DNA of 64,000 nt from an uncultured Candidatus Rokubacteria bacterium (GTDB lineage Bacteria; Methylomirabilota; Methylomirabilia; Rokubacteriales; CSP1-6): positions 384,001 to 448,000 of the forward strand of contig CAVVEU010000008.1 of the NCBI GenBank assembly GCA_963747235.1. Direction: 5' to 3'. Below the pieces are notes generated by a model that saw nothing but the letters and a program-made list of their open reading frames with translations, was not told the origin of the DNA and searched no databases. The translations under genes and the position numbers were made by a program. Each line of letters starts with the position of its first letter. The first letter of the stretch is position 1. Below, piece after piece: positions 1 to 64,000 of the stretch.

Positions 1-484
1 CCCGGACGGCCGGGACACGCTCTTCGGCACCATCTGCCGCAACATCGACGAGGAGCGCCGCGCGATGCGGGATGGCCTCGCGCCCGGCCAGGTGCGGCGC
101 GGCCTGCGCCTGCTCTCCCGCGTGCTCGACGCGATGGAGGGCTTCTGCGCGCTCATCGGCAAGGAGATCTACCTCATCGAGCCGCTCTTCTACCACTCCG
201 CGATCCTCTACGAGCGCCGGGGCTGCGGCTACCTGATGGGGCGCGACGTGATGGAGTCGATCCACGCCGGCTTCGGGGACGGCGGCCCGCTGCTGGGGGC
301 GCTCGACGCCTCCTCCGCCTTCCGCGCTCCGGAGGCCGCGCGGAGCGTGCGCGGGCGGAGCTGGGCCATCCACGACGGCGTCGGCGACGGGCTCTGGGCC
401 GGTGGGGCGGTGGGCGGAGTGAAGATGTACAAGGTGGCCGGCCGGCAGGCGGGGATCAACACCTTCCCGGGCGCGACCTACTGA
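1..484 (+). CDS. Conserved hypothetical protein, 5' end outside window
   Basis: Frame reads ...FGTICRNIDEERRAMRDGLAPGQVRRGLR...EPLFYHSAILYERRG... to TGA 482-484; typical codon bias; no function recognised. Confidence 0.7.
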   Translation, partial: PDGRDTLFGTICRNIDEERRAMRDGLAPGQVRRGLRLLSRVLDAMEGFCALIGKEIYLIEPLFYHSAILYERRGCGYLMGRDVMESIHAGFGDGGPLLGALDASSAFRAPEAARSVRGRSWAIHDGVGDGLWAGGAVGGVKMYKVAGRQAGINTFPGATY

Positions 485-512
485 GCCCGAACCGCCGGGA
501 TATACTGTCCCG

Positions 513-1761
513 GTGACCAGACCGACGCCACCGCGGCTGCCATCGTCCACTACCACGAGATCAGCCTCAAGCGCGGTAACCGGCCGCTCTTCCTCCGCCA
601 GCTCCACCAGAACCTGCTCCGCGCGATCGGCGACCTCGGGCCGGTGGAGCTGGTCCAGCTCTCCGGGCGCATCATGCTCGATCTCTCGCGCCACCCGGCG
701 CCGCACGCTCCTGCCCGAGCGGCTGGCGCGGGTCGCGGGCGTGGCCAACTTCGCCCTCGCGATCCGGACCGGCGTCTCCCGCGAGGCGCTGCGGGCCGCG
801 GTGGAGCAGGCGATCGCGGGCCGCGTCTTCGGCTCCTTCCGGATCACCGCCCGGCGCGCCTTCAAGACCTTCCCGATGACCTCGGTGGAGCTCAACCGCG
901 ACCTGGGCGCCCACGTGCTCGCGCTGCGGCCCGACGTGCGGGTGAGCCTCGAGCATCCGGAGCTGAACGTGCGCGTGGAGGTGCTGCCCGACGAGGCCTT
1001 CGTCTACTGCGACCCGCAGCCGGGCGCGGGCGGGCTGCCGGTGGGCACGGGCGGGACGGTGGCCGCCCTGCTCTCGGGCGGCATCGACTCGCCGGTGGCC
1101 GCGTGGCGCCTCATGCGGCGCGGCTGCCGGGTGGTCTTCGTGCACTTCCACAGCGCGCCGTACCTGCCGGATCTCTCGCGCGGCAAGGCCCGCGAGCTCG
1201 TGGCGCGCCTGACCCAGTGGCAGTACCACTCGCGCCTGTTCATCGTGCCCTTCGGCGAGATCCAGCGGGAGGTCGTGCTGGCGGTGCCGCCGCCCTTCCG
1301 CGTCGTGGTCTACCGCCGGCTGATGGTGCGCATCGCGGAGCGCCTGGCGCGGCACGCGGGCGCGCTCGCGCTCGTCACCGGGGAGAGCCTGGGGCAGGTG
1401 GCCTCGCAGACGCTCCACAACCTGACGCGCATCGACGAGGCGGCCGCGATGCCGATCCTCCGGCCGCTGATCGGCATGGACAAGATCGAGATCACCGGGC
1501 AGGCCCAGGCGCTCGGAACCTACGAGATCTCCATCGAGCCGGACGCGGACTGCTGCACGCTCTTCACGCCGCGGCATCCCGCCACCCGGATGGAGGCGGA
1601 TGCGGTCGCGGCGCTGGAAGCGCGGCTCGACTCTCGAGCGCCTCGTGACCCAGGGCGTGGAGGCGGCCGAGCAGGAGCTGTTCGAGTTCCCCGCCGGGGC
1701 GGGCCCGTACCCGCCGCGCGGCGCGGCCCGCCGGCCCCTGACGGAGCCCGTCTCCGAGTGA
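513..1761 (+). CDS. thiI: tRNA 4-thiouridine synthase ThiI (THUMP + PP-loop, no rhodanese domain), frameshifted
   Basis: IVHYHEISLKRGNR N-terminus, GGLPVGTGG, LLSGGIDSPVA PP-loop, TGESLGQVASQTL, RPLIGMDK, DCC; indels near 530, 705 and 1635. Confidence 0.93.
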
Positions 1762-3141
1762 CCACGAACCTGACCTTCCTCGGGGGGGCCGGGGGCACGG
1801 TCACCGGCTCCAAGCACCTGCTCGAGAACGGAGAGAGCCGCGTCCTCCTCGACTGCGGCCTCTTCCAGGGCCTGAAGGAGCTGCGCCGGCGCAACTGGGC
1901 GCCGCCGCCGGTGGACCCGCGCACGCTCGGCGCGGTGATCCTGAGCCACGCTCACATCGATCACTCGGGCTACCTGCCGCGGCTCTGCCGCGACGGCTTC
2001 ACCGGGCCGATCTACTGCACGCCGGGCACGGCCGATCTCCTCAAGGTGATGCTGCCGGACGCGGCGCATCTCCAGGAGGAAGAGGCCGAGTTCGCCAACC
2101 GGCACCACACCAGCAAGCACGACCCGGCGCTGCCGCTCTACACGACGGAGGACGCCGCGCGCGCGCTCGCCCAGGTGAAGCGCGTGGACTTCGGCCACCC
2201 GTTCACCGCCACGCGCGGGGTCGAGGCGCGCTTCACCCCGTCCGGGCACATCCTGGGCGCGGGCCTCGTCACGTGCGAGATCGGCGGCCGCCGGCTCGTG
2301 TTCTCCGGCGATCTCGGCCGCTACGACGTGCCGATCATGGTGGATCCCGAGCCGGTGGCCGAGGCCGACGTGCTGCTGGTGGAGTCCACCTACGGCAACC
2401 GGGTGCACCCGCCCGACGATCCGGCCGACCGGCTGATCGCGGCGGTGCGCCGGGCGGTCGACCAGAAGGGCTGGCTGCTCATTCCCGCCTTCGCGGTCGG
2501 CCGCTCGCAGGAGATCCTCTACGATCTGCGCGAGCTCGAGCAGCGCCGGGCGATCCCGAGCCTCCCGGTCTTCCTCGACAGCCCCATGGGCATCCAGGCC
2601 ACCGCGATCTACGCGGCCCACACCGAGGAGCACGACCCGGCGCTCGCGCGGGTCGTGGCGGGCGGCGCCGCGCCGTTCGCCCCGCGGCAGTTCAAGCTCT
2701 CGCGCACGGTGGAGGATTCCAAGAGTCTGAACGACACCGCGGGGCCCGGCATCATCGTCGCGGGCAGCGGCATGGCCACCGGCGGCCGCATCCTCCACCA
2801 CCTCAAGCGCCTGCTGCCGGATCCGAAGACCACGGTGCTCTTCGTCGGCTACCAGGCGGCGGGCACGCGGGGCCGGCTGCTGAAGGACGGTACCGCCGAG
2901 ATCCGGATGCTCGGCGCGGTGGTCCCGGTGCAGGCCACGATCATGGTGAGCGACGCCTACTCCGCCCACGCCGATCGCGAGGAGATCCTGCGCTGGCTCG
3001 GCGGGTTCAAGCGCCCGCCCGGGCATGACGTACGTCGTGCACGGCGAGGCGGACGCGGCGGAGGCGCTGCGGGACGCGATCGCGACCCGCCTCGGCTGGA
3101 ACGCGGCCGTCGCCCAGGACGGCCAGCGCGTGACGCTCTGA
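1758..3141 (+). CDS. Beta-CASP metallo-beta-lactamase RNA-processing nuclease (YSH1-like)
   Basis: LTFLGGAGGTVTGSKHL, DCGLFQG, SHAHIDHSG, GHILG, ESTYG, SGMATGGRILHH, SAHAD; frameshift near 3020. Confidence 0.92.
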
Positions 3142-4519
3142 GCGGGCGCCCTCCGTCCTGGGCGTATCGCGCGGTCCGGGCGCTGGCCCGGCTCCTCACC
3201 GCCGTCTTCTATCACCGGGTGGACGTGATCGGCGCCGAGCGCATCCCGCGCGCGGGTCCGCTCATCGTGGCCGCCAACCACCACAACGCGCTCGTGGACG
3301 GGGTGCTGCTGCTGGCCACGCTGCCCCGCCGCCTCGTCTCGGTGGCCAAGGCGCCGCTCTTCTCCAATCCGCTGATCGGGCCGTTCCTCCGGCTGATCGG
3401 CGCGCTGCCGGTTCACCGCCGGCAGGACGGCGGCACCGATCCGGCGCGGAACGACCGGCTCTTCGCGGCCTCCACCGCGACTCTCCGCGGTGGCGACGCG
3501 ATCCTGATCTTCCCCGAGGGCGTGAGCCAGCCCGAGCCCACGCTGATGCCGCTCCGCACCGGCGCCGCCCGCATGCTGCTCGCCGCGGAGGCGGATGCGG
3601 TCGGGCCCGTGACGCTGCTGCCGGTCGGGCTCATGTTCCACGAGCCGGGCACGTTCCGCACCGGTTGGGCCCTGATCGCGGTGGGCCTGAGCCGGTGGAG
3701 ACCGCGGACCAGGTGGCGCTCGCGAAGAGCCAGCCCGAGGAGGCGGCGCGCCGTCTCACCGCCCGGCTCGGCGAGGCGCTGCGCGGCCTCATCGCGGAGG
3801 TGGACGATCGCGAGACGCTCCGGCTGGTCGAGCACGCGGAGCGGCTCTGGCGCCAGGAGCGGGACGGGGGCGCGCCGCGCGACGCGGCCGCGAGCGCCGA
3901 CTGGCGCCGCCGCGCCACGCGCGCCTATCGCTATCTCATCCACCACGACCCGGCCGGGATCGAGATCCTCCGGGGGCTGGTGGAGCGCTACGTCAAGGAC
4001 GTGGAGGCCGCCTCCCTCGGCACCGCGGTCGGGCTCAGGCCGCCGGGCGCGCGCGTGGTGCTGCCCTACGCGGTGCGCCAGCTCGCGATCCTGCTGGGCG
4101 GCCTGCCGCTCGCGCTCTGGGGCCTGGCCAGTCACGCGGTGCCGTACTGGCTCACGTGGGCGGCGGCGAAGCTGCTCCGGCCCGCGCCGGACGTGGAGGC
4201 CACCTACAAGCTGGTGGCGGGCGTGGTCATGTATCCGCTCGCGTGGATCGCCGAGGGCTGGCTGCTCTGGCGGTGGGGCGGCGGGTGGCCGCTCGCGCTC
4301 TTCGCCCTCCTGCTCATCCCGGGTGGCTTCTTCGCGCTCGCGTGGAGCGAGCGGCTGCGCCGCCTCTATCGCGAGAGCCGCGCGCTGCTCCGGCTCCTGG
4401 TGGACCGCGACCTCGGGCGGCACCTGGGCGGGCGCCGGCGGGCCATCCTGGACGAGATGGAGCGCGCGGTGGCGCGCGTGCCCGAGCCGGTGCTGGCCGG
4501 CCGCGAGGAGCCTAGCTGA
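3138..4519 (+). CDS. Lysophospholipid/glycerol-phosphate acyltransferase family membrane protein
   Basis: ANHHNALVD (HxxxxD) and IFPEG motifs; frameshift near 3690 joins a hydrophobic C-terminal half (3665-4519 frame). Confidence 0.85.
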
Positions 4520-5755
4520 TGAACGTGCGCGCGATCGTGGCCTGGACGCTCTACGACTTCGCGAACTCCGCGTTCGCGGCGGTGATCTTCGCCACGATCT
4601 ATGCCGCGTACTACGCCCTCGGGGTCGTCGGCAACGAGGGCGGGGCGGGGGATCTCTGGTGGGGACGCGTCGTCTCCGTCTCCATGGGGCTGGTGGCGCT
4701 GACGTCGCCCTTCCTGGGCGGCGTGGCCGATCGCGCGGGCATCCGCCGGCCCGCTCTTCATCGGCTTCACCGCGGTGGCGGTGGCCGCCACCGCGCTCAT
4801 GACCACGGTGGAGCCCGGGATGATCGTCTGGGGCTTCGTGCTGGGCGTGATCGGCAACTTCGCCTACGAGAGCGCGCTCGTCTACTACAACGCCTACCTG
4901 CCGGACCTGGCCCCGCCGAGCCATCAGGGCCGCGTGTCGGGCTGGGGGTTCGCGGTCGGCTACGCGGGCTCGATCGCGGCGCTGCTGGCCGCGCTGCCCT
5001 TCGTGCGCGCCCGCAACTACGAGGGCGCCTTCCTCGCGACGGCCGCGCTCTACGCGGTCTTCTCGCTCCCCGCCTTCTTCCTGCTCCCGGCGGCGCCGAG
5101 CGGCCGGGTGCCGGTGCTGCGGGCCGCGCGCGAGGGCGCGGCGCAGGTGGTGGCCACCGCGCGCCGGATCCTGGCCCTGCCGGACCTGCGCCGCTTCCTG
5201 GGCGCCTACTTCATCTACGAGGACGGGGTCAACACCGTCATCGCCTTCTCGGGCATCTTCGCGGCCCAGACGCTCGGCTTCCCGATGGAGCGGCTCATCG
5301 TCGCTCTACATCGTGGTGCAGATCTCGGCCCTCATCGGCGCGCTCGCCTGGGCGCGGCCGACCGACGTGCTCGGCCCGCGCCGGGTGGTGATGATCACCC
5401 TCTGCCAGTGGTCGGCCGTCGTGGTCGCCGCCTACTTCGTCGAGACCCAGGGGCAGTTCTGGGTGCTGGCGGTGGTGGCGGGCACCGGCCTCGGGGCGGT
5501 GCAGGCGGCGAGCCGGGCGTTCCTGGCCCGTCTGGCGCCCCCGGGGATGCAGGCCGAGCTGTTCGGCTTCTACTCGCTCTGCGGCAAGAGCGCGGCGGTC
5601 ATGGGCCCGCTCGTCTTCGGCGGCATCTCCCACGCGGCGGGGGGCAATCAGCGGGCCGGCATCCTGGCCATCGGCTCCTTCTTCGTGATCGGCCTCGCCT
5701 CTGCCTCTCGCGAGTCAAAGCCGGCGGGAAAGCCCCACCGGTAGCGTCGTCTTGA
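4519..5755 (+). CDS. MFS transporter, UMF1/Atg22-like family
   Basis: WTLYDFANSAF, YYNAYLPDLA, GAVQAASRAFLA, ELFGFYSLCGK; split over three frames. Confidence 0.88.
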
Positions 5756-5781
5756 CACTCAACCCCGACGGAGCGTAAGGT
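5752..5781 (+). promoter_or_regulatory. Sigma70-type promoter of rpiB-glyA-nrdR
   Basis: TTGACA (5752-5757), 18-nt spacer, TAAGGT (5776-5781), 6 nt before the GTG start. Confidence 0.55.
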
Positions 5782-5787
5782 TGGCGC

Positions 5788-6254
5788 GTGGTTTCCACCA
5801 TCGCCCTCGGAGCCGATCACGCCGGCTGGGAGCTAAAGGAAGCCCTCAAGGGCTGGCTCATGGACCACGGCTACCAGGTGCTCGACTTCGGCACCCACTC
5901 CCCGGACTCGGTGGACTACCCCGACTACGCGGCCCTGGTGGGCGAGTCCGTGGCCGATCGGCAAGGTGGAGCGCGGCGTCCTGGTCTGCGGCACCGGCAT
6001 CGGCATGACCATCGCCGCCAACAAGGTCCCGGGCGTCCGCGCGGCCCTCTGCGGCGACCTCTACACCGCGCGGATGAGCCGCGAGCACAACGACGCCAAC
6101 GTGCTCGTGCTGGGCGGCCGGCTGATCGGGCGCCGACATGGCGGCGGACATCCTCCAGGCGTGGCTCGAGACGGACTTCGCGGGCGGCCGCCACGCGCGC
6201 CGGGTGGAGAAGATCGCCGACATCGAGCGGCGGCATCCGGAGCGCCGGTCGTGA
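5788..6254 (+). CDS. rpiB: Ribose-5-phosphate isomerase B
   Basis: [56 protein letters not shown]; two indels. Confidence 0.95.
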
Positions 6255-7500
6255 GCCACCTCGAGCAGGTCGATCCGGAGATCGCCAAGGCCATCCGGGA
6301 CGAGACCGAGCGCCAGTCGCGCAACCTCGAGCTGATCGCGTCCGAGAACTTCGTCTCCGAGGCGGTGCTGGAGGCGGTGGGCTCGGTGATGACGAACAAG
6401 TACGCCGAGGGGTACCCGGGCAAGCGCTACTACGGCGGCTGCGAGATCGTGGACATCGCCGAGGAGCTGGCGATCTGCCGCGCCAAGGAGCTCTTCGGCG
6501 CCGAGCACGTGAACGTGCAGCCGCACTCGGGATCCCAGGCCAACATGGCGGTGTACTTCACGCTGCTCAAGCCGGGCGACACCGTGCTGGGCCCGAACCT
6601 GGCGCACGGCGGGCATCTCACCGCCGGGAGCCCGATGAACTTCTCGGGCCGCTTCTACAAGATCGTCCCCTACGGCGTCACCAAGGACACCGAGCGGATC
6701 GACATGGACCAGGTGCGCGACCTGGCCCGCGCGCACCGGCCGAAGCTGATCATCGCGGGCGGCTCCGCGTTCCCGCGCGCCATCGAGTTCAAGCCGTTCC
6801 GCGAGATCGCCGACGAGGTCGAGGCCGTGCTCATGGCCGACATCGCGCATCCGGCGGGTCTGGTCGCCGCGGGGCTGCATCCCGTCGCCGGTGCCGTACG
6901 CCGACTTCGTCACCACCACCACCCACAAGACTCTACGCGGCCCGCGCGGCGGCATGGTGATGTGCCGGGCGCAGTACGCGAAGGATCTCGACCGCACCGT
7001 GCTGCCCGGCATCCAGGGCGGACCGCTGATGCACGTGATCGCGGCCAAGGCGGTGGCCTTCCGCGAGGCCCAGACGCCAGGAGTGGCGGGCGTACCAGGC
7101 GCAGATCGTGAGGAACGCGCAGGGCGCTCGCCGAGGCGATGCTGGCCCGCGGCTTCCGGCTGGTCTCGGGCGGCACCGACACGCACCTGCTGCTGGTGGA
7201 TCTCACCTCCCGCAACGTCACCGGCAAGGACGCGCAGGAGACGCTCGACCGCGCGTGGATCACGGTCAACAAGAACGGCATCCCCTTCGACACCAAGGGC
7301 CCGATGGTCACGAGCGGTATCCGCATCGGCACGCCCGCGGTGACCACCCGCGGCATGAAGGAGCCCGAGATGGCGCGGATCGCGGAGCTGATCGACCGCG
7401 TGCTCTCCCGTCCGGGAGACGGCGCGGTGGAGGCGACGGTGCGGACCAGGTCCAGGAGCTGACCTCGCAGTTCCCGCTCTACCCGGAGCGCCTCAAGTGA
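6251..7500 (+). CDS. glyA: Serine hydroxymethyltransferase
   Basis: [54 protein letters not shown]; several indels. Confidence 0.97.
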
Positions 7501-8000
7501 AGTGCCCGTTCTGCGGCCACACCGAGGACCGCGTGGTGGACTCGCGCGTCGGCCGGGACGGGGAGTTCATCCGCCGGCGCCGCGCCTGTCTCAAGTGCAA
7601 CCGCCGCTACACGACCTACGAGTACATCGAGGACGTGCTGCCCCACGTGGTCAAGCGCGACGGCCGCCGCGAGCCCTTCGACCGCCAGAAGCTGCGCGGC
7701 TCGATCCTCAAGGCCTGCGAGAAGCGCTCGGTGGGCGTGCAGGCGGTGGACGACGTGGTCGCCGACATCGAGGCCAAGCTGCACGACCGGGCCGAGAAGG
7801 AGATCACGAGCCTCGAGCTGGGCGAGATCGTGATGGAGCATCTCCAGAAGCTCGACCAGGTGGCCTACGTGCGGTTCGCCTCGGTGTACCGCCAGTTCAA
7901 GGACATCTCCCAGTTCATGGACGAGGTCAAGCACCTCATCAAGGACGACAAGCCTGCGAAGGTCGCGCCCGCGAAGCCGAAGGCCACTGCCAAGCGGTAG
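7497..8000 (+). CDS. nrdR: Transcriptional repressor NrdR
   Basis: MKCPFC...VVDSR...IRRRRACLKC zinc ribbon, ATP cone, VAYVRFASVY. Confidence 0.97.
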   Translation: MKCPFCGHTEDRVVDSRVGRDGEFIRRRRACLKCNRRYTTYEYIEDVLPHVVKRDGRREPFDRQKLRGSILKACEKRSVGVQAVDDVVADIEAKLHDRAEKEITSLELGEIVMEHLQKLDQVAYVRFASVYRQFKDISQFMDEVKHLIKDDKPAKVAPAKPKATAKR

Positions 8001-8007
8001 ACCACCG

Positions 8008-8039
8008 CTCACCCTGCCCTCTCCCCTGAGGGAGAGGGG
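8008..8039 (+). repeat. REP-like palindromic repeat, copy 1
   Basis: CTCACCCTGCCCTCTCCCCTGAGGGAGAGGGG, a hairpin nearly identical to the reverse complement of 14464-14496. Confidence 0.85.
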
Positions 8040-8049
8040 GATGAGGAGG

Positions 8050-8930
8050 GACGGCTCTTGTAGTCGTCAGCGCCACGCCGGCGATCACGCCGCAGGCGCC
8101 GATCCAGTGGTACCAGCGGATCGGCTCGCCCACCATGCAGCCAGGACAGCCCCAGCACCAGGAACGGGATGAGGTTGCGTGAACACCGCGGCCCGTCCCG
8201 GCCCCACCGTCCGCACCGCCTGGTAGAACGCGATGTGGGCCGGCGTGCCCAGCAGGGAGCTGTAGAGCACGACCACCACCGCGATCCACGAGGCCCCCGC
8301 GAAGCTCTGCCAGGGCCGCTCCAGGAGGGCCAGCGGGAGCAGCAGGCCCGCCGCCACCACGTGGGCGCCCGCCAGCACCTGGAGCGGCGAGAAGGTGGAG
8401 CGGTTGGCGCGGCTGTAGAGCGTGTAGGTCACCCAGAGCATCTGGGAGACCAGGATGATCACGTCGCCCCGGTTGGCCGATAGCGTCCGGAGGACCTCGA
8501 GCGACCCCCGCGCGATCGTCAGCACCACCGCGGCCATCGTGAGCGCGATCCCGGCCAGGTTGAGGGTCGACAGGCGCTCGCGCAGCATCGCGGAGGCGGC
8601 GAGCGCCACCACCACCGGCGCCGCCGCGCCGAGGATCCCCGCGTTGGCGGGGGTCGTGAACATCATGCCGGTGTACCAGAGCGTGGAGTTCCCCACGAAT
8701 CCGGAAACGCCCAGCACGATCACCGCGGTCAGGTCGCGACGGGCGAGCGGCGGCAGCGGGCCCTCGAGGATGCGGGAGGCGAGCACGAGCAGCGGCGCGG
8801 CGATGAGCGCGCGCAGGGCCGCGAGCGTGAGCGGGCCGAGCTCGGAGAGGCCGAGCTTGGCGAGGGGGAAGTTGCCGGCCCAGATGAGGGCCACGACGAA
8901 CAGGAGGAGGTAGGCGTCGCGATGGGTCAC
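8050..8930 (-). CDS. DMT/EamA family transporter (3' end uncertain)
   Basis: IWAGNFPLAK, two hydrophobic EamA repeats, VGPGRAAVF then NLIPF...GEPI in a shifted frame. Confidence 0.88.
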
Positions 8931-8941
8931 GGGAGATGGAA

Positions 8942-8989
8942 CGGCCCTGCCGGGATGGGGCCGACAGGGCCGAGCGCCACGAATGGCGC
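8942..8989 (-). terminator. Two hairpins after the micropeptide: GCGCCA-UUCG-UGGCGC then a 12-bp GC stem
   Basis: Minus strand reads GCGCCATTCGTGGCGC then CGGCCCTGTCGG-CCCCATC-CCGGCAGGGCCG followed by TTCCATCT. Confidence 0.65.
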
Positions 8990-8990
8990 C

Positions 8991-9032
8991 TTACTTCTTC
9001 TTTTTCTTCTTCGCGGCCTTCTTCTTCGCCAT
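8991..9032 (-). CDS. 13-aa lysine-rich micropeptide MAKKKAAKKKKKK
   Basis: ATGGCGAAGAAGAAGGCCGCGAAGAAGAAAAAGAAGAAGTAA, preceded by SD GGGAGGGGGGTGA, with its own promoter and terminator hairpins. Confidence 0.75.
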   Translation of the reverse strand: MAKKKAAKKKKKK

Positions 9033-9083
9033 GTGTGTCACCCCCCTCCCGATCCCCGCGCGTCCGGCGGTCGATCTGTCCGG

Positions 9084-9112
9084 ACTCTAGGGGAGGGCCA
9101 AAAAGGTGTCAA
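9084..9112 (-). promoter_or_regulatory. Sigma70 promoter for the micropeptide
   Basis: Minus strand TTGACA-17 nt-TAGAGT. Confidence 0.7.
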
Positions 9113-9152
9113 GGACAAAATACCGGATGGAGGGGTCATGGGGCGCTGCAGG

Positions 9153-9167
9153 CCCCATATCTTGGGG
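9153..9167. promoter_or_regulatory. NrdR-box-like imperfect palindrome
   Basis: CCCCATATCTTGGGG resembles the CwAtATmTwG core; about 40 nt upstream of the -35 above. Confidence 0.4.
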
Positions 9168-9192
9168 GGCCCATGTCTGAACGCGAGGACGG

Positions 9193-9873
9193 CTAGGTCT
9201 TCTCGAGCGCGGAGGACGGCTTGCGATGCTCGCGGCGCTTCACGTACTCCTGGTTGAGCGGCACGCCCTTCTTGCAGAGCGGGCAGGTCTCCGTGGTGTA
9301 CGTGGGGAAGTCGCGGCTCACCAGGCTGAAGATCTCCTTGCCGTCGATCACCGACTTCTTGGTGCGCCGCCACAGGGCGCCGATGCCGATCACCTGGCCG
9401 CCCAGCTCCTCCACGAGCTGGGAGAGCAGCCGCACGGTGGTGCCCGAGCTCACCAGGTCCTCCACGATGAGCACCTTGGTCCCGGTGCGGATGAAGCGCT
9501 GGAACTCGACGGGCAGGCTCACCCGGCGCTTGCCCGCGCTGACCCCCTTGGTGCCGTAGGCCAGGGTGGGCCGGGAGGGATGGGCGCGGGCCACGCAGTG
9601 CGACAGGATCAGGGCGCCGGGCCCGGTGGAGAGCACGACGTCGATGGGCCACTGCGCGAAGTGCTTGGCGATGACCGCGCCGAGCCCCTCCGTGAAGGAG
9701 GCCTCGGTGGTGACCAGGGTCTTCTCGATGTACTCGCTGGTGTGGTGGCCCGACGGCAGCAGGACGTGATCGTTGGCGTGGTAGGCGCCGGTGCGCTTGA
9801 GGATCTCGAGGTGGATCTTCTCCCGTACCTCGGCGTCCATCTGCGTGTTGGATTGTCGCGGCGGCGGGGCCAT
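9193..9873 (-). CDS. Orotate phosphoribosyltransferase-like type I PRTase
   Basis: HVLLPSGHHTSEYIEK, PRPP loop VLIVEDLVSSGTT, C-terminal CPLCKKG. Confidence 0.8.
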   Translation of the reverse strand: MAPPPRQSNTQMDAEVREKIHLEILKRTGAYHANDHVLLPSGHHTSEYIEKTLVTTEASFTEGLGAVIAKHFAQWPIDVVLSTGPGALILSHCVARAHPSRPTLAYGTKGVSAGKRRVSLPVEFQRFIRTGTKVLIVEDLVSSGTTVRLLSQLVEELGGQVIGIGALWRRTKKSVIDGKEIFSLVSRDFPTYTTETCPLCKKGVPLNQEYVKRREHRKPSSALEKT

Positions 9874-9942
9874 CAGTCGTTCCAGGATGACGGCCGGGGC
9901 GCGGCGTGTCAACTCGAAAGTGGGCGTGCTAGACTGCCGCGC

Positions 9943-10628
9943 ATGAGGCTGCTGGCGCTCGAAACCGCCACGCTCGCGGGCGGGGCCGCGCTGCTCGAGG
10001 ACGGGCACCTCGTCGGCGAGAGCCGGCTCAACATCGCGCTGACGCATTCCGAGCGGCTCATGGCCGTCGTGGACCGCCTGCTGCAGGACTGCGGGTGGGA
10101 CGTGGCGAGCCTGGACGCTCTCGCGGTGTCCATCGGGCCGGGCTCGTTCACCGGCCTGCGGGTCGGCGCGGCCACCGCCAAGGGGCTGGCCCTGGCGCTG
10201 GAGATCCCGGTGGCGCCGGTGCCCACCCTCGACGCGCTCGCCGCCACGCTGCCCTTCGCGGACGCGGCGGTGTGCCCGCTGCTCGCCGCGCGCCGCGACG
10301 AGGTCTACTGCTCGCTCTATCGCTGGACCGGTGACGGCCATGGAGCGGCAGTGGGACTACCTGGCGCTGCCGCCCGAGGCGGTCGGCCGCGCGCCTCGAG
10401 GCGCCGGTGATCGTGCTGGGCGACGGGGTCGCGGCCTGCCGGCCGTTTCTCGCCCGGCTCGGGCCCGGGCTGCGCGAGGCCGATCCCGTGCATTCCTTGC
10501 CGTCCCCGGCCGCGGTGGGCGCGCTGGGCCACGCGATCCTCGCCGCGGGCGGGGGCATCCCGGCCGAGCGGCTGACGCCGCTCTACCTGCGGCCCTCCGA
10601 GGCCGAGCTCCGGGCGCGTCATGCGTGA
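9943..10628 (+). CDS. tsaB: t6A biosynthesis protein TsaB
   Basis: MRLLALETAT, HSERLM, SIGPGSFTGLRVG, PLYLRPSEAE; indels near 10335-10400. Confidence 0.93.
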
Positions 10629-11097
10629 GGCGCCGCCCGCGGACGTGACGCTCGAGCCGATGACGCTCGAGGACCTGGACGACGTGCTGGTGATCGAGCG
10701 CGCGTCGTTCCAGACCCCGTGGTCCCGCGGCGCGTTCCGCTACGAGCTGACCCAGAATCGCGTCGCGCGGTGCTCGGTGGCGCGCTGGCAGGGCCGGCTC
10801 GTCGGCTACCTCTGTCTCTGGGAGATCGGCCACGAGATCCACGTGACCAACCTGGCGACGCATCCCGACGTCCGCCGCCACGGCGTGGCGCGCGCGCTGC
10901 TGGGCGCGGTGCTCGACGACGCCCGGGGGCGCGCGGTGACCCTGGCCTTCCTCGAGGTGCGGCCCACCAACGCGGAGGCCCTCGGGCTCTACGAGCGCTT
11001 CGGCTTCCGGGTCATCGGCCGGCGCAAGGGCTACTACTTCGACACCGGCGAGGACGCCCTGGTGATGGAGGCCCGCCTGAGCGGGGAGGTGCTCTGA
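10621..11097 (+). CDS. rimI: Ribosomal protein S18 alanine N-acetyltransferase
   Basis: IERASFQTPWS, FLEVRPTN, RRKGYY...EDALVM; follows tsaB. Confidence 0.93.
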   Translation: MREAPPADVTLEPMTLEDLDDVLVIERASFQTPWSRGAFRYELTQNRVARCSVARWQGRLVGYLCLWEIGHEIHVTNLATHPDVRRHGVARALLGAVLDDARGRAVTLAFLEVRPTNAEALGLYERFGFRVIGRRKGYYFDTGEDALVMEARLSGEVL

Positions 11098-12060
11098 CCG
11101 ACCTCGTCCGCCGGATGCTCGACGGCGACCGTCTGGCGCTGGCACGCCTCATCACCCGGGTCGAGAACCGGCTGCCCGACGTGCCGGAGATCATGCGGGC
11201 GGTCCACGACCGCACCGGCCGCGCGTACGTGCTCGGCATCACCGGGCCCCCCGGCGCCGGCAAGTCCACGCTGGTGGACCGCGTGACGAGCCTGCTGCGC
11301 GCCGAGAAGCTCCCGGTCGGCGTGATCGCGGTCGATCCCTCGAGCCCCTTCACGGGCGGCGCGGTGCTCGGCGACCGCATCCGCATGCAGGCCCACACGC
11401 TCGACCCGGACGTGTTCATCCGCAGCATGGCCACGCGCGGGCAGCCTGGGCGGGCTGGCCCGGGCCACCGGCGACGTCATCAAGCTCATGGACGCCTTCG
11501 GCTTCCCGTGGATCATCATCGAGACGGTCGGGGTCGGGCAGACCGAGCTCGACATCATCCGCCAGGCCGACACCACCGTGGTGGCGCTGGTGCCGGAGTC
11601 GGGCGACTCGATCCAGGCCATGAAGGCGGGGCTCATGGAAGTGGCCGACATCTTCGTGGTCAACAAGGCCGACCGCGACGGCGCCCACGCCCTGATGGCC
11701 GAGCTGCGCTTCAGCGTGCATCTCCACTACACGAGCGGCGCCGGGCCGAAGGACGTGGACTGGGAGGTGCCGGTGCTGGCCACCCAGGCCGCCAACGACG
11801 TGGGGATCGACGCGCTGCTCGCCGACGTGCGGAAGCACCGGAGCGCGCTGGAGCAGGCGGGCGCGCTCGAGAAGCGGCGCCAGGCGCGCCGGCGCGCCGA
11901 GCTGGAAGCGCTGCTGGTCGAGGAGCTCACCGCCCAGGTCACCGCGCGGGTGCAGGCCGACCCCGCGCTTGCGCGCACGCTCGACGCGGTGACCACCGGC
12001 GCGCTCGATTCCTACTCGGCGGTGGCCCAGATCCTCGCCCAGACCCTCACGCGGCCTTGA
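11094..12060 (+). CDS. meaB: Methylmalonyl-CoA mutase-associated GTPase MeaB/ArgK
   Basis: GITGPPGAGKST, VDPSSPFTGGAVLGDRIRM, ETVGVGQ, VVNKAD; frameshift near 11440. Confidence 0.93.
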
Positions 12061-12106
12061 CACCCCTGCGAGCCCACTCCACTATGCTGTCCATGAGGCG
12101 CCCCTG

Positions 12107-14104
12107 ATGCTGCCTTCGCACACCTGGTACGGCGTCATCCCCGGTTGGCTCATCTTCTACGCGATGATCGCGGTGGCCGGCGCGCTCTTCACGCGACGGG
12201 CCTGGTTCCTCCTGCGCCTGCTCCGGAAGGGCAAGGCGATGCCGCGCTGGGACCACGTCCCCACGCGCGTCGGGCGCGTGATCGTCTACGTCTTCGCCCA
12301 GGCCCGGCTGCTCGCCAACGACTTCTGGCCGGGGCTGATGCACGCGATCATCTTCTGGGGCTTCGTCGTCCTCACCCTCGGCACCGTCGAGTTCTTCGGC
12401 CGTGGGGTCACCGAGGCGTTCTTCCTGCCGCTCCTGTCCGAGACGCCGCACTACCTGATCCTCCAGGATCTGCTTCAGCAGCGCTGGTGATCCTCGCGGT
12501 GGGCTACGCGCTCTTCCGGCGGCTCGTCACGAAGCCGAAGCGGCTCAACTTCTCGACCGAGGCCCTGGTGATCCTGCTGCTGATCCTGGGCCTCATGGTG
12601 ACGGACCTGGTGGCGGACGCCGGCCCACATGCGGCTCGTCCCCGAGGCCCACAACCACTGGCAGTTCGCGGGGAGCGCCATCGCCGCGGGCGCTCGGCGG
12701 CCTCTCCGCCGACCGCGGTGCAGGTGGTCTTCCACCTGTCCTGGTGGGCGCACGCGGGCCTGCTCCTGGGCTTCCTGGTGCTGCTGCCCTACTCCAAGCA
12801 CCTGCACATCCTGGTCTCGCCGCTCAACGTCTTCTTCTCGCCGCTCGAGCCGAAGGGCCAGTCCCGCAGCATGGATCTCGAGAACTCGGAGACCTTCGGG
12901 GTCGGCAGCCTGACCGACCTGGCCTGGAAGGATCTCTTCGACACCTACAACTGCACCGAGTGCGGCCGCTGCACCTCGCGCTGCCCGGCCAACATGAGCG
13001 GCAAGGAGCTCGACCCGAAGTGGCTGATCCTGCACCTGCGCGAGCGCCTCTTCGAGGAGGCCCCGGCGCTGCTCGGCCAGCCGGGCGCGCAAGGCGCCCG
13101 AGAAGACCCTGGTCGGCGACACCATCCACGACAACGTGCTCTGGGCCTGCACCACCTGCCGCTGGTGCGTGGACGCGTGCCCGGTCTTCATCGAGCACGT
13201 GCCGAAGATCGTGGACATGCGCCGCTGGCTGGTGCTCACCGAGTCGCGCTTCCCGGCCGAGCTGCAGCCCGCGTTCCGCAATCTCGAGACCAACGGCAAC
13301 CCGTGGCAGATGTCGTGGCAGACCCGCGCCGACTGGGCGCAGGACCTGGGCGTGAAGCAGATGGCGGAGGTCCGGGAGGCCGAGTACCTCTACTGGGTCG
13401 GCTGCTACGGCTCCTTCGACGAGCGCAACAAGAAGGTGGCGCGCGCGCTGGTGCGGGTGCTGCAGGCGGCGGGCGTGGACTTCGCGATCCTCGGCAACGA
13501 GGAGAAGTGCACCGGCGAGCCGGCCCGGCGCCTCGGCCACGAGTACCTCTACCAGACCCTGGCCCAGGGCAATATCGAGACGCTCAAGCAGTACAAGTTC
13601 CAGACCATCGTGACCGCGTGCCCGCACTGCTTCAACACCATCCGCAACGAGTACCCGCAGTTCGACGGCCACTTCCGGGTGATCCACCACACCCAGCTCC
13701 TGGACGACCTCATCAAGTCCGGACGGCTGCAGCCCGCGCAGCGCGACGGCGAGCGGATCACGTACCACGACGCGTGCAATCTCGGCCGCTACAACGACAT
13801 CTACGACGAGCCGCGGCGCGTGCTGGCCGGCGTGACGCGCGGCGAGCTGGTCGAGATGAAGCTCAACCGCTCGCAGGGCTTCTGCTGCGGCGGCGGGGGC
13901 GGGCGCGCGTGGCTGGAGGAGCACGAGGGGCGCCGGGTGAACCAGCTCCGGGTGGAGCAGGCGATGGAGGTGAAGCCCGACATCCTGGCCTCCGCCTGCC
14001 CGTTCTGCCTGACCATGTTCGAGGACGGGGTGAAGGCGAAGGAAGTCGGCGACAAGATCAAGACGCGCGACATCGTCGAGCTGCTCGCCGAACGCCTGGA
14101 GTAG
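12107..14104 (+). CDS. Membrane Fe-S oxidoreductase, FadF/HdrD-like (TM cytochrome b-like + 2x4Fe-4S + 2xCCG)
   Basis: LPYSKHLHI, CTECGRCTSRCPA, CTTCRWCVDACP, TACPHC, YHDAC, CCGGGGG, ACPFC; several indels. Confidence 0.9.
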
Positions 14105-14119
14105 CGCGGGGCCGGGATC

Positions 14120-14508
14120 GTGAAGGACTTGCTCCTCGCCCTGCCGCGGCTCGGCCGCATGCTGATCTCGCTGGCCGCGGATCGCGAGGTGCCGACCGCG
14201 GCCAAGGTCGTGCTCGCCGCGCTGGCGGTCTACCTGGTGAGCCCGATCGACCTGATCCCGGATTTCATCCCGTGGCTGGGCTATCTCGACGACGTGATCC
14301 TGGCCGCGGTGGTGGTGGACGGCGTGCTGAACTTCGTGGATCGCCCGCTGCTGCTCCGCTACTGGCCGGGCTCGCCCGCCTCCCTCGAGCGCACCGCCGC
14401 GGTCGCCCGCCGCCTGGCCCGCTGGGTCCCCAGCCGCATCAAGGCGCGCATCTTCGGCTCTTCCCCCTCTCCCCTCGGGGGAGAGGGCAGGGTGAGGGGT
14501 CCCGATGA
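14120..14508 (+). CDS. YkvA/DUF1232 membrane protein (end approximate)
   Basis: YLVSPIDLIPDFIPWLGYLDD motif. Confidence 0.85.
14464..14496 (-). repeat. REP-like palindromic repeat, copy 2
   Basis: CCCCTCTCCCCTCGGGGGAGAGGGCAGGGTGAG; reverse complement matches 8008-8039. Confidence 0.85.
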
Positions 14509-16313
14509 ACCCGCTCTATCACGACGCCATCGAGCGCCGCCTCGCGGTGCCGCTGCACGAAGGCCCCGACAAGACCACCACGCTCGCCGAGGCGATCCGC
14601 CGCCACGTCCACGCCGGGCGACACGGTCTATCTCGGCTCCGCCCACGGCCGGCCGAACCCGGCTGGTGCGCGAGCTGGCGCGCCAGTGGTGGGGCAAGAC
14701 GCCCGGCCTTCACGCTCGCGGCCGTCGGCATCGGCTCGCCCTGGACCGCGCTGATCCACGGCGGCCTGGTGCGCCGGGTCATCACGACGTTCATGGGCGA
14801 GGGCTACCCGTTCCCGACGCCGCAGGCGCTGATCTCGCAGCGCGGTCCTGGACGGCCGGCTCGAGGTCTCGAACTGGTCCATGCTGACCTTCCCGCTGCG
14901 CCTCCTGGCGGGGCGATGGGCGTGCCGTTCCTGCCCGACGCGCTCGCTGCTGGGCTCCACGCATGGAGGAGGACAACGCGCGGAGCGGGGGACTTCATCG
15001 ACCGTCGACGATCCCGTTCGGCGGCCGAGGGCCGCGTGGGCTACGTGCGGGCGCTCGTGCCGGACGTGGCGCTGCTCCACGGCTGGGTCGCCGACCGGGC
15101 CGGCAACGTCATCATCGCCCCGCCGATGAACGAGAACATGTACGGCGCGATGGCCGCGCGCAGAACGGCGCGATCGTGACGGTGGAGACGATCGTGCTCG
15201 ACCGACTTCATCCGCCGCCACGCCAACCTGGTGCAGGCTGCCGTCGCAGTACGTGCGGGCGGTCGTCGGAGACGCCGCAGGGCAGCCACCCGGGCGGCAT
15301 GTACGGCATGAACGTGCCGGAGCTCGAGGGCTACGCGGAGGACATCGACTGGATCCTCGAGTGCCGCCGCGCCTTCAGCAAGCCGGAGACGGCGGACGCG
15401 TGGATCAAGGAGTGGATGCTCGATCGTCCCGACGCACGCGGCCTACCTGGCCAAGCTCGGCTACGCGACGCATCATGGAGACCAAGGGGCAGGGCCGACA
15501 CCGACGCCTGGGTCTCCGAGCTCGAGGCGCTCTCGTCCGGGCTGCCCGCGGCAGCGCGCACCGCCATCGCCGTCCGAGTGGATGGTGGTCGCGGCCGCGC
15601 GGATGCTCGACGAGAAGGTGCGGGCGCGCGGCTACAAGACCTTCCTGGCCGGCGTCGGCAACTCCAACCTGGCCGCCTGGCTGGCCGGCTATCAGCTCAA
15701 GCAGGCGGGCGTGGACGTCGAGCTGATGGCCGAGACCGGCATGGTCGGCTACCTGCCGCGCCCCGCCGAGCCCTTCGTGTTCTCGTTCCGCAACTTCCCG
15801 TCGTGCAAGATGCTGACCGACATCCTCCACGTCATGGGCATCTTCATGGGCGGGCCGCCACAACGCAGTGCCTGGGCTCGCTCGCGGCGGGGCAGATCGA
15901 CAAGCACGGCAACATCAACTCGACGATCATCCCCGGCGTCACCTACGTCACCGGCTCGGGCGGCGCCAACGACATCACCTCTTCCGCGCGGGAGGTGGTG
16001 GTGTGCCTCGAGCAGTCGCCGCAGTCGCTTCGTGGACAAGGTGCCGTACATCACCGCGCCGGGCCGGACCGTGCGCACCGTGGTGTCGGACCGCGGCGTC
16101 TACGAGAAGGCGGGCGAGCACGGCGAGCTGCAGGCTGACCGGCCTCTTCGGCGACGCGCCGGAAGCCAGACCTGGTGCGACGCGGCGCGCGAGGCCTGCG
16201 GCTGGGATCTCGCAGGTCGCGCCCGGCGCTGCAGCCGCTTCGAGGCGCCGACGGCCGACGAGCTGGCCCTGATCCGGCTCTTCGACCCGCGCCGCTACTT
16301 CCTGGGCCAGTAG
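14505..16313 (+). CDS. Fused alpha/beta CoA-transferase (glutaconate/3-oxoadipate CoA-transferase-like), heavily frameshifted
   Basis: DKTTTLAEAIRRHV, ALVPDVALLHGWVADRAGNV, GQIDKHGNINST, GSGGANDI, FVDKVPYITAPG. Confidence 0.8.
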
Positions 16314-16323
16314 GCCCCGCCGC

Positions 16324-17598
16324 ATGGATTCGACGCCATCGCTGCGTCGAGTGCTCGGGCTGACGGAGGTCACGGCCGGGGGAATCGGGATCATCATCGG
16401 CGCCGGCATCTACGTCTTGCTGGGCGCCGCCACCGGGCACGCGGGAGCCATCGTGTGGCTCGCGTTCCTCCTCGCCGCGGTGATGAGCGCATTGAGCGGC
16501 CTGAGCTATGCCGAGCTGAGCGCGATGTTTCCCAGCGCAGCCGGGGAATACGAGTACGCGCGTCAGGCAATGCCGGAGTGGGTCGCGTTCGTCATCGGCT
16601 GGATGATGATCGCGGGCCTCGTGGTGGCGGCGGCGACCGTATCGATCGGCTTCGCCCGCTACGTCGGCTACTTTCTCGACATCGACCCTCGCGCGGCGGC
16701 GGTGGCCCTCGTGGCCGCGGTGTCCCTCGTGGCGATGGCGGGGGTCAAGCAATCGGCCCGGCTCACGGTCGCGCTGAGCGCGGTCCAGGTCGGGGGGCTC
16801 CTGCTCGTCGTGGCGATCGGTCTGCCGCACGTGGGAGACGTCGATCTGCTCGCGGGGCGCGGCCCGGGCGGAGTGATGGGGGCCGCGGCGCTCGTGTTCT
16901 TTGCCTTCATCGGGTTCGACGAGGTCATCACGCTGGCGGAAGAGACGCGCGATCCGACCCGGACCGTCCCTCGCGCGCTGCTGCTGGCGCTCGGGTTGTC
17001 GACCGCACTCTACATCGCGGTGGCGGTGGCCGCCGTGAGCGTGCTCGGCGCCGAGGCGCTGGCCGCGTCCCCGCGCCCGCTCGCCGACGTCATGGCGCAT
17101 GTCCTCGGTGCGCGCGGGGCGGCCGTCGTGGCCGCGATCGCGATCGTCACCACGACGAACACCACGCTGCTGGCCGTCACCGCGGCGTCGCGAATCATGT
17201 ACGGGATGGCGAAGAAAGGGGCGATGCCGCCAGTGTTTGCCGTCATCCACCGGCGGCGAGGCACACCGGTTCGCGCGACGATCGTGGTGGCCTCGGCGGG
17301 CGCCGTGTTTGCCATCTTCGGAGACTTTGCGGTCATCGCCGCCGCAACCGATTTTGCCGTCTATGTCGTCTTTCTCGCGGTGAACACGACCGTCATCATC
17401 CTGCGGCGAAGGCGTCCGGATCTGCCGCGCCCGTTCATGGTCACGTGGGATGTGGGTGGCGTGCCCGTATTGCCGGTCCTCGGGGTCGCGTCGGTGGTGG
17501 TCATGATGACGCAGCTGGATCCGGTCGCGATCGGGCTCGGCGTGGCGCTATCCGTGCTGGGGCTGGCGGCGGGATGGCTCGTGCGGATCGCGCGATGA
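16324..17598 (+). CDS. APC-family amino acid permease
   Basis: GIIIGAGIY, SYAELSAMFP, FFAFIGFD, LPRPF; about 12 TM segments. Confidence 0.92.
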   Translation: MDSTPSLRRVLGLTEVTAGGIGIIIGAGIYVLLGAATGHAGAIVWLAFLLAAVMSALSGLSYAELSAMFPSAAGEYEYARQAMPEWVAFVIGWMMIAGLVVAAATVSIGFARYVGYFLDIDPRAAAVALVAAVSLVAMAGVKQSARLTVALSAVQVGGLLLVVAIGLPHVGDVDLLAGRGPGGVMGAAALVFFAFIGFDEVITLAEETRDPTRTVPRALLLALGLSTALYIAVAVAAVSVLGAEALAASPRPLADVMAHVLGARGAAVVAAIAIVTTTNTTLLAVTAASRIMYGMAKKGAMPPVFAVIHRRRGTPVRATIVVASAGAVFAIFGDFAVIAAATDFAVYVVFLAVNTTVIILRRRRPDLPRPFMVTWDVGGVPVLPVLGVASVVVMMTQLDPVAIGLGVALSVLGLAAGWLVRIAR

Positions 17599-18161
17599 TG
17601 GCGCTCCTGAGCTCGTTCGTGGTGGTCGCACTGGCCGAGATGGGCGACAAGACTCAGCTCATCGCGTTGACGCTGGGGCTTCGGTACCGGCGGCCGTGGA
17701 TCGTCATGACCGGGATCCTGATCGCGACGGTCTTCAACCACGCGCTGGCGTCCTGGGTCGGAGTGTGGGGAGCGAGGTGGCTCGACGAGCGGGTGCTCGG
17801 GCTGGCGCTCGGTCTGAGCTTCGTGGCATTCGGGTTCTGGACCCTCGTGCCGGATCGTGCCGAGGCGGCCAGCGAAGGCCGCCGGTGGGGCCCCTTGCTG
17901 ACCACGACGCTGGTGTTCTTCTTCGCTGAGATGGGAGACAAGACGCAGCTGGCGACCGTGGCCCTCGGCGCACGCTTCGGATCCCCGACGCTCGTCACGG
18001 CGGGCACGACGGCCGGGATGCTGGCCGCTGACGCGGTGGCCGTCTTTGCCGGGGCGCACTTCGCGGACCGGGTTCCGATGGGGCTCTTTCGCCGTCTGGC
18101 GGCCGCGCTCTTCTTCCTGTTTGGGATCGTCTCCCTCGCCTCAGCCGTCGGATGGCTGTGA
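17595..18161 (+). CDS. TMEM165/GDT1 (UPF0016) Mn2+/Ca2+ transporter
   Basis: Two AEMGDKTQL repeats. Confidence 0.93.
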   Translation: MMALLSSFVVVALAEMGDKTQLIALTLGLRYRRPWIVMTGILIATVFNHALASWVGVWGARWLDERVLGLALGLSFVAFGFWTLVPDRAEAASEGRRWGPLLTTTLVFFFAEMGDKTQLATVALGARFGSPTLVTAGTTAGMLAADAVAVFAGAHFADRVPMGLFRRLAAALFFLFGIVSLASAVGWL

Positions 18162-18286
18162 TGCGTATCGCGCGTGACGCGGGTATGCTAGCCGCGATGT
18201 CCAGTCACCGACCGTCCCCTACGTGTCACTGGCGCCACCTACAACCCCGCCCACCACGGCGGCCGCTTCGCCACGCCGAGCTGAGC

Positions 18287-19763
18287 ATGGGGGCACGATC
18301 GGGCGAGCAGTTCCTGCAGGGGCTGCGCAGCACCAAGCGGCAGCTCTGGCTCGAGGGGGAGCGCGTGGACGACGTGACCACGCACCCGGCGCTCGCGGGC
18401 GCGGCGCAGACGCTGGCCGGCGTGTTCGACCGGCTCCACGCGTTTCCCGACGAGTGCCTGATCCCGGACCCGGAGACGGGCGAGCCGCTCAACGTCGGGC
18501 ACATGATCCCGCGCTCGGTCGACGATCTGAAGCATCGCAACCGGGGCCTCGCGCGCATCGCCGAGGCCACCGTCGGCCTCATGGGGCGCACCCCCGACTA
18601 CATGAACGTGAAGTTCGCGAGCTTCGCCGGGCGCTGGAAGGACTGGCTCGGCGCGGACGGCCGGAACGAGGAAGGGGCCCACAACCTCGTGGCGTTCCAG
18701 AAGCGGCTCGCCCGGGACGACATCTCGCTCACCCACACGATCATCCACCCGACCATCGACAAGTCGACCGATTCCCAGATCGTGGGGAACCGGGTGCCCG
18801 TGCACAAGGTCGGCGAGACGCGGGCGGGAGTCGTCGTGCGCGGCGCCCGCATCCTGGCGACGCTGGCGCCGTTCGCCGACGAGATCGCGGTATACCCGGC
18901 GCATCCGCTGCCGTCCGGGGCCGAGGCCTACGCGCTGGCCTTCTCGATCCCGGTGGACACCCCGGGGCTCCTCTTCCTGTGCCGCGACAGCGCGGCCGCG
19001 CCCGGCGCGCACGTGTTCGATCGGCCGCTGTCGACCCGCTTCGACGAGCAGGACGCCTTCGTGATCTTCGACGACGTCGAGATCCCGCGCGAGCGACTGT
19101 TCCTCGACGGCCGACATCGACCTCTACAACACCGTCACCACGACCGGCCTGCGCGACAACATGACGAACCAGACCAGCATCCGCGCGCTCACCAAGCTCG
19201 AGTTCGCCTACGGGCTCGCCAGCCGCATGGCCGAGGCGATCGGCGACTCGAGCCCGACGACGCAGGAGATGCTGGGCGAGCTGCTCGACTACGTCGAGGT
19301 CACCCGCAGCGCGGTCCTCCTCTCGGCCGAGCACGGGCGGGACGTGGGCGAGGGGGTGTGGTTCCCCGACGGCCGGCCCCTCGCGCCCATGCGGTCGCTC
19401 CTGGCGACGTGGTTCCCGCGGGTGAACGAGATCATCATGCTCATCGGCAGCCACAATCTCCTGGCCGCGCCGAGCCGCCGGCTGTTCGACGACGGCAGGC
19501 TTCGTCCGCTCATCGACGAGTTCCTGCACGGCGCGAAGGGCGTCGACGCCGAGGAGCGGGCGGCGCTGTTCCGGCTCGCCTGGGATTTCGTCGGCTCGAG
19601 CCTCGCGGGCCGGAACGTTCTCTACGAGCGCTTCTACCTCACCTCGGCGGCGCGCAACCGCATCAACCACCACCTGCGGAACGTCGACCGGACCCGCGCC
19701 TATGGGCTTGTCGACGGCATCCTGGCGGCCGGACGCAGGGCGGGGGGCGTCAGCGAGACGTAG
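18287..19763 (+). CDS. 4-hydroxyphenylacetate 3-monooxygenase oxygenase component-like (HpaB family)
   Basis: VDDVTTHPA, MGRTPDYMN, VVRGARILATLAP, DRPLSTRFDEQDA, LYERFY; frameshift near 19112. Confidence 0.9.
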
Positions 19764-20940
19764 GATCCCGGCGCAGCTGCGCCAGGTACGCGGCCGCGCC
19801 GAGCAGCGGCACCGCGCCGGCCGCGACGAGCGCCCCGCCGAAGCCCCACGTCCCCGCGGCAAGGCCCAGTCCCCAAGGCCCCAGGAGCTGCGCCATGTCC
19901 GCCCCGAGCCCGAACGTGTTCATGGCGGCGCCGCGGCCCTCGGGAGGGGCCGCATCGCCGACGAGGGCCGGGAGGACCACGAAGGCCACGCCGAACAGCG
20001 CACCGTAACCGATCGCCAGGATGAAGAACGCGGGGAGGCCCGCGGCGACGCTCAAGCCGATCAATGTGGCCGCCACCCCGACCATTGCCGGCACGAGCAC
20101 GATGCGCCGGCCATAGCGGTCGGCCAGGCGCCCGGCAAGCAGCCGGCTGGCCACGGCGCCCATTTGCGACCCGAGAAAGAGGATCCCGGGATTGCCCACG
20201 CCGCGACCGATCGCCCACAGCGGCAGGAACGCGGAGAAGCCGGTGTTGGGCACCTGGGCGCAGAAGTTCAGGAACGCCGGCGTGAGCCCTTCCCGACGGA
20301 AGTTCGTCCGCAGTCCATAGGGATGCGCGCGTCCCAGGGGCCGAAACGGGCTGAGGGTCGCCCAGAAGCAGGCGCCGCTCAGCAGCGCCACCGAGACGGC
20401 GCCGATGGCGACCGCCGCCAGACGGTCGGGTGGGAGGGCGCCCTCGGGCAAGAAGCTCTGGTAGAGCCCGACCAGTATCGGAGGGCCGATGCCTACCCCC
20501 AGCGTGAGTCCCAGCGCCACGTACCCTTGCACCTCGCTGCCACGTCCGGGCGGAGCGACCTCGACCGAGAGGGTGTAGAACGCGGTGGTGCCGATGCTGA
20601 ACGCGGTGCCGGTGAGCACCCGGTTCGCCAGCACCGCCCAGCCGGTGGGGACGAGCAGCAGCGCGGCCGCGCAGGCAAGCAGGACGAGGGCGAGCACGAG
20701 GGGCACCCGCCGCCCGAAGGCGTCGAGGATCCACCCGCCGAAGGGGCGCACGCAGAGCTGGGCCACGCCGGTGGCCCCGAGCATGACGCCGATGCTGCGG
20801 GCGTCGTAGCCCTGGTCGTGCAGGAACAGGGGCAGCACGGCGAGGGCCCCGAAATGGCCGGCCGTCCACAGGAACAACCCGCTCATGAGGGCGAGCACGT
20901 TGCGCCTGAGGGTCGTCGCCGTGTCGCCCCGCACGGTCAC
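19750..20940 (-). CDS. MFS transporter
   Basis: GWILDAFGRR and GRLADRYGRR motif A copies; hydrophobic throughout. Confidence 0.88.
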   Translation of the reverse strand: MTVRGDTATTLRRNVLALMSGLFLWTAGHFGALAVLPLFLHDQGYDARSIGVMLGATGVAQLCVRPFGGWILDAFGRRVPLVLALVLLACAAALLLVPTGWAVLANRVLTGTAFSIGTTAFYTLSVEVAPPGRGSEVQGYVALGLTLGVGIGPPILVGLYQSFLPEGALPPDRLAAVAIGAVSVALLSGACFWATLSPFRPLGRAHPYGLRTNFRREGLTPAFLNFCAQVPNTGFSAFLPLWAIGRGVGNPGILFLGSQMGAVASRLLAGRLADRYGRRIVLVPAMVGVAATLIGLSVAAGLPAFFILAIGYGALFGVAFVVLPALVGDAAPPEGRGAAMNTFGLGADMAQLLGPWGLGLAAGTWGFGGALVAAGAVPLLGAAAYLAQLRRDPTSR

Positions 20941-21095
20941 GCCTCGGTGACGCGAGCCTTCACGGCGGAGACCAGCTCCGGCGTCACCGTGAGCGGAAGG
21001 ATCTCGTCCATCGTCTGCGCGCGGGCGACGAACTGGCAGGACGTGCCCGAGACATCGGCACAGTGCAGGACCTTCTCCATCTGGATCTCTTTCAT
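20937..21095 (-). CDS. Small DUF1059-like protein (shortened)
   Basis: SD GGAGGAG; MKEIQMEKVLHCADVSGTSCQFVARAQTMDEIL...TPELVSAVKARV resembles DUF1059 but lacks the HxxxxH segment. Confidence 0.6.
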   Translation of the reverse strand: MKEIQMEKVLHCADVSGTSCQFVARAQTMDEILPLTVTPELVSAVKARVTEA

Positions 21096-21181
21096 GGTCT
21101 CTCCTCCGGTTGCGGCCGCCATCGGCCGCGATGAGATGATCTGCGTGCGGCCAGGCTACGGCCCCGCCCTCGATCAGGTCG

Positions 21182-21196
21182 GTACGAAATCCGTAC
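21182..21196. promoter_or_regulatory. Palindromic operator, probably for the HxlR regulator
   Basis: GTACG-AAATC-CGTAC between the divergent DUF1059/MFS and hxlR genes. Confidence 0.55.
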
Positions 21197-21231
21197 TGCC
21201 CGGCGGGCGGACTCCGGAGTATCGTCGGAGC

Positions 21232-21920
21232 ATGAAACGCTACGGTCAGTTCTGCTCGATGGCGCGCGCGCTCGATCTGCTCGGGGAACGGTGGACGCTG
21301 CTCATCGTGCGCGAGCTGCTCTGCGGGAGCCGTCGCTTCGGGGAGATCCAGCGCGGGATCCCGCGCATCTCGCGCACCATGCTCGCGGCGCGCATGCGCG
21401 AGCTGGCCGACGCCCTCGTGATCGAGCGCCTCGACGGCGACGGCGGGCCCGAGTACCGGTTGACCGCCGCGGGGCTCGAGCTCGCCGCGGTCGTGCGCGA
21501 GCTGGGCACGTGGGGCCAGCGGTGGCTCCCTCGCGCGCTCCCGCCGAATGAGCTGGACGCGCACGCGCTCATGTGGGATATCCACCGCCGGGTGCGCCGG
21601 GACGCCCTCCCGGAGAAGCCCCTCGTGGTCCGCATCGAGCTCACCGACGTGCGGGGCGCCGCGGCTCGCCACTATCTCCTGCTCCGGCGCAGCGAGGTGT
21701 CGCTCTGCACCGTCAACCCCGGCTTCCCGGAGGAGCTGTGCCTCCACGCCAGCCGCCGAACCCTGATCGGGTGGTGGCGGGGGGACCTGACCTTCCGACA
21801 GGCGGTCGACGCCGGCCTGGTCCTCGAGGGACGGCGTGAGTGGGTGCGCGCGTTTCCGGGCTGGTTCGAGCGCTACCTGTTCGCGGAGGTCGCCCCCGCC
21901 TCCCGCGCGCGCGCCGCTAG
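21232..21920 (+). CDS. HxlR-family winged-helix regulator with SCP2-like C-terminal domain
   Basis: YGQFCSMARALDLLGERWTLLIVREL...EYRLTAAG; open frame runs to 22074, biological end likely near the CTAG at 21917-21920. Confidence 0.88.
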
Positions 21921-22794
21921 CCGCAGGACGTCGTTCTTGAAGCGCTCGAGCGTTCGCACGTGCTCCTCGGGGTCCGGAAGACCGAGCCCCATCGTGTTGA
22001 CGCACAGGTGGGTGATGCCGCGCATCGCGCGCCACGAGGCCATCTCCTTCGCGCGGTCCTCCGGGGGAACCTGAGCCAGGGCCAGGCGACCCTCGATACC
22101 GAACGTGGCCGGGTCGCGGCCCGCCTCCCGGACGAGGCCGTGGAGACGGTCCACGGTCTGCTGGGCGGCGGGGCCGGGGCGGAAGGTCTGTAGCGTGATC
22201 CAGCCGTCGGCGAGGCGGGCCGCGCGGCGGAGGACCGGCTCGCTCTCGCCGCCCATCCAGACCGGAATCGGCCGCTGGACGGGCAAGGGCTTGATGCCCG
22301 GCGTCGGGCACGCGGTGCCACCGTCCCTCGTAGGTCACCAGCTCCCTGGTCCAGAGGAGGCGCATGACCTCGAGCTGCTCCTCGATCCGCTTGCCGCGAT
22401 CGTGGATGTTCTCGCCGAGCGCCTCGAACTCGACGGGGCTCCAGCCGACGCCGACACCCAGGCGCAGCCGCCCGCCCGAGAGGACGTCCACCTCCGCCGC
22501 CTGCTTGGCGACGAGCGCCGTCTGGCGCTGGGGCAGGATGAGGACGCCGGTGACCAGCTCGATGCGCCGCGTGACCGCGGCACAGAAGGCGAAGAGGGCG
22601 AAGGGCTCGTGGAAGGCGTGCCGGTAGTCGAACGGGCTGTCCCAGCCGCCCGGACGGTCGGGGTTGGCGCCGACCACGCTGTCGAAGGCGAGGATGTGCG
22701 TGTAGCCCATCGCCTCGACGGCCTGGGCATAGTCGCGGATCACGGCCGGGTCCTGGCCGATCTCCGTCTGGGGAAAGACGACGCCGATCTTCAT
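21917..22794 (-). CDS. LLM-class F420-dependent oxidoreductase
   Basis: MKIGVVFPQTEIG, HEPF, ILPQRQTALVAKQAAEVDVLSGGRLRLGVGVGW, IPVWMGG, ADGW; frameshift near 22300. Confidence 0.9.
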
Positions 22795-22801
22795 GGGCGC
22801 C

Positions 22802-23185
22802 TCAGGCGCGGCCCTGGGGGCCGCCGCGGAGCTTGGGGTCGGTATCGATGCACCGTTGCAGGACGATGTCGATACGCCCCCCGTAGTAGCCGGACAGGAT
22901 CCCGATGATCGCGGCCAGGAGCGTGCTGATGGCCACCGCGCCGAGCCCGAGGAGCATCGAGATGCGCGCGCCGTGGATGACGCGGCTCAGGATGTCGCGC
23001 CCGAAGTCGTCCGTCCCCAGCGGGTGGCTCAAGCTGGGGGCCTGCAGGCGGTCCGCGGATTTCATCTTGATCGGATCATAGGGCGCGAGCACCGGCGCCA
23101 GGAGGGCTGTCGTCACGAGACCGATGATGAGGAGGCCGCCCAGCGCGCCCAGCGGCTTGCCCCGCATCATCCGGAACACGGACAT
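22802..23185 (-). pseudogene. Truncated DppC/OppC ABC permease
   Basis: HPLGTDDFGRDILSRVIHGARIS; similarity stops after LQRCID at about 110 aa; no ATPase genes follow. Confidence 0.8.
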
Positions 23186-23195
23186 GCCGCGGCTC

Positions 23196-24140
23196 CTATC
23201 CGAACCGGATCCGCGGGTCGAGGTAGCCGTAGACCACGTCGATCACCAGGTTCAGCACGATGACGCCGGTGGCCAGGAACAGGTTGATGCCCTGGATGAC
23301 CGGGTAGTCGCGCCAGGTGATGGCGTCGAGCAGGAACTTCCCCATGCCCGGGATGACGAAGATGCTCTCCATGATGACGGTCCCGCCGAGGAGGGCCGAG
23401 AGCTGGAGGCCCATCACGGTGACCACCGGGATCATCGCGTTCTTCAGCACGTGCCGGAAGATGACCAGGGACTCCGGCAGGCCCTTGGCCCACGCGGTGC
23501 GGACGTAGTCCTCGCGCAGGACCTCGAGCACCATCGAGCGCGTCATGCGCATGACGCTCGCGGACAGGGCGAGTCCCAGGATGACGGCGGGGAGGACGAG
23601 CTGGGAGAGGTTCTTCACCGGGTCCCGGGCGAACGGCGTGTAGCGCATCGGCGGCACCCACTGCCACCAGATCGACGCGGCCACGATGACCACGGTGGCC
23701 ATCCAGAAGCCGGGCACGGAGAGCCCGCCGATGGCGCCGGTGCGGAACAGGTAGTCGAGCCAGGTATCCTGGCGGACCGCCGAGAAGATGCCGGTGGGCA
23801 CCGCGATCAGGAGGCCGAAGAACATGGCGAGGACGGCCAGCTCGAGGCTCACCGGGAGCCGTCGCAGGATCTCGTCGAGGACCGGCTCCTTGGTCCAGAA
23901 GGACACGCCCAGGTCGCCCTGCAGCACCTTCGCGACGTAGGTGACGTATTGCCGGTGGAAGGGCTGATCGAGGCCCAGCATCTGCTCGAGCTTGGCCTTG
24001 TCGCTGGCGTAACCCTGCTCGCTCATCATCAGGGTCACGATGTCACCCGGAAGCAGCCGGATGATGGAGAAGACCAGCAGGGTGACGAGGGCCAACGTCG
24101 GCAGCAGCAGCATCAGCCGACGCAGAACGTAGCGGGACAC
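23196..24140 (-). CDS. DppB/OppB ABC permease
   Basis: GDLGVSF, MRMTRSMVLEVLREDYVRTAWAKGL (EAA), RDYPVIQG, LDPRI. Confidence 0.95.
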   Translation of the reverse strand: MSRYVLRRLMLLLPTLALVTLLVFSIIRLLPGDIVTLMMSEQGYASDKAKLEQMLGLDQPFHRQYVTYVAKVLQGDLGVSFWTKEPVLDEILRRLPVSLELAVLAMFFGLLIAVPTGIFSAVRQDTWLDYLFRTGAIGGLSVPGFWMATVVIVAASIWWQWVPPMRYTPFARDPVKNLSQLVLPAVILGLALSASVMRMTRSMVLEVLREDYVRTAWAKGLPESLVIFRHVLKNAMIPVVTVMGLQLSALLGGTVIMESIFVIPGMGKFLLDAITWRDYPVIQGINLFLATGVIVLNLVIDVVYGYLDPRIRFG

Positions 24141-24155
24141 GCCCTCGGCCGGCCG

Positions 24156-25752
24156 TCAGGCCTTCTTGCCGTCGAGCCAGATCTCCTCGTAGCGCTGGTC
24201 GTAGGCGTTGATCGGCACCGTGTAGTTCTTCACCCAAGGCTGGACGCCGTAATGCGTGATCGGGGTGTAGAGGAACACGTTGGGGGCGTCGTCGAGCAGC
24301 AGCCGCTGGATCTGGTGGACCATGTCCACGCGCTTCTTCAGATCCAGGATCTTGGCCTGCTCGTCGATCAGGCGGTGGATCTCGCGATTTCCCCACCGGT
24401 AGTACGTGGCGTTGGCGCCGTAGTACGGACGGATCGCCTCCTCCGGCTCCTCCCCGGTGAGCGCGGTGTGCACGCTCATCGAGTAGTCGTACGAGTAGCT
24501 CTTGTTGTAGTACTGGGCCATCTCCATCGGCTTCAGGTTGACCTGGATGCCCACCTTGGCGAGCTGATCCTTCACCACTTGGGCGCTCTTCACGTTGTCA
24601 CCCGGGCTGCCGACGATGAGCTCGGTCTCGAAGCCGTTGGCATAGCCGGCCTCGGTGAGCAGGCGCTTGGCCTTCTTGAGATCGAACTCCGGCCGCGCGG
24701 AGGCCGGGAGCGCCCACGGCTTGCGGTAGGTGGGGATGGGGCCGGTCATGGTCACGCCCCAGCCGCTGCGCACGATCTCGATAAACTCTTCCTGCTTGAT
24801 CGCGGCCTGGATCGCCTGGCGCACCTTCTTCTCGGTGAAGGGCGGCTTGAGCGGGCGCTGCTCGTCATAGGGCCGGGTGCGCAGCACGATGGGGAACATC
24901 GTGGTGATCTCGGCCACCTTGATCTTCGCGTTCGAGGCTCTTGATCGAGGGCACGTCGGCGAACTCCAGCAGGGAGATGTCGGTCTGCTGCCCGCGGAAC
25001 GCAGCGGTGGCCGCCACCGGATCGATGACGTACTGGATGCGGACCTCGTCCAGGTAGGGCAGCCCCTTCTTGAAGTAGTGGGGGTTCTTGACGAACACCG
25101 CCTCCTGCTCGCGCCGGTACTCCTGCATGACGAAGGGGCCGGTGCCGATCGCGTGGCGCTGCAGGTCGCCGTGCTTCTCCACCACCTCGCGCGCCACGAT
25201 CACGGTCCAGGGGCTGGCGATGTAGTTCAGGAACGGCGCGTACGGCTCCTTGGTCTTGAAGACGATCGTGTACTTGTCCGGCGTCTGGATGCTCGCCAGC
25301 TTCCCGAGGAAGAAGTAGGCGTGCTGGAACTTCCCCGGCTGGTCCGTCATCTGACGCTCGATGCTGTACTTGACGTCCTCCGACGTGAGCTCGCGTCCAT
25401 TCACCGGCGGCACGTTGTGGAACTGGACGCCCTGGCGCAGGCTGAAGGAATACGTGAGGTCGTCCTTCTGCTCCCAGCTCTCGGCCAGGTCCGGCAGGAT
25501 CTTCGTGCCGTCGTGATTGAACTTCAGGAGGGCGTTGTACGTCTGGTGGATCACCTGGAGGGCGGCGGCCCAGGTTTCGAGATGCGGGTCGATGCCGCGG
25601 ATCGGCCCGCTCCGCACGACCAGGGTGCCGCCGCGCTTGGCCTCGCCCTTGTCCTGGGCCCACGTGACGCGGGGCCCGGCCGCGGTCAGGCCGACGCCCA
25701 CGGCGCCAGCGTGGAGAAAGCTACGTCGCGACACGTGGTGGGCAGGCTTCAT
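24156..25752 (-). CDS. Family 5 ABC substrate-binding protein with Tat signal
   Basis: SRRSFL, PDLAESW, LRQGVQFH, IGTGPF, KGLPYLD; frameshift near 24920. Confidence 0.92.
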
Positions 25753-25790
25753 GGCGAACTCTCCCTGTTCTTCGTTGAGCAGGGGACTGC

Positions 25791-25837
25791 GTGGTGGTGG
25801 CTGGCCCGTGGTGGTGGGTGGCCCGTGGTGGTGGCTG
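25791..25837. repeat. Tandem 17-bp repeat, about 2.8 copies
   Basis: GTGGTGGTGGCTGGCCC / GTGGTGGTGGGTGGCCC / GTGGTGGTGGCTG. Confidence 0.8.
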
Positions 25838-25910
25838 AGAGGATGGCCTGTCCGACGATCGGAGTCAAGGACCGGGCGATGCCCTTTATACTGGAGGCGA
25901 GGAGGCTCGC

Positions 25911-26226
25911 ATGCGTCCCGTTCCGGTCTGTGCCCCCCGCCGCGCCACCTTCTCCGTGGGTGGCCGGCGACTCGGCGCCCGCGTCGCGGCCGACGTGGAC
26001 GGCTATCACGGTGGAGTCAACCGATCTTCCCGCCTGCTGGGCGTTCGCGCCCACGCTGGACGGAGCGCTCGAAAGCCTCGCCCAGCAGGTCGCCCCCGCC
26101 CTCGCGACCCATCCGCTCCCGCCGCTGCCCCCGCACTCTCTCGACCGTCGCCCTGATCTGCGGGCCCGGTTCGCCCGCGTGGTGGCCCGCGCGCTCGGCC
26201 GGCCGATCGACTCGACTCGCGCCTGA
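25911..26226 (+). CDS. Small HicB-like-fold protein (one frameshift)
   Basis: SD GAGGAGG; joined reading ...ADVDGY/TVESTDLPACWAFAPTLDGALESLAQQV resembles the HicB N-terminal pattern (DGY...PDLPGC...GxTxEEA). Confidence 0.5.
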
Positions 26227-26230
26227 CGCG

Positions 26231-26902
26231 CTATTCCTCGGGGCCGATCTCGTCGGCGTAGCATACCGGCGAGGCCGGCGCGCCGGGCTTGCCCGGGGCC
26301 GCCTCTCCGAGGAACACGAGCCCGCCCGGGTCGCGCCGGTACACCCCGCGCTCGGTGACGATCCAGTCCATCGGCATGTCCCAGGCCTGGGGCCGGATGG
26401 TCGGCATCCGCCCCAGCTCGTAGCCGACGCCGATGGCGATGGGCCGCTTCGGCAGGCCGGCCAGGGTCCGGTCGAAGTAGCCGCCGCCGTAGCCCAGACG
26501 ATGACCGGCCTCGTCCCACCCGTGGAGCGGCACCAGCACGACGGTCGGCACGACGGGGTCGGCGCGCGCCGGGTAGGGGATGCCGAGCGGCCCCGCGGCG
26601 AGCGCCACGCCGGGATGCCACTCGCGGAACACGAGCGGCTGCCGCGGCGCGACGACCATCGGCAGCGCGGTCACCGCGCCGCGCCCGCGCAGCTTCTCGG
26701 TCAGGGGGCGCGCGTCGTACTCTCCGCGCATCGGCCAGCAGAAGGCGACCGTCGCGGCCGCGAGGCCGGGGAACGAGCGCTCGAGATGCGCGTCGATCCG
26801 CCGGCGGAAGCGCTCGAGCGTCGCGGCGTCGAGGCGTTCACGCTCGCCGATCAGCCGCTCGCGCTCGGCGGCGCGCCAGGTCTTGAGCTCGTCGGAGGTC
26901 AT
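26231..26902 (-). CDS. 5-formyltetrahydrofolate cyclo-ligase
   Basis: GPLGIPYP, VLVPLHGWD, RLGYGGGYFDRTLA, DMPMDWIVTE. Confidence 0.92.
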   Translation of the reverse strand: MTSDELKTWRAAERERLIGERERLDAATLERFRRRIDAHLERSFPGLAAATVAFCWPMRGEYDARPLTEKLRGRGAVTALPMVVAPRQPLVFREWHPGVALAAGPLGIPYPARADPVVPTVVLVPLHGWDEAGHRLGYGGGYFDRTLAGLPKRPIAIGVGYELGRMPTIRPQAWDMPMDWIVTERGVYRRDPGGLVFLGEAAPGKPGAPASPVCYADEIGPEE

Positions 26903-26929
26903 CGCGCGGTCATGCTATATATACCCCCG

Positions 26930-27667
26930 ATGCCGACCTTGCGACACGGCGACGCCACGATCTATTACGAGGAGTTCGGCCAGGGCTTCCCGATCCTCAC
27001 CTTCGCCCCGGCGGGGCTGCAGTCGACGATCGAGGTCTGGAGCCGGCCGGCCGCGCCCATCAACCCCACCACCGAGCTCGCGGCGAGCTTCCGGGTGATC
27101 GCGATGGACCAGCGCAACGCGGGTGGCCGGTCGCATGCCCCGATCACCGCGCGGGACGGCTGGCTCACGTACACCGGCGACCACCTCGCGCTGCTCGACC
27201 ACCTGGGCATCGATCGGTGCCACCTCTACGGCCAGTGCATCGGGGGATCGTTCATCCTGAGCCTGCTGAAGGCCCAGCCCGGCCGCGTGGCCGCGGCAGT
27301 GCTCGCCCAGCCGATCGGGCGGGTGGGGCCGATGGTGGCCGGCCGCAGTCCGAGATTCCAGGCGTGGGTCGAGACCCTCACGGATCACCCCGAGGCCACC
27401 CCCATGGTCCTGGACGCGCTCTCGCGGAACCTGTACGAGCCCGGCTTCGTCTACTGCGTGGACCGCGCGTTCGTGTCCACCTGCGCGGCTCCGTGCCTGG
27501 TCCTGGCGGGCAACGACGAGGCGCACCCGCTGCCGATCTCGGAGGAGCTGGCGAAGCTGCTCCCGACGTGCGAGCTCGTCCGGGAGTGGAAGACCGAGCC
27601 GGCCCTGACCTCGGCGCGGAAGCGAGTCACCGACTTCCTGGCGACGCACACGCCCCGGGGATCGTGA
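26930..27667 (+). CDS. Alpha/beta hydrolase with Cys nucleophile motif
   Basis: IYYEEFGQG, AMDQRNAG, GQCIGG, GNDEAHP. Confidence 0.85.
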   Translation: MPTLRHGDATIYYEEFGQGFPILTFAPAGLQSTIEVWSRPAAPINPTTELAASFRVIAMDQRNAGGRSHAPITARDGWLTYTGDHLALLDHLGIDRCHLYGQCIGGSFILSLLKAQPGRVAAAVLAQPIGRVGPMVAGRSPRFQAWVETLTDHPEATPMVLDALSRNLYEPGFVYCVDRAFVSTCAAPCLVLAGNDEAHPLPISEELAKLLPTCELVREWKTEPALTSARKRVTDFLATHTPRGS

Positions 27668-29541
27668 TGGCCGAGCCGGCGGAGCGTCACGAGTTCCAGG
27701 CCGAGGTCCGCGAGCTGCTGGACCTCATGATCCACTCGCTGTACTCGCACAAGGACATCTTCCTGCGCGAGCTGATCTCCAACGCCTCCGACGCCCTCGA
27801 CAAGATCCGCTTCGAGGCGCTGAGCCGCCCGGAGCTGGCCTCGGGCGAGCTCGAGATCATCCTGGAGGTCGACGCCGCGGCCCGCACCCTGGCGGTGCAC
27901 GACAACGGCATCGGCATGAGCCGGGCGGAGGTAGTGGAGAACCTCGGCACCATCGCGCGCTCGGGCACCCGGGAGTTCCTGCGGGCCATCCGCGAGGCCA
28001 AGGCGGCGGCCGCCCCGGAGCTGATCGGGCAGTTCGGGGTGGGCTTCTACGCGAGCTTCATGGTCGCCGATCGCATCACGGTCGTCACGCGGCGCGCGGG
28101 CACCGAGGAGGCCACCCGCTGGGAGTCGATCGGCGACGGCAGCTACACCCTCGAGCCCGCCGAGCGCCCGGCGGCCGGGACCACCGTCACGCTCCATCTC
28201 AAGCCGCAGGACGAGGAGGACGGGCTCAACGACTACACGCAGGCGTCGGCGCTCAAGGACATCGTCAAGCGCTACTCCGACTTCGTGACGTATCCCATTC
28301 GCCTGCAGGGCGAGACGCTCAACTCGATGAAGGCGATCTGGGCCCGCGACCGAGACGCGGTCACCGAGGAGGAGCACCGCGAGTTCTACAAGCACGTCAG
28401 CCACGACTGGAACGACCCGCTCGAGCACCTGAGCGTGCACATGGAAGGGAGCTTCGAGGCGCGCGCCCTCCTCTACATCCCGTCGAAGGCGCCCTTCGAC
28501 CTGCACGACCGCGAGGGCGGCCACCGCGGCCTCTCGCTCTACGTCAAGCGCGTCTTCATCATGGACGACTGGCGGGAGCTGCTGCCGCCGCACCTGCGCT
28601 TCGTGCGCGGCGTGGTCTCCGCGGACGACCTGCCGCTGAACGTCTCGCGCGAGATCCTCCAGAAGAATCGCCAGATCCAGGCCATCCGCAAGTACCTGGT
28701 GCGGCGCCTCCTGACCGCCTTCAAGGAGATGCGAGAGCAGCGGGCGGAGCGGTACCAGACGTTCTGGACCGAGTTCGGCGTGGTGCTCAAGGAGGGGCTC
28801 CTCGGGCTCGAGGAGGAGCCGGAGCGCCTCCTGGAGCTGGTGCTGGCCGCGTCCACCGAGGGCCCGGCCCTCACCTCGCTCGGCGAGTACGTGGCGCGGA
28901 TGAAGACCGGGCAGCCCGCCATCTACTACCTCGCCGCCGCGTCCCGGGAGGCGGCCGAGCGCTCGCCCCACCTGGAGGCGGTGCGGGCGCGCGGTTACGA
29001 GGTGCTGTTCTTCCTGGATCCGATCGACGAGCTGTGGCTGCGCATGCGTCGCGAGTTCGAGGGCAAGCCGCTCACGTCGGTGAGCCAGGGTGGGGTGGAC
29101 CTCGGCGCAGGGGAGGACGGCAAGAAGGACGACGCCGTCCCGAAAGAGCTCGGCGAGCGATTCAAGGACCTGCTCGTCGCGCTGCGGGCGGCGCTGCAGG
29201 ACGAGGTCAAGGACGTGCGCCTGTCGGAGCGGCTGACCTCGTCGCCCGCCTGCCTGGTCGGCCAGCCCGGCGATCTCAGCGCGCACGTCGAGGAGCTGCT
29301 GCGCCGGACCGGGCGCGAGGTGCCGACGGCCAGGCGGGTGCTCGAGGTGAATCCGTCGCACCCCCTGCTGACGCGGCTCCTGGCCTTCCACGCGGCCCAC
29401 GCGGCCGACGAGCGCTTCCAGCGCTACGCGGAGCTGCTGTACGGCCAGGCCATCCTGGCCGAGGGAGGCACGCTGCCCGACCCCGCCGCGTTCAGCCGGC
29501 GCCTGGCCGAGTTGCTCGTCGAAGCCGCCGGGGAAGATTGA
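27667..29541 (+). CDS. htpG: Chaperone HtpG (Hsp90)
   Basis: FQAEV, LYSHKDIFLRELISNASDA, IGQFGVGFY, DLPLNVSREILQ. Confidence 0.97.
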   Translation: MAEPAERHEFQAEVRELLDLMIHSLYSHKDIFLRELISNASDALDKIRFEALSRPELASGELEIILEVDAAARTLAVHDNGIGMSRAEVVENLGTIARSGTREFLRAIREAKAAAAPELIGQFGVGFYASFMVADRITVVTRRAGTEEATRWESIGDGSYTLEPAERPAAGTTVTLHLKPQDEEDGLNDYTQASALKDIVKRYSDFVTYPIRLQGETLNSMKAIWARDRDAVTEEEHREFYKHVSHDWNDPLEHLSVHMEGSFEARALLYIPSKAPFDLHDREGGHRGLSLYVKRVFIMDDWRELLPPHLRFVRGVVSADDLPLNVSREILQKNRQIQAIRKYLVRRLLTAFKEMREQRAERYQTFWTEFGVVLKEGLLGLEEEPERLLELVLAASTEGPALTSLGEYVARMKTGQPAIYYLAAASREAAERSPHLEAVRARGYEVLFFLDPIDELWLRMRREFEGKPLTSVSQGGVDLGAGEDGKKDDAVPKELGERFKDLLVALRAALQDEVKDVRLSERLTSSPACLVGQPGDLSAHVEELLRRTGREVPTARRVLEVNPSHPLLTRLLAFHAAHAADERFQRYAELLYGQAILAEGGTLPDPAAFSRRLAELLVEAAGED

Positions 29542-29555
29542 GGAGCCCGGGTTCC

Positions 29556-29838
29556 ATGCCGTCATACTGGAGCCTTCTCCCCGGCGATCCGGCGCCGTGG
29601 TTCCGGACGACTACGAGGGCGGCGAGATCCGGTTCCCGAGTACGGCCCGCGGCGGTTCAAGCTTCCGGTCGGGGGAGCGGTGGTGTTCTCCTGCTCGCTG
29701 CTCCACGCGGTGTCGCGCATGACGCGCGGCCACCGCTACGCGTTCCTGCCGTTCCTGTACGACGAGGAGGCGTCCAGGCTGCGCGAGACGAACAACGCAT
29801 TCCTGGGCGAGGACGTGGACGTGTATGAGCAAGGGTGA
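29556..29838 (+). pseudogene. Internally deleted redoxin/2OG-Fe(II) oxygenase fusion remnant
   Basis: LLPGDPAPWF (AhpC-like start) joined directly to DYEGGEIRFPEYG...AVVFSCSLLHAV...RYAFLPFLYDE (2OG-Fe(II) C-terminus). Confidence 0.7.
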
Positions 29839-30154
29839 GTGCCTGCTGATCGTGACCGCCGAGGTGGACCCCGCGGTCGAGGCGGAGTGGAATCGGTGGT
29901 ACGACACGGTCCACCTGCCGGACGCGCTCCGGTGCCCGGGCGTGCGGAGCGGCCGACGCTACGTGTCCACCGGCGACGTAGCGGAGACCGCGGGCGGCCG
30001 GACGGAGCGGGCCGCCCGGCGCATCTACACCACCATCTACGAGCTCGACAGTCCGGACGCCACGACCACGCCCGAGTTCCAGGCCATGCGGGGCTGGTAC
30101 CAGTTCGCGCCCCACGTCCGATCGCGCACGCAGACCATCGTACCGGCGCGGTGA
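29825..30154 (+). CDS. EthD/DUF4286-like small dimeric alpha/beta-barrel protein
   Basis: EAEWNRWYDTVHLPDALRCPGVRSGRRY...IYELDS. Confidence 0.7.
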   Translation: MSKGECLLIVTAEVDPAVEAEWNRWYDTVHLPDALRCPGVRSGRRYVSTGDVAETAGGRTERAARRIYTTIYELDSPDATTTPEFQAMRGWYQFAPHVRSRTQTIVPAR

Positions 30155-30176
30155 AGACCGCAAGAGGAGGTGCATC

Positions 30177-30653
30177 GTGATCTGGGGAATGACGACGGCG
30201 ACGTTCACGCTCGTACACGTGGTGCTGAGCTTGATCGGGATCGGCGCGGGGTTGATCGTGATGGTCGGCCTGTTCTCGGGGAGGCTGCCGCAGGGCTGGA
30301 ACACGCTGTTCCTGGTCACGACGGTGGCCACCAGCGTGACCGGCTTCGGCTTCCCGTTCGATCACCTGTTGCCGTCGCACAAGGTCGGGATCATCTCCCT
30401 GGTGATCCTGGCGGTGGCGGTCCTCGCGCGGTATGGGTTTCACCTCGCGAGGAGCTGGCGGCGCGTCTACGTGATCAGCGCCGCGATCGCGCTCTACTTG
30501 AACGTCTTCGTGGCGGTCACGCAGGCGTTCCTGAAGATCCCGGTCTTGACCGCGCTGGCGCCGACGCAGGCGGAGCCGCCGTTCGCGATCGTGCAGCTCG
30601 CGGTCCTGGCGCTCTTCATCGCGCTCACCGTGGTGGCGATGAAGAAGGCCTGA
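30177..30653 (+). CDS. Hypothetical membrane protein
   Basis: SD GAGGAGG; 5 hydrophobic segments; HVVLSLIGI, TSVTGFGFP, LAPTQAEPPF. Confidence 0.75.
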   Translation: MIWGMTTATFTLVHVVLSLIGIGAGLIVMVGLFSGRLPQGWNTLFLVTTVATSVTGFGFPFDHLLPSHKVGIISLVILAVAVLARYGFHLARSWRRVYVISAAIALYLNVFVAVTQAFLKIPVLTALAPTQAEPPFAIVQLAVLALFIALTVVAMKKA

Positions 30654-30666
30654 GGCCGACGACCGC

Positions 30667-31497
30667 TCAGGCCTTCCGGGAGCCCTTGCCGTCCTTGTGG
30701 ACCAGGGCGACCGCGGCCTCGGCGGTGAGGACGCGGAAGGCCATCGTCTCGACCAGGTAGAGCCGCACCGCCCGGTCGGTGTGGCTCTGGTACGCGATCG
30801 ACAGGTCGCGGCCGATCGTGAGCTCGAAGTCACCCCCGCGGAGGCTCAGCACCACCGCGCCCTTGACCGCGGGCGCCCACACGAGCGGGCCGTCCACCAG
30901 CTTGCGGACCACGTTGAGCACCGGGTAGCCGCCGTCGCCCACCGCCTGGGTGAGGCCGGTGTAGTAGCGCGGCCCCATCGCGATGGCGTAGGGCCCGTCC
31001 ACGCCGGCCAGGCGCAGGAGCCGGGTCGCCTCCGCGATGCTGTGCGGGTACTCCTGGTAGTCGTCGGGGATCGGCAGGATGGGATGAGACGAAGCCTGGT
31101 CGATGCCCTTGATTCCCCCGGCCGCGTAGCCGTGAAAGATCGCGGTGTCCTCGGCGAGGGCGATGCGGGTGGCGGCGTCGATCAGGGGCTGCAGCTCCGG
31201 ATCCTCCGCGCCGCGCTCGACCGCGTCGAGCTCCTCGCGCGACAGCTCGAAGTACGAGCGGAGCTCGATGAGGGGCAGCACCTGCCGCCGGGAGGCCTCG
31301 ACGTCGGCGGCCGGCGCGCTGCTCAACGGCTCGCGGCGACCGGTGTTCACCGCCGCCGCGGTCGGGCCGAGCGGCCCGTCGAAGTCCACGAGCTTCCGGC
31401 CGGCGAGCTTGAGCTTGAGGACGCGGCTGGCCTCGTCGTCGATCTCCTTCCACGCCGCGGTCGAGACGGGGGCGAGCTCCCGCTTCAGGTTGTTCAC
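30667..31497 (-). CDS. Family 1 encapsulin shell protein (linocin M18-like)
   Basis: MNNLKRELAPVSTAAWKEID, GRKLVDFDGPLG, AEDTAIFHGY, RGGDFELTIGRDLSIAY. Confidence 0.96.
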   Translation of the reverse strand: MNNLKRELAPVSTAAWKEIDDEASRVLKLKLAGRKLVDFDGPLGPTAAAVNTGRREPLSSAPAADVEASRRQVLPLIELRSYFELSREELDAVERGAEDPELQPLIDAATRIALAEDTAIFHGYAAGGIKGIDQASSHPILPIPDDYQEYPHSIAEATRLLRLAGVDGPYAIAMGPRYYTGLTQAVGDGGYPVLNVVRKLVDGPLVWAPAVKGAVVLSLRGGDFELTIGRDLSIAYQSHTDRAVRLYLVETMAFRVLTAEAAVALVHKDGKGSRKA

Positions 31498-31883
31498 AGG
31501 CTCTGCCCTCCCTTGAGGCTGCCGATGCCGAGCGAGCCGCCGCCATCGCCCGCCGCCGCGCCGCCCTCGTCACCGCCGCCCGCCCCGGCCTGCTCCCGCG
31601 CGATCAGCGAGCCGCTCGTGAACAGGTACTCCTTGAGGTGCGCGTCCATCTTGGCGTCGCGCCGCCGGTACCACTCGAGCAGCATCGCGAAGTGCTCCTT
31701 CTCCTCGTCGCGGTTGTGGGCCAGGATGTCCTTCAGGTCCTGGTCGGTCGCCGCGTCGACGCGCTGGTCGTACCAGTCGGCCGCCTCCAGCTCTTCCTGC
31801 ATGGAGGTGAGCGCCCGGTGGTTGTCCTGGGTCTCCGGCCGCAGCTTGCTTTCCGATTCGTGGTATCCCGCCGAGTTCGCCAT
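31494..31883 (-). CDS. Encapsulated ferritin-like protein (EncFtn) with cargo-loading peptide
   Basis: EELEAADWYDQR, HNRDEEKEH ferroxidase motifs; Gly-rich linker then GSLGIGSLKG. Confidence 0.95.
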   Translation of the reverse strand: MANSAGYHESESKLRPETQDNHRALTSMQEELEAADWYDQRVDAATDQDLKDILAHNRDEEKEHFAMLLEWYRRRDAKMDAHLKEYLFTSGSLIAREQAGAGGGDEGGAAAGDGGGSLGIGSLKGGQSL

Positions 31884-31984
31884 CGCCGCTCCTTTAGGAG
31901 GTCACGTGAGAGGTCACGATACCCCAGCCGCCAGCGCGCTTCAACCGGGGACCGTGCTATGGTAGCGCCGCGCGGAGGACACCC

Positions 31985-33238
31985 ATGGACGGGACACTCA
32001 TCGTCAACACGACGATTCTCGACGGCAGCGGAGCGGCGCCGTTCCCCGGCGACGTGCGGGTGGAAGGCCAGCGCATCGTCGCGGTGCAGCGGGGCGGGGG
32101 GCTCCCGCGCGGGGAGGCCCGGGTCATCGACGGGGTCGGCGCCACGCTGATGCCGGGGCTCATCGAGCCGCACGGCCACGTGAGCTACCCCGACGCGGCC
32201 CGCAACTCCGACTTCACGCGGCTGCCGCCCGAGGAGCACCTCCTGGCGACGATTCGCAACGCCAAGACCTTGCTCGACTGCGGGTACACCAGCGTGCTCT
32301 CGGCGGCCTCGGCCAAGCCGCGGCTCGACATCGTGGTCCGCAACGAGATCGAGGCCGGGCGCATCCCCGGGCCGCGTTACCTGGCCAATGGCCCGGAGAT
32401 CACCGTCACCGGGGGGCTGGGCGACGAGAACGCGCTGCACCTGCCGCATCTCGAGACGCCGACCTTCGCCTGGCTGGCCGACGGGCCGGACGAGATCCGC
32501 CGGGTCTGCCGGCTGCTCGTGCGCGAGGGCGTCGATCTCCTGAAGCTGAACATCTCGGGCGACACCGGGCCGCGCAACTCGCGCTCCCAGCGCGCGGTGA
32601 TGAGCGACGCCGAGGTGGCCGCGGCCATGGAGGTCGCGCGGGCCGGGGCGGTGCGGGTGTGCGCCCACGCCCGCAGCGCCGAGTCGGTGAAGATGTGCGT
32701 GCGGCACGGGGTGGGCATCATCTACCACGCCAATTTCGCGGACGAGGAGGCCCTCGATCTGCTCGAGGCCAATCGCGACTGGTGCTTCGTCGCCCCCGCG
32801 GTGGGCCTCACCTACCAGGCGTGCTACGCGGCGAGCGAGTGGGGGTTCACGCCCGAGATGGCGCGCGAGCGCGGCCTCCTGGAGGAGCTCGAGGTCTCGG
32901 TGGCCACCATGGGCCAGATGCGGAAACGCGGTATCCGGGTGCTGCCGGGTGGCGACTACGGCTTCGCCTGGAACCCGCACGGAACGTACGCGCGGGACCT
33001 GCTGCTCTTCGTGGACGTGCTCGGCTTCTCGCCGATGGAGACCCTGGTCGCGGCCACCCGGATGGGCGGCGAGATCATGGGGCGGCCCCAGGAGCTGGGG
33101 CAGGTGAAGGCGGGCTACCTCGCGGACCTGCTGCTCGTGGACGGCGACCCGCTGACCGACATCAAGCGGCTCCAGCGGCAGGACGCGCTGCTGATGATCA
33201 TGAAGGACGGCCACCTGCACAAAGGAGGAGCGCGATGA
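31985..33238 (+). CDS. Metal-dependent amidohydrolase
   Basis: MPGLIEPHGH, CAHAR, IYHA, PGGDYGF, GYLADLLLVDGDP. Confidence 0.9.
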   Translation: MDGTLIVNTTILDGSGAAPFPGDVRVEGQRIVAVQRGGGLPRGEARVIDGVGATLMPGLIEPHGHVSYPDAARNSDFTRLPPEEHLLATIRNAKTLLDCGYTSVLSAASAKPRLDIVVRNEIEAGRIPGPRYLANGPEITVTGGLGDENALHLPHLETPTFAWLADGPDEIRRVCRLLVREGVDLLKLNISGDTGPRNSRSQRAVMSDAEVAAAMEVARAGAVRVCAHARSAESVKMCVRHGVGIIYHANFADEEALDLLEANRDWCFVAPAVGLTYQACYAASEWGFTPEMARERGLLEELEVSVATMGQMRKRGIRVLPGGDYGFAWNPHGTYARDLLLFVDVLGFSPMETLVAATRMGGEIMGRPQELGQVKAGYLADLLLVDGDPLTDIKRLQRQDALLMIMKDGHLHKGGAR

Positions 33239-33672
33239 CCGAGCGAGTCGTGCGGCTGTCCACCCTGATCGCGGTGCTGGGACTCATCTGGGCGGGGGCG
33301 GCCTCGGCCTAGGAGTGCAGCGGCACCATCACCGCCGACGAGGCGATGAAGGCCGAGACCGCGCGCTACGCCGCGCAGACGTCGAACGACTTCGCGGCGA
33401 TGGACAAGCTGTTCGGCAACGACCCCACGTACAAGCACTCCTCCGCGGTGAGCGACGACAAGGCGAAGTGCATCGACGCGATGCGCTCCGGCCGCACGAA
33501 GTACCGCAAGATGACCCCGAATGGCGACGCCAAGACGCGCGCGTACGGCTGCATCGCGATCATCACCGGCACCGCGGTGTACGCGGTGCCGGCGGGCGGC
33601 CAGGATCGCACCGTGCCGCTGCGCTTCACCGCGATCTGGGCGAAGCGGCCGTCGGGGCTCGAGTTCGTGTAG
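33235..33672 (+). pseudogene. Secreted NTF2-like/DUF4440 protein with in-frame TAG
   Basis: Signal peptide ...GAASA, TAG at 33310-33312, then ECSGTITADEA...RYAAQ...YKHSS...IWAKR; C-terminus also ends early. Confidence 0.65.
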
Positions 33673-33977
33673 CCCTCCTCGGAGGAGGGGGCACCCGCTC
33701 TAGTGAAGGTGTCCTTACACGGTGACCCCCTCGACGGAGAATCTCGGCCGAATTTAGTTGAAAACCGGCCGGGGACTGGCGCAAGATTTCACTGCGTTTA
33801 TTCCACGTCCTCCTCCCCGGTGGACGGTTGGAGTGGCTGGCGATGATGAGGACTCTGAAGGCCGGCGAGACACCAGAGGGCCCGAGCAGAAGCGCGTCAT
33901 GTCCATGAAGCGTGACTGGTCTGCGATGCGACGGGAGGCAAGGCGGTAGTTCATTCGGAATCGACGGAGAGGCTGCG

Positions 33978-34631
33978 ATGGGACGCAAGAAGCCGGCGAG
34001 AATCGACGCGAAGACCTTCCTGACGAAGGCGGGCACGGGCCGGTCGGTCTCCGGGTACCGGAAGAATCAGGTGATCTTCGCCCAGGGCGATCCGGCGGAC
34101 GCGGTGTTCTACCTCGAGCGAGGGCAGGTCAAGCTGGCGGTGCTCTCGAAAGGGGGGAAATCCGCGATCGTGGCCCTGCTCGGTCCCGGAGACTTCTTCG
34201 GCGAAGGGTGTCTCGCGGGCCAGCCCCTTCGCATGGCCAGCGCGTCGGCGATGACCGACGTGTCGCTGGTGCGGATCGCGCGGCAGGCCATGATCCGTCT
34301 GCTCCACGAGCGGTCACCGTTCGCCGAGCGCTTCATGGCCCACCTGCTGGCCCGCAACGTGCGCTTCGAGGAAGACCTGGTGGATCAGCTCTTCAACTCG
34401 AGCGAGAAGCGCCTGGCTCGGGTGCTCCTGCTCCTGGCCCGCTTTGGCAAGGAAGGGACAACCGAGCCGGTGATCCCGAAGATCAGCCAGGAGGTCCTGG
34501 CTGAAATGGTCGGGACCACCCGGCCGCGGATCAGCGGGTTCATGAACAAGTTCCGGAAGCTCGGCTTCATCGACTACAACGGCGGCCTGCACATCCACAG
34601 CTCGCTACTCAACGTCCTCCTGCACGCGTGA
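33978..34631 (+). CDS. Crp/Fnr family transcriptional regulator
   Basis: IFAQGDPAD, GDFFGEGCL, SEKRLAR, HTH SQEVLAEMVGTTRPRIS. Confidence 0.95.
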   Translation: MGRKKPARIDAKTFLTKAGTGRSVSGYRKNQVIFAQGDPADAVFYLERGQVKLAVLSKGGKSAIVALLGPGDFFGEGCLAGQPLRMASASAMTDVSLVRIARQAMIRLLHERSPFAERFMAHLLARNVRFEEDLVDQLFNSSEKRLARVLLLLARFGKEGTTEPVIPKISQEVLAEMVGTTRPRISGFMNKFRKLGFIDYNGGLHIHSSLLNVLLHA

Positions 34632-34641
34632 GGCGGGGGAC

Positions 34642-36276
<1,635 letters not shown>

Positions 36277-36312
36277 TCATGGGTGCGAACGGTAGGACTG
36301 CGGCGGAGCCGG

Positions 36313-36621
36313 TTAGGAGTTGAGGATGCCGAGAACGTCCTCCTCCTTCATGATGAGGTACTCCTCGCCGTTCACCGTGACCTCGCTCCCGGAGTACTTG
36401 CCGAAGAGGACGCGATCGCCCGCCTTGACGTCGAGCGGGGTCTTCTTGCCGTCCTCGGAGACCTTGCCCTTGCCCACCGCGATGACCTTGCCCTCCTGCG
36501 GCTTTTCCTTCGCGCTGTCGGGGATGATGATGCCGCTCTTCCGCGCGGGCTCCTCGTCGATCCGCTTGAGCAGGACACGGTCGTGGAGCGGGTGCAGAGT
36601 CATCTTCTTGTCTTGAGCCAT
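36313..36621 (-). CDS. groS: Co-chaperonin GroES
   Basis: [31 protein letters not shown]. Confidence 0.97.
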
Positions 36622-36687
36622 GGTGCCTCTCCTTGGTGGGGGGAGAACTGGTTGGCCCCGAGGGTAGCAGCCCCGCCGGACGCCCGC

Positions 36688-36709
36688 CCATTGGACTTTG
36701 GTCCAATGG
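36688..36709. promoter_or_regulatory. Perfect 9-4-9 inverted repeat between groES and the kinase gene
   Basis: CCATTGGAC-TTTG-GTCCAATGG. Confidence 0.65.
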
Positions 36710-36843
36710 CGCATGTTCCGTTCGACACACATCGGGTTGTTCAGTTCGGCACAGACCTTAAATGGGGGCTCGTAGTGTACTGGCTTTCTTAGTCTTGGTG
36801 GACGTACCGCACCCGGGGGACACCTGGCGAATGGGAGGCCCTT

Positions 36844-39359
36844 ATGAGTGTGATGACACAGCGTGCGGACATTCTGATCGTGGACGATGACCCCGGCATG
36901 CTCGAGACGCTCGGGGATGTGCTCTCGCGGGAGGGCCATCGGGTCCACTCCGCGAACCGCGGCAGCGCCGCGCTCAGCCGGCTGATCCAGTCGCCCCCGG
37001 TGGACGTGGCCATCGTCGACTTCAAGCTGCCGGACATCTCGGGCATCGAGCTGCTGGGCAGCTTCAAGGCCAGCTCGCCCGACACCGAGGTGATCCTCAT
37101 CACCGGGTACGGCTCGCTCGCGACCGCGCTGGAGGCCATCGAGGGGCAGGTCGCGTCGTATCTCGTCAAGCCGCTCGACGTCGACCATCTCCTCAAGACG
37201 GTCGAGCAGGCCCTGGCCCGGCAGCGGCTCGTTCGGGCCCTGCGCGAGTCGGAGGAGCGGTACCGGCTCGTCACCGACGCCCTGACCGAGGCGGTCCTGC
37301 TCCTGAACCCCAGCGGCCACGTGGTGCTGGCCAACCGGTATGCCGAGACCCTCACCGCGTACGGCGAGGCCGAGCTCCGGGACCAGCCGATCGTCCAGCT
37401 CTTGACCCCGGACGGCGGGGAGCGCGTGACGGCCCGGCTCGAGGCCGCGCGGCGCGGCGAGGAAGCGCCGCCCTTCGAGTGCGAGCTCCTCCGGCAGGAC
37501 GGCACCCGGGTGTGGATCGAGGCCACCGTGAGCCGGGTCACGAAGTCGGAGCGGATCGTGGGCTATCTCACGGTGGCGCGTGACATCAGCGACCGCCGGC
37601 GGGGCACGCGGGCCACCCGGGCCATGGCCCAGGTCGGACGGGACCTCTGGCCCCCCTGGACGTTGGGTCGGCCGCGGACCGCATCGTCACGGCCGTGGTC
37701 GAGGTCTTCCAGGGCCGGCGGGCCGTGCTGTACGAGATCGACGCCGCGTCCCTGGTCTGCGTGGCGGCCGCCGGCTCGGGAGATGCCAGGAGCTGGGTAG
37801 GTTGGCGCCTGCCGTCCGGCGTCGGGATCGCGTGGCGGGCGCTGGCGGAAGACCGGACCGTGACCTCGGCGGAGACGCCCGAGTCGGCCCTCCCCGTCGG
37901 CGCCGACCCGCGGCTCGTCGAGGAGGAGACCGAGTCCACCGTGGCGCTGCCGCTGCGGGCCAGGGGGCAGCTCCTCGGCGTCCTCGTGCTGGGCGGCGGC
38001 GCGCATCGGGTGTTCGGCGAGGCCGAGATCGAGCTCCTGAGCGTGTTCGGCGCCCAGGCGGCGCTGATTCTCCAGAACGCGCACCTCTTCGCCAAGAGCG
38101 AGCGGCGCCGGCGGGTGGCCGAGCGCCTGGCCGAGATCGCGAACCTCCTGCCGCAGTCGCTGGCCGTCGAGGAGGTCGGGCAGCGCATCGCGGACGGTGT
38201 CTTCGCGGTGCTGGACGTCCGGGTCGCCGCCGTGTTCGGGCTCGACCGGGCCACCGCCGATCCCGTCGTCGTCGCGGTCTCGGGCGACACGGAGCTGGGT
38301 AACCGGCCCGAGATCGTGTTCCCCGAGGCCGCCGGGATGATCGATCTTGCGGTCCGGGACCGCCAGCCCGTGCTGACGCCGGACATCCTGATGGAGCCGA
38401 GGGTCTCGCTCACCCCGGAGCTGCGGGCGGCGATCGAGGCGGCCCAGTATCACGCCGTGCTCGCGGTTCCGCTCATCGTGCAGGATCGGGTGATCGGGGC
38501 CCTCGGCGTGGGCGACCTCGCGGGACGGTCCTTCGGCGCGGAGGAGATCGAGATCGTTCGCGCCTTCGCCGATCAGGCCGCCATCGTGCTGGAGAACCAT
38601 CAGCTCTACGGAGAGCTGCGCGAAGCGCTGACCGCGGTCCGCTCGTCGCAGGAGCAGCTCGTCGTGACCGAGCGCCTGCAGGCGGTGGGCACGCTGGCCG
38701 CCGGGGTCACCCACTACGTGAACAACGTGCTGCAGGCGGTCCTGGGCAGCGCCCAGCTTCTCCTCCGCGAATCCACGGAGCCCGGAGTCCGGAAGCGACT
38801 CGAAACGCTCGAGAGGACCACGATGGATGCCGCGGACATCATGCGACGGGTGAAGTCCTTCACCGAGGCCACGACGCTCTCGGACGCCATGCCGCTCGAC
38901 CTGAACCGGCTCGTGCGGGACCTGCTCAATGCCCGGGCAACCCCGTGGGCGCCCCTGGTGTCCGCCGGAACGATCGAGGTGGCCTTCGAGCCCGGCGAGA
39001 TCTCGGAGGTGCTGGCCCTGCCCGCGCCGCTCCGCGAGGTGCTCGTGGCCTTGATCCTCAACGCGGTCGAGGCGCTGCCGGCCGGTGGCCGGATCGCGCT
39101 CCGGACGTGGGCCACACCCGAGGCCGTCTACTGCGCGGTCGCCGATTCCGGCAAGGGCCTGTCCGACGAGGTGCGGCACCGCGCGCTGGAGCCCTTCTTC
39201 ACCACGAAGGGCCCTCGACACCAGGGGCTCGGGCTGAGCCTGGCGTACGGGATCATCCGGCGGCACCGCGGCGAGCTCGAGATCCCGCGGGACGAAGGGC
39301 AGGGCGGCATCGTGACCTTCCATCTGCCGCCTCACCGTCATAACGGCGGGAGGCCGTAG
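36844..39359 (+). CDS. Hybrid sensor kinase REC-PAS-GAF-GAF-HisKA-HATPase
   Basis: ILIVDDD...DFKLP...LVKP, SEERYR, RDISDR, H-box [27 protein letters not shown]; frameshift near 37650. Confidence 0.92.
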
Positions 39360-39375
39360 TCTTCCTCTCGCCCGG

Positions 39376-39510
39376 ATGACTCCCCGGGCAGGATCCTCGT
39401 CCTCGACGACGATCGCCACGCTGGCGCGGGTCGGGCTCGACCTCCTGACGACCAGCCCGGCGGACGTCGCGATCGGCGCGCTCGATCAGGGCGCCACCTT
39501 GAGGCTCACG
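39376..39510 (+). pseudogene. Possible receiver-domain remnant
   Basis: Across a frameshift reads GRILVLDDDRH...GLDLLTTSPADVAI. Confidence 0.35.
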
Positions 39511-39543
39511 ACCGACTGCCTGGTCGAGCTGGACGGCTTGCGT

Positions 39544-39906
39544 CTACTTCACGCGCTCCAGCTTGGCCGACCCGCGTCCGTCCGCTCGCACGAAGAAGAG
39601 CACGTCCTTGCCGCCCTCCTGGGACAGGGTGACGGTTCCCGCCGAGTTGGCTGACTGAAACGACGTCTTGCCGCCGGCGGTGGTGATCTTCCCGGCCGTC
39701 TTGGTCCCGTTCGCCGAGATGCCCTCGTAGGAGCCGTCCGGCTTGATCCGGATGGCCGCCGCCGAGGTCCCGCCGATCGAGCGCCAGTCGCCGGTCAGGC
39801 TCTTCACGTTGGCGATCGGCTTGTCCGGTGCCGCGAAGGCAACGGTGGCCAGGCTCAGGACGAGCAGGCCCACCACGAGTGGAAACCGCATCATTTCTGT
39901 CGCCAT
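39544..39906 (-). CDS. Hypothetical secreted beta-rich protein
   Basis: Signal peptide ending AFA; intact 120-aa frame. Confidence 0.75.
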   Translation of the reverse strand: MATEMMRFPLVVGLLVLSLATVAFAAPDKPIANVKSLTGDWRSIGGTSAAAIRIKPDGSYEGISANGTKTAGKITTAGGKTSFQSANSAGTVTLSQEGGKDVLFFVRADGRGSAKLERVK

Positions 39907-40217
39907 AGTCTCTGTCGCTCCAGTTCGGCGGCTTTCTGAGCCTTGTAGGACTCCTGCTGGGCCGCGGTGCCGCGGTACAGGTCGTCACGCCGCTTCGTCT
40001 CCCGCGCGCCGTCACTGAGGGCCGGCTGGCCGACTCCGGTCGGCCCGATCCAGACCGCGGCATCGCGGTAGTCCGCGGGGACGTCGAGCTTGTACTGCAC
40101 GACCTTGCTGACGCCGTCGGCGTCCGCGTACCGGTACTGGGCGCCCGCCTCCCCGGCGACGAGCAGGATGCCCACACCGAGTCCCGTGGCCGCTGCGAAT
40201 CGTACGGATCGTCTCAT
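39891..40217 (-). CDS. Hypothetical secreted protein (DUF4124-like N-terminus)
   Basis: Signal peptide AGA, YRYADADGV...DVPADYR. Confidence 0.65.
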   Translation of the reverse strand: MRRSVRFAAATGLGVGILLVAGEAGAQYRYADADGVSKVVQYKLDVPADYRDAAVWIGPTGVGQPALSDGARETKRRDDLYRGTAAQQESYKAQKAAELERQRLWRQK

Positions 40218-40369
40218 GATGGTGTACTCCCCTCGGTGAAATATGTGCAGGTTCGGGGCCAGAACCGCCGCGTGACATTTGGCCTACTTGGGGCCACGAG
40301 AGCCGGCCGGCGTGACGGCGAGTGTCGCTCGGCTTGACGAAGCGCCGGTTTGGGCTGATCCTCGGGCGC

Positions 40370-41192
40370 ATGAGCACGATCACCACGAAGGACGGCACCC
40401 AGATCTACTACAAGGACTGGGGCAGCGGGCAGCCCGTCGTCTTCAGCCACGGCTGGCCGCTGAGCGCGGACGCGTGGGAAGACCAGATGCTCTTTCTCGG
40501 CGCCCGCGGCTACCGCTGCATCGCCCACGACCGCCGGGGCCACGGCCGGTCGAGCCAGCCCTGGAACGGCAACGAGATGGACACCTACGCCGACGATCTC
40601 GCGGCGCTGGTCGACGCGCTCGATCTCGAAGAGCGCGATCCACGTCGGCCACTCCACCGGCGGCGGCGAGGTCGCCCGCTACCTCGGCCGCCACGGCACG
40701 AAGCGGGTGGCCAAGGCGGTGCTGATCGGCGCGGTGCCGCCGATCATGCTCAAGACGGCCGCCAACCCGGGCGGCCTGCCGATGGACGCCTTCGACCAGA
40801 TCCGCACCGGCGTCCTCGCCGACCGCGCGCAGTTCTTCAAGGATCTCTCCACGCCGTTCTACGGCGCCAACCGGCCGGGCGCCAAGGTCTCGCAGGGCCT
40901 GCGCGACTCGTTCTGGCTCCAGGGGATGCTGGCCGGCTTCAAGGGCGTCTTCGACTGCATCAAGGCCTTCTCGGAGACGGACTTCACCGAGGACCTCAAG
41001 AAGATCGACGTGCCGACGCTGATCCTGCACGGCGACGACGACCAGATCGTGCCGATCGGCGCCTCGGCGATGCTGTCGTCGAAGCTCGTGAAGGGCGCCA
41101 CGCTGAAGGTCTACCCGGGCCTGCCGCACGGGATGTGCTCGACGCACAAGGTTCAGATCAACGCGGACCTGCTCGCGTTCCTCCAGGCATGA
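40370..41192 (+). CDS. Non-heme chloroperoxidase/arylesterase (alpha/beta hydrolase)
   Basis: [40 protein letters not shown]; frameshift near 40630. Confidence 0.93.
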
Positions 41193-41656
41193 GCGAGCCC
41201 CTCGCGCGGCGCGGGCTGCTGATCGGCGCCGTGACCGTCGCGCTCGCCGCGGCGGGCGCGCGTCTGGCCGGCGCGGCGGCGAAGCCCACGATCACGGTCC
41301 ACAAGTCCCCGACCTGAGGCTGCTGCGCGGCGTGGGTCGGGCACCTGCGCGCAAGTGGTTACGCGGTGAAGACGGAGGACAACGAGGATCTCGCGCCCAT
41401 CAAGCGGAAGCTCGGCGTGCCGCGGGCGCTGCAGAGCTGCCACACCGCGGTGGTCGAGGGGTACGTCGTCGAGGGGCACGTCCCCGCCGATCTGATCGAC
41501 CGCCTGCTGCGCGAGCGGCCCTCCGTGGTCGGCCTCGCGGTGCCGGGCATGCCCATCGGCTCCCCGGGCATGGAGGCGCCCGGGCAGGCCGCCGAGCGCT
41601 ACCAGGTGCTCGCGTTCGATCAGAAGGGCCGCACCACCATCTTCGCCAGCCGCTGA
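41189..41656 (+). CDS. DUF411/CopG-family periplasmic metal-binding protein, probable selenoprotein (Sec at codon 43)
   Basis: Tat-like RRGLL signal; KSPT-TGA-GCC...W; [25 protein letters not shown]. The frame is continuous through TGA 41315-41317. Confidence 0.85.
41318..41353 (+). other. Bacterial SECIS-like hairpin
   Basis: GCGCGG-C-GUG [GGUCGGG] CAC-CUGCGC; loop starts with G after a 17-nt spacing from the UGA and contains GGUC. Confidence 0.65.
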
Positions 41657-41661
41657 CGCCC

Positions 41662-42855
41662 GTGCCTGCGTTCGGCGCGCGCGAGGGTCACGGGCCCCTG
41701 AGTGGCGTCACGGTGCTCGATCTGAGCGGCTACGTGGCCGGTCCCTATGGCTGCACCCTGCTCGGCGATCAGGGCGCCCTCGTCATCAAGGTCGAGCCGC
41801 CCGAGGGCGACAACCTCCGCAACTACCCGTCCACGCTCCCCGGCGAGAGCCGGGCGTTCCTCGGAGTCAATCGCAACAAGCACGGCATCGGCCTCGACCT
41901 CAAGCATCCCGACGGCCTGGGCGTGCTGCGCCGATTGGTCTCCCGCGCCGACGTGCTGGTCCACAACTTCCGGCCGTCGGTGCCCGCGCGGCTCGGCATC
42001 GACTACGACCGGATGCGGGCGGTGAACGAGCGCCTGATCTACTGCGCGCTGACCGGCTACGGCGACCGGGGCCCGCTCAAGGATCGCGCCGGGTACGACC
42101 AGGTGCTCCAGACCATGACCGGCATCGCGGTCGAGCAGGGCAAGCCGGGCGATCCCGCGATCGTGTACGGCTCCGCGGTGGACTTCTACTCGGCCTCGAT
42201 GCTGGCCTTCGCGGTGTCCTCCGCGCTCTTCGAGCGCTCGCGCACCGGGCGCGGCCAGTACGTGAGCGTGTCGCTCCTGCGCAGCGCGCTCACGATGCAG
42301 GCCACCCGGCTGGTGTGGGTGGACGGAGAGCCGCGCGACGTCTGGCGCGACATGCGCTCGGGAGGCATCACCGGGATCCACCCGACGAAGCACGGCAGCC
42401 TCTACATCTCGGCCAACACGCCGCACTTCTGGCAGGCCCTGTGCGAGCTGACCGGGCTGGCCGACCTCGCGAGCGATCCGCGGTTCGACACGGTGCGGAA
42501 GCGGGCGGAGCACGAGGCGGTGCTCGTCCCGCGGCTGCGCGCGGCGCTGCAGGCGCGCACCGCGGTCGAGTGGGAGGCGCACTTCGGCGAGCGCGTGCCC
42601 TGCGCGGCGGCGCGTCCGGTGGAGGACATGTTCGACCATCCGCAGGTGGCCGCGGAGGGCATCCTGGCCAGCTTCGAGCACCCGGGGGTGGGGCACTACC
42701 GCGGCATGGCGCATCCGGTGCGCTTCGGCGATGGCCCACCGCCCGCGCCCTTCGCGGCGCCGCAGCTCGGGCAGCACTCGCGGGAGATCCTGGCGAGCCT
42801 CGGCTACGCCGACGCGGAGATCGAGCGGCTGCGTGGCGCGGGCGCGGTGGTCTGA
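41662..42855 (+). CDS. CaiB/BaiF class III CoA-transferase
   Basis: GPLSGVTVLDLS, VIKVEPPEGD, NRNK, HNFRP, AGYDQVLQ, APQLGQHS. Confidence 0.93.
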   Translation: MPAFGAREGHGPLSGVTVLDLSGYVAGPYGCTLLGDQGALVIKVEPPEGDNLRNYPSTLPGESRAFLGVNRNKHGIGLDLKHPDGLGVLRRLVSRADVLVHNFRPSVPARLGIDYDRMRAVNERLIYCALTGYGDRGPLKDRAGYDQVLQTMTGIAVEQGKPGDPAIVYGSAVDFYSASMLAFAVSSALFERSRTGRGQYVSVSLLRSALTMQATRLVWVDGEPRDVWRDMRSGGITGIHPTKHGSLYISANTPHFWQALCELTGLADLASDPRFDTVRKRAEHEAVLVPRLRAALQARTAVEWEAHFGERVPCAAARPVEDMFDHPQVAAEGILASFEHPGVGHYRGMAHPVRFGDGPPPAPFAAPQLGQHSREILASLGYADAEIERLRGAGAVV

Positions 42856-42857
42856 TC

Positions 42858-43756
42858 GTGGCGGACCTCCTCATGCGCAGCAAGCTCTTCGTGCCCGCCT
42901 CGCGGCCCGAGCTCTTCGCGAAGGCCCTGGCCGGCGCCGCCGACGCGCTCTCGTTCGACCTGGAGGACGCGGTCCAGGAGAGCCGGAAGGCCGACGCGCG
43001 CGGGACGCTGGAAGCCTTCCTGCGCCAGGCCTCCGAGCGCCCGCCGGGCAAGATTCTCATCGTGCGGGTGAACGGGCTGACGACGCCGCACTTCGAGGCC
43101 GACCTGCGGGCGGTGGCGTGGCCGGCGGTGGACATGATCAACCTGCCCGAAGCCCGAGTCCGCGGAGGACGTGCGGGCCGCGGCGGCCGCGCTCGCCCGG
43201 GTGGAGGCGGAGCGGCGGATCGGGCGCCCCATCGGCATTCTCGCGAACATCGAATCGCCGCGGGGGCTGCGGCTGGCCCTCGAGATCGCGACGGCGCACC
43301 CGCGGGTCGTCGGGCTCCAGCTCGGCCTGGGCGATCTCTTCGAGCCCTACGGCATCGACCGGGCCGACGCCCGCGCGGTCCACGCCACGCAGCTCACCGT
43401 GCGCCTCGCCGCGGCCGAGGCGGGCATCTGGGCGTGCGACACGGTCTACGGGACGGTGGCGGATCCCGAGGGCTTCACGCGCGAGGCGGAAGCGCGCGCG
43501 GCGGCTCGGCTTCATCGGCAAGTCCTGCATCCATCCCACCCAGGTCCCGCTCGCCAATGCGGTGTTCCGCCCGAGCGACGCCGAGATCGCCGCGGCCCTC
43601 AGGGTGGTCGAGGCCGCGCGCGGCGCCGAGCGCAACGGGGTCGGGGCCTTCCTGGTGGACGGCCGCATGATCGACATCCCCTTCGTCAAGCGCGCCGAGT
43701 CGATTCTGGGCGCGGCCCGCCGGCTCGGCCTGGTCCCCGCCGACCGCGGGGCCTGA
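42858..43756 (+). CDS. CitE-like CoA-ester lyase (HpcH/HpaI family)
   Basis: RSKLFVPA, FDLEDAV, VRVN, IESPRG, GKSCIHP, GRMID; two indels. Confidence 0.92.
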
Positions 43757-43759
43757 GCC

Positions 43760-45331
43760 TCAGGAGTCGATCCGGCGCTCGTCGAGGTCCAGCTCCCGCT
43801 CGAGCGCCCGCAGCACGTCGTCGTCGATCGCCCCCTCCGCGCGCAGGCGCAGCAGCGCCTCGCGCTCCGAATCGATGACGGTGCGCTGGATCTCGCGATG
43901 CTCGATGATCTCCCGATCTTCCTCGCCGGAGGCGCCCGCGTCGCGCTGCCGCTCGACGTGCTCGGACCGGTGCTCGTAGGTCTCGCGCAGCCGATCGAGC
44001 AGCGGGCGGTGGCCCGGCCAGACCGGGTAGAGCTCGTCGATCCGCCGCGTGGCGGCCTCGACGAGCTGCTGGCGCGCGCGGGCCTCCTCCTCGCGCAGCT
44101 CCGGATCGGTGCCCAGGCGGAGCCGGCGGATGAGCCACGGCAGGCTGAGCCCCTGGCCCAGCAGGGTGACCACGATGACGGTCACGGTCACGATCACGAG
44201 CGTCTCGCGCGCGGGGAACGGCGCGCCGCCGGGCAGGGTCAGCGGCACGGCGAGCGCGATCGCGAGGGAGACGCCGCCGCGCATCCCGGCCCACGACAGC
44301 ACCAGCGAGTGCGCGAGGAAGCGGTGCGGGCGCGACTCGCCGCGCACCGCGCACGCCGCGAGCTCGCTCGGGAAGATCCAGAGCGCGCGGACCACGAGCA
44401 GGACGAGGCTCACGATGAGGCCGATGCCGACGAGCCGGATCGCGGTGGAGGCATCGAGCGAGCGCAGGAGGAACGGGACCTCGAGGCCGGTGATGATGAA
44501 GACCATCCCGTTCAGGAGGAAGGCGATCGTCTCCCACACCGCGCGGCCGGTCAGGCGGGCGTCGGCCCCCATCATGCGCGAGGCGCGGCGGCCGAGGTAG
44601 AGACCCGCGACCACCGCCGCGATCACCCCGGAGGCGCCGAGCTCCTGGGCGGGCAGGAACGCGGCGTAGGGGGTCAGGAGCGAGATCGTGATCTCGACCG
44701 GCGTGTCCTCGATGCGCGCGCGGATCTGCGCGATGATCCAGCCCACCGCGAGGCCGATGGCCAGGCCGCCCAGCATGGCGCCCACGAACGTCTCGACGCC
44801 GACGGACGCCTTGAACGCGCCCCCGACCGCCACCGCGATCGCGATGCTGTAGATCGTGAGCGCGGTGGCGTCGTTCAGGAGGCTCTCACCCTCGAGCACC
44901 GACACGATCCGGCGCGGGACGGCCAGGCGGGAGGCGATGGCGGCCGCCGCGATCGCGTCGGGCGGGGCGACGATCGCGCCGAGCGCGATGGCGACCGCCC
45001 ACGGGATGCTGGGGATCAGGGTGTGCACCACCGCGGCCACCGCGAACGCGCTGACGACGACCAGGCCGACCGCGAGCGAGCCGATGGTGCCCAGATTCGC
45101 GCGCAGGCTGCGCAGCGGGGTGTAGAAGGCCGCGATGTAGAGCAGCGGGGGCAGGATGAAGAGGAAGATGAGATCCGGGTCCACCTCGACGTGCGGGGTG
45201 CCCGGCACGAGGCCCAGCGCGAGCCCGCCGATGACCAGGAAGATCGGGTAGGCGATGCCGAGCCGTCGCGCGATCGTCACGAGCGCGGCGACCGCGATGA
45301 GCAGAGCCAGGACGAGCTGAGCGCTCTGCAT
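43760..45331 (-). CDS. CPA1 Na+/H+ antiporter
   Basis: LPPLLY, APPDAIA, EGESLLNDA, WAGMRGGVSLA. Confidence 0.93.
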   Translation of the reverse strand: MQSAQLVLALLIAVAALVTIARRLGIAYPIFLVIGGLALGLVPGTPHVEVDPDLIFLFILPPLLYIAAFYTPLRSLRANLGTIGSLAVGLVVVSAFAVAAVVHTLIPSIPWAVAIALGAIVAPPDAIAAAAIASRLAVPRRIVSVLEGESLLNDATALTIYSIAIAVAVGGAFKASVGVETFVGAMLGGLAIGLAVGWIIAQIRARIEDTPVEITISLLTPYAAFLPAQELGASGVIAAVVAGLYLGRRASRMMGADARLTGRAVWETIAFLLNGMVFIITGLEVPFLLRSLDASTAIRLVGIGLIVSLVLLVVRALWIFPSELAACAVRGESRPHRFLAHSLVLSWAGMRGGVSLAIALAVPLTLPGGAPFPARETLVIVTVTVIVVTLLGQGLSLPWLIRRLRLGTDPELREEEARARQQLVEAATRRIDELYPVWPGHRPLLDRLRETYEHRSEHVERQRDAGASGEEDREIIEHREIQRTVIDSEREALLRLRAEGAIDDDVLRALERELDLDERRIDS

Positions 45332-45393
45332 GGCTCCCGGCAGCGTAGCACACGGGTCCGGGCGGTGGACGGCGATGCTATCCTTCGGACACC

Positions 45394-47052
45394 ATGGCGG
45401 ATCTCTCCGAGCACCTGGCCGCGATGTTCCCGAAGCTCACCCGCGCGCAGATGGACCGGCTGCTTCCGCTCGGCCGGCGGCACCGGTTCGCGCCCGGCGA
45501 GATGGTCTACGAGCGCGGTTCGGCCAAGCGCGCGTTCTACGTGCTGCTGGAGGGGCGCGTCGAGATCGCGAGCCCGTCCCGGGTCGGCGTGGAGCGCGTC
45601 GCGATCCACGAGGCCGGGGAGTTCACCGGCGAGGTGGACATGATGTCGGGGCGTCAGAGCCTGGTCGCCGCGCGGGCGCTGGACGCGACCGAGCTGCTCG
45701 AGATCGATCTGGCAGAGCTCCGGCACATCGTGCAGACGGACCCGGAGCTGAGCGAGCTGTTCCTGCGCGCCTTCGCGCTCCGCCGCGCGCACCTCATCGC
45801 CAACACCCTGGGGGGCGTGGTGTTGATCGGCTCGGGCCATTCGGCGGACACCCTGCGCCTCAAGGCCTTCCTGGCGCGCAACGGGCATCCGTACGTCTAC
45901 CTCGACGTCGAGCGCGACCGGGATGTGGAGGCGCTGCTCGAGCAATTCCGGATCGGGCTCGCGGACATCCCGGTGCTGCTGTGCCGCGACCGGGGCCGGG
46001 CCCTGCGCAACCCGAGCAACGTGGAGGTCGCCGCCGCGCTCGGCCTCAACCCCGAGCTCGACGACGCGCACGTGCACGACCTCGTCGTGGTGGGCGCGGG
46101 GCCGTCCGGTCTGGCCGCGGCGGTTTACGCGGCGTCCGAAGGGCTCGACGTGCTCGTCCTGGAGACCAGCGCCCCGGGCGGCCAGGCGGGGTCGAGCTCC
46201 CGGATCGAGAACTACCTGGGCTTCCCCGGGGGTATCTCCGGCCAGGACCTGGCCGACCGCGCGTTCCTCCAAGCCAAGGAGTTCGGGGCGAACCTGGCGG
46301 TGGCCCGGGTGGCGGTGGGGCTCGCCTGCGCGGACCGGCAGCTCCGCATCACGTGCGCCGATGGCGGGACGGTGCAGGGCCACGCGGTCGTGGTGGCCAC
46401 CGGCGCGGCCTACCGCAAGCTCGCCGTGCCCGAGCTCGGCCGGTTCGAGGGCAACGGCGTGTACTACGGCGCCACGCAGGTGGAGGCGCAGCTCTGCGAC
46501 GGTGAGGAGATCGCGGTGGTGGGCGGCGGCAACTCGGCCGGGCAAGCCGCGGTGTTCCTGTCCGGCATCGCGAAGCACGTGCACCTGCTGGTGCGGGGCG
46601 CCGGGCTCGTGGACAGCATGTCCCGGTACCTCATCGGCCGCATCGAGGAGAGCGCGGCGATCACGCTCCGGCCCTACACGCAGATCGAGGCCCTCGAGGG
46701 TGACGGGCGGCTGCAGCGCGTCTGGTGGCGGAGCGCCAAGGCGTCGGACCGCGAGCGCCGCGACATCCGCCACGTCTTCTCCATGACCGGCGCCGACGCG
46801 AACACCGCCTGGCTCGGCGGCTGCGTGGCGCTCGACGCGCAGCGCTTCGTCAGGACCGGCCTGGACCTCACGCCCGAGGATCTGGAGACGGCGCAGTGGC
46901 CGCTCGCCCGCCGGCCCCACCAGTTCGAGACCAGCCTGCCCCGCGTGTTCGCAGTCGGCGACGTCCGGTCGGGGAGCATGAAGCGCGTGGCGTCCGCGGT
47001 GGGCGAGGGCTCGGCCGCGGTCCAGCTCGTGCACAAGGTCCTGGCGGAGTGA
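45394..47052 (+). CDS. cNMP-binding domain + thioredoxin-reductase-like flavoprotein
   Basis: GEFTGE cNMP domain, GAGPSG, IENYLGFP, GGGNSAGQ, AVGDVR, AVGEG; YYGAT replaces CxxC. Confidence 0.92.
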   Translation: MADLSEHLAAMFPKLTRAQMDRLLPLGRRHRFAPGEMVYERGSAKRAFYVLLEGRVEIASPSRVGVERVAIHEAGEFTGEVDMMSGRQSLVAARALDATELLEIDLAELRHIVQTDPELSELFLRAFALRRAHLIANTLGGVVLIGSGHSADTLRLKAFLARNGHPYVYLDVERDRDVEALLEQFRIGLADIPVLLCRDRGRALRNPSNVEVAAALGLNPELDDAHVHDLVVVGAGPSGLAAAVYAASEGLDVLVLETSAPGGQAGSSSRIENYLGFPGGISGQDLADRAFLQAKEFGANLAVARVAVGLACADRQLRITCADGGTVQGHAVVVATGAAYRKLAVPELGRFEGNGVYYGATQVEAQLCDGEEIAVVGGGNSAGQAAVFLSGIAKHVHLLVRGAGLVDSMSRYLIGRIEESAAITLRPYTQIEALEGDGRLQRVWWRSAKASDRERRDIRHVFSMTGADANTAWLGGCVALDAQRFVRTGLDLTPEDLETAQWPLARRPHQFETSLPRVFAVGDVRSGSMKRVASAVGEGSAAVQLVHKVLAE

Positions 47053-47102
47053 CCTCCGCGCGTCTTCGGGCGCGGGACGGGAAATGCTATCCTGCGGACA
47101 CG

Positions 47103-48992
47103 ATGGCGGATAGAGTCGGGCGTCGCCAGATTCTCGCGCTCGGAGGCGCCGCGCTGGCCGCCGCGGCCTTGCCCGGCTGCGCGGTCCCGTTCACGAACAC
47201 GCAGAGCGACCTCGCGCGGGCCGCGGAGGCGAACTACCGTGAGAGCCTCTCGCGGCTGCGGCGCCGCGTCGCCCGTCCCGACGGCACCGAGGCCGGCGAG
47301 AGCGGCCGCGGAGCGCTGGCCTCGGTCTCCGACGGATTGCGGACCGCGCGGGCGGCCCGTCCCGGCCGGCCGGACTTCGATGTCCTCATCGTGGGCTCGG
47401 GCTACGGAGGCGCGGTCTGCGCGGCGCGTCTGGCCGCCGCGCGTCGTCCCGGTGTCCGGATCGGACTCCTCGAGCGCGGCCGCGAATGGGTGCCCGGCAC
47501 CTTCCCCGCACATCTCACCTCGTTCAACCCGCTGGCCCGGCGGCCGTCCTGGATGGGGGAGCAGCTCTCCCGCAATCCCCTGGGGCTCTACGGATTCTAC
47601 GACCGGGGCGACGTCGAGGTGGTCGTGGGCAGCGGGCTCGGCGGCACCTCACTCATCAACTGCGCCGTCGTGATCGAGGCCGAAGAGGCGGTCTTCGCCC
47701 AGCCGGAGTGGCCGGGCTCCCTCCGGGAGAAGAAGGAGCTCCGACGCTTCTATCAGCGCGCGCGCCGCATGCTCGCCGGGCGGACGACTCCCGAGGATCG
47801 CGTTCCGCCGAAGCTCCGGGCCCACCTGTCCTCCGCCTCGGCGCTGCGGGCGCGCGGTCAGTGGAACGCTCCCGCGTATCCGGTGGAGCTGGCCGTGACC
47901 TTCGACGCGCGTGAGAACGGCCAGGGCATGCGGCAGCAGGGCTGCGTGCAGTGCGGGGATTGCGTCACCGGGTGCAATGTCGGCGCCAAGAACTCTCTCG
48001 ACATGAACTACCTGCCTCTCGCCTGGGCTCATGGGGTGGAGATGTTCACCCAGGTCGAGGTCGAGCACGTCGAGATCGTGGATGGAATCCACCGCGTCCA
48101 TTATCTCCACCGGCCCGACGGCGGCCGAGGGGAGGAGCGGGGCTGGGTGACGGCGCGCGTGCTGATCCTCGCCGCCGGCACCCTGGGGACCACCGAGATC
48201 CTGCTGCGCTCGCGGCGGCGGCACCGGCTCGCCCTGTCCGACTGGCTGGGGCGGGGCTTCTCGGCGAATGGGAACTATCTGGGGTTCGCGGACTACCAGT
48301 ACGCCGAGCCCGCGGTGATCACCAACACGGCCGGCGTGGGCATCGCGAACGGCGCCCCCGTGGAACTGGTGGGCGCCGCCATCCAGGGCGCCATCGACTT
48401 CCGCCTGCCGGGCCGTCCGATGCACCGCCGCGTGATGTTCGAGGATCTCGCGCATCCGAGCGCCCACGCGCCGGGCGTGGCGCTGCTCATGCTGGCCGAC
48501 CTGAACCGGGGGATCACCCTGCTCGGCTGCGGGCACGACTCGGCGTCGGGCGAGCTCCGACTCGACGACGACGGGATCGCGGTGCGCTGGCCCGACTACG
48601 ACCGCCAGCCGAGCCACGCCGAGATGATGACGCTGATGCGGGAGTACGCGAGCGCCCAGGGCGGGCGCTTCCGGCCCTTCACCCCCGCCCGGAACTATAC
48701 CGCGCATCCGCTGGGCGGCTGCCGCATGGGCGCGACGGCGGCGGAGGGCGTGGTGGACGATCGCGGGCGGGTGTACGACGCCTCGCCCGGGGCGGGTGCG
48801 GGGACGGTGCATCCGGGACTCTACGTGGTGGACGGCTCCATCCTGCCCACCGCCCTCGGCAACAATCCGCTGCTCACGATCACCGCGCTCGCGGAGCGCG
48901 CCGCCGAGATGATCGTCCGGGACCCGGTCCACGCCGCGCTGTTCTCGACGGCCGATGCGCCCATCCCGCGCCCGACCCGGCAGGGCCCCTGA
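47103..48992 (+). CDS. Tat/lipoprotein GMC oxidoreductase (cholesterol oxidase-like)
   Basis: RRQIL...LPGC, VGSGYGG, LERG, GLGGTSLIN, CVQCGDCVTGC, AHPLGGC, NPLLTI. Confidence 0.88.
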   Translation: MADRVGRRQILALGGAALAAAALPGCAVPFTNTQSDLARAAEANYRESLSRLRRRVARPDGTEAGESGRGALASVSDGLRTARAARPGRPDFDVLIVGSGYGGAVCAARLAAARRPGVRIGLLERGREWVPGTFPAHLTSFNPLARRPSWMGEQLSRNPLGLYGFYDRGDVEVVVGSGLGGTSLINCAVVIEAEEAVFAQPEWPGSLREKKELRRFYQRARRMLAGRTTPEDRVPPKLRAHLSSASALRARGQWNAPAYPVELAVTFDARENGQGMRQQGCVQCGDCVTGCNVGAKNSLDMNYLPLAWAHGVEMFTQVEVEHVEIVDGIHRVHYLHRPDGGRGEERGWVTARVLILAAGTLGTTEILLRSRRRHRLALSDWLGRGFSANGNYLGFADYQYAEPAVITNTAGVGIANGAPVELVGAAIQGAIDFRLPGRPMHRRVMFEDLAHPSAHAPGVALLMLADLNRGITLLGCGHDSASGELRLDDDGIAVRWPDYDRQPSHAEMMTLMREYASAQGGRFRPFTPARNYTAHPLGGCRMGATAAEGVVDDRGRVYDASPGAGAGTVHPGLYVVDGSILPTALGNNPLLTITALAERAAEMIVRDPVHAALFSTADAPIPRPTRQGP

Positions 48993-49005
48993 TCGGAGCG
49001 CGCGG

Positions 49006-49647
49006 GTGAGCCTCCGCCGCCTGGCGCGCGGCTCGTGGCTCCTCCTGGTGTCGGCGGTGGTGGCGTGTGCCCTCGTCGCGAGCGCGAGCGCCGGGGCCGC
49101 GGGCCCGCCCGCCCTCACCACCGAGCAGCAGCGCCGACTGGCCGAGGGCGAGATCGTGCTGCTCGATGCCCGGCCCGAGGGCGCGAGCCCCGGCGCCGGA
49201 GGTGGCACGGCGGTGGCCCTCGTGCCGGCGCCCGTGGAGCGGGTCTGGGGCGTCCTCACCGACTATCCGGGCCATCCGCGCTACTACCCCGGGGTGGTCG
49301 CCGCGGAGGTGCTGGAGGCGAGCGGGCCGCGCGTGCTCGTGCGCTACACGGTCCGCGTCGGATTCTTCACCTTCCGGTTCCACATGCGGAAGGTGGCCGA
49401 CCCCGGGCGCCGGCGGATCGAGTGGCGCCTCGCGGAGGAGCGGGCCAATGGCCTGCTGCGGGAGAACTCCGGCTACTGGCTGGTCGAGGCGCGCCCGGGC
49501 GGAAGCCTCGTCACCTACGCGATCGCGGTGCGCAGCTACGTGCCCGCCTTCCTGACCGCCGGCAGCGAGCGGGCCAGCCTCGTCGACACGGTGACGAGGC
49601 TGCGGCGGGTGGTTGCGGACGCGCCCGCGCAGGGGACCGGTCGCTGA
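49006..49647 (+). CDS. SRPBCC/START-family lipid-binding protein with signal peptide
   Basis: APVERVWGVLTDY...RYYPGV, NSGYW. Confidence 0.8.
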   Translation: MSLRRLARGSWLLLVSAVVACALVASASAGAAGPPALTTEQQRRLAEGEIVLLDARPEGASPGAGGGTAVALVPAPVERVWGVLTDYPGHPRYYPGVVAAEVLEASGPRVLVRYTVRVGFFTFRFHMRKVADPGRRRIEWRLAEERANGLLRENSGYWLVEARPGGSLVTYAIAVRSYVPAFLTAGSERASLVDTVTRLRRVVADAPAQGTGR

Positions 49648-49656
49648 GTCCCGCCT

Positions 49657-49992
49657 TCAGGACACGAGGTGGCTCCGGACGGTCTCGTTCCGCTCGGCGA
49701 GCGAGCCGCAGACCAGCCGACACAGCCGCTCGAGGGTGGGATCCGCGATTCGGTAGCGCGTGAAGAGGCCGTCACGCCGCCGGGAGACGAGTCCCTGCTC
49801 GAGGAGCAGCGCCAGGTGCTTGCTCGTGTTGGCCTGCGATGCCCCGGTGATCGCGCAGAGATCCTGCACGGTCTGCTCGCCTTCGAACATCGCCTGCAGC
49901 AGGGCGAGCCGGGTCGGATCGGCGAGCGCCCGGAAGCGCTGAGCGATCAGCTCGAGCGCCTCCCGGGAGAGCGAGGACTTGGTCCGCTTCAT
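49657..49992 (-). CDS. ArsR/SmtB regulator with C-terminal CxxVC-like pair
   Basis: FRALADPTRL, SQANTSKHL, LCRLVC. Confidence 0.92.
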   Translation of the reverse strand: MKRTKSSLSREALELIAQRFRALADPTRLALLQAMFEGEQTVQDLCAITGASQANTSKHLALLLEQGLVSRRRDGLFTRYRIADPTLERLCRLVCGSLAERNETVRSHLVS

Positions 49993-49999
49993 CGCCACG

Positions 50000-51302
50000 T
50001 CAGACCTTGGGCGGCGTGGGCGCGGCGCAGGTGGGCGCCGCGCCGCCCCCGGCCGCGCACACCGCCCCGCCGCTCGTCGCCGGGCCGGGCCCGGGGCGCG
50101 TTCCAGGGCAGCTTCATCAGCAGGAGCGCGAGCCCGCACGTTCCGGTCGCGCCCGCGAACGTCAACCCCGCTCCGAAGAAGGCGGCGAGCGCCAGAAACC
50201 AAGGGCTCACCAGAAGCCCAAGGCCGACGCCGGTGAGCACCATGACGCCGGCGATCAGCTGGACCTGGCGATCGACGGGCAGGCGCTTGCGCCCCTCGCG
50301 CAGCGGCAGCCGGGCCCGGCGCCACGCCTGCACCCGCCGTCGAGAACCCGCGCCCGGCGTCCGCTCCGCGCGAGCGACTCGGCCGCGATGGTGGCCCGCA
50401 CTCCCGTGCGGCACACGACGACCAGATCCGCTCCGTCGGGGATCTCGTCCCGGCGGGCATCGAGCGCGTCCAGGGGCACGTTGAGTGCGCCCTCGATGCG
50501 CTCGCTCTCGAACTCGATCGGGCTTCGCACGTCGAGGAGGAGCAGCCCGGAGCCCGGCTGGCGAAGCGCCTGGAGCTCCTCGGCCGTGATCGTCGCCGCG
50601 TCGGCCTCCCCGAGATTGTGCCGCAGGATGGCCGCCATGTTGGCGGGAGGCGCGGACTTCGTCGAGAGCCGGGCGACGAAGGCGGCCCGGTCCGGCTCGC
50701 GGAGCAGGGGATTGCTCGCCTTCTCCTCGCCGATCGTGGTCACGGCCCGGCCGACATAGTCGTGACCGGGATGCACCACCGTGGCGTCCGGCAGGCTCTC
50801 GAAGCCCCGCAGCGTGTCGAAGAGGTCGGCGGCGCTGCCTCCCATGAAGTCGGTCCGGCCCGCGCCACCGGCGAACAGGGCGTCCCCCGTGAAGAGGTGG
50901 CCCTCCACGAGCACCGCGAGGGAGTCCGGGCGTGTGGCCCGGGGCGTCGACGATCGTCACCGTCGTCGTGCCGAGCTCGAAGGTCGCGCCGCCCTTGATC
51001 CGCCGCACCGGACCCTGGAGCTTCGAGGCCGTGTGGGCCAGCACGGTCGCGCCGGTCCGTCGGGCGAGCCGGCGCACCCCGGAGAGGTGGTCGGCGTGCG
51101 TGTGGGTGTCGAGGACGAACGTCAGACGCGCATCGTGGGCCGCGAGCGCCTCGACGAACCGGTCGACCTGGTCCAGCCGAGGGTCGATCGCCAGGACGGT
51201 GCGACTCGTCTCGTCCACGACCAGGTAGCCCAGGCAGCCGTCGCCCGGGGCCGGAAAGGTGTCGATCGCGAGAACATCCGCCGGGCTCGTGAGCGTCGTC
51301 AT
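50000..51302 (-). CDS. Persulfide dioxygenase (MBL)-rhodanese-DUF2892 fusion
   Basis: DTHTHADHLSG, PGHT, FTGD, PGHDY; DVRSPIEF, CRTGVR; RQVQLIAG...GTCGLALLLMKLPWN; about 3 indels. Confidence 0.88.
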
Positions 51303-51320
51303 TGTCCGATCCTCCCGAAG

Positions 51321-51351
51321 TGACTATATAACTACATACTCAAATAGTCAA
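51321..51351 (-). promoter_or_regulatory. Sigma70 promoter overlapped by an inverted-repeat operator
   Basis: Minus strand TTGACT-17-TATAGT; TGACTAT (51321-27) ... ATAGTCA (51344-50); AT-rich island. Confidence 0.75.
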
Positions 51352-51384
51352 GCGTGGGCCGGTCCGCCGATGTAGGATGAGCCC

Positions 51385-53709
<2,325 letters not shown>

Positions 53710-53710
53710 G

Positions 53711-53749
53711 TGTCAGCCGCGCGATCTCGAGGCTGACAGCCGCCTGACA
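53711..53749. promoter_or_regulatory. Inverted repeat plus CTGACA-N5-CTGACA direct repeat
   Basis: TGTCAGCC (53711-18)...GGCTGACA (53731-38); CTGACA at 53733 and 53744. Confidence 0.5.
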
Positions 53750-53799
53750 TTGCCTTCGCGCGTCACGCCCGAAGGCGTTGTATCGCAAGCAGTTTTCCT

Positions 53800-53816
53800 C
53801 TGGCGCGCTTCTTGCG
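53800..53816 (+). promoter_or_regulatory. Sigma54 (-24/-12) promoter
   Basis: CTGGCGCGCTTCTTGCG, GG-N10-GC, one core mismatch to YTGGCACG-N4-TTGC; about 20 nt before ATG 53835. Confidence 0.65.
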
Positions 53817-53834
53817 ATTCCCCGACGCTCACAT

Positions 53835-54548
53835 ATGAACGTCAGCCGAACGGTCGAAGCGGAACAGGACGCCAGGCGGTGCCCGCGCCAGCAGGTGTCC
53901 TGGCTGGTCACGGTCGCCGCGGGCTCCCGCCAGTTCCAGGGGCGGACGAAGGACGTGAGCGCCTCCGGCGCCAAGATCCTCCTCAAGGAGCGCCCGGCGC
54001 TCGGGGTGGAGGTGGGGCTCTCCTTCCGTCCTCCGGGCCGCCGGCCCGTCGAGACGCGCGCGCTCGTGTGGCGGCTCGACGCCGAGGGCCTGGCCTGCAT
54101 GTTCGTGGGGACGCAGAAGCCGGAGTTCCTCGAGGCGGTGACGCCACGCCAGGCGCCCGGAGCGGTCCGGGTGCTCGCGCCGAGACCGGCGGGCGCGGTG
54201 CTGCTGGCGACCGTGGACACGGGTTTCCGCGCGCTCGCGCTCGACACGCTCGGCCGCAGCGGCTATACCGTGCTGGACGCGGGGTCGCAGCCGCTGCTGG
54301 CCCTGCGCATCGCGGAGGAGCATCGCGACGCGATCACGCTCATCCTGATCGCGTCCGACCTGCGGCTCATGAACGGTGAGCCGCTGGCCAATCGCCTCGC
54401 CCCGCTGCTGCCATCGGCCAAGCTCGTGCTGATGTCGAGCCGCTCGACTCCGAATCCGGCCGGCCCCGGAGCGGTGTGGCTCCCGACGCCGTGCACGGAC
54501 GGTGAGCTGATGGCGCAGGTCCGCCAGGCCCAGGACGTCGGCCGCTAG
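53835..54548 (+). CDS. PilZ domain fused to degenerate receiver domain
   Basis: ARRCPR (RxxxR), DVSASG (DxSxxG); REC-like half has ILIASDLRLMNG and WLPTP, lacking the canonical Asp and Lys. Confidence 0.8.
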   Translation: MNVSRTVEAEQDARRCPRQQVSWLVTVAAGSRQFQGRTKDVSASGAKILLKERPALGVEVGLSFRPPGRRPVETRALVWRLDAEGLACMFVGTQKPEFLEAVTPRQAPGAVRVLAPRPAGAVLLATVDTGFRALALDTLGRSGYTVLDAGSQPLLALRIAEEHRDAITLILIASDLRLMNGEPLANRLAPLLPSAKLVLMSSRSTPNPAGPGAVWLPTPCTDGELMAQVRQAQDVGR

Positions 54549-55021
54549 TGCCCGTTGCCCTTGACTGTCTCGGACAGCGCCGCGGCGAGGTTATGAGTGG
54601 CCGAGGTCAGGTGCGGGTGCACGGTGAGGGCGCGCCGGAACAGCGCGGCGGCCTCCCGGAACTGGCCGAGCGCCATGTGACAGAGCCCCTGGCCGGAGAG
54701 CGCGCCGAAGTGGCTCGGGTTCCGCGCTAGCGTCTGCTCGCAGTCCGCCACCGCCCCCGCGTAGTCCTCCGCCACGTAGCGCGCCGTCGCCCGCTTGTTC
54801 CAGCCCTCGGCGAAGTCGGGCGCGCGCTCGATGATGCGGCCGAAGAGGGCGATCGCGTCCTCGAGCTCGCGGCGCTCCATCGCCTCGATGCCCTGGCGGA
54901 GGAGCCGGTCGACGTCCGGAATACCCGAGCGGCACCAGATCTCCCAGAGCGTGGCCTCCGCGCGGGCGGCCAGGACGGGGTCGGGGCCACGGAGCGCGGC
55001 GAGGGCTTCGGTCTCGGTCAT
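54545..55021 (-). CDS. TPR protein
   Basis: APDFAEGWNKRAT, NPSHFGALSGQG. Confidence 0.88.
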   Translation of the reverse strand: MTETEALAALRGPDPVLAARAEATLWEIWCRSGIPDVDRLLRQGIEAMERRELEDAIALFGRIIERAPDFAEGWNKRATARYVAEDYAGAVADCEQTLARNPSHFGALSGQGLCHMALGQFREAAALFRRALTVHPHLTSATHNLAAALSETVKGNGH

Positions 55022-55109
55022 GCGCCCCCGCTCATGTGCCCCCGGTCATGCAGGCAAGGTTACTTGACGGGGAGCCCCGTTGGCCAGATGCTGCTGCCCG
55101 GAGGCGCTG

Positions 55110-55434
55110 ATGCCGGATCAGGATCGGATCGAGGAGTTCAAGGAAGTGGTCGAGATCATGCCGGACGATCCGGTCGTGCGCTTCGGCCTCGCGGGCGCCT
55201 ATCTCGACGCGGGCCAGGCCGACGCGGCGGTCGTGGAATACGGCGAGGCCATTCGCCTCAAGCCCGACTACTCGGCGGCCCACCGCGGCCTCGGCCGGGC
55301 GCTCGAGCGCGCGGGCCGGATCGCCGAGGCGAAGGCCGCCTACGCGAAGGGCCTCGAGGTGGCGACGCACGACCGGCGATCTCCAGACCGGGAAGGAGAT
55401 CGAGGTCTTCCTCCGACGGCTCGAGAAGACGTAG
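55110..55434 (+). CDS. Small TPR protein
   Basis: PDDPVVRFGLA, KPDYSAAHRGLG; indel near 55375. Confidence 0.8.
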
Positions 55435-55897
55435 TGGCGATCTGGGTGGACGCCGACGCCTGCCCCCAGGTGATCAAGGAGATCCTGTACCGGGCCGCCG
55501 AGCGCGCGCAGGTGGTGACGACGCTGGTCGCCAACGCGTCCCTCCGTGTCCCGTCCTCGCCCTTCATCCGGACGCCTCCGCGTGGACGCACGGCTGGGAC
55601 GTGGCGGATCAGCGGATCGTGGAGCAGGTGCGGACCCGGCGATCTGGTGGTGACGGCGGACATCCCGCTCGCCGCGCTCGTGATCGCGCGCGGCGCGCAG
55701 GCGCTGGACCCGCGCGGGGAGCTGTACACGGAGGACAATGTCCAGGAGCGCCTGGCGGTGCGGAACCTGATGCAGGGCCTGCGCGCGGGCGGCGATCTCA
55801 TCGCCGGCCCGGCGCCGTTCTCGCAGAGCGATCGGCAGCGCTTCGCCAATCACCTCGACCACTTCCTGACGCGGCGAGGCGAGGCTCCGGGGACTAG
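55434..55897 (+). CDS. YaiI/YqxD (UPF0178) protein
   Basis: IWVDADACP, DLVVTADIPLAA, DPRGELY; indels. Confidence 0.9.
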
Positions 55898-56448
55898 CCG
55901 GGCGCCGGCGGGCTCTGCAAGACCGCCGGCTCGATCGCCACGCTCTGATCCGCGTCCGCCATCCAGATCTGGCCGTCCTGGATCGTGCACGTGACCCGCA
56001 TGTTCCGCTGCGCCAGCTTCGCCAGCGCCCGAGTGGCGGCGAAGGGCAGGTTGACGACGGTCAGGTTCTCGGCCCGGTCGAGGGCGGCGCCGGCCTGCTC
56101 CCACCAGAGATCGGCGCCCCGCCCGCCGTAGCTGTAGACGAACACCGACTCCGCGCGGCCGCAGGCCCGCCGGATCCGCTTCTCGTCCGGCTGCCCCACG
56201 TCGATCCAGAGATCGATGGCCCCGGTGAGGTCCTTCCGCCAGAGATCGGGCTCGTCGTCGGTGCCCAGCCCTCGGCCGAAGGCCAGCGCCTCGTGCGCGT
56301 GCCGGGCGAAGGCCAGCAGCCGCACCATCATGCGCTCGTCGGTCTCGGACGGGTGGCGCGCGATCGTGAGGGCGTGGTCGTGGTAGTAGGCGCGGTCGAT
56401 GTCCGCGATCTCCAGGGTGACCTTGAAGATGGTGGCGTTCTGGGCCAT
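55894..56448 (-). CDS. yaeQ: YaeQ family protein
   Basis: ATIFK, ARHPSETDERMMVRLLA, DEPDLW, WIDVGQP. Confidence 0.93.
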   Translation of the reverse strand: MAQNATIFKVTLEIADIDRAYYHDHALTIARHPSETDERMMVRLLAFARHAHEALAFGRGLGTDDEPDLWRKDLTGAIDLWIDVGQPDEKRIRRACGRAESVFVYSYGGRGADLWWEQAGAALDRAENLTVVNLPFAATRALAKLAQRNMRVTCTIQDGQIWMADADQSVAIEPAVLQSPPAPG

Positions 56449-56602
56449 GGCGCCGCTCCTGGAGCCGGCAGGGCGATACTCCCCGGGCGGGCGCGCGCGG
56501 TCAAGGCATGCGCGGCCCGGATTGCGCGGCGGGGGCGCCTTGATCTATCCTCGATCACCGCCGGCGCGGGTCGGCACACTCCGTTCAAGGGGGCACGGGA
56601 CC

Positions 56603-58150
56603 ATGATCGTTCCGCTCACGCTGGCCGACTTTCTCGAGCGCGCCGAGCTCGTCTACGGCGCACCGCGAGGCGGTCGTCGACGAGCCGAATCCGCCCGGCG
56701 GCGGCCTCGGCCGCATCACCTACGCGCAGTTCGCCGCGATGGCGCGCAGCCTCGCCGCCGCGCTCGACGATCTCGGCGTCGGCGGAGAACGAGCGCGTCG
56801 CGATCGTCTCGCCGAACGCGGCGCGCTTCCTCGTCAGCCTGTTCGGCGTCAGCGTGTTCGGGCGCGTCCTGGTGCCGGTGAACTTCCGGCTGAACGCCGA
56901 GGAGATCCGCTACATCATCGAGCACTCCGGCTCCTCGGTGCTGCTCGTCGACCCCGAGCTCGACGAGTCGCTGCGCGACATCACGGTGAAGCACCGCTTC
57001 GTGCTCGGGCAGCGGCACCGACCCGCAGCTCTTCCGCGCCAGGGCGCGACGCCGCGCCTGCGGGTCACCGACGAGAACGCCACGCGTGTCCATCAACTAC
57101 ACGTCGGGCACCACCGCGCGGCCCAAGGGCGTGCAGCTCACCCACCGCAACTGCTGGCTCAACGCGGTCACCTTCGGCTGGCACCTGGGCGTCACCGACC
57201 GCGACGTGTACCTCCACACGCTGCCCACCTTCCACTGCAACGGCTGGGGCATGCCCTACGCGGTCACCGCGATGGGCGTCCGCCAGGTCATCATCCGCAA
57301 GATCGACGGCGAGGAGATCCTGCGCCGCGTGGAGAGCGAGGGCGTGACGCTCTTCAACGGCGCGCCGGCGGTGATCGCGGCCGTGCTCGACGCGGCCGCG
57401 GCCCGCCGCGCGCAAGGGCGAGGCGGTGCCGGGCGCGGGGCGCGTGCGCATGGTCGTCGCCGGGGCGCCGCCGCCGTCGAAGACCATCGAGCGCGTCGAG
57501 ACCGAGCTCGGCTGGGAGTTCATCCAGATCTACGGCCTCACCGAGACCTCGCCGCTGCTCACCATCAACCGCGCGCCCGCGGAGTGGGACGGGCTCGACC
57601 CGGCCGAGCGCGCGCAGCGGCTCGTCGCGCGCGGGCGTGCCCGCGGTCGGCGTGCGCATGGCGCGTCGACGCGGAGGGCGAGGTGCTCGCGCGCTCCAAC
57701 CACGTGTTCGACGGCTACTGGAACCAGCCCGAGGAGACGGCCAAGGCCATCGTGGACGGCTGGTTCCACACCGGCGACGGCGGCTACATCGACGGCGCCT
57801 TCATCGTGATCACGCGACCGCAAGAAGGACGTGATCATCACCGGCGGCGAGAACGTCTCGTCGATCGAGGTGGAGGACTGCCTCTTCCAGCACCCGGCGG
57901 TGGCCGAGGTCGCGGTGATCGGCGTGCCCGACGAGAAGTGGGGCGAGACGATCAAGGCGCTCGTGGTGCTGCGCCCGGGCGCGCCGGCGACCGAGCGGGA
58001 CCTGATCGAGCACTGCCGGAGCCGCATGGCCCACTTCAAGTGCCCGACCTCGGTCGAGTTCCGCGACGCGCTCGTCCGCACCGCCACCGGCAAGCTCCAG
58101 AAGTTCAAGCTCCGCGAGCCCTACTGGGCCGGCCGCACGCCGCAGGGTGA
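56603..58150 (+). CDS. Acyl-CoA synthetase (AMP-binding), frameshifted
   Basis: YTSGTTARPKG, FHCNGWG, YGLTET, WFHTGD, GGENVSS, TATGKLQK. Confidence 0.92.
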
Positions 58151-58344
58151 ACTGAGCGCCTGGCGGGATCAGCTCGGGGCAAGAAGGCGCTTGACACCGC
58201 AGGCTTCGTCCTTCGGGCGGGATATGTTTCACGGGCGAATGCAGAATCAGGGCAACGCGGGAGCGGCAAGGAGAGACGGCCACCATTCGAATGACGTGAG
58301 GGAAAGCCGATGCCGGTCGGGGTCGGGCTCACCACGGCGGTTCG

Positions 58345-58654
58345 ATGAAGACCATCGCCCGGCTTCCGCTGGCCCAGCTCGAGGCGAGCGAGGAGCACGT
58401 CGAGGCGTTCAAGGCCCTGGCCCATCTCACCCGGCTCCAGGTGTTCTTCTTCCTGGTGCGCGCGGGCAAGGAGATGTCGGTCGGCGAGATCCAGGCCGAG
58501 GTCGAGATTCCCGGGCCCGACCCTGTCGCACCACCTGGACCTGCTCCGGCGGGCCGGCCTGGTCGAGAGCCGCAAGGAAGAGCGGTACGTCTACTATTCC
58601 GTGAAGCGGGACGTGGTGACGGCGCTCGTGCGCCTGCTCACCGCGTGCTGCTAG
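58345..58654 (+). CDS. arsR: ArsR repressor, C-terminal CC type
   Basis: FKALAHLTRLQVF, LSHHLDLL, ends LLTACC-TAG; one indel. Confidence 0.9.
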
Positions 58655-58665
58655 AGGAGAATGCC

Positions 58666-59109
58666 ATGAGCGCGAAGGTCCATCTCCACCTGCACGTGTC
58701 GGACCTGGCCAAGAGCCGGGAGTTCTACGAGAAGTTCCTCGGGACGGGGCCGGTCAAGGTGAAGGACGGGTACGTCAAGTTCCTGCCCGACTGGGCGCCC
58801 GTCAACCTGGCCCTCTCCGGCGGCGGCGCGGCCGGCGCGGGCACGATCGATCACGTCGGCGTGCAGGTCGCCGCGGTGACTACCGTGATGGCCGAGCTGG
58901 CGCGCGTCAAGGCGGCCGGCCTGCCGGTGCGGGAGGAGATGGGCGTCGACTGCTGCCACGCGAACCAGGACAAGTTCTGGGTCCAGGACCCGGACGGCGT
59001 GGAGTGGGAGGTCTATCACCTCAACTACGACCTGGAGAACGAGGTGACCGCGCCTCGCGCCACCGGACTGTCGCTGGCCAAGGGCGGCGGGTCCTGCTGC
59101 GCGTCGTGA
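58666..59109 (+). CDS. arsI: ArsI/CadI VOC metalloenzyme (putative C-As lyase)
   Basis: HLHLHV, YVKF, VNLAL, DHVG, DCCHANQDKFWVQDPDG.WE, C-terminal CC. Confidence 0.8.
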   Translation: MSAKVHLHLHVSDLAKSREFYEKFLGTGPVKVKDGYVKFLPDWAPVNLALSGGGAAGAGTIDHVGVQVAAVTTVMAELARVKAAGLPVREEMGVDCCHANQDKFWVQDPDGVEWEVYHLNYDLENEVTAPRATGLSLAKGGGSCCAS

Positions 59110-59120
59110 GGAGATGACCC

Positions 59121-59937
59121 ATGAGCGACGACATCAAGGAGATCGTGAAGGAGAAGTACGCGCGGGCCGCGCTCCGGGTGACCGCGGTCGGCGGCGCGTC
59201 CTGCTGCGGCTCGGCGTCCTCTCGCGGCGAGTGCGATCCGATCACCTCGGGGATCTACGCGGAGAGTGACACGTCCGCGTTGCCGGCCGAGGCCCGCGCC
59301 GCCTCGCTCGGCTGCGGGAACCCGACCGCGCTGGCCGAGCTCAAGCCCGGCGAGACCGTGCTCGATCTCGGATCGGGAGGCGGCATCGACGTGCTCCTGT
59401 CCGCCGGCCGCGTCGGACCGACGGGCAAGGCGTACGGTCTCGACATGACCGACGAGATGCTGGCCCTCGCGCGCGAGAACCAGCGGAAGGCGGGCGCGAC
59501 CAACGTGGAGTTCCTCAAGGGGGAGATCGAGCAGATCCCGCTTCCCGCGAGCTCGGTGGACGTCATCATCTCCAACTGCGTGATCAATCTCTCGGCCGAC
59601 AAGGATCGCGTCCTGGCCGAGGCGTTCCGGGTGCTGAAGCCGGGCGGGCGTCTGGCGGTGTCGGACGTGGTCGTGCGCGGCGAGGTTCCCGCGGAGATCC
59701 GGCGGAGCGTCGAGCTGTGGATCGGCTGCGTGGCCGGTGCCCTGGAGGAGCGGGAGTATCGCGACAAGCTCGCCGCGCGCGGGGTTCGAGGGGATCGGCC
59801 TGGAGCCGACCCGGGTCTATCGGGTGGAGGAGGCCCGGGACTTTCTGACCGGAGCCGGGCTCGACGTCGACGCCATCGCGCCCCAGGTCGGCGACAAGTT
59901 CATGAGCGCATTCGTCCGCGCCCGCAAGCCCGCGTAG
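59121..59937 (+). CDS. arsM: Arsenite methyltransferase
   Basis: [38 protein letters not shown]; indel near 59780. Confidence 0.95.
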
Positions 59938-59951
59938 CGTGTCTCCGGCTG

Positions 59952-60610
59952 GTGAGCGAGCGAGCCTCGGCCGGCGGGTGGCCGCGGAGGCGGTCGGCAC
60001 CGCGCTGCTCCTCGCCGCGGTGGTGGGGTCGGGGATCATGGGCGAGCGCCTCGCGGGCGGCAACGTCGCGGTCGCGCTGCTCGCCAACACGATCGCGACC
60101 GGCGCCGCGCTGGTGGCGCTGATCCTGACCTTCGGGCCGATCTCGGGCGCCCACTTCAACCCGGCGGTGACGCTGGCCGACGCGGCGCAGGGCGGCTTCG
60201 CGTGGGCGGACGTGCCGCCGTACGTCGCGGCCCAGGTCGTGGGCGCCTTCGCCGGCGTCGCCGCCGCGCACGTGATGTTCGAGCTGCCGCTCTTCTTCGC
60301 GTCGCAGCACGTGCGCGCAGGGCCCGCCCAGATGTTCAGCGAGTTCGTCGCGACGTTCGGACTGCTCGCGGTCATCTGGGGCTGCGCGCGCGGGTGGCCG
60401 GCCGTGGTGGTGCCCTTCGCGGTGGCGGGCTACATCACGGCGGCGTACTGGTTCACCGCGTCCACGTCGTTCGCCAATCCCGCGGTCACGCTGGCGCGAT
60501 CGGCCAGCGACACGTTCGCGGGGATCCGGCCCGCGGACGCGCCCGGCTTCATCGTGGCGCAGCTCCTCGGGGCGGCGGCGGCGACCGGGCTGTTCCGGTG
60601 GCTCCGATGA
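59952..60610 (+). CDS. MIP/aquaporin arsenite channel (AqpS-like)
   Basis: [33 protein letters not shown]. Confidence 0.92.
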
Positions 60611-61107
60611 CGGCCGCTCCGCGACGCAGCGCTGGCGACGCCGGCCGACGCGGCGGCCATCACCGCGATCTACAACGAGGGGATCGCCGACCGGGTCGCG
60701 ACCTTCGAGACCGAGCCGCGGACGGCGGCCCAGATCGCGCAGCAGCTCGCGGACAAGGGTGACCGGTTTCCGACCGTGGTGGTCGGAGCGGGACGGGCAG
60801 GTGGTCGCGTACTGCGGGCGCGGGCGCGTACCGGAGCCGTCCCGCCTACGCGGGCGTCGCCGAGCACTCGGTCTACGTGGCGCGCGCCGCGCGGGGCACC
60901 GGCGCGGGCCGAGCGGCGCTGGACGCGATGTGCCGGGCGTACGCCGAGCGCGGCTTCTGGAAGATCGTCTCCCGGATCTTCCCGGAGAACACCGCGAGCC
61001 TCCGCCTCCACGAGCGGTGCGGCTTCCGGGTGGTCGGCGTCTACCAGCGGCACGGCAAGCTCGACGGCGAGTGGCGCGACTGCGTGATCGTGGAGCGGCT
61101 GCTCTGA
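60607..61107 (+). CDS. arsN1: Arsinothricin N-acetyltransferase ArsN1 (GNAT, Pat-like)
   Basis: IYNEGIADRVATFET, VAEHSVYV, WKIVSRIFPEN, RHGKLDGEWRD; indels. Confidence 0.85.
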
Positions 61108-61108
61108 C

Positions 61109-61525
61109 ATGAGCCGGCCGCGCGTCCTGTTCCTCTGCACGCACAACTCGGCCCGGAGCCAGATGGCCGAGGGCTTCCTCCGCGCGATGGCGGGCGACCG
61201 CTTCGAGGCCGGGAGCGCGGGGACCGAGAAGACCTCGGTCAATCCGCTGGCGATCCGGGCCATGGCCGAGCTCGGCATCGACCTCGGCGGGCATGCGTCG
61301 AAGCTGTACGAGGACGTGGCCTCGGAGTCCTGGGACTACCTCATCACGGTCTGCGACGACGCGAACGAGCGCTGCCCCTGGGTGCCCGGCTCCGTGCAGC
61401 GCCTGCACTGGTCGTTCCCCGATCCGTCGCGCGCGACCGGGACCGAGGAGGAGCGTCTCGCGGTCTTCCGCCGGGTGCGCGACCAGATCGAGGAGCGCCT
61501 GACCGACTGGCTCGGCGGCCGGTGA
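61109..61525 (+). CDS. arsC: Arsenate reductase (LMW-PTP fold)
   Basis: CTHNSARSQMAEG, VCDDANERCP, HWSFPDP, FRRVRDQI. Confidence 0.95.
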   Translation: MSRPRVLFLCTHNSARSQMAEGFLRAMAGDRFEAGSAGTEKTSVNPLAIRAMAELGIDLGGHASKLYEDVASESWDYLITVCDDANERCPWVPGSVQRLHWSFPDPSRATGTEEERLAVFRRVRDQIEERLTDWLGGR

Positions 61526-62765
61526 CGCCCGCCCGGCTCGTCGCCTGCGTCTGCGTCGCGCAGGTGTGCGCCCAGATCGGGGCCTACACGTGGCCGGCGC
61601 TGCTGCCGGGCTTCCTCGCCGAGTGGCAGCTCACCAACCGGGAGGCGGGCTGGATCACCGGGATCTTCTACGCGGCCTACACGGTGTCGGTGCCCGTCCT
61701 CGTCACGCTCACCGACCGCGTGGACGCGCGCGCCGTCTACCTGAGCGGCGTGGCCCTCACGGTGGCGAGCCACCTGGGCTTCGCCGTCTTCGTGGACGGG
61801 CCGTGGAGCGCGGCCGCGGCGCGGGCGCTGGCCGGCATCGGCTGGGCCGGCACCTACATGACCGGCCTCAAGCTGCTGGCCGACCGGGTGGAGCCCGTGC
61901 TCATGTCGCGCGCGGTGGCCGGCCACGCCGCCAGCATCGGCATCGCGGGCGCGATCTCGTTCGTGTTCGCGGGCACGATCGGCCGATGGCTCGGCTGGCG
62001 CGGCGCCTTCGCGGCCGCCGGGGTCGCCGCGATCGTCGCCTGGCTGATCGTGTTCGTCTGGGCGCCGGCGCGGGAGCGCCGCCCGGCCACCGCGGCCTCC
62101 GGGGCGCTCTTCGATTTCCGGCCGGTGCTCCGCAACCGCTCGGCCATGGCCTACGCCGTCGCCTACTGCGCGCATACGTGGGAGATGAACGCCCTGCGCG
62201 GCTGGGCGGTCGCGTTCCTGGCCTACGTGGCGGCGCGACCGGCGACCGCAGCCCCTGGCTCGGGCCCACCGCGGTGGTGATGATCATGGGGCTCGTCGGC
62301 ACGTGGGCGAGCGTGGCCGGCAACGAAGCCGCCATCCGCATGGGCCGGCCCCGGCTCGTGCGCCTGGCCATGACCGCGTGCGTGGTGTGCGCGGCCGGCA
62401 TCGGCTTCCTCGGCGCCCGCTCGTACACGGTGGCGGCGGCCCTCGTGCTCCTCTACGGGCTGCTGATCTGGCTCGACTCCTCCTCGCTCACCGCGGGCGC
62501 CGCGGGCAGCGCGGACCCCGAGCGGCGCGGCGCCACGCTGGCGCTGCACTCGATGGCGGGCTACGCGGGCGGAGCCGTCGGGCCCATCGTGATCGGCTGG
62601 ATCCTCGATCTGAGCGGCGGCATGTCGCCCATGGGCTGGGGCTGGGCCTTCCTGCACGTCGCGGTGATCGCGCTGCTGGGGCAGGTGGCCTTCGTGCTCC
62701 TGGGGCCGCGCGATCTGGCCGGGGACCGGCGCAGCGCCTCCGGCCGCACCACCGATCGCGCTTGA
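61522..62765 (+). CDS. MFS transporter coupled to arsC
   Basis: GTGA overlap; LTDRVDAR, GTYMTGLK, AHTWEM, DSSSLTAG; indel near 62240. Confidence 0.85.
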
Positions 62766-62832
62766 CGAGGCCGCCCGGTCCGGTGGAGCATCGGGTGCCG
62801 CGCGCAACGACGCGCCCAGGAGGCTGCCCCCC

Positions 62833-64000
62833 ATGCTCACGCGCCGTGAGTTTCTCGCCGCCACCACCGCCGCCGCGGCTCTGGCCGCCGCGCCGTCGGG
62901 CGTAGCCGCCCAGACCCCCAAGCGCGGCGGCACCCTGTCCGTCCGGGCCTGGGATCCGCCGCACTTCGACCACAGCCTGGTGCACGCCTACAAGACGCAC
63001 GTGGTGGTCTCCTTCACCCACAGCCGGCTCCTGAAGCATCGGGCCGGCCCCGGCGTCCGGCCGGGCTCGCTGGTCCTGGAAGGCGATCTGGCCGAGTCCT
63101 GGACGCAGCCGAGCGACACCACCTACGTCTTCAAGCTGCGCCGGGGCGTGCGCTTCCACGCCAAGCCGCCGGTGAACGGCCGGGAGCTCACCGCGGAGGA
63201 CGTGAAGTACACGTTCGAGCGCATGCTCACCGAGACCGGGAGCAACGCCTCGATGTACCGCTCGATCGCCAGGATCGAGGCGGTGGACCGCTACACGGTC
63301 CGGTTCACGCTCTCGGAGCCCTTCGCGTGGTTCCTCGACATGGTGGCGAGCCCGATGGCGGGCGGCATCGTGGCCCGGGAGTGCGTGGAGAAGTTCGGCG
63401 ACCTCAAGAAGCCGGAGGCGGTGATCGGCACCGGCCCCTGGATGCTCGAGAGCTACAAGCCGAACGTGTCCATCACCCTGGTGCGCAACCCCGCCTACTT
63501 CGTGGCCGGCCTGCCGTACATCGACCGGGTCGAGCTGATGGTGGACGAGGACAATGCCTCGCGCATGGCCGCGTTTCTCTCGGGCCGGTACGACCTCGGC
63601 TGGGAGTTCCCGGGAACCATCAACCGGACGGACTGGGTGGCCATCAAGGATCGGCTCCGCCAGACGCGGCCCTCGCTGCGGACGGCCGAGTTCGCGTCGA
63701 ACGTGGTGAACGATTTCGCGATGCGGACGGATCAGAAGCCGTGGAGCGACGCGCGGGTGCGCCAGGCGGTGTCGCTGGCCCTGAACCGGCGCGAGATCAT
63801 CGACGCGACGCTCGAGGGCGTAGGGCGTCGTCAACGGGCCGATGGCCGCCGCGCTCACCGACTGGGCCCTGCCCATCGACCAGCTCGGCGAGGGCGCGCG
63901 CTACTACCGGCACGATCCGGCGGAGGCCAAGCGGCTGCTCGCGGCCGCGGGCTACCCGAACGGTTTCCCGGCCAGCATCTGCTTCAACTCCTACGGCTCC
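62833..64000 (+). CDS. Family 5 ABC substrate-binding protein with Tat signal (3' partial)
   Basis: MLTRREFL, PKRGGTL, GDLAESW, LRRGVRFH, IGTGPW, GLPYID. Confidence 0.92.
   Translation, partial: MLTRREFLAATTAAAALAAAPSGVAAQTPKRGGTLSVRAWDPPHFDHSLVHAYKTHVVVSFTHSRLLKHRAGPGVRPGSLVLEGDLAESWTQPSDTTYVFKLRRGVRFHAKPPVNGRELTAEDVKYTFERMLTETGSNASMYRSIARIEAVDRYTVRFTLSEPFAWFLDMVASPMAGGIVARECVEKFGDLKKPEAVIGTGPWMLESYKPNVSITLVRNPAYFVAGLPYIDRVELMVDEDNASRMAAFLSGRYDLGWEFPGTINRTDWVAIKDRLRQTRPSLRTAEFASNVVNDFAMRTDQKPWSDARVRQAVSLALNRREIIDATLEGVGRRQRADGRRAHRLGPAHRPARRGRALLPARSGGGQAAARGRGLPERFPGQHLLQLLRL

What the first reader, a model, noticed from the sequence alone, without database searches (positions are those of the whole stretch)
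41189..41656. Probable selenoprotein: Tat-exported CopG/DUF411 with U-G-C-C metal motif and SECIS
Seen: the ORF track splits this gene, but ATG 41189 to TGA 41656 is one frame with a single internal TGA (41315-17): AAG TCC CCG ACC TGA GGC TGC TGC = KSPT-U-GCC. Known: DUF411 proteins carry KSPxCGCC here, so the UGA falls exactly on a conserved Cys; Pseudomonas CopG is a periplasmic copper protein that uses these cysteines as ligands. Seen: a hairpin GCGCGG-C-GUG[GGUCGGG]CAC-CUGCGC follows, with a G-initiated loop 17 nt from the UGA and GGUC as in the E. coli fdhF SECIS. Other errors in this contig are indels, not stop substitutions. Inference: a periplasmic Se-Cu redox or detox protein. I do not know DUF411 as an established selenoprotein family, though I cannot search to confirm.
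Basis: partly seen in the sequence, partly recalled or inferred. Interest (0 to 1): 0.9.

Follow-up and report, generated by a model that had tools for sequence, protein, structure and literature searches.

The report
Selenocysteine form of copper protein CopG
This gene encodes an exported copper-binding protein of the CopG/DUF411 family in which a conserved copper-binding cysteine appears to be replaced by the rare amino acid selenocysteine, a form found in many soil bacteria and missing from a recent list of known selenoprotein families.

Summary
Window 41189-41656 (+) is one frame with a single internal TGA (41315-41317) in K-S-P-T-U-G-C-C. It matches Pfam DUF411 and the solved CopG structure 6WIS at E 8e-34. 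U43 aligns with the first Cys of the CxCC copper motif.

This is neither a sequencing error nor a pseudogene.
- Of 108 distinct homologous loci, 40 carry TGA at exactly this codon and 68 carry Cys.
- By record titles, the TGA forms lie in Rokubacteria/Methylomirabilota, Binatia, Gemmatimonadota, Acidobacteriota and Chloroflexota.
- Two independent metagenome assemblies keep the TGA.
- The genome has selA, selB, tRNA-Sec, selD and a TGA-containing FdhA.
- An 8-bp hairpin (41330-41350), starting 12 nt after UGA, has its six-pair core fully formed in 31 of 34 non-Chloroflexi Sec forms and in 10 of 68 Cys forms.

Copper function is inferred from homology alone; no copper genes are adjacent. DUF411/CopG is absent from the 119-family table of a 2026 selenoprotein review.

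Verdict: a real selenoprotein, probably an undescribed family. Selenium insertion is not shown experimentally.

The parts
41189..41656 (+). Complete DUF411/CopG-like gene: 155 codons plus the stop, read with UGA 41315-41317 as selenocysteine.
   Evidence: one frame, one internal TGA. (PF04214, E 4.5e-28). (6WIS CopG, E 8e-34, residues 34-153). The N-terminus M-S-x-x-L-x-R-R is conserved in genus orthologues.
41189..41281 (+). Signal peptide, residues 1-31. It has a twin-arginine-like motif A-R-R-G-L-L-I-G and an A-A-A/K cleavage-type site. The cleavage position is inferred; no predictor was run.
   Evidence: sequence. (an RR-x-hydrophobic motif in 22 of 40 Sec forms and 23 of 68 Cys forms, and in all genus orthologues listed). 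(only a weak TAT-type HMM hit, TIGR02811, E 0.083). The solved CopG chain aligns from residue 34 onward.
41315..41317 (+). In-frame UGA, proposed selenocysteine codon U43. It is the first position of the U-G-C-C motif (C-x-C-C in CopG).
   Evidence: The same column is TGA in 40 and Cys in 68 of 108 distinct loci. It aligns with the first Cys of NCGCC in 6WIS. It is intact in contigs of runs X2 and X3.
41330..41350 (+). Candidate SECIS hairpin inside the coding region (codons A48-W-V-G-H-L-R54). The 8-bp stem is 41330-41337 with 41343-41350, and the loop is CGGGC (41338-41342). The stem starts 12 nt after UGA and the loop 20 nt after.
   Evidence: RNAalifold helix. (92.8% of cells paired; 2 pairs with compensatory change; 7 of 500 shuffles reach that). 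(six core pairs all formed in 31 of 34 non-Chloroflexi Sec forms against 10 of 68 Cys forms; core MFE -10.0 against -3.9 kcal/mol). (synonymous-site bias). (similar spacing in this genome's FdhA).
41325..41350 (+). It is possible in this sequence, but its lower stem is not conserved.
   Evidence: 80.2% of cells paired (241 of 500 shuffles do as well). Pairs 19-40, 20-39 and 21-38 are formed in only 12, 9 and 12 of 23 sequences. No compensatory change was seen.
41438..41443 (+). Codons for C84-H85 of the conserved S-C-H-T motif, which is shared with CopG.
   Evidence: The alignment to 6WIS shows '[18 protein letters not shown]' against 'schtgvidgkfveghvpa'.
41549..41572 (+). Codons for M121-P-I-G-S-P-G-M128, the conserved methionine motif of CopG.
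   Evidence: The alignment to 6WIS. The review PMC7558416 (passages read) states that the Cu4 cluster is bound by the CxCC motif and two adjacent methionines.

Best explanation
The gene encodes an exported, thioredoxin-fold copper protein of the CopG/DUF411 family that is a genuine selenoprotein.

Proposed sequence of events:
1. The UGA at 41315-41317 is decoded as selenocysteine by SelB and Sec-tRNA(Sec).
2. Decoding is directed by a stem-loop that begins 12 nt downstream, inside the codons for W-V-G-H-L-R.
3. The full-length 155-residue precursor is exported. In this genus the signal peptide is twin-arginine-like.
4. In the mature protein, Sec43 takes the place of the first cysteine of the CxCC motif. 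In Pseudomonas CopG that motif, with two methionines, holds a tetranuclear copper cluster.
5. The selenolate would then act as a copper ligand and/or as the attacking redox residue (U-x-x-C geometry) in Cu(I)/Cu(II) handling in the periplasm.

Shown here:
- one frame with one UGA;
- Sec/Cys pairing at that exact column;
- conservation of UGA over wide divergence;
- Sec machinery in the genome;
- a hairpin linked to the Sec forms;
- all CopG motif residues retained.

Inferred, not shown:
- actual selenium insertion;
- the export route;
- copper binding and the role of Se.
For: 1. Frame and motif.

2. Family. PF04214 matches at E 4.5e-28. CopG 6WIS matches at E 8e-34, with U43 on the first Cys of CGCC and the SCHT and MPxGSPGM motifs retained. 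CopG properties come from the review PMC7558416 (passages read).

3. Sec/Cys pairing.
- In the 31 loci from relatives, 23 have UGCC and 8 have CGCC.
- In the 80 best loci from 185,579 species genomes, 18 have UGCC, 59 have CGCC and 3 have another CxCC.
- After dropping 3 duplicates, that is 40 Sec and 68 Cys forms.
- In the phylum census, 58 of the 71 matches that span residue 43 carry one TGA (my count).
- Close Cys forms at 81-85% identity exist.

4. Not an error. A contig in X2 and one in X3, from different studies, span the codon. All of their listed differences lie elsewhere.

5. Sec machinery in the genome.
- selA scores 578 bits and selB 365 bits; tRNA-Sec scores 69 bits and ARAGORN gives anticodon tca; selD scores 228 bits.
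- FdhA carries one in-frame TGA.
- selA is over its cut-off in 54 of 61 relatives.
- Among genomes of other phyla, selA is found in 16 of 17 with a TGA form and in 29 of 50 with a Cys form. Fisher p is 0.0065; kin are not independent.

6. Hairpin.
- 92.8% of cells are paired, with 2 compensatory pairs.
- All six core pairs are formed in 31 of 34 Sec forms against 10 of 68 Cys forms.
- The His codon is CAC in 33 of 33 Sec forms, against CAC 36 and CAT 24 in Cys forms.
- The residue after W-V is Gly in 25 of 34 Sec forms against 1 of 68 Cys forms.
- The spacing is like that of this genome's FdhA hairpin.
Against: - No experiment shows selenium in the protein.
- The hairpin is no more stable than shuffled sequence (z +1.07).
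- Most of its pairs never vary, and part of it is forced by the W-V-x-H-L codons. Ten of 68 Cys forms also form it.
- The link between hairpin and Sec could not be tested on independent lineages. The tree is poorly resolved and offers only 1 pair on well-supported branches.
- The six Chloroflexota TGA forms lack this hairpin (0 of 6), and no consensus alternative was found.
- No Rfam SECIS family matches.
- Three relatives with TGA forms (G005, G017, G029; 92, 80 and 95% complete) gave no selA or selB hit over the cut-off. All three do have selD, two of them with an in-frame TGA.
- One of the 17 TGA-form genomes from other phyla gave no selA.
- The copper function has no support from context. 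The window's neighbours are a hydrolase, a CoA-transferase, an aldolase and an antiporter. Among 79 neighbour ORFs of 17 Sec-form loci, no family recurs more than twice and no copper family is among the 25 shown.
Confidence: 0.88

Rival explanations
1. UGA is an ordinary stop. The locus is then a broken or split gene, giving a 42-residue signal-peptide fragment plus a separately started C-terminal fragment, as gene callers annotate it.
For: Table 11 gives a 96-aa ORF at 41366-41656. Public protein sets hold 103-109-aa versions of close relatives that start just after the motif (P0048, P0051, P0104, P0112). The contig does hold broken genes.
Against: The breaks seen nearby are frameshifts, not stop substitutions. 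The TGA sits at the same codon in 40 distinct loci down to about 50% identity. The signal peptide and the K-S-P-T/G-C-C flanks stay in frame and conserved on both sides. A C-terminal fragment would lack both the export signal and the CxCC site. The window's codon at the callers' start site is GTC, which is not a start codon.
Confidence: 0.03
2. The TGA is an assembly or sequencing error, or a strain-specific nonsense mutation, in a gene that is normally TGC/TGT.
For: The contig has indel errors in at least two neighbouring genes. Cys forms at 81-85% identity exist in the same genus.
Against: Contigs from two other studies keep TGA. X2 record 19 and X3 record 25 have all their listed differences elsewhere. 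In the phylum census, 58 of 71 matches carry the TGA (my count). Two further TGA-bearing paralogues lie in the same genome.
Confidence: 0.01
3. The UGA is recoded, but the residue inserted is not, or not always, selenocysteine. Examples are Cys carried on tRNA(Sec) when selenium is scarce, or near-cognate read-through. The protein would then be in effect a Cys-CopG with regulated expression.
For: No tool here can tell which residue is inserted. The hairpin's covariation is sparse. The Chloroflexota forms lack the hairpin.
Against: A complete Sec pathway is present, together with other TGA-containing selenoprotein genes such as FdhA. TGA forms are concentrated in selA-bearing genomes. The position is a metal/redox Cys of a U-x-x-C type, the usual place for Sec according to the review PMC13188914 (section 7 read).
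Confidence: 0.06
4. It is a selenoprotein, but its job is not copper handling. It could be a thiol/selenol oxidoreductase or a binder of another soft metal or metalloid (Hg, Ag, As, Se) in the periplasm.
For: No copper gene is adjacent in the window. None recurs near 17 Sec-form loci of other phyla. In my reading, the U-G-C-C motif is also a U-x-x-C redox motif in a thioredoxin-like fold (fold as stated in the review passages). The 2026 review notes that many metal-related selenoproteins concern Hg and As.
Against: All motif residues that the review ascribes to the CopG copper cluster are retained: CxCC and the two Met, along with S-C-H-T. The match to the solved CopG is E 8e-34 over residues 34-153.
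Confidence: 0.2

Closest known systems
CopG (DUF411, PF04214) of Pseudomonas aeruginosa, PDB 6WIS/6WJE
   Same: - The domain is the same: E 8e-34 over residues 34-153.
- The motif layout is the same: x-G-C-C, S-C-H-T and M-P-x-G-S-P-G-M.
- It is also an exported protein.
- The review PMC7558416 (passages read) describes a thioredoxin-like fold that holds a tetranuclear Cu cluster through CxCC and two Met. It also proposes Cu(I) oxidation and Cu transfer.
   Different: - The first Cys of CxCC is encoded by UGA (Sec).
- There is no linkage to copA, cusCBA or cueO/cutO genes in the window or in the 17 Sec-form loci examined. The review says CopG genes are often so linked.
- Copper binding is not tested here.
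Thioredoxin-fold bacterial selenoproteins with a UxxC motif (Sec forms of thioredoxin, glutaredoxin, DsbA-like, Prx-like and others in Table 1 of PMC13188914)
   Same: - Sec replaces the N-terminal Cys of a C-x-x-C-type site in a thioredoxin-like fold.
- Cys homologues are common.
- An in-ORF stem-loop lies just downstream of the UGA.
   Different: - The site is C-x-C-C and, in the Cys homologue, holds a metal cluster rather than forming a simple dithiol/disulfide couple.
- The family (PF04214) is not among the 119 families and subfamilies of that table.
Predicted metal-related selenoproteins: cation-transporting ATPase E1-E2 (UxxC), SO_0444 family Cu/Zn efflux transporter (UxC), CopZ-family (2Fe-2S)-binding protein, and the mercuric transport protein
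   Same: Sec stands at a position that is a soft-metal-binding Cys in homologues. All are known from computation only (Table 1 of PMC13188914).
   Different: The fold and family differ. Here a solved Cys homologue shows a multinuclear copper cluster at the motif, so the prediction of a Se-Cu bond is structurally specific.
Formate dehydrogenase FdhA and its in-ORF SECIS (also present in this genome, G000:C8:590703-593795)
   Same: Same recoding mechanism, with similar geometry. The FdhA hairpin stem starts 11 nt after UGA and its loop 17 nt after. In the DUF411 gene the figures are 12 and 20 nt. I recall that FdhA is also a Tat-exported selenoprotein in many bacteria; this comes from no call.
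   Different: The loop sequences differ (AGCUCUG against CGGGC). The protein and the metal differ: Mo/W-Se in FdhA, as stated in the review section read.

Membership tests
DUF411 / CopG (PF04214) | Significant match to the family profile | tested here: met
   PF04214: E 4.5e-28, 97.2 bits against a cut-off of 27. The match to CopG chain 6wis_A is E 8e-34.
DUF411 / CopG (PF04214) | CxCC motif near the N-terminus of the mature protein | tested here: inconclusive
   The motif is U-G-C-C: positions 3 and 4 are Cys and position 1 is UGA. It is met if UGA is read as Sec, a Cys analogue. It is not literally CxCC.
DUF411 / CopG (PF04214) | Conserved S-C-H-T motif and paired methionines (M-P-x-G-S-P-G-M) | tested here: met
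   Residues C84, H85, M121 and M128 align with the 6WIS sequence. The role of the Met comes from PMC7558416.
DUF411 / CopG (PF04214) | Periplasmic location (signal peptide) | tested here: met
   The N-terminal 31 residues have an RR motif, a hydrophobic core and an A-A-A site. No dedicated signal-peptide predictor was available.
DUF411 / CopG (PF04214) | Genetic linkage to copper export or oxidase genes (copA, cusCBA, cueO/cutO) | tested here: not met
   The window's neighbours are Abhydrolase, CoA_transf_3, HpcH_HpaI, Na_H_Exchanger and a GAF histidine kinase. Among 79 neighbour ORFs of 17 Sec-form loci, no copper family is among the 25 families shown. The review describes this linkage as frequent, so it is not a strict requirement.
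DUF411 / CopG (PF04214) | Binds a tetranuclear copper cluster | not testable with these tools
   This needs metal analysis or a structure of this protein.
Bacterial selenoprotein (SelB/SECIS-dependent UGA recoding) | In-frame UGA aligned with Cys in homologues (Sec/Cys pair) | tested here: met
   40 TGA and 68 Cys at one column in 108 distinct loci.
Bacterial selenoprotein (SelB/SECIS-dependent UGA recoding) | Coding conservation continues on both sides of the UGA in distant orthologues | tested here: met
   Matches span residues about 5-155 with one TGA inside, down to 54-57% identity. The flanks K-S-P-T and G-C-C-x-x-W are conserved.
Bacterial selenoprotein (SelB/SECIS-dependent UGA recoding) | Stem-loop shortly downstream of the UGA. 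The bSECISearch-type criteria I recall, from no call, are an apical loop 16-37 nt after UGA with a G in its first two bases. | tested here: met
   The helix is 41330-41337 with 41343-41350; the loop CGGGC starts 20 nt after UGA. It is formed in 31 of 34 non-Chloroflexi Sec forms against 10 of 68 Cys forms. Weaknesses: little covariation, a z-score of +1.07, absence in 6 of 6 Chloroflexota forms, and no Rfam hit.
Bacterial selenoprotein (SelB/SECIS-dependent UGA recoding) | Genome encodes selA, selB, selC (tRNA-Sec) and selD | tested here: met
   selD is read in two frames (C27:46033-46945), which is likely another indel.
Bacterial selenoprotein (SelB/SECIS-dependent UGA recoding) | Selenium shown in the protein | not testable with these tools
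   This needs 75Se labelling or mass spectrometry.
Tat (twin-arginine) substrate | S/T-R-R-x-F-L-K-like motif before the hydrophobic core | tested here: inconclusive
   A-R-R-G-L-L-I-G is present and conserved in genus orthologues. The only profile hit is TIGR02811, E 0.083, 13.2 bits against a cut-off of 48.45. Many family members, including Sec forms, have no RR motif.

The most novel reading that the evidence does not exclude
DUF411/CopG would be a so far unlisted selenoprotein family, widespread in soil and groundwater phyla: Rokubacteria/Methylomirabilota, Binatia, Gemmatimonadota, Acidobacteriota and Chloroflexota. In it a selenolate replaces a bridging or ligating thiolate of a tetranuclear copper cluster. 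To my recall, from no call, that would be the first natural protein with a Se-Cu site. Its SECIS is written into the codons of the helix that follows the active site, so the RNA signal shapes the protein sequence (Gly after W-V in 25 of 34 Sec forms against 1 of 68 Cys forms).
Probability: 0.45. Interest if true: 0.8.

Novelty: new member of a known kind. Interest (0 to 1): 0.66.

Why it matters
- Metals. The review section read describes selenium bound to Mo/W in formate dehydrogenase and to Ni in [NiFeSe] hydrogenase. I recall no natural Se-Cu protein. A Sec in the CxCC site of a structurally solved copper-cluster protein would add copper to that list. It would also give a natural Sec/Cys pair, at 81-85% identity within one genus, for asking what selenium does for copper redox chemistry or for resistance to over-oxidation.
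- Annotation. Public protein sets hold these genes as 103-109-residue stumps or as 'hypothetical protein'. Copper-homeostasis and selenoproteome inventories of abundant soil phyla are therefore incomplete.
- Ecology. It links the use of two trace elements, Se and Cu, in uncultured soil bacteria. [quoted passage not shown]

Tried and rejected
- Folding energy as evidence for the SECIS. The 64-nt stretch folds no better than shuffles (z +1.07), so energy alone says nothing in this GC-rich DNA.
Its lower stem is not conserved.
- Rfam. There is no SECIS match, only 4 chance-level hits.
- NCBIfam. No family matches the whole protein. A TAT-type profile gives only E 0.083 on the N-terminus.
- Independent-lineage test of hairpin against Sec. 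The tree of 108 short proteins is poorly resolved: 8 of 105 inner branches are starred, and the minimum of 10 U/C changes shrinks to 1 when only starred branches are forced. With 1 usable pair, the test has no power.
- Conserved gene neighbourhood. All-against-all clustering of stop-to-stop ORFs gave only within-genus synteny. The Pfam tally of 79 neighbour ORFs found no recurrent or copper family among the 25 of 103 families shown.
- Alternative SECIS for the six Chloroflexota Sec forms. RNAalifold gave nothing convincing (-1.41 kcal/mol), so this stays unexplained.
- selA presence as a discriminator within the order. It is useless there, because 54 of 61 genomes have it.
- RNA evidence. Contigs of one RNA library (X16) cover 41193-41472 at 90-95% likeness. 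They come from a relative and could be DNA carry-over, so I do not count them as evidence of expression.
- Literature searches.
  - 'DUF411' + 'selenoprotein': 0 papers.
  - 'CopG' + 'selenocysteine': 20 papers, of which 15 were listed and none was relevant by title.
  - 'DUF411' alone: 58 papers, which also match DUF4110-4119; 25 were listed and none concerned selenium by title.
  - 'selenoprotein' + 'copper resistance' + 'thioredoxin-like' + 'periplasmic': 1 unrelated paper.
  - 'selenoprotein' + 'Methylomirabilota': 3 papers.
- Papers read.
  - PMC13188914: I read section 7 parts 1-2, which hold the whole of Table 1, and part 2 of the references.
  - PMC12013277 and PMC13326102: passages only.
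  - PMC7558416: passages on CopG.
- Papers not held. The original CopG paper (PMC7415965) and Deng et al. 2026 are not in the library. The latter is the source of the 63-selenoprotein Methylomirabilota MAG.
- Supplements. Supplementary tables are closed, for example Table S2 of BSepDB. Either those or the papers not held could list this family, so 'not in print' is limited to the searches and sections named here.
- No structure prediction or complex prediction was run. The sequence match to the solved CopG made them unnecessary, and the tools return no coordinates for measuring ligand distances.
Full report
**The observation**

Window 41189-41656 on the + strand is one reading frame of 155 codons plus the stop. 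It holds one internal TGA at 41315-41317, in the context K-S-P-T-U-G-C-C. Under table 11 the gene is cut, and a 96-aa ORF is called from GTG 41366. The ATG overlaps the stop codon of the upstream gene.

The product matches Pfam DUF411 (PF04214, E 4.5e-28). It matches no NCBIfam model. Against solved structures, the only hit is 6WIS/6WJE, deposited as 'DUF411 domain-containing protein', at E 8e-34 over residues 34-153. The review PMC7558416 names 6WIS as CopG. In that alignment U43 falls on the first Cys of N-C-G-C-C. The S-C-H-T and M-P-x-G-S-P-G-M motifs are retained.

**Is the TGA real?**

The neighbouring genes are damaged, but by frameshifts. The alpha/beta-hydrolase upstream is split over two frames. 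The HpcH/HpaI aldolase gene downstream is split over three. The CoA-transferase between them is intact.

I laid Logan contigs of four public runs on 41100-41750. X2 record 19 covers 41258-41412 with one other letter, which the table places at 41372. X3 record 25 covers 41102-41422 with four other letters, at 41144, 41185, 41216 and 41372. Both contigs span the codon and both keep TGA. They come from two different studies. The table of differences was cut (40 rows not shown). For these two contigs, however, the listed rows account for every difference.

**Comparative evidence**

A six-frame search of 60 relatives plus the window's genome found the gene in 33 of 61 genomes. Most matches carried '1 TGA' inside. 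I located the motif in the 31 full loci. Twenty-three read U-G-C-C, with TGA at exactly the same codon, and 8 read C-G-C-C.

The window's own genome holds two more TGA-bearing copies: C39:67325-67771, and a frameshifted copy at C42:171-513.

A scan of one genome for each of 185,579 species returned the 80 best loci. Of these, 18 read UGCC, 59 CGCC and 3 another CxCC. By record titles the UGCC loci lie in:
- Candidatus Rokubacteria/Rokuibacteriota;
- Candidatus Binatia;
- a 'delta proteobacterium' MAG;
- Gemmatimonadota (6 loci);
- Vicinamibacterales/Acidobacteriota (2 loci);
- Chloroflexota (6 loci).

After removing 3 duplicates there are 108 distinct loci, 40 Sec and 68 Cys.

A census of 251 genomes of the phylum found the gene in 65, all within two families of one order. 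By my count, 71 of the 74 match rows span residue 43. Of those, 58 carry one TGA and 13 none. In the loci first seen in that census, I did not check the position of the TGA.

Public protein collections hold full-length Cys forms at 81-85% identity (P0002-P0009). They hold the Sec genes only as 103-109-residue stumps that begin just after the motif (P0048, P0051, P0104, P0112). Where a name is given it is 'DUF411 domain-containing protein' or 'hypothetical protein'.

**Sec machinery**

- The genome (88% complete) has selA (578 bits) and selB (365 bits) side by side on contig C14.
- tRNA-Sec lies next to them (69.3 bits; ARAGORN: tRNA-SeC, anticodon tca).
- selD is on C27. It is read in two frames.
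- A formate dehydrogenase alpha subunit with one in-frame TGA lies on the same contig as the window.
- selA is over its cut-off in 54 of 61 relatives, so the whole order uses Sec.
- Three relatives with TGA forms (G005, G017, G029) gave no selA or selB over the cut-off. All three have selD, and two of those selD genes carry an in-frame TGA. This fits a missing selAB-selC contig in incomplete MAGs.
- Outside the phylum, selA was found in 16 of 17 genomes with a TGA form and in 29 of 50 genomes with a Cys form. Ten further Cys genomes were not sent because of a size limit. Fisher p is 0.0065, which is overstated because kin are not independent.

**The recoding signal**

Folding energy is uninformative in this GC-rich DNA (z +1.07). 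On 23 Sec sequences from relatives, RNAalifold predicts a helix at columns 24-29/35-40.

Extended to nine pairs, the helix has 92.8% of cells paired. Two pairs show compensatory double changes, G-C to C-G and U-A to C-G. The second involves Val-to-Ala and His-to-Arg changes in the protein. Seven of 500 shuffles reach that count.

In window coordinates the stem is 41330-41337 with 41343-41350 and the loop is CGGGC. The stem starts 12 nt after UGA and the loop 20 nt after. Its lower stem is formed in only 9-12 of 23 sequences and shows no covariation.

Part of the hairpin follows from the W-V-x-H-L codons, so the Cys forms are the right control.
- All six core pairs are formed in 31 of 34 non-Chloroflexota Sec forms, in 10 of 68 Cys forms and in 0 of 6 Chloroflexota Sec forms.
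- The mean folding energy of the 21-nt core is -10.0, -3.9 and -1.1 kcal/mol respectively.
- Synonymous sites agree. The His codon is CAC in 33 of 33 Sec forms, against CAC 36 and CAT 24 in Cys forms. Leu is CTG or CTA in 33 of 34 Sec forms.
- The residue after W-V is Gly (GGN, in the loop) in 25 of 34 Sec forms against 1 of 68 Cys forms.

The FdhA gene of the same genome has a 6-bp hairpin that starts 11 nt after its UGA, which is the same geometry.

Limits remain. The protein tree is too poorly resolved to test the association on independent lineages. No Rfam family matches. The Chloroflexota forms have no recognisable hairpin.

**Export**

The N-terminus reads [13 protein letters not shown], then a hydrophobic core, then A-A-A/K. 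The RR-x-hydrophobic motif is conserved in the genus. It occurs in 22 of 40 Sec forms and 23 of 68 Cys forms. Other members have plain signals. The Chloroflexota members have a Cys in a lipobox-like position. The only profile support for Tat is weak (TIGR02811, E 0.083). Export is therefore well supported, while the Tat route is only plausible.

**Function**

According to PMC7558416 (passages read), CopG-like proteins:
- are periplasmic;
- have a thioredoxin-like fold;
- bind a tetranuclear copper cluster through CxCC and two adjacent methionines;
- contribute to copper resistance under anaerobic conditions;
- are proposed to oxidise Cu(I) and pass copper to other cuproproteins.

All of these motif residues are kept here. 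By inference, Sec43 is a copper ligand and/or the attacking residue of a U-x-x-C site.

Context gives no help. The window's neighbours are unrelated to copper. Among 79 neighbour ORFs of 17 Sec-form loci from other phyla, no Pfam family recurs more than twice, and no copper family is among the 25 shown.

**Novelty**

Table 1 of the 2026 review PMC13188914 lists 119 prokaryotic selenoprotein families and subfamilies with domain identifiers. I read it whole. PF04214, DUF411 and CopG are not in it. Full-text searches for DUF411 with selenoprotein gave 0 papers. Searches for CopG with selenocysteine gave nothing relevant by title.

The review notes a Methylomirabilota MAG with 63 predicted selenoprotein genes, citing Deng et al. 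2026. That paper, the original CopG paper and all supplementary tables could not be read, so priority is not settled.

**Verdict**

This is a real selenoprotein gene by the usual comparative criteria (confidence about 0.88). It is most likely a Sec form of the periplasmic copper protein CopG. It belongs to a family with many Sec members in soil phyla, and that family appears to be missing from current selenoprotein inventories. It is a new member of a known kind, namely Sec replacing a redox or metal Cys in a thioredoxin-fold protein. The attraction specific to this case is a possible natural Se-Cu site.

Noticed in passing
window 40322-41192 (+): The alpha/beta-hydrolase gene just upstream is split over two frames. 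Profile positions 2-76 lie in the frame of 40322, and positions 183-234 in the frame of 40707. This is probably an indel error of the assembly or a real frameshift. Its stop overlaps the DUF411 start (ATGA).
   Followed up: partly
window 42315-43878 (+): The HpcH/HpaI (citE-like) aldolase gene downstream is spread over three frames. Profile positions 1-91, 101-207 and a C-terminal piece each lie in a different ORF. That implies two further frameshifts within about 1 kb.
   Followed up: partly
G000:C39:67325-67771 (L056) and G000:C42:171-513 (L057/L058): The same genome holds two more DUF411 copies with TGA at the same codon. One is 59% identical. The other lies at a contig end and is itself frameshifted. 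So the genome has three Sec-type copies and no Cys-type copy in the parts assembled.
   Followed up: partly
L090, L091, L109, L110, L122, L132 (Chloroflexota loci): Six Chloroflexota DUF411 genes have TGA at the same codon but lack the hairpin seen elsewhere (0 of 6), and no consensus alternative was found. Their signal peptides carry a Cys in a lipobox-like position. All six genomes gave a selA match; five are full-length and over the cut-off, and the sixth (G260, L109) is partial at a contig end and below it. Their SECIS is unexplained.
   Followed up: partly
G000:C27:46033-46945 and G000:C8:303114-303868: selD on C27 is read in two frames. A second selD-like stretch on the window's contig, about 80 kb upstream of the window, is in three pieces. 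This points to more indel damage, or to a broken paralogue.
   Followed up: no
G000:C8:590703-593795 (L139): A formate dehydrogenase alpha subunit with one in-frame TGA (…H-Q-A-R-V-U-H-S-A-T…) and a 6-bp hairpin starting 11 nt after it lies on the same contig as the window.
   Followed up: partly
G005:C101:15079-16011 and G029:C227:2972-3916: In two relatives, selD itself carries one in-frame TGA (Sec-type SelD). No selA or selB was found in those MAGs, probably because a contig is missing.
   Followed up: no
proteins P0048, P0051, P0054, P0060, P0061, P0104, P0105, P0112, P0115-P0117, P0120: Public gene calls hold 103-109-residue DUF411 'proteins' at 79-91% identity. The four that I printed (P0048, P0051, P0104, P0112) begin right after the U-G-C-C motif, at a GTG inside the hairpin or just beyond it. 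These are truncated calls of Sec-type genes.
   Followed up: partly
window 41193-41472: Contigs of a rhizosphere metatranscriptome library (run X16) cover the region, including the TGA, at 90-95% likeness. They come from a relative. This does not prove transcription.
   Followed up: no
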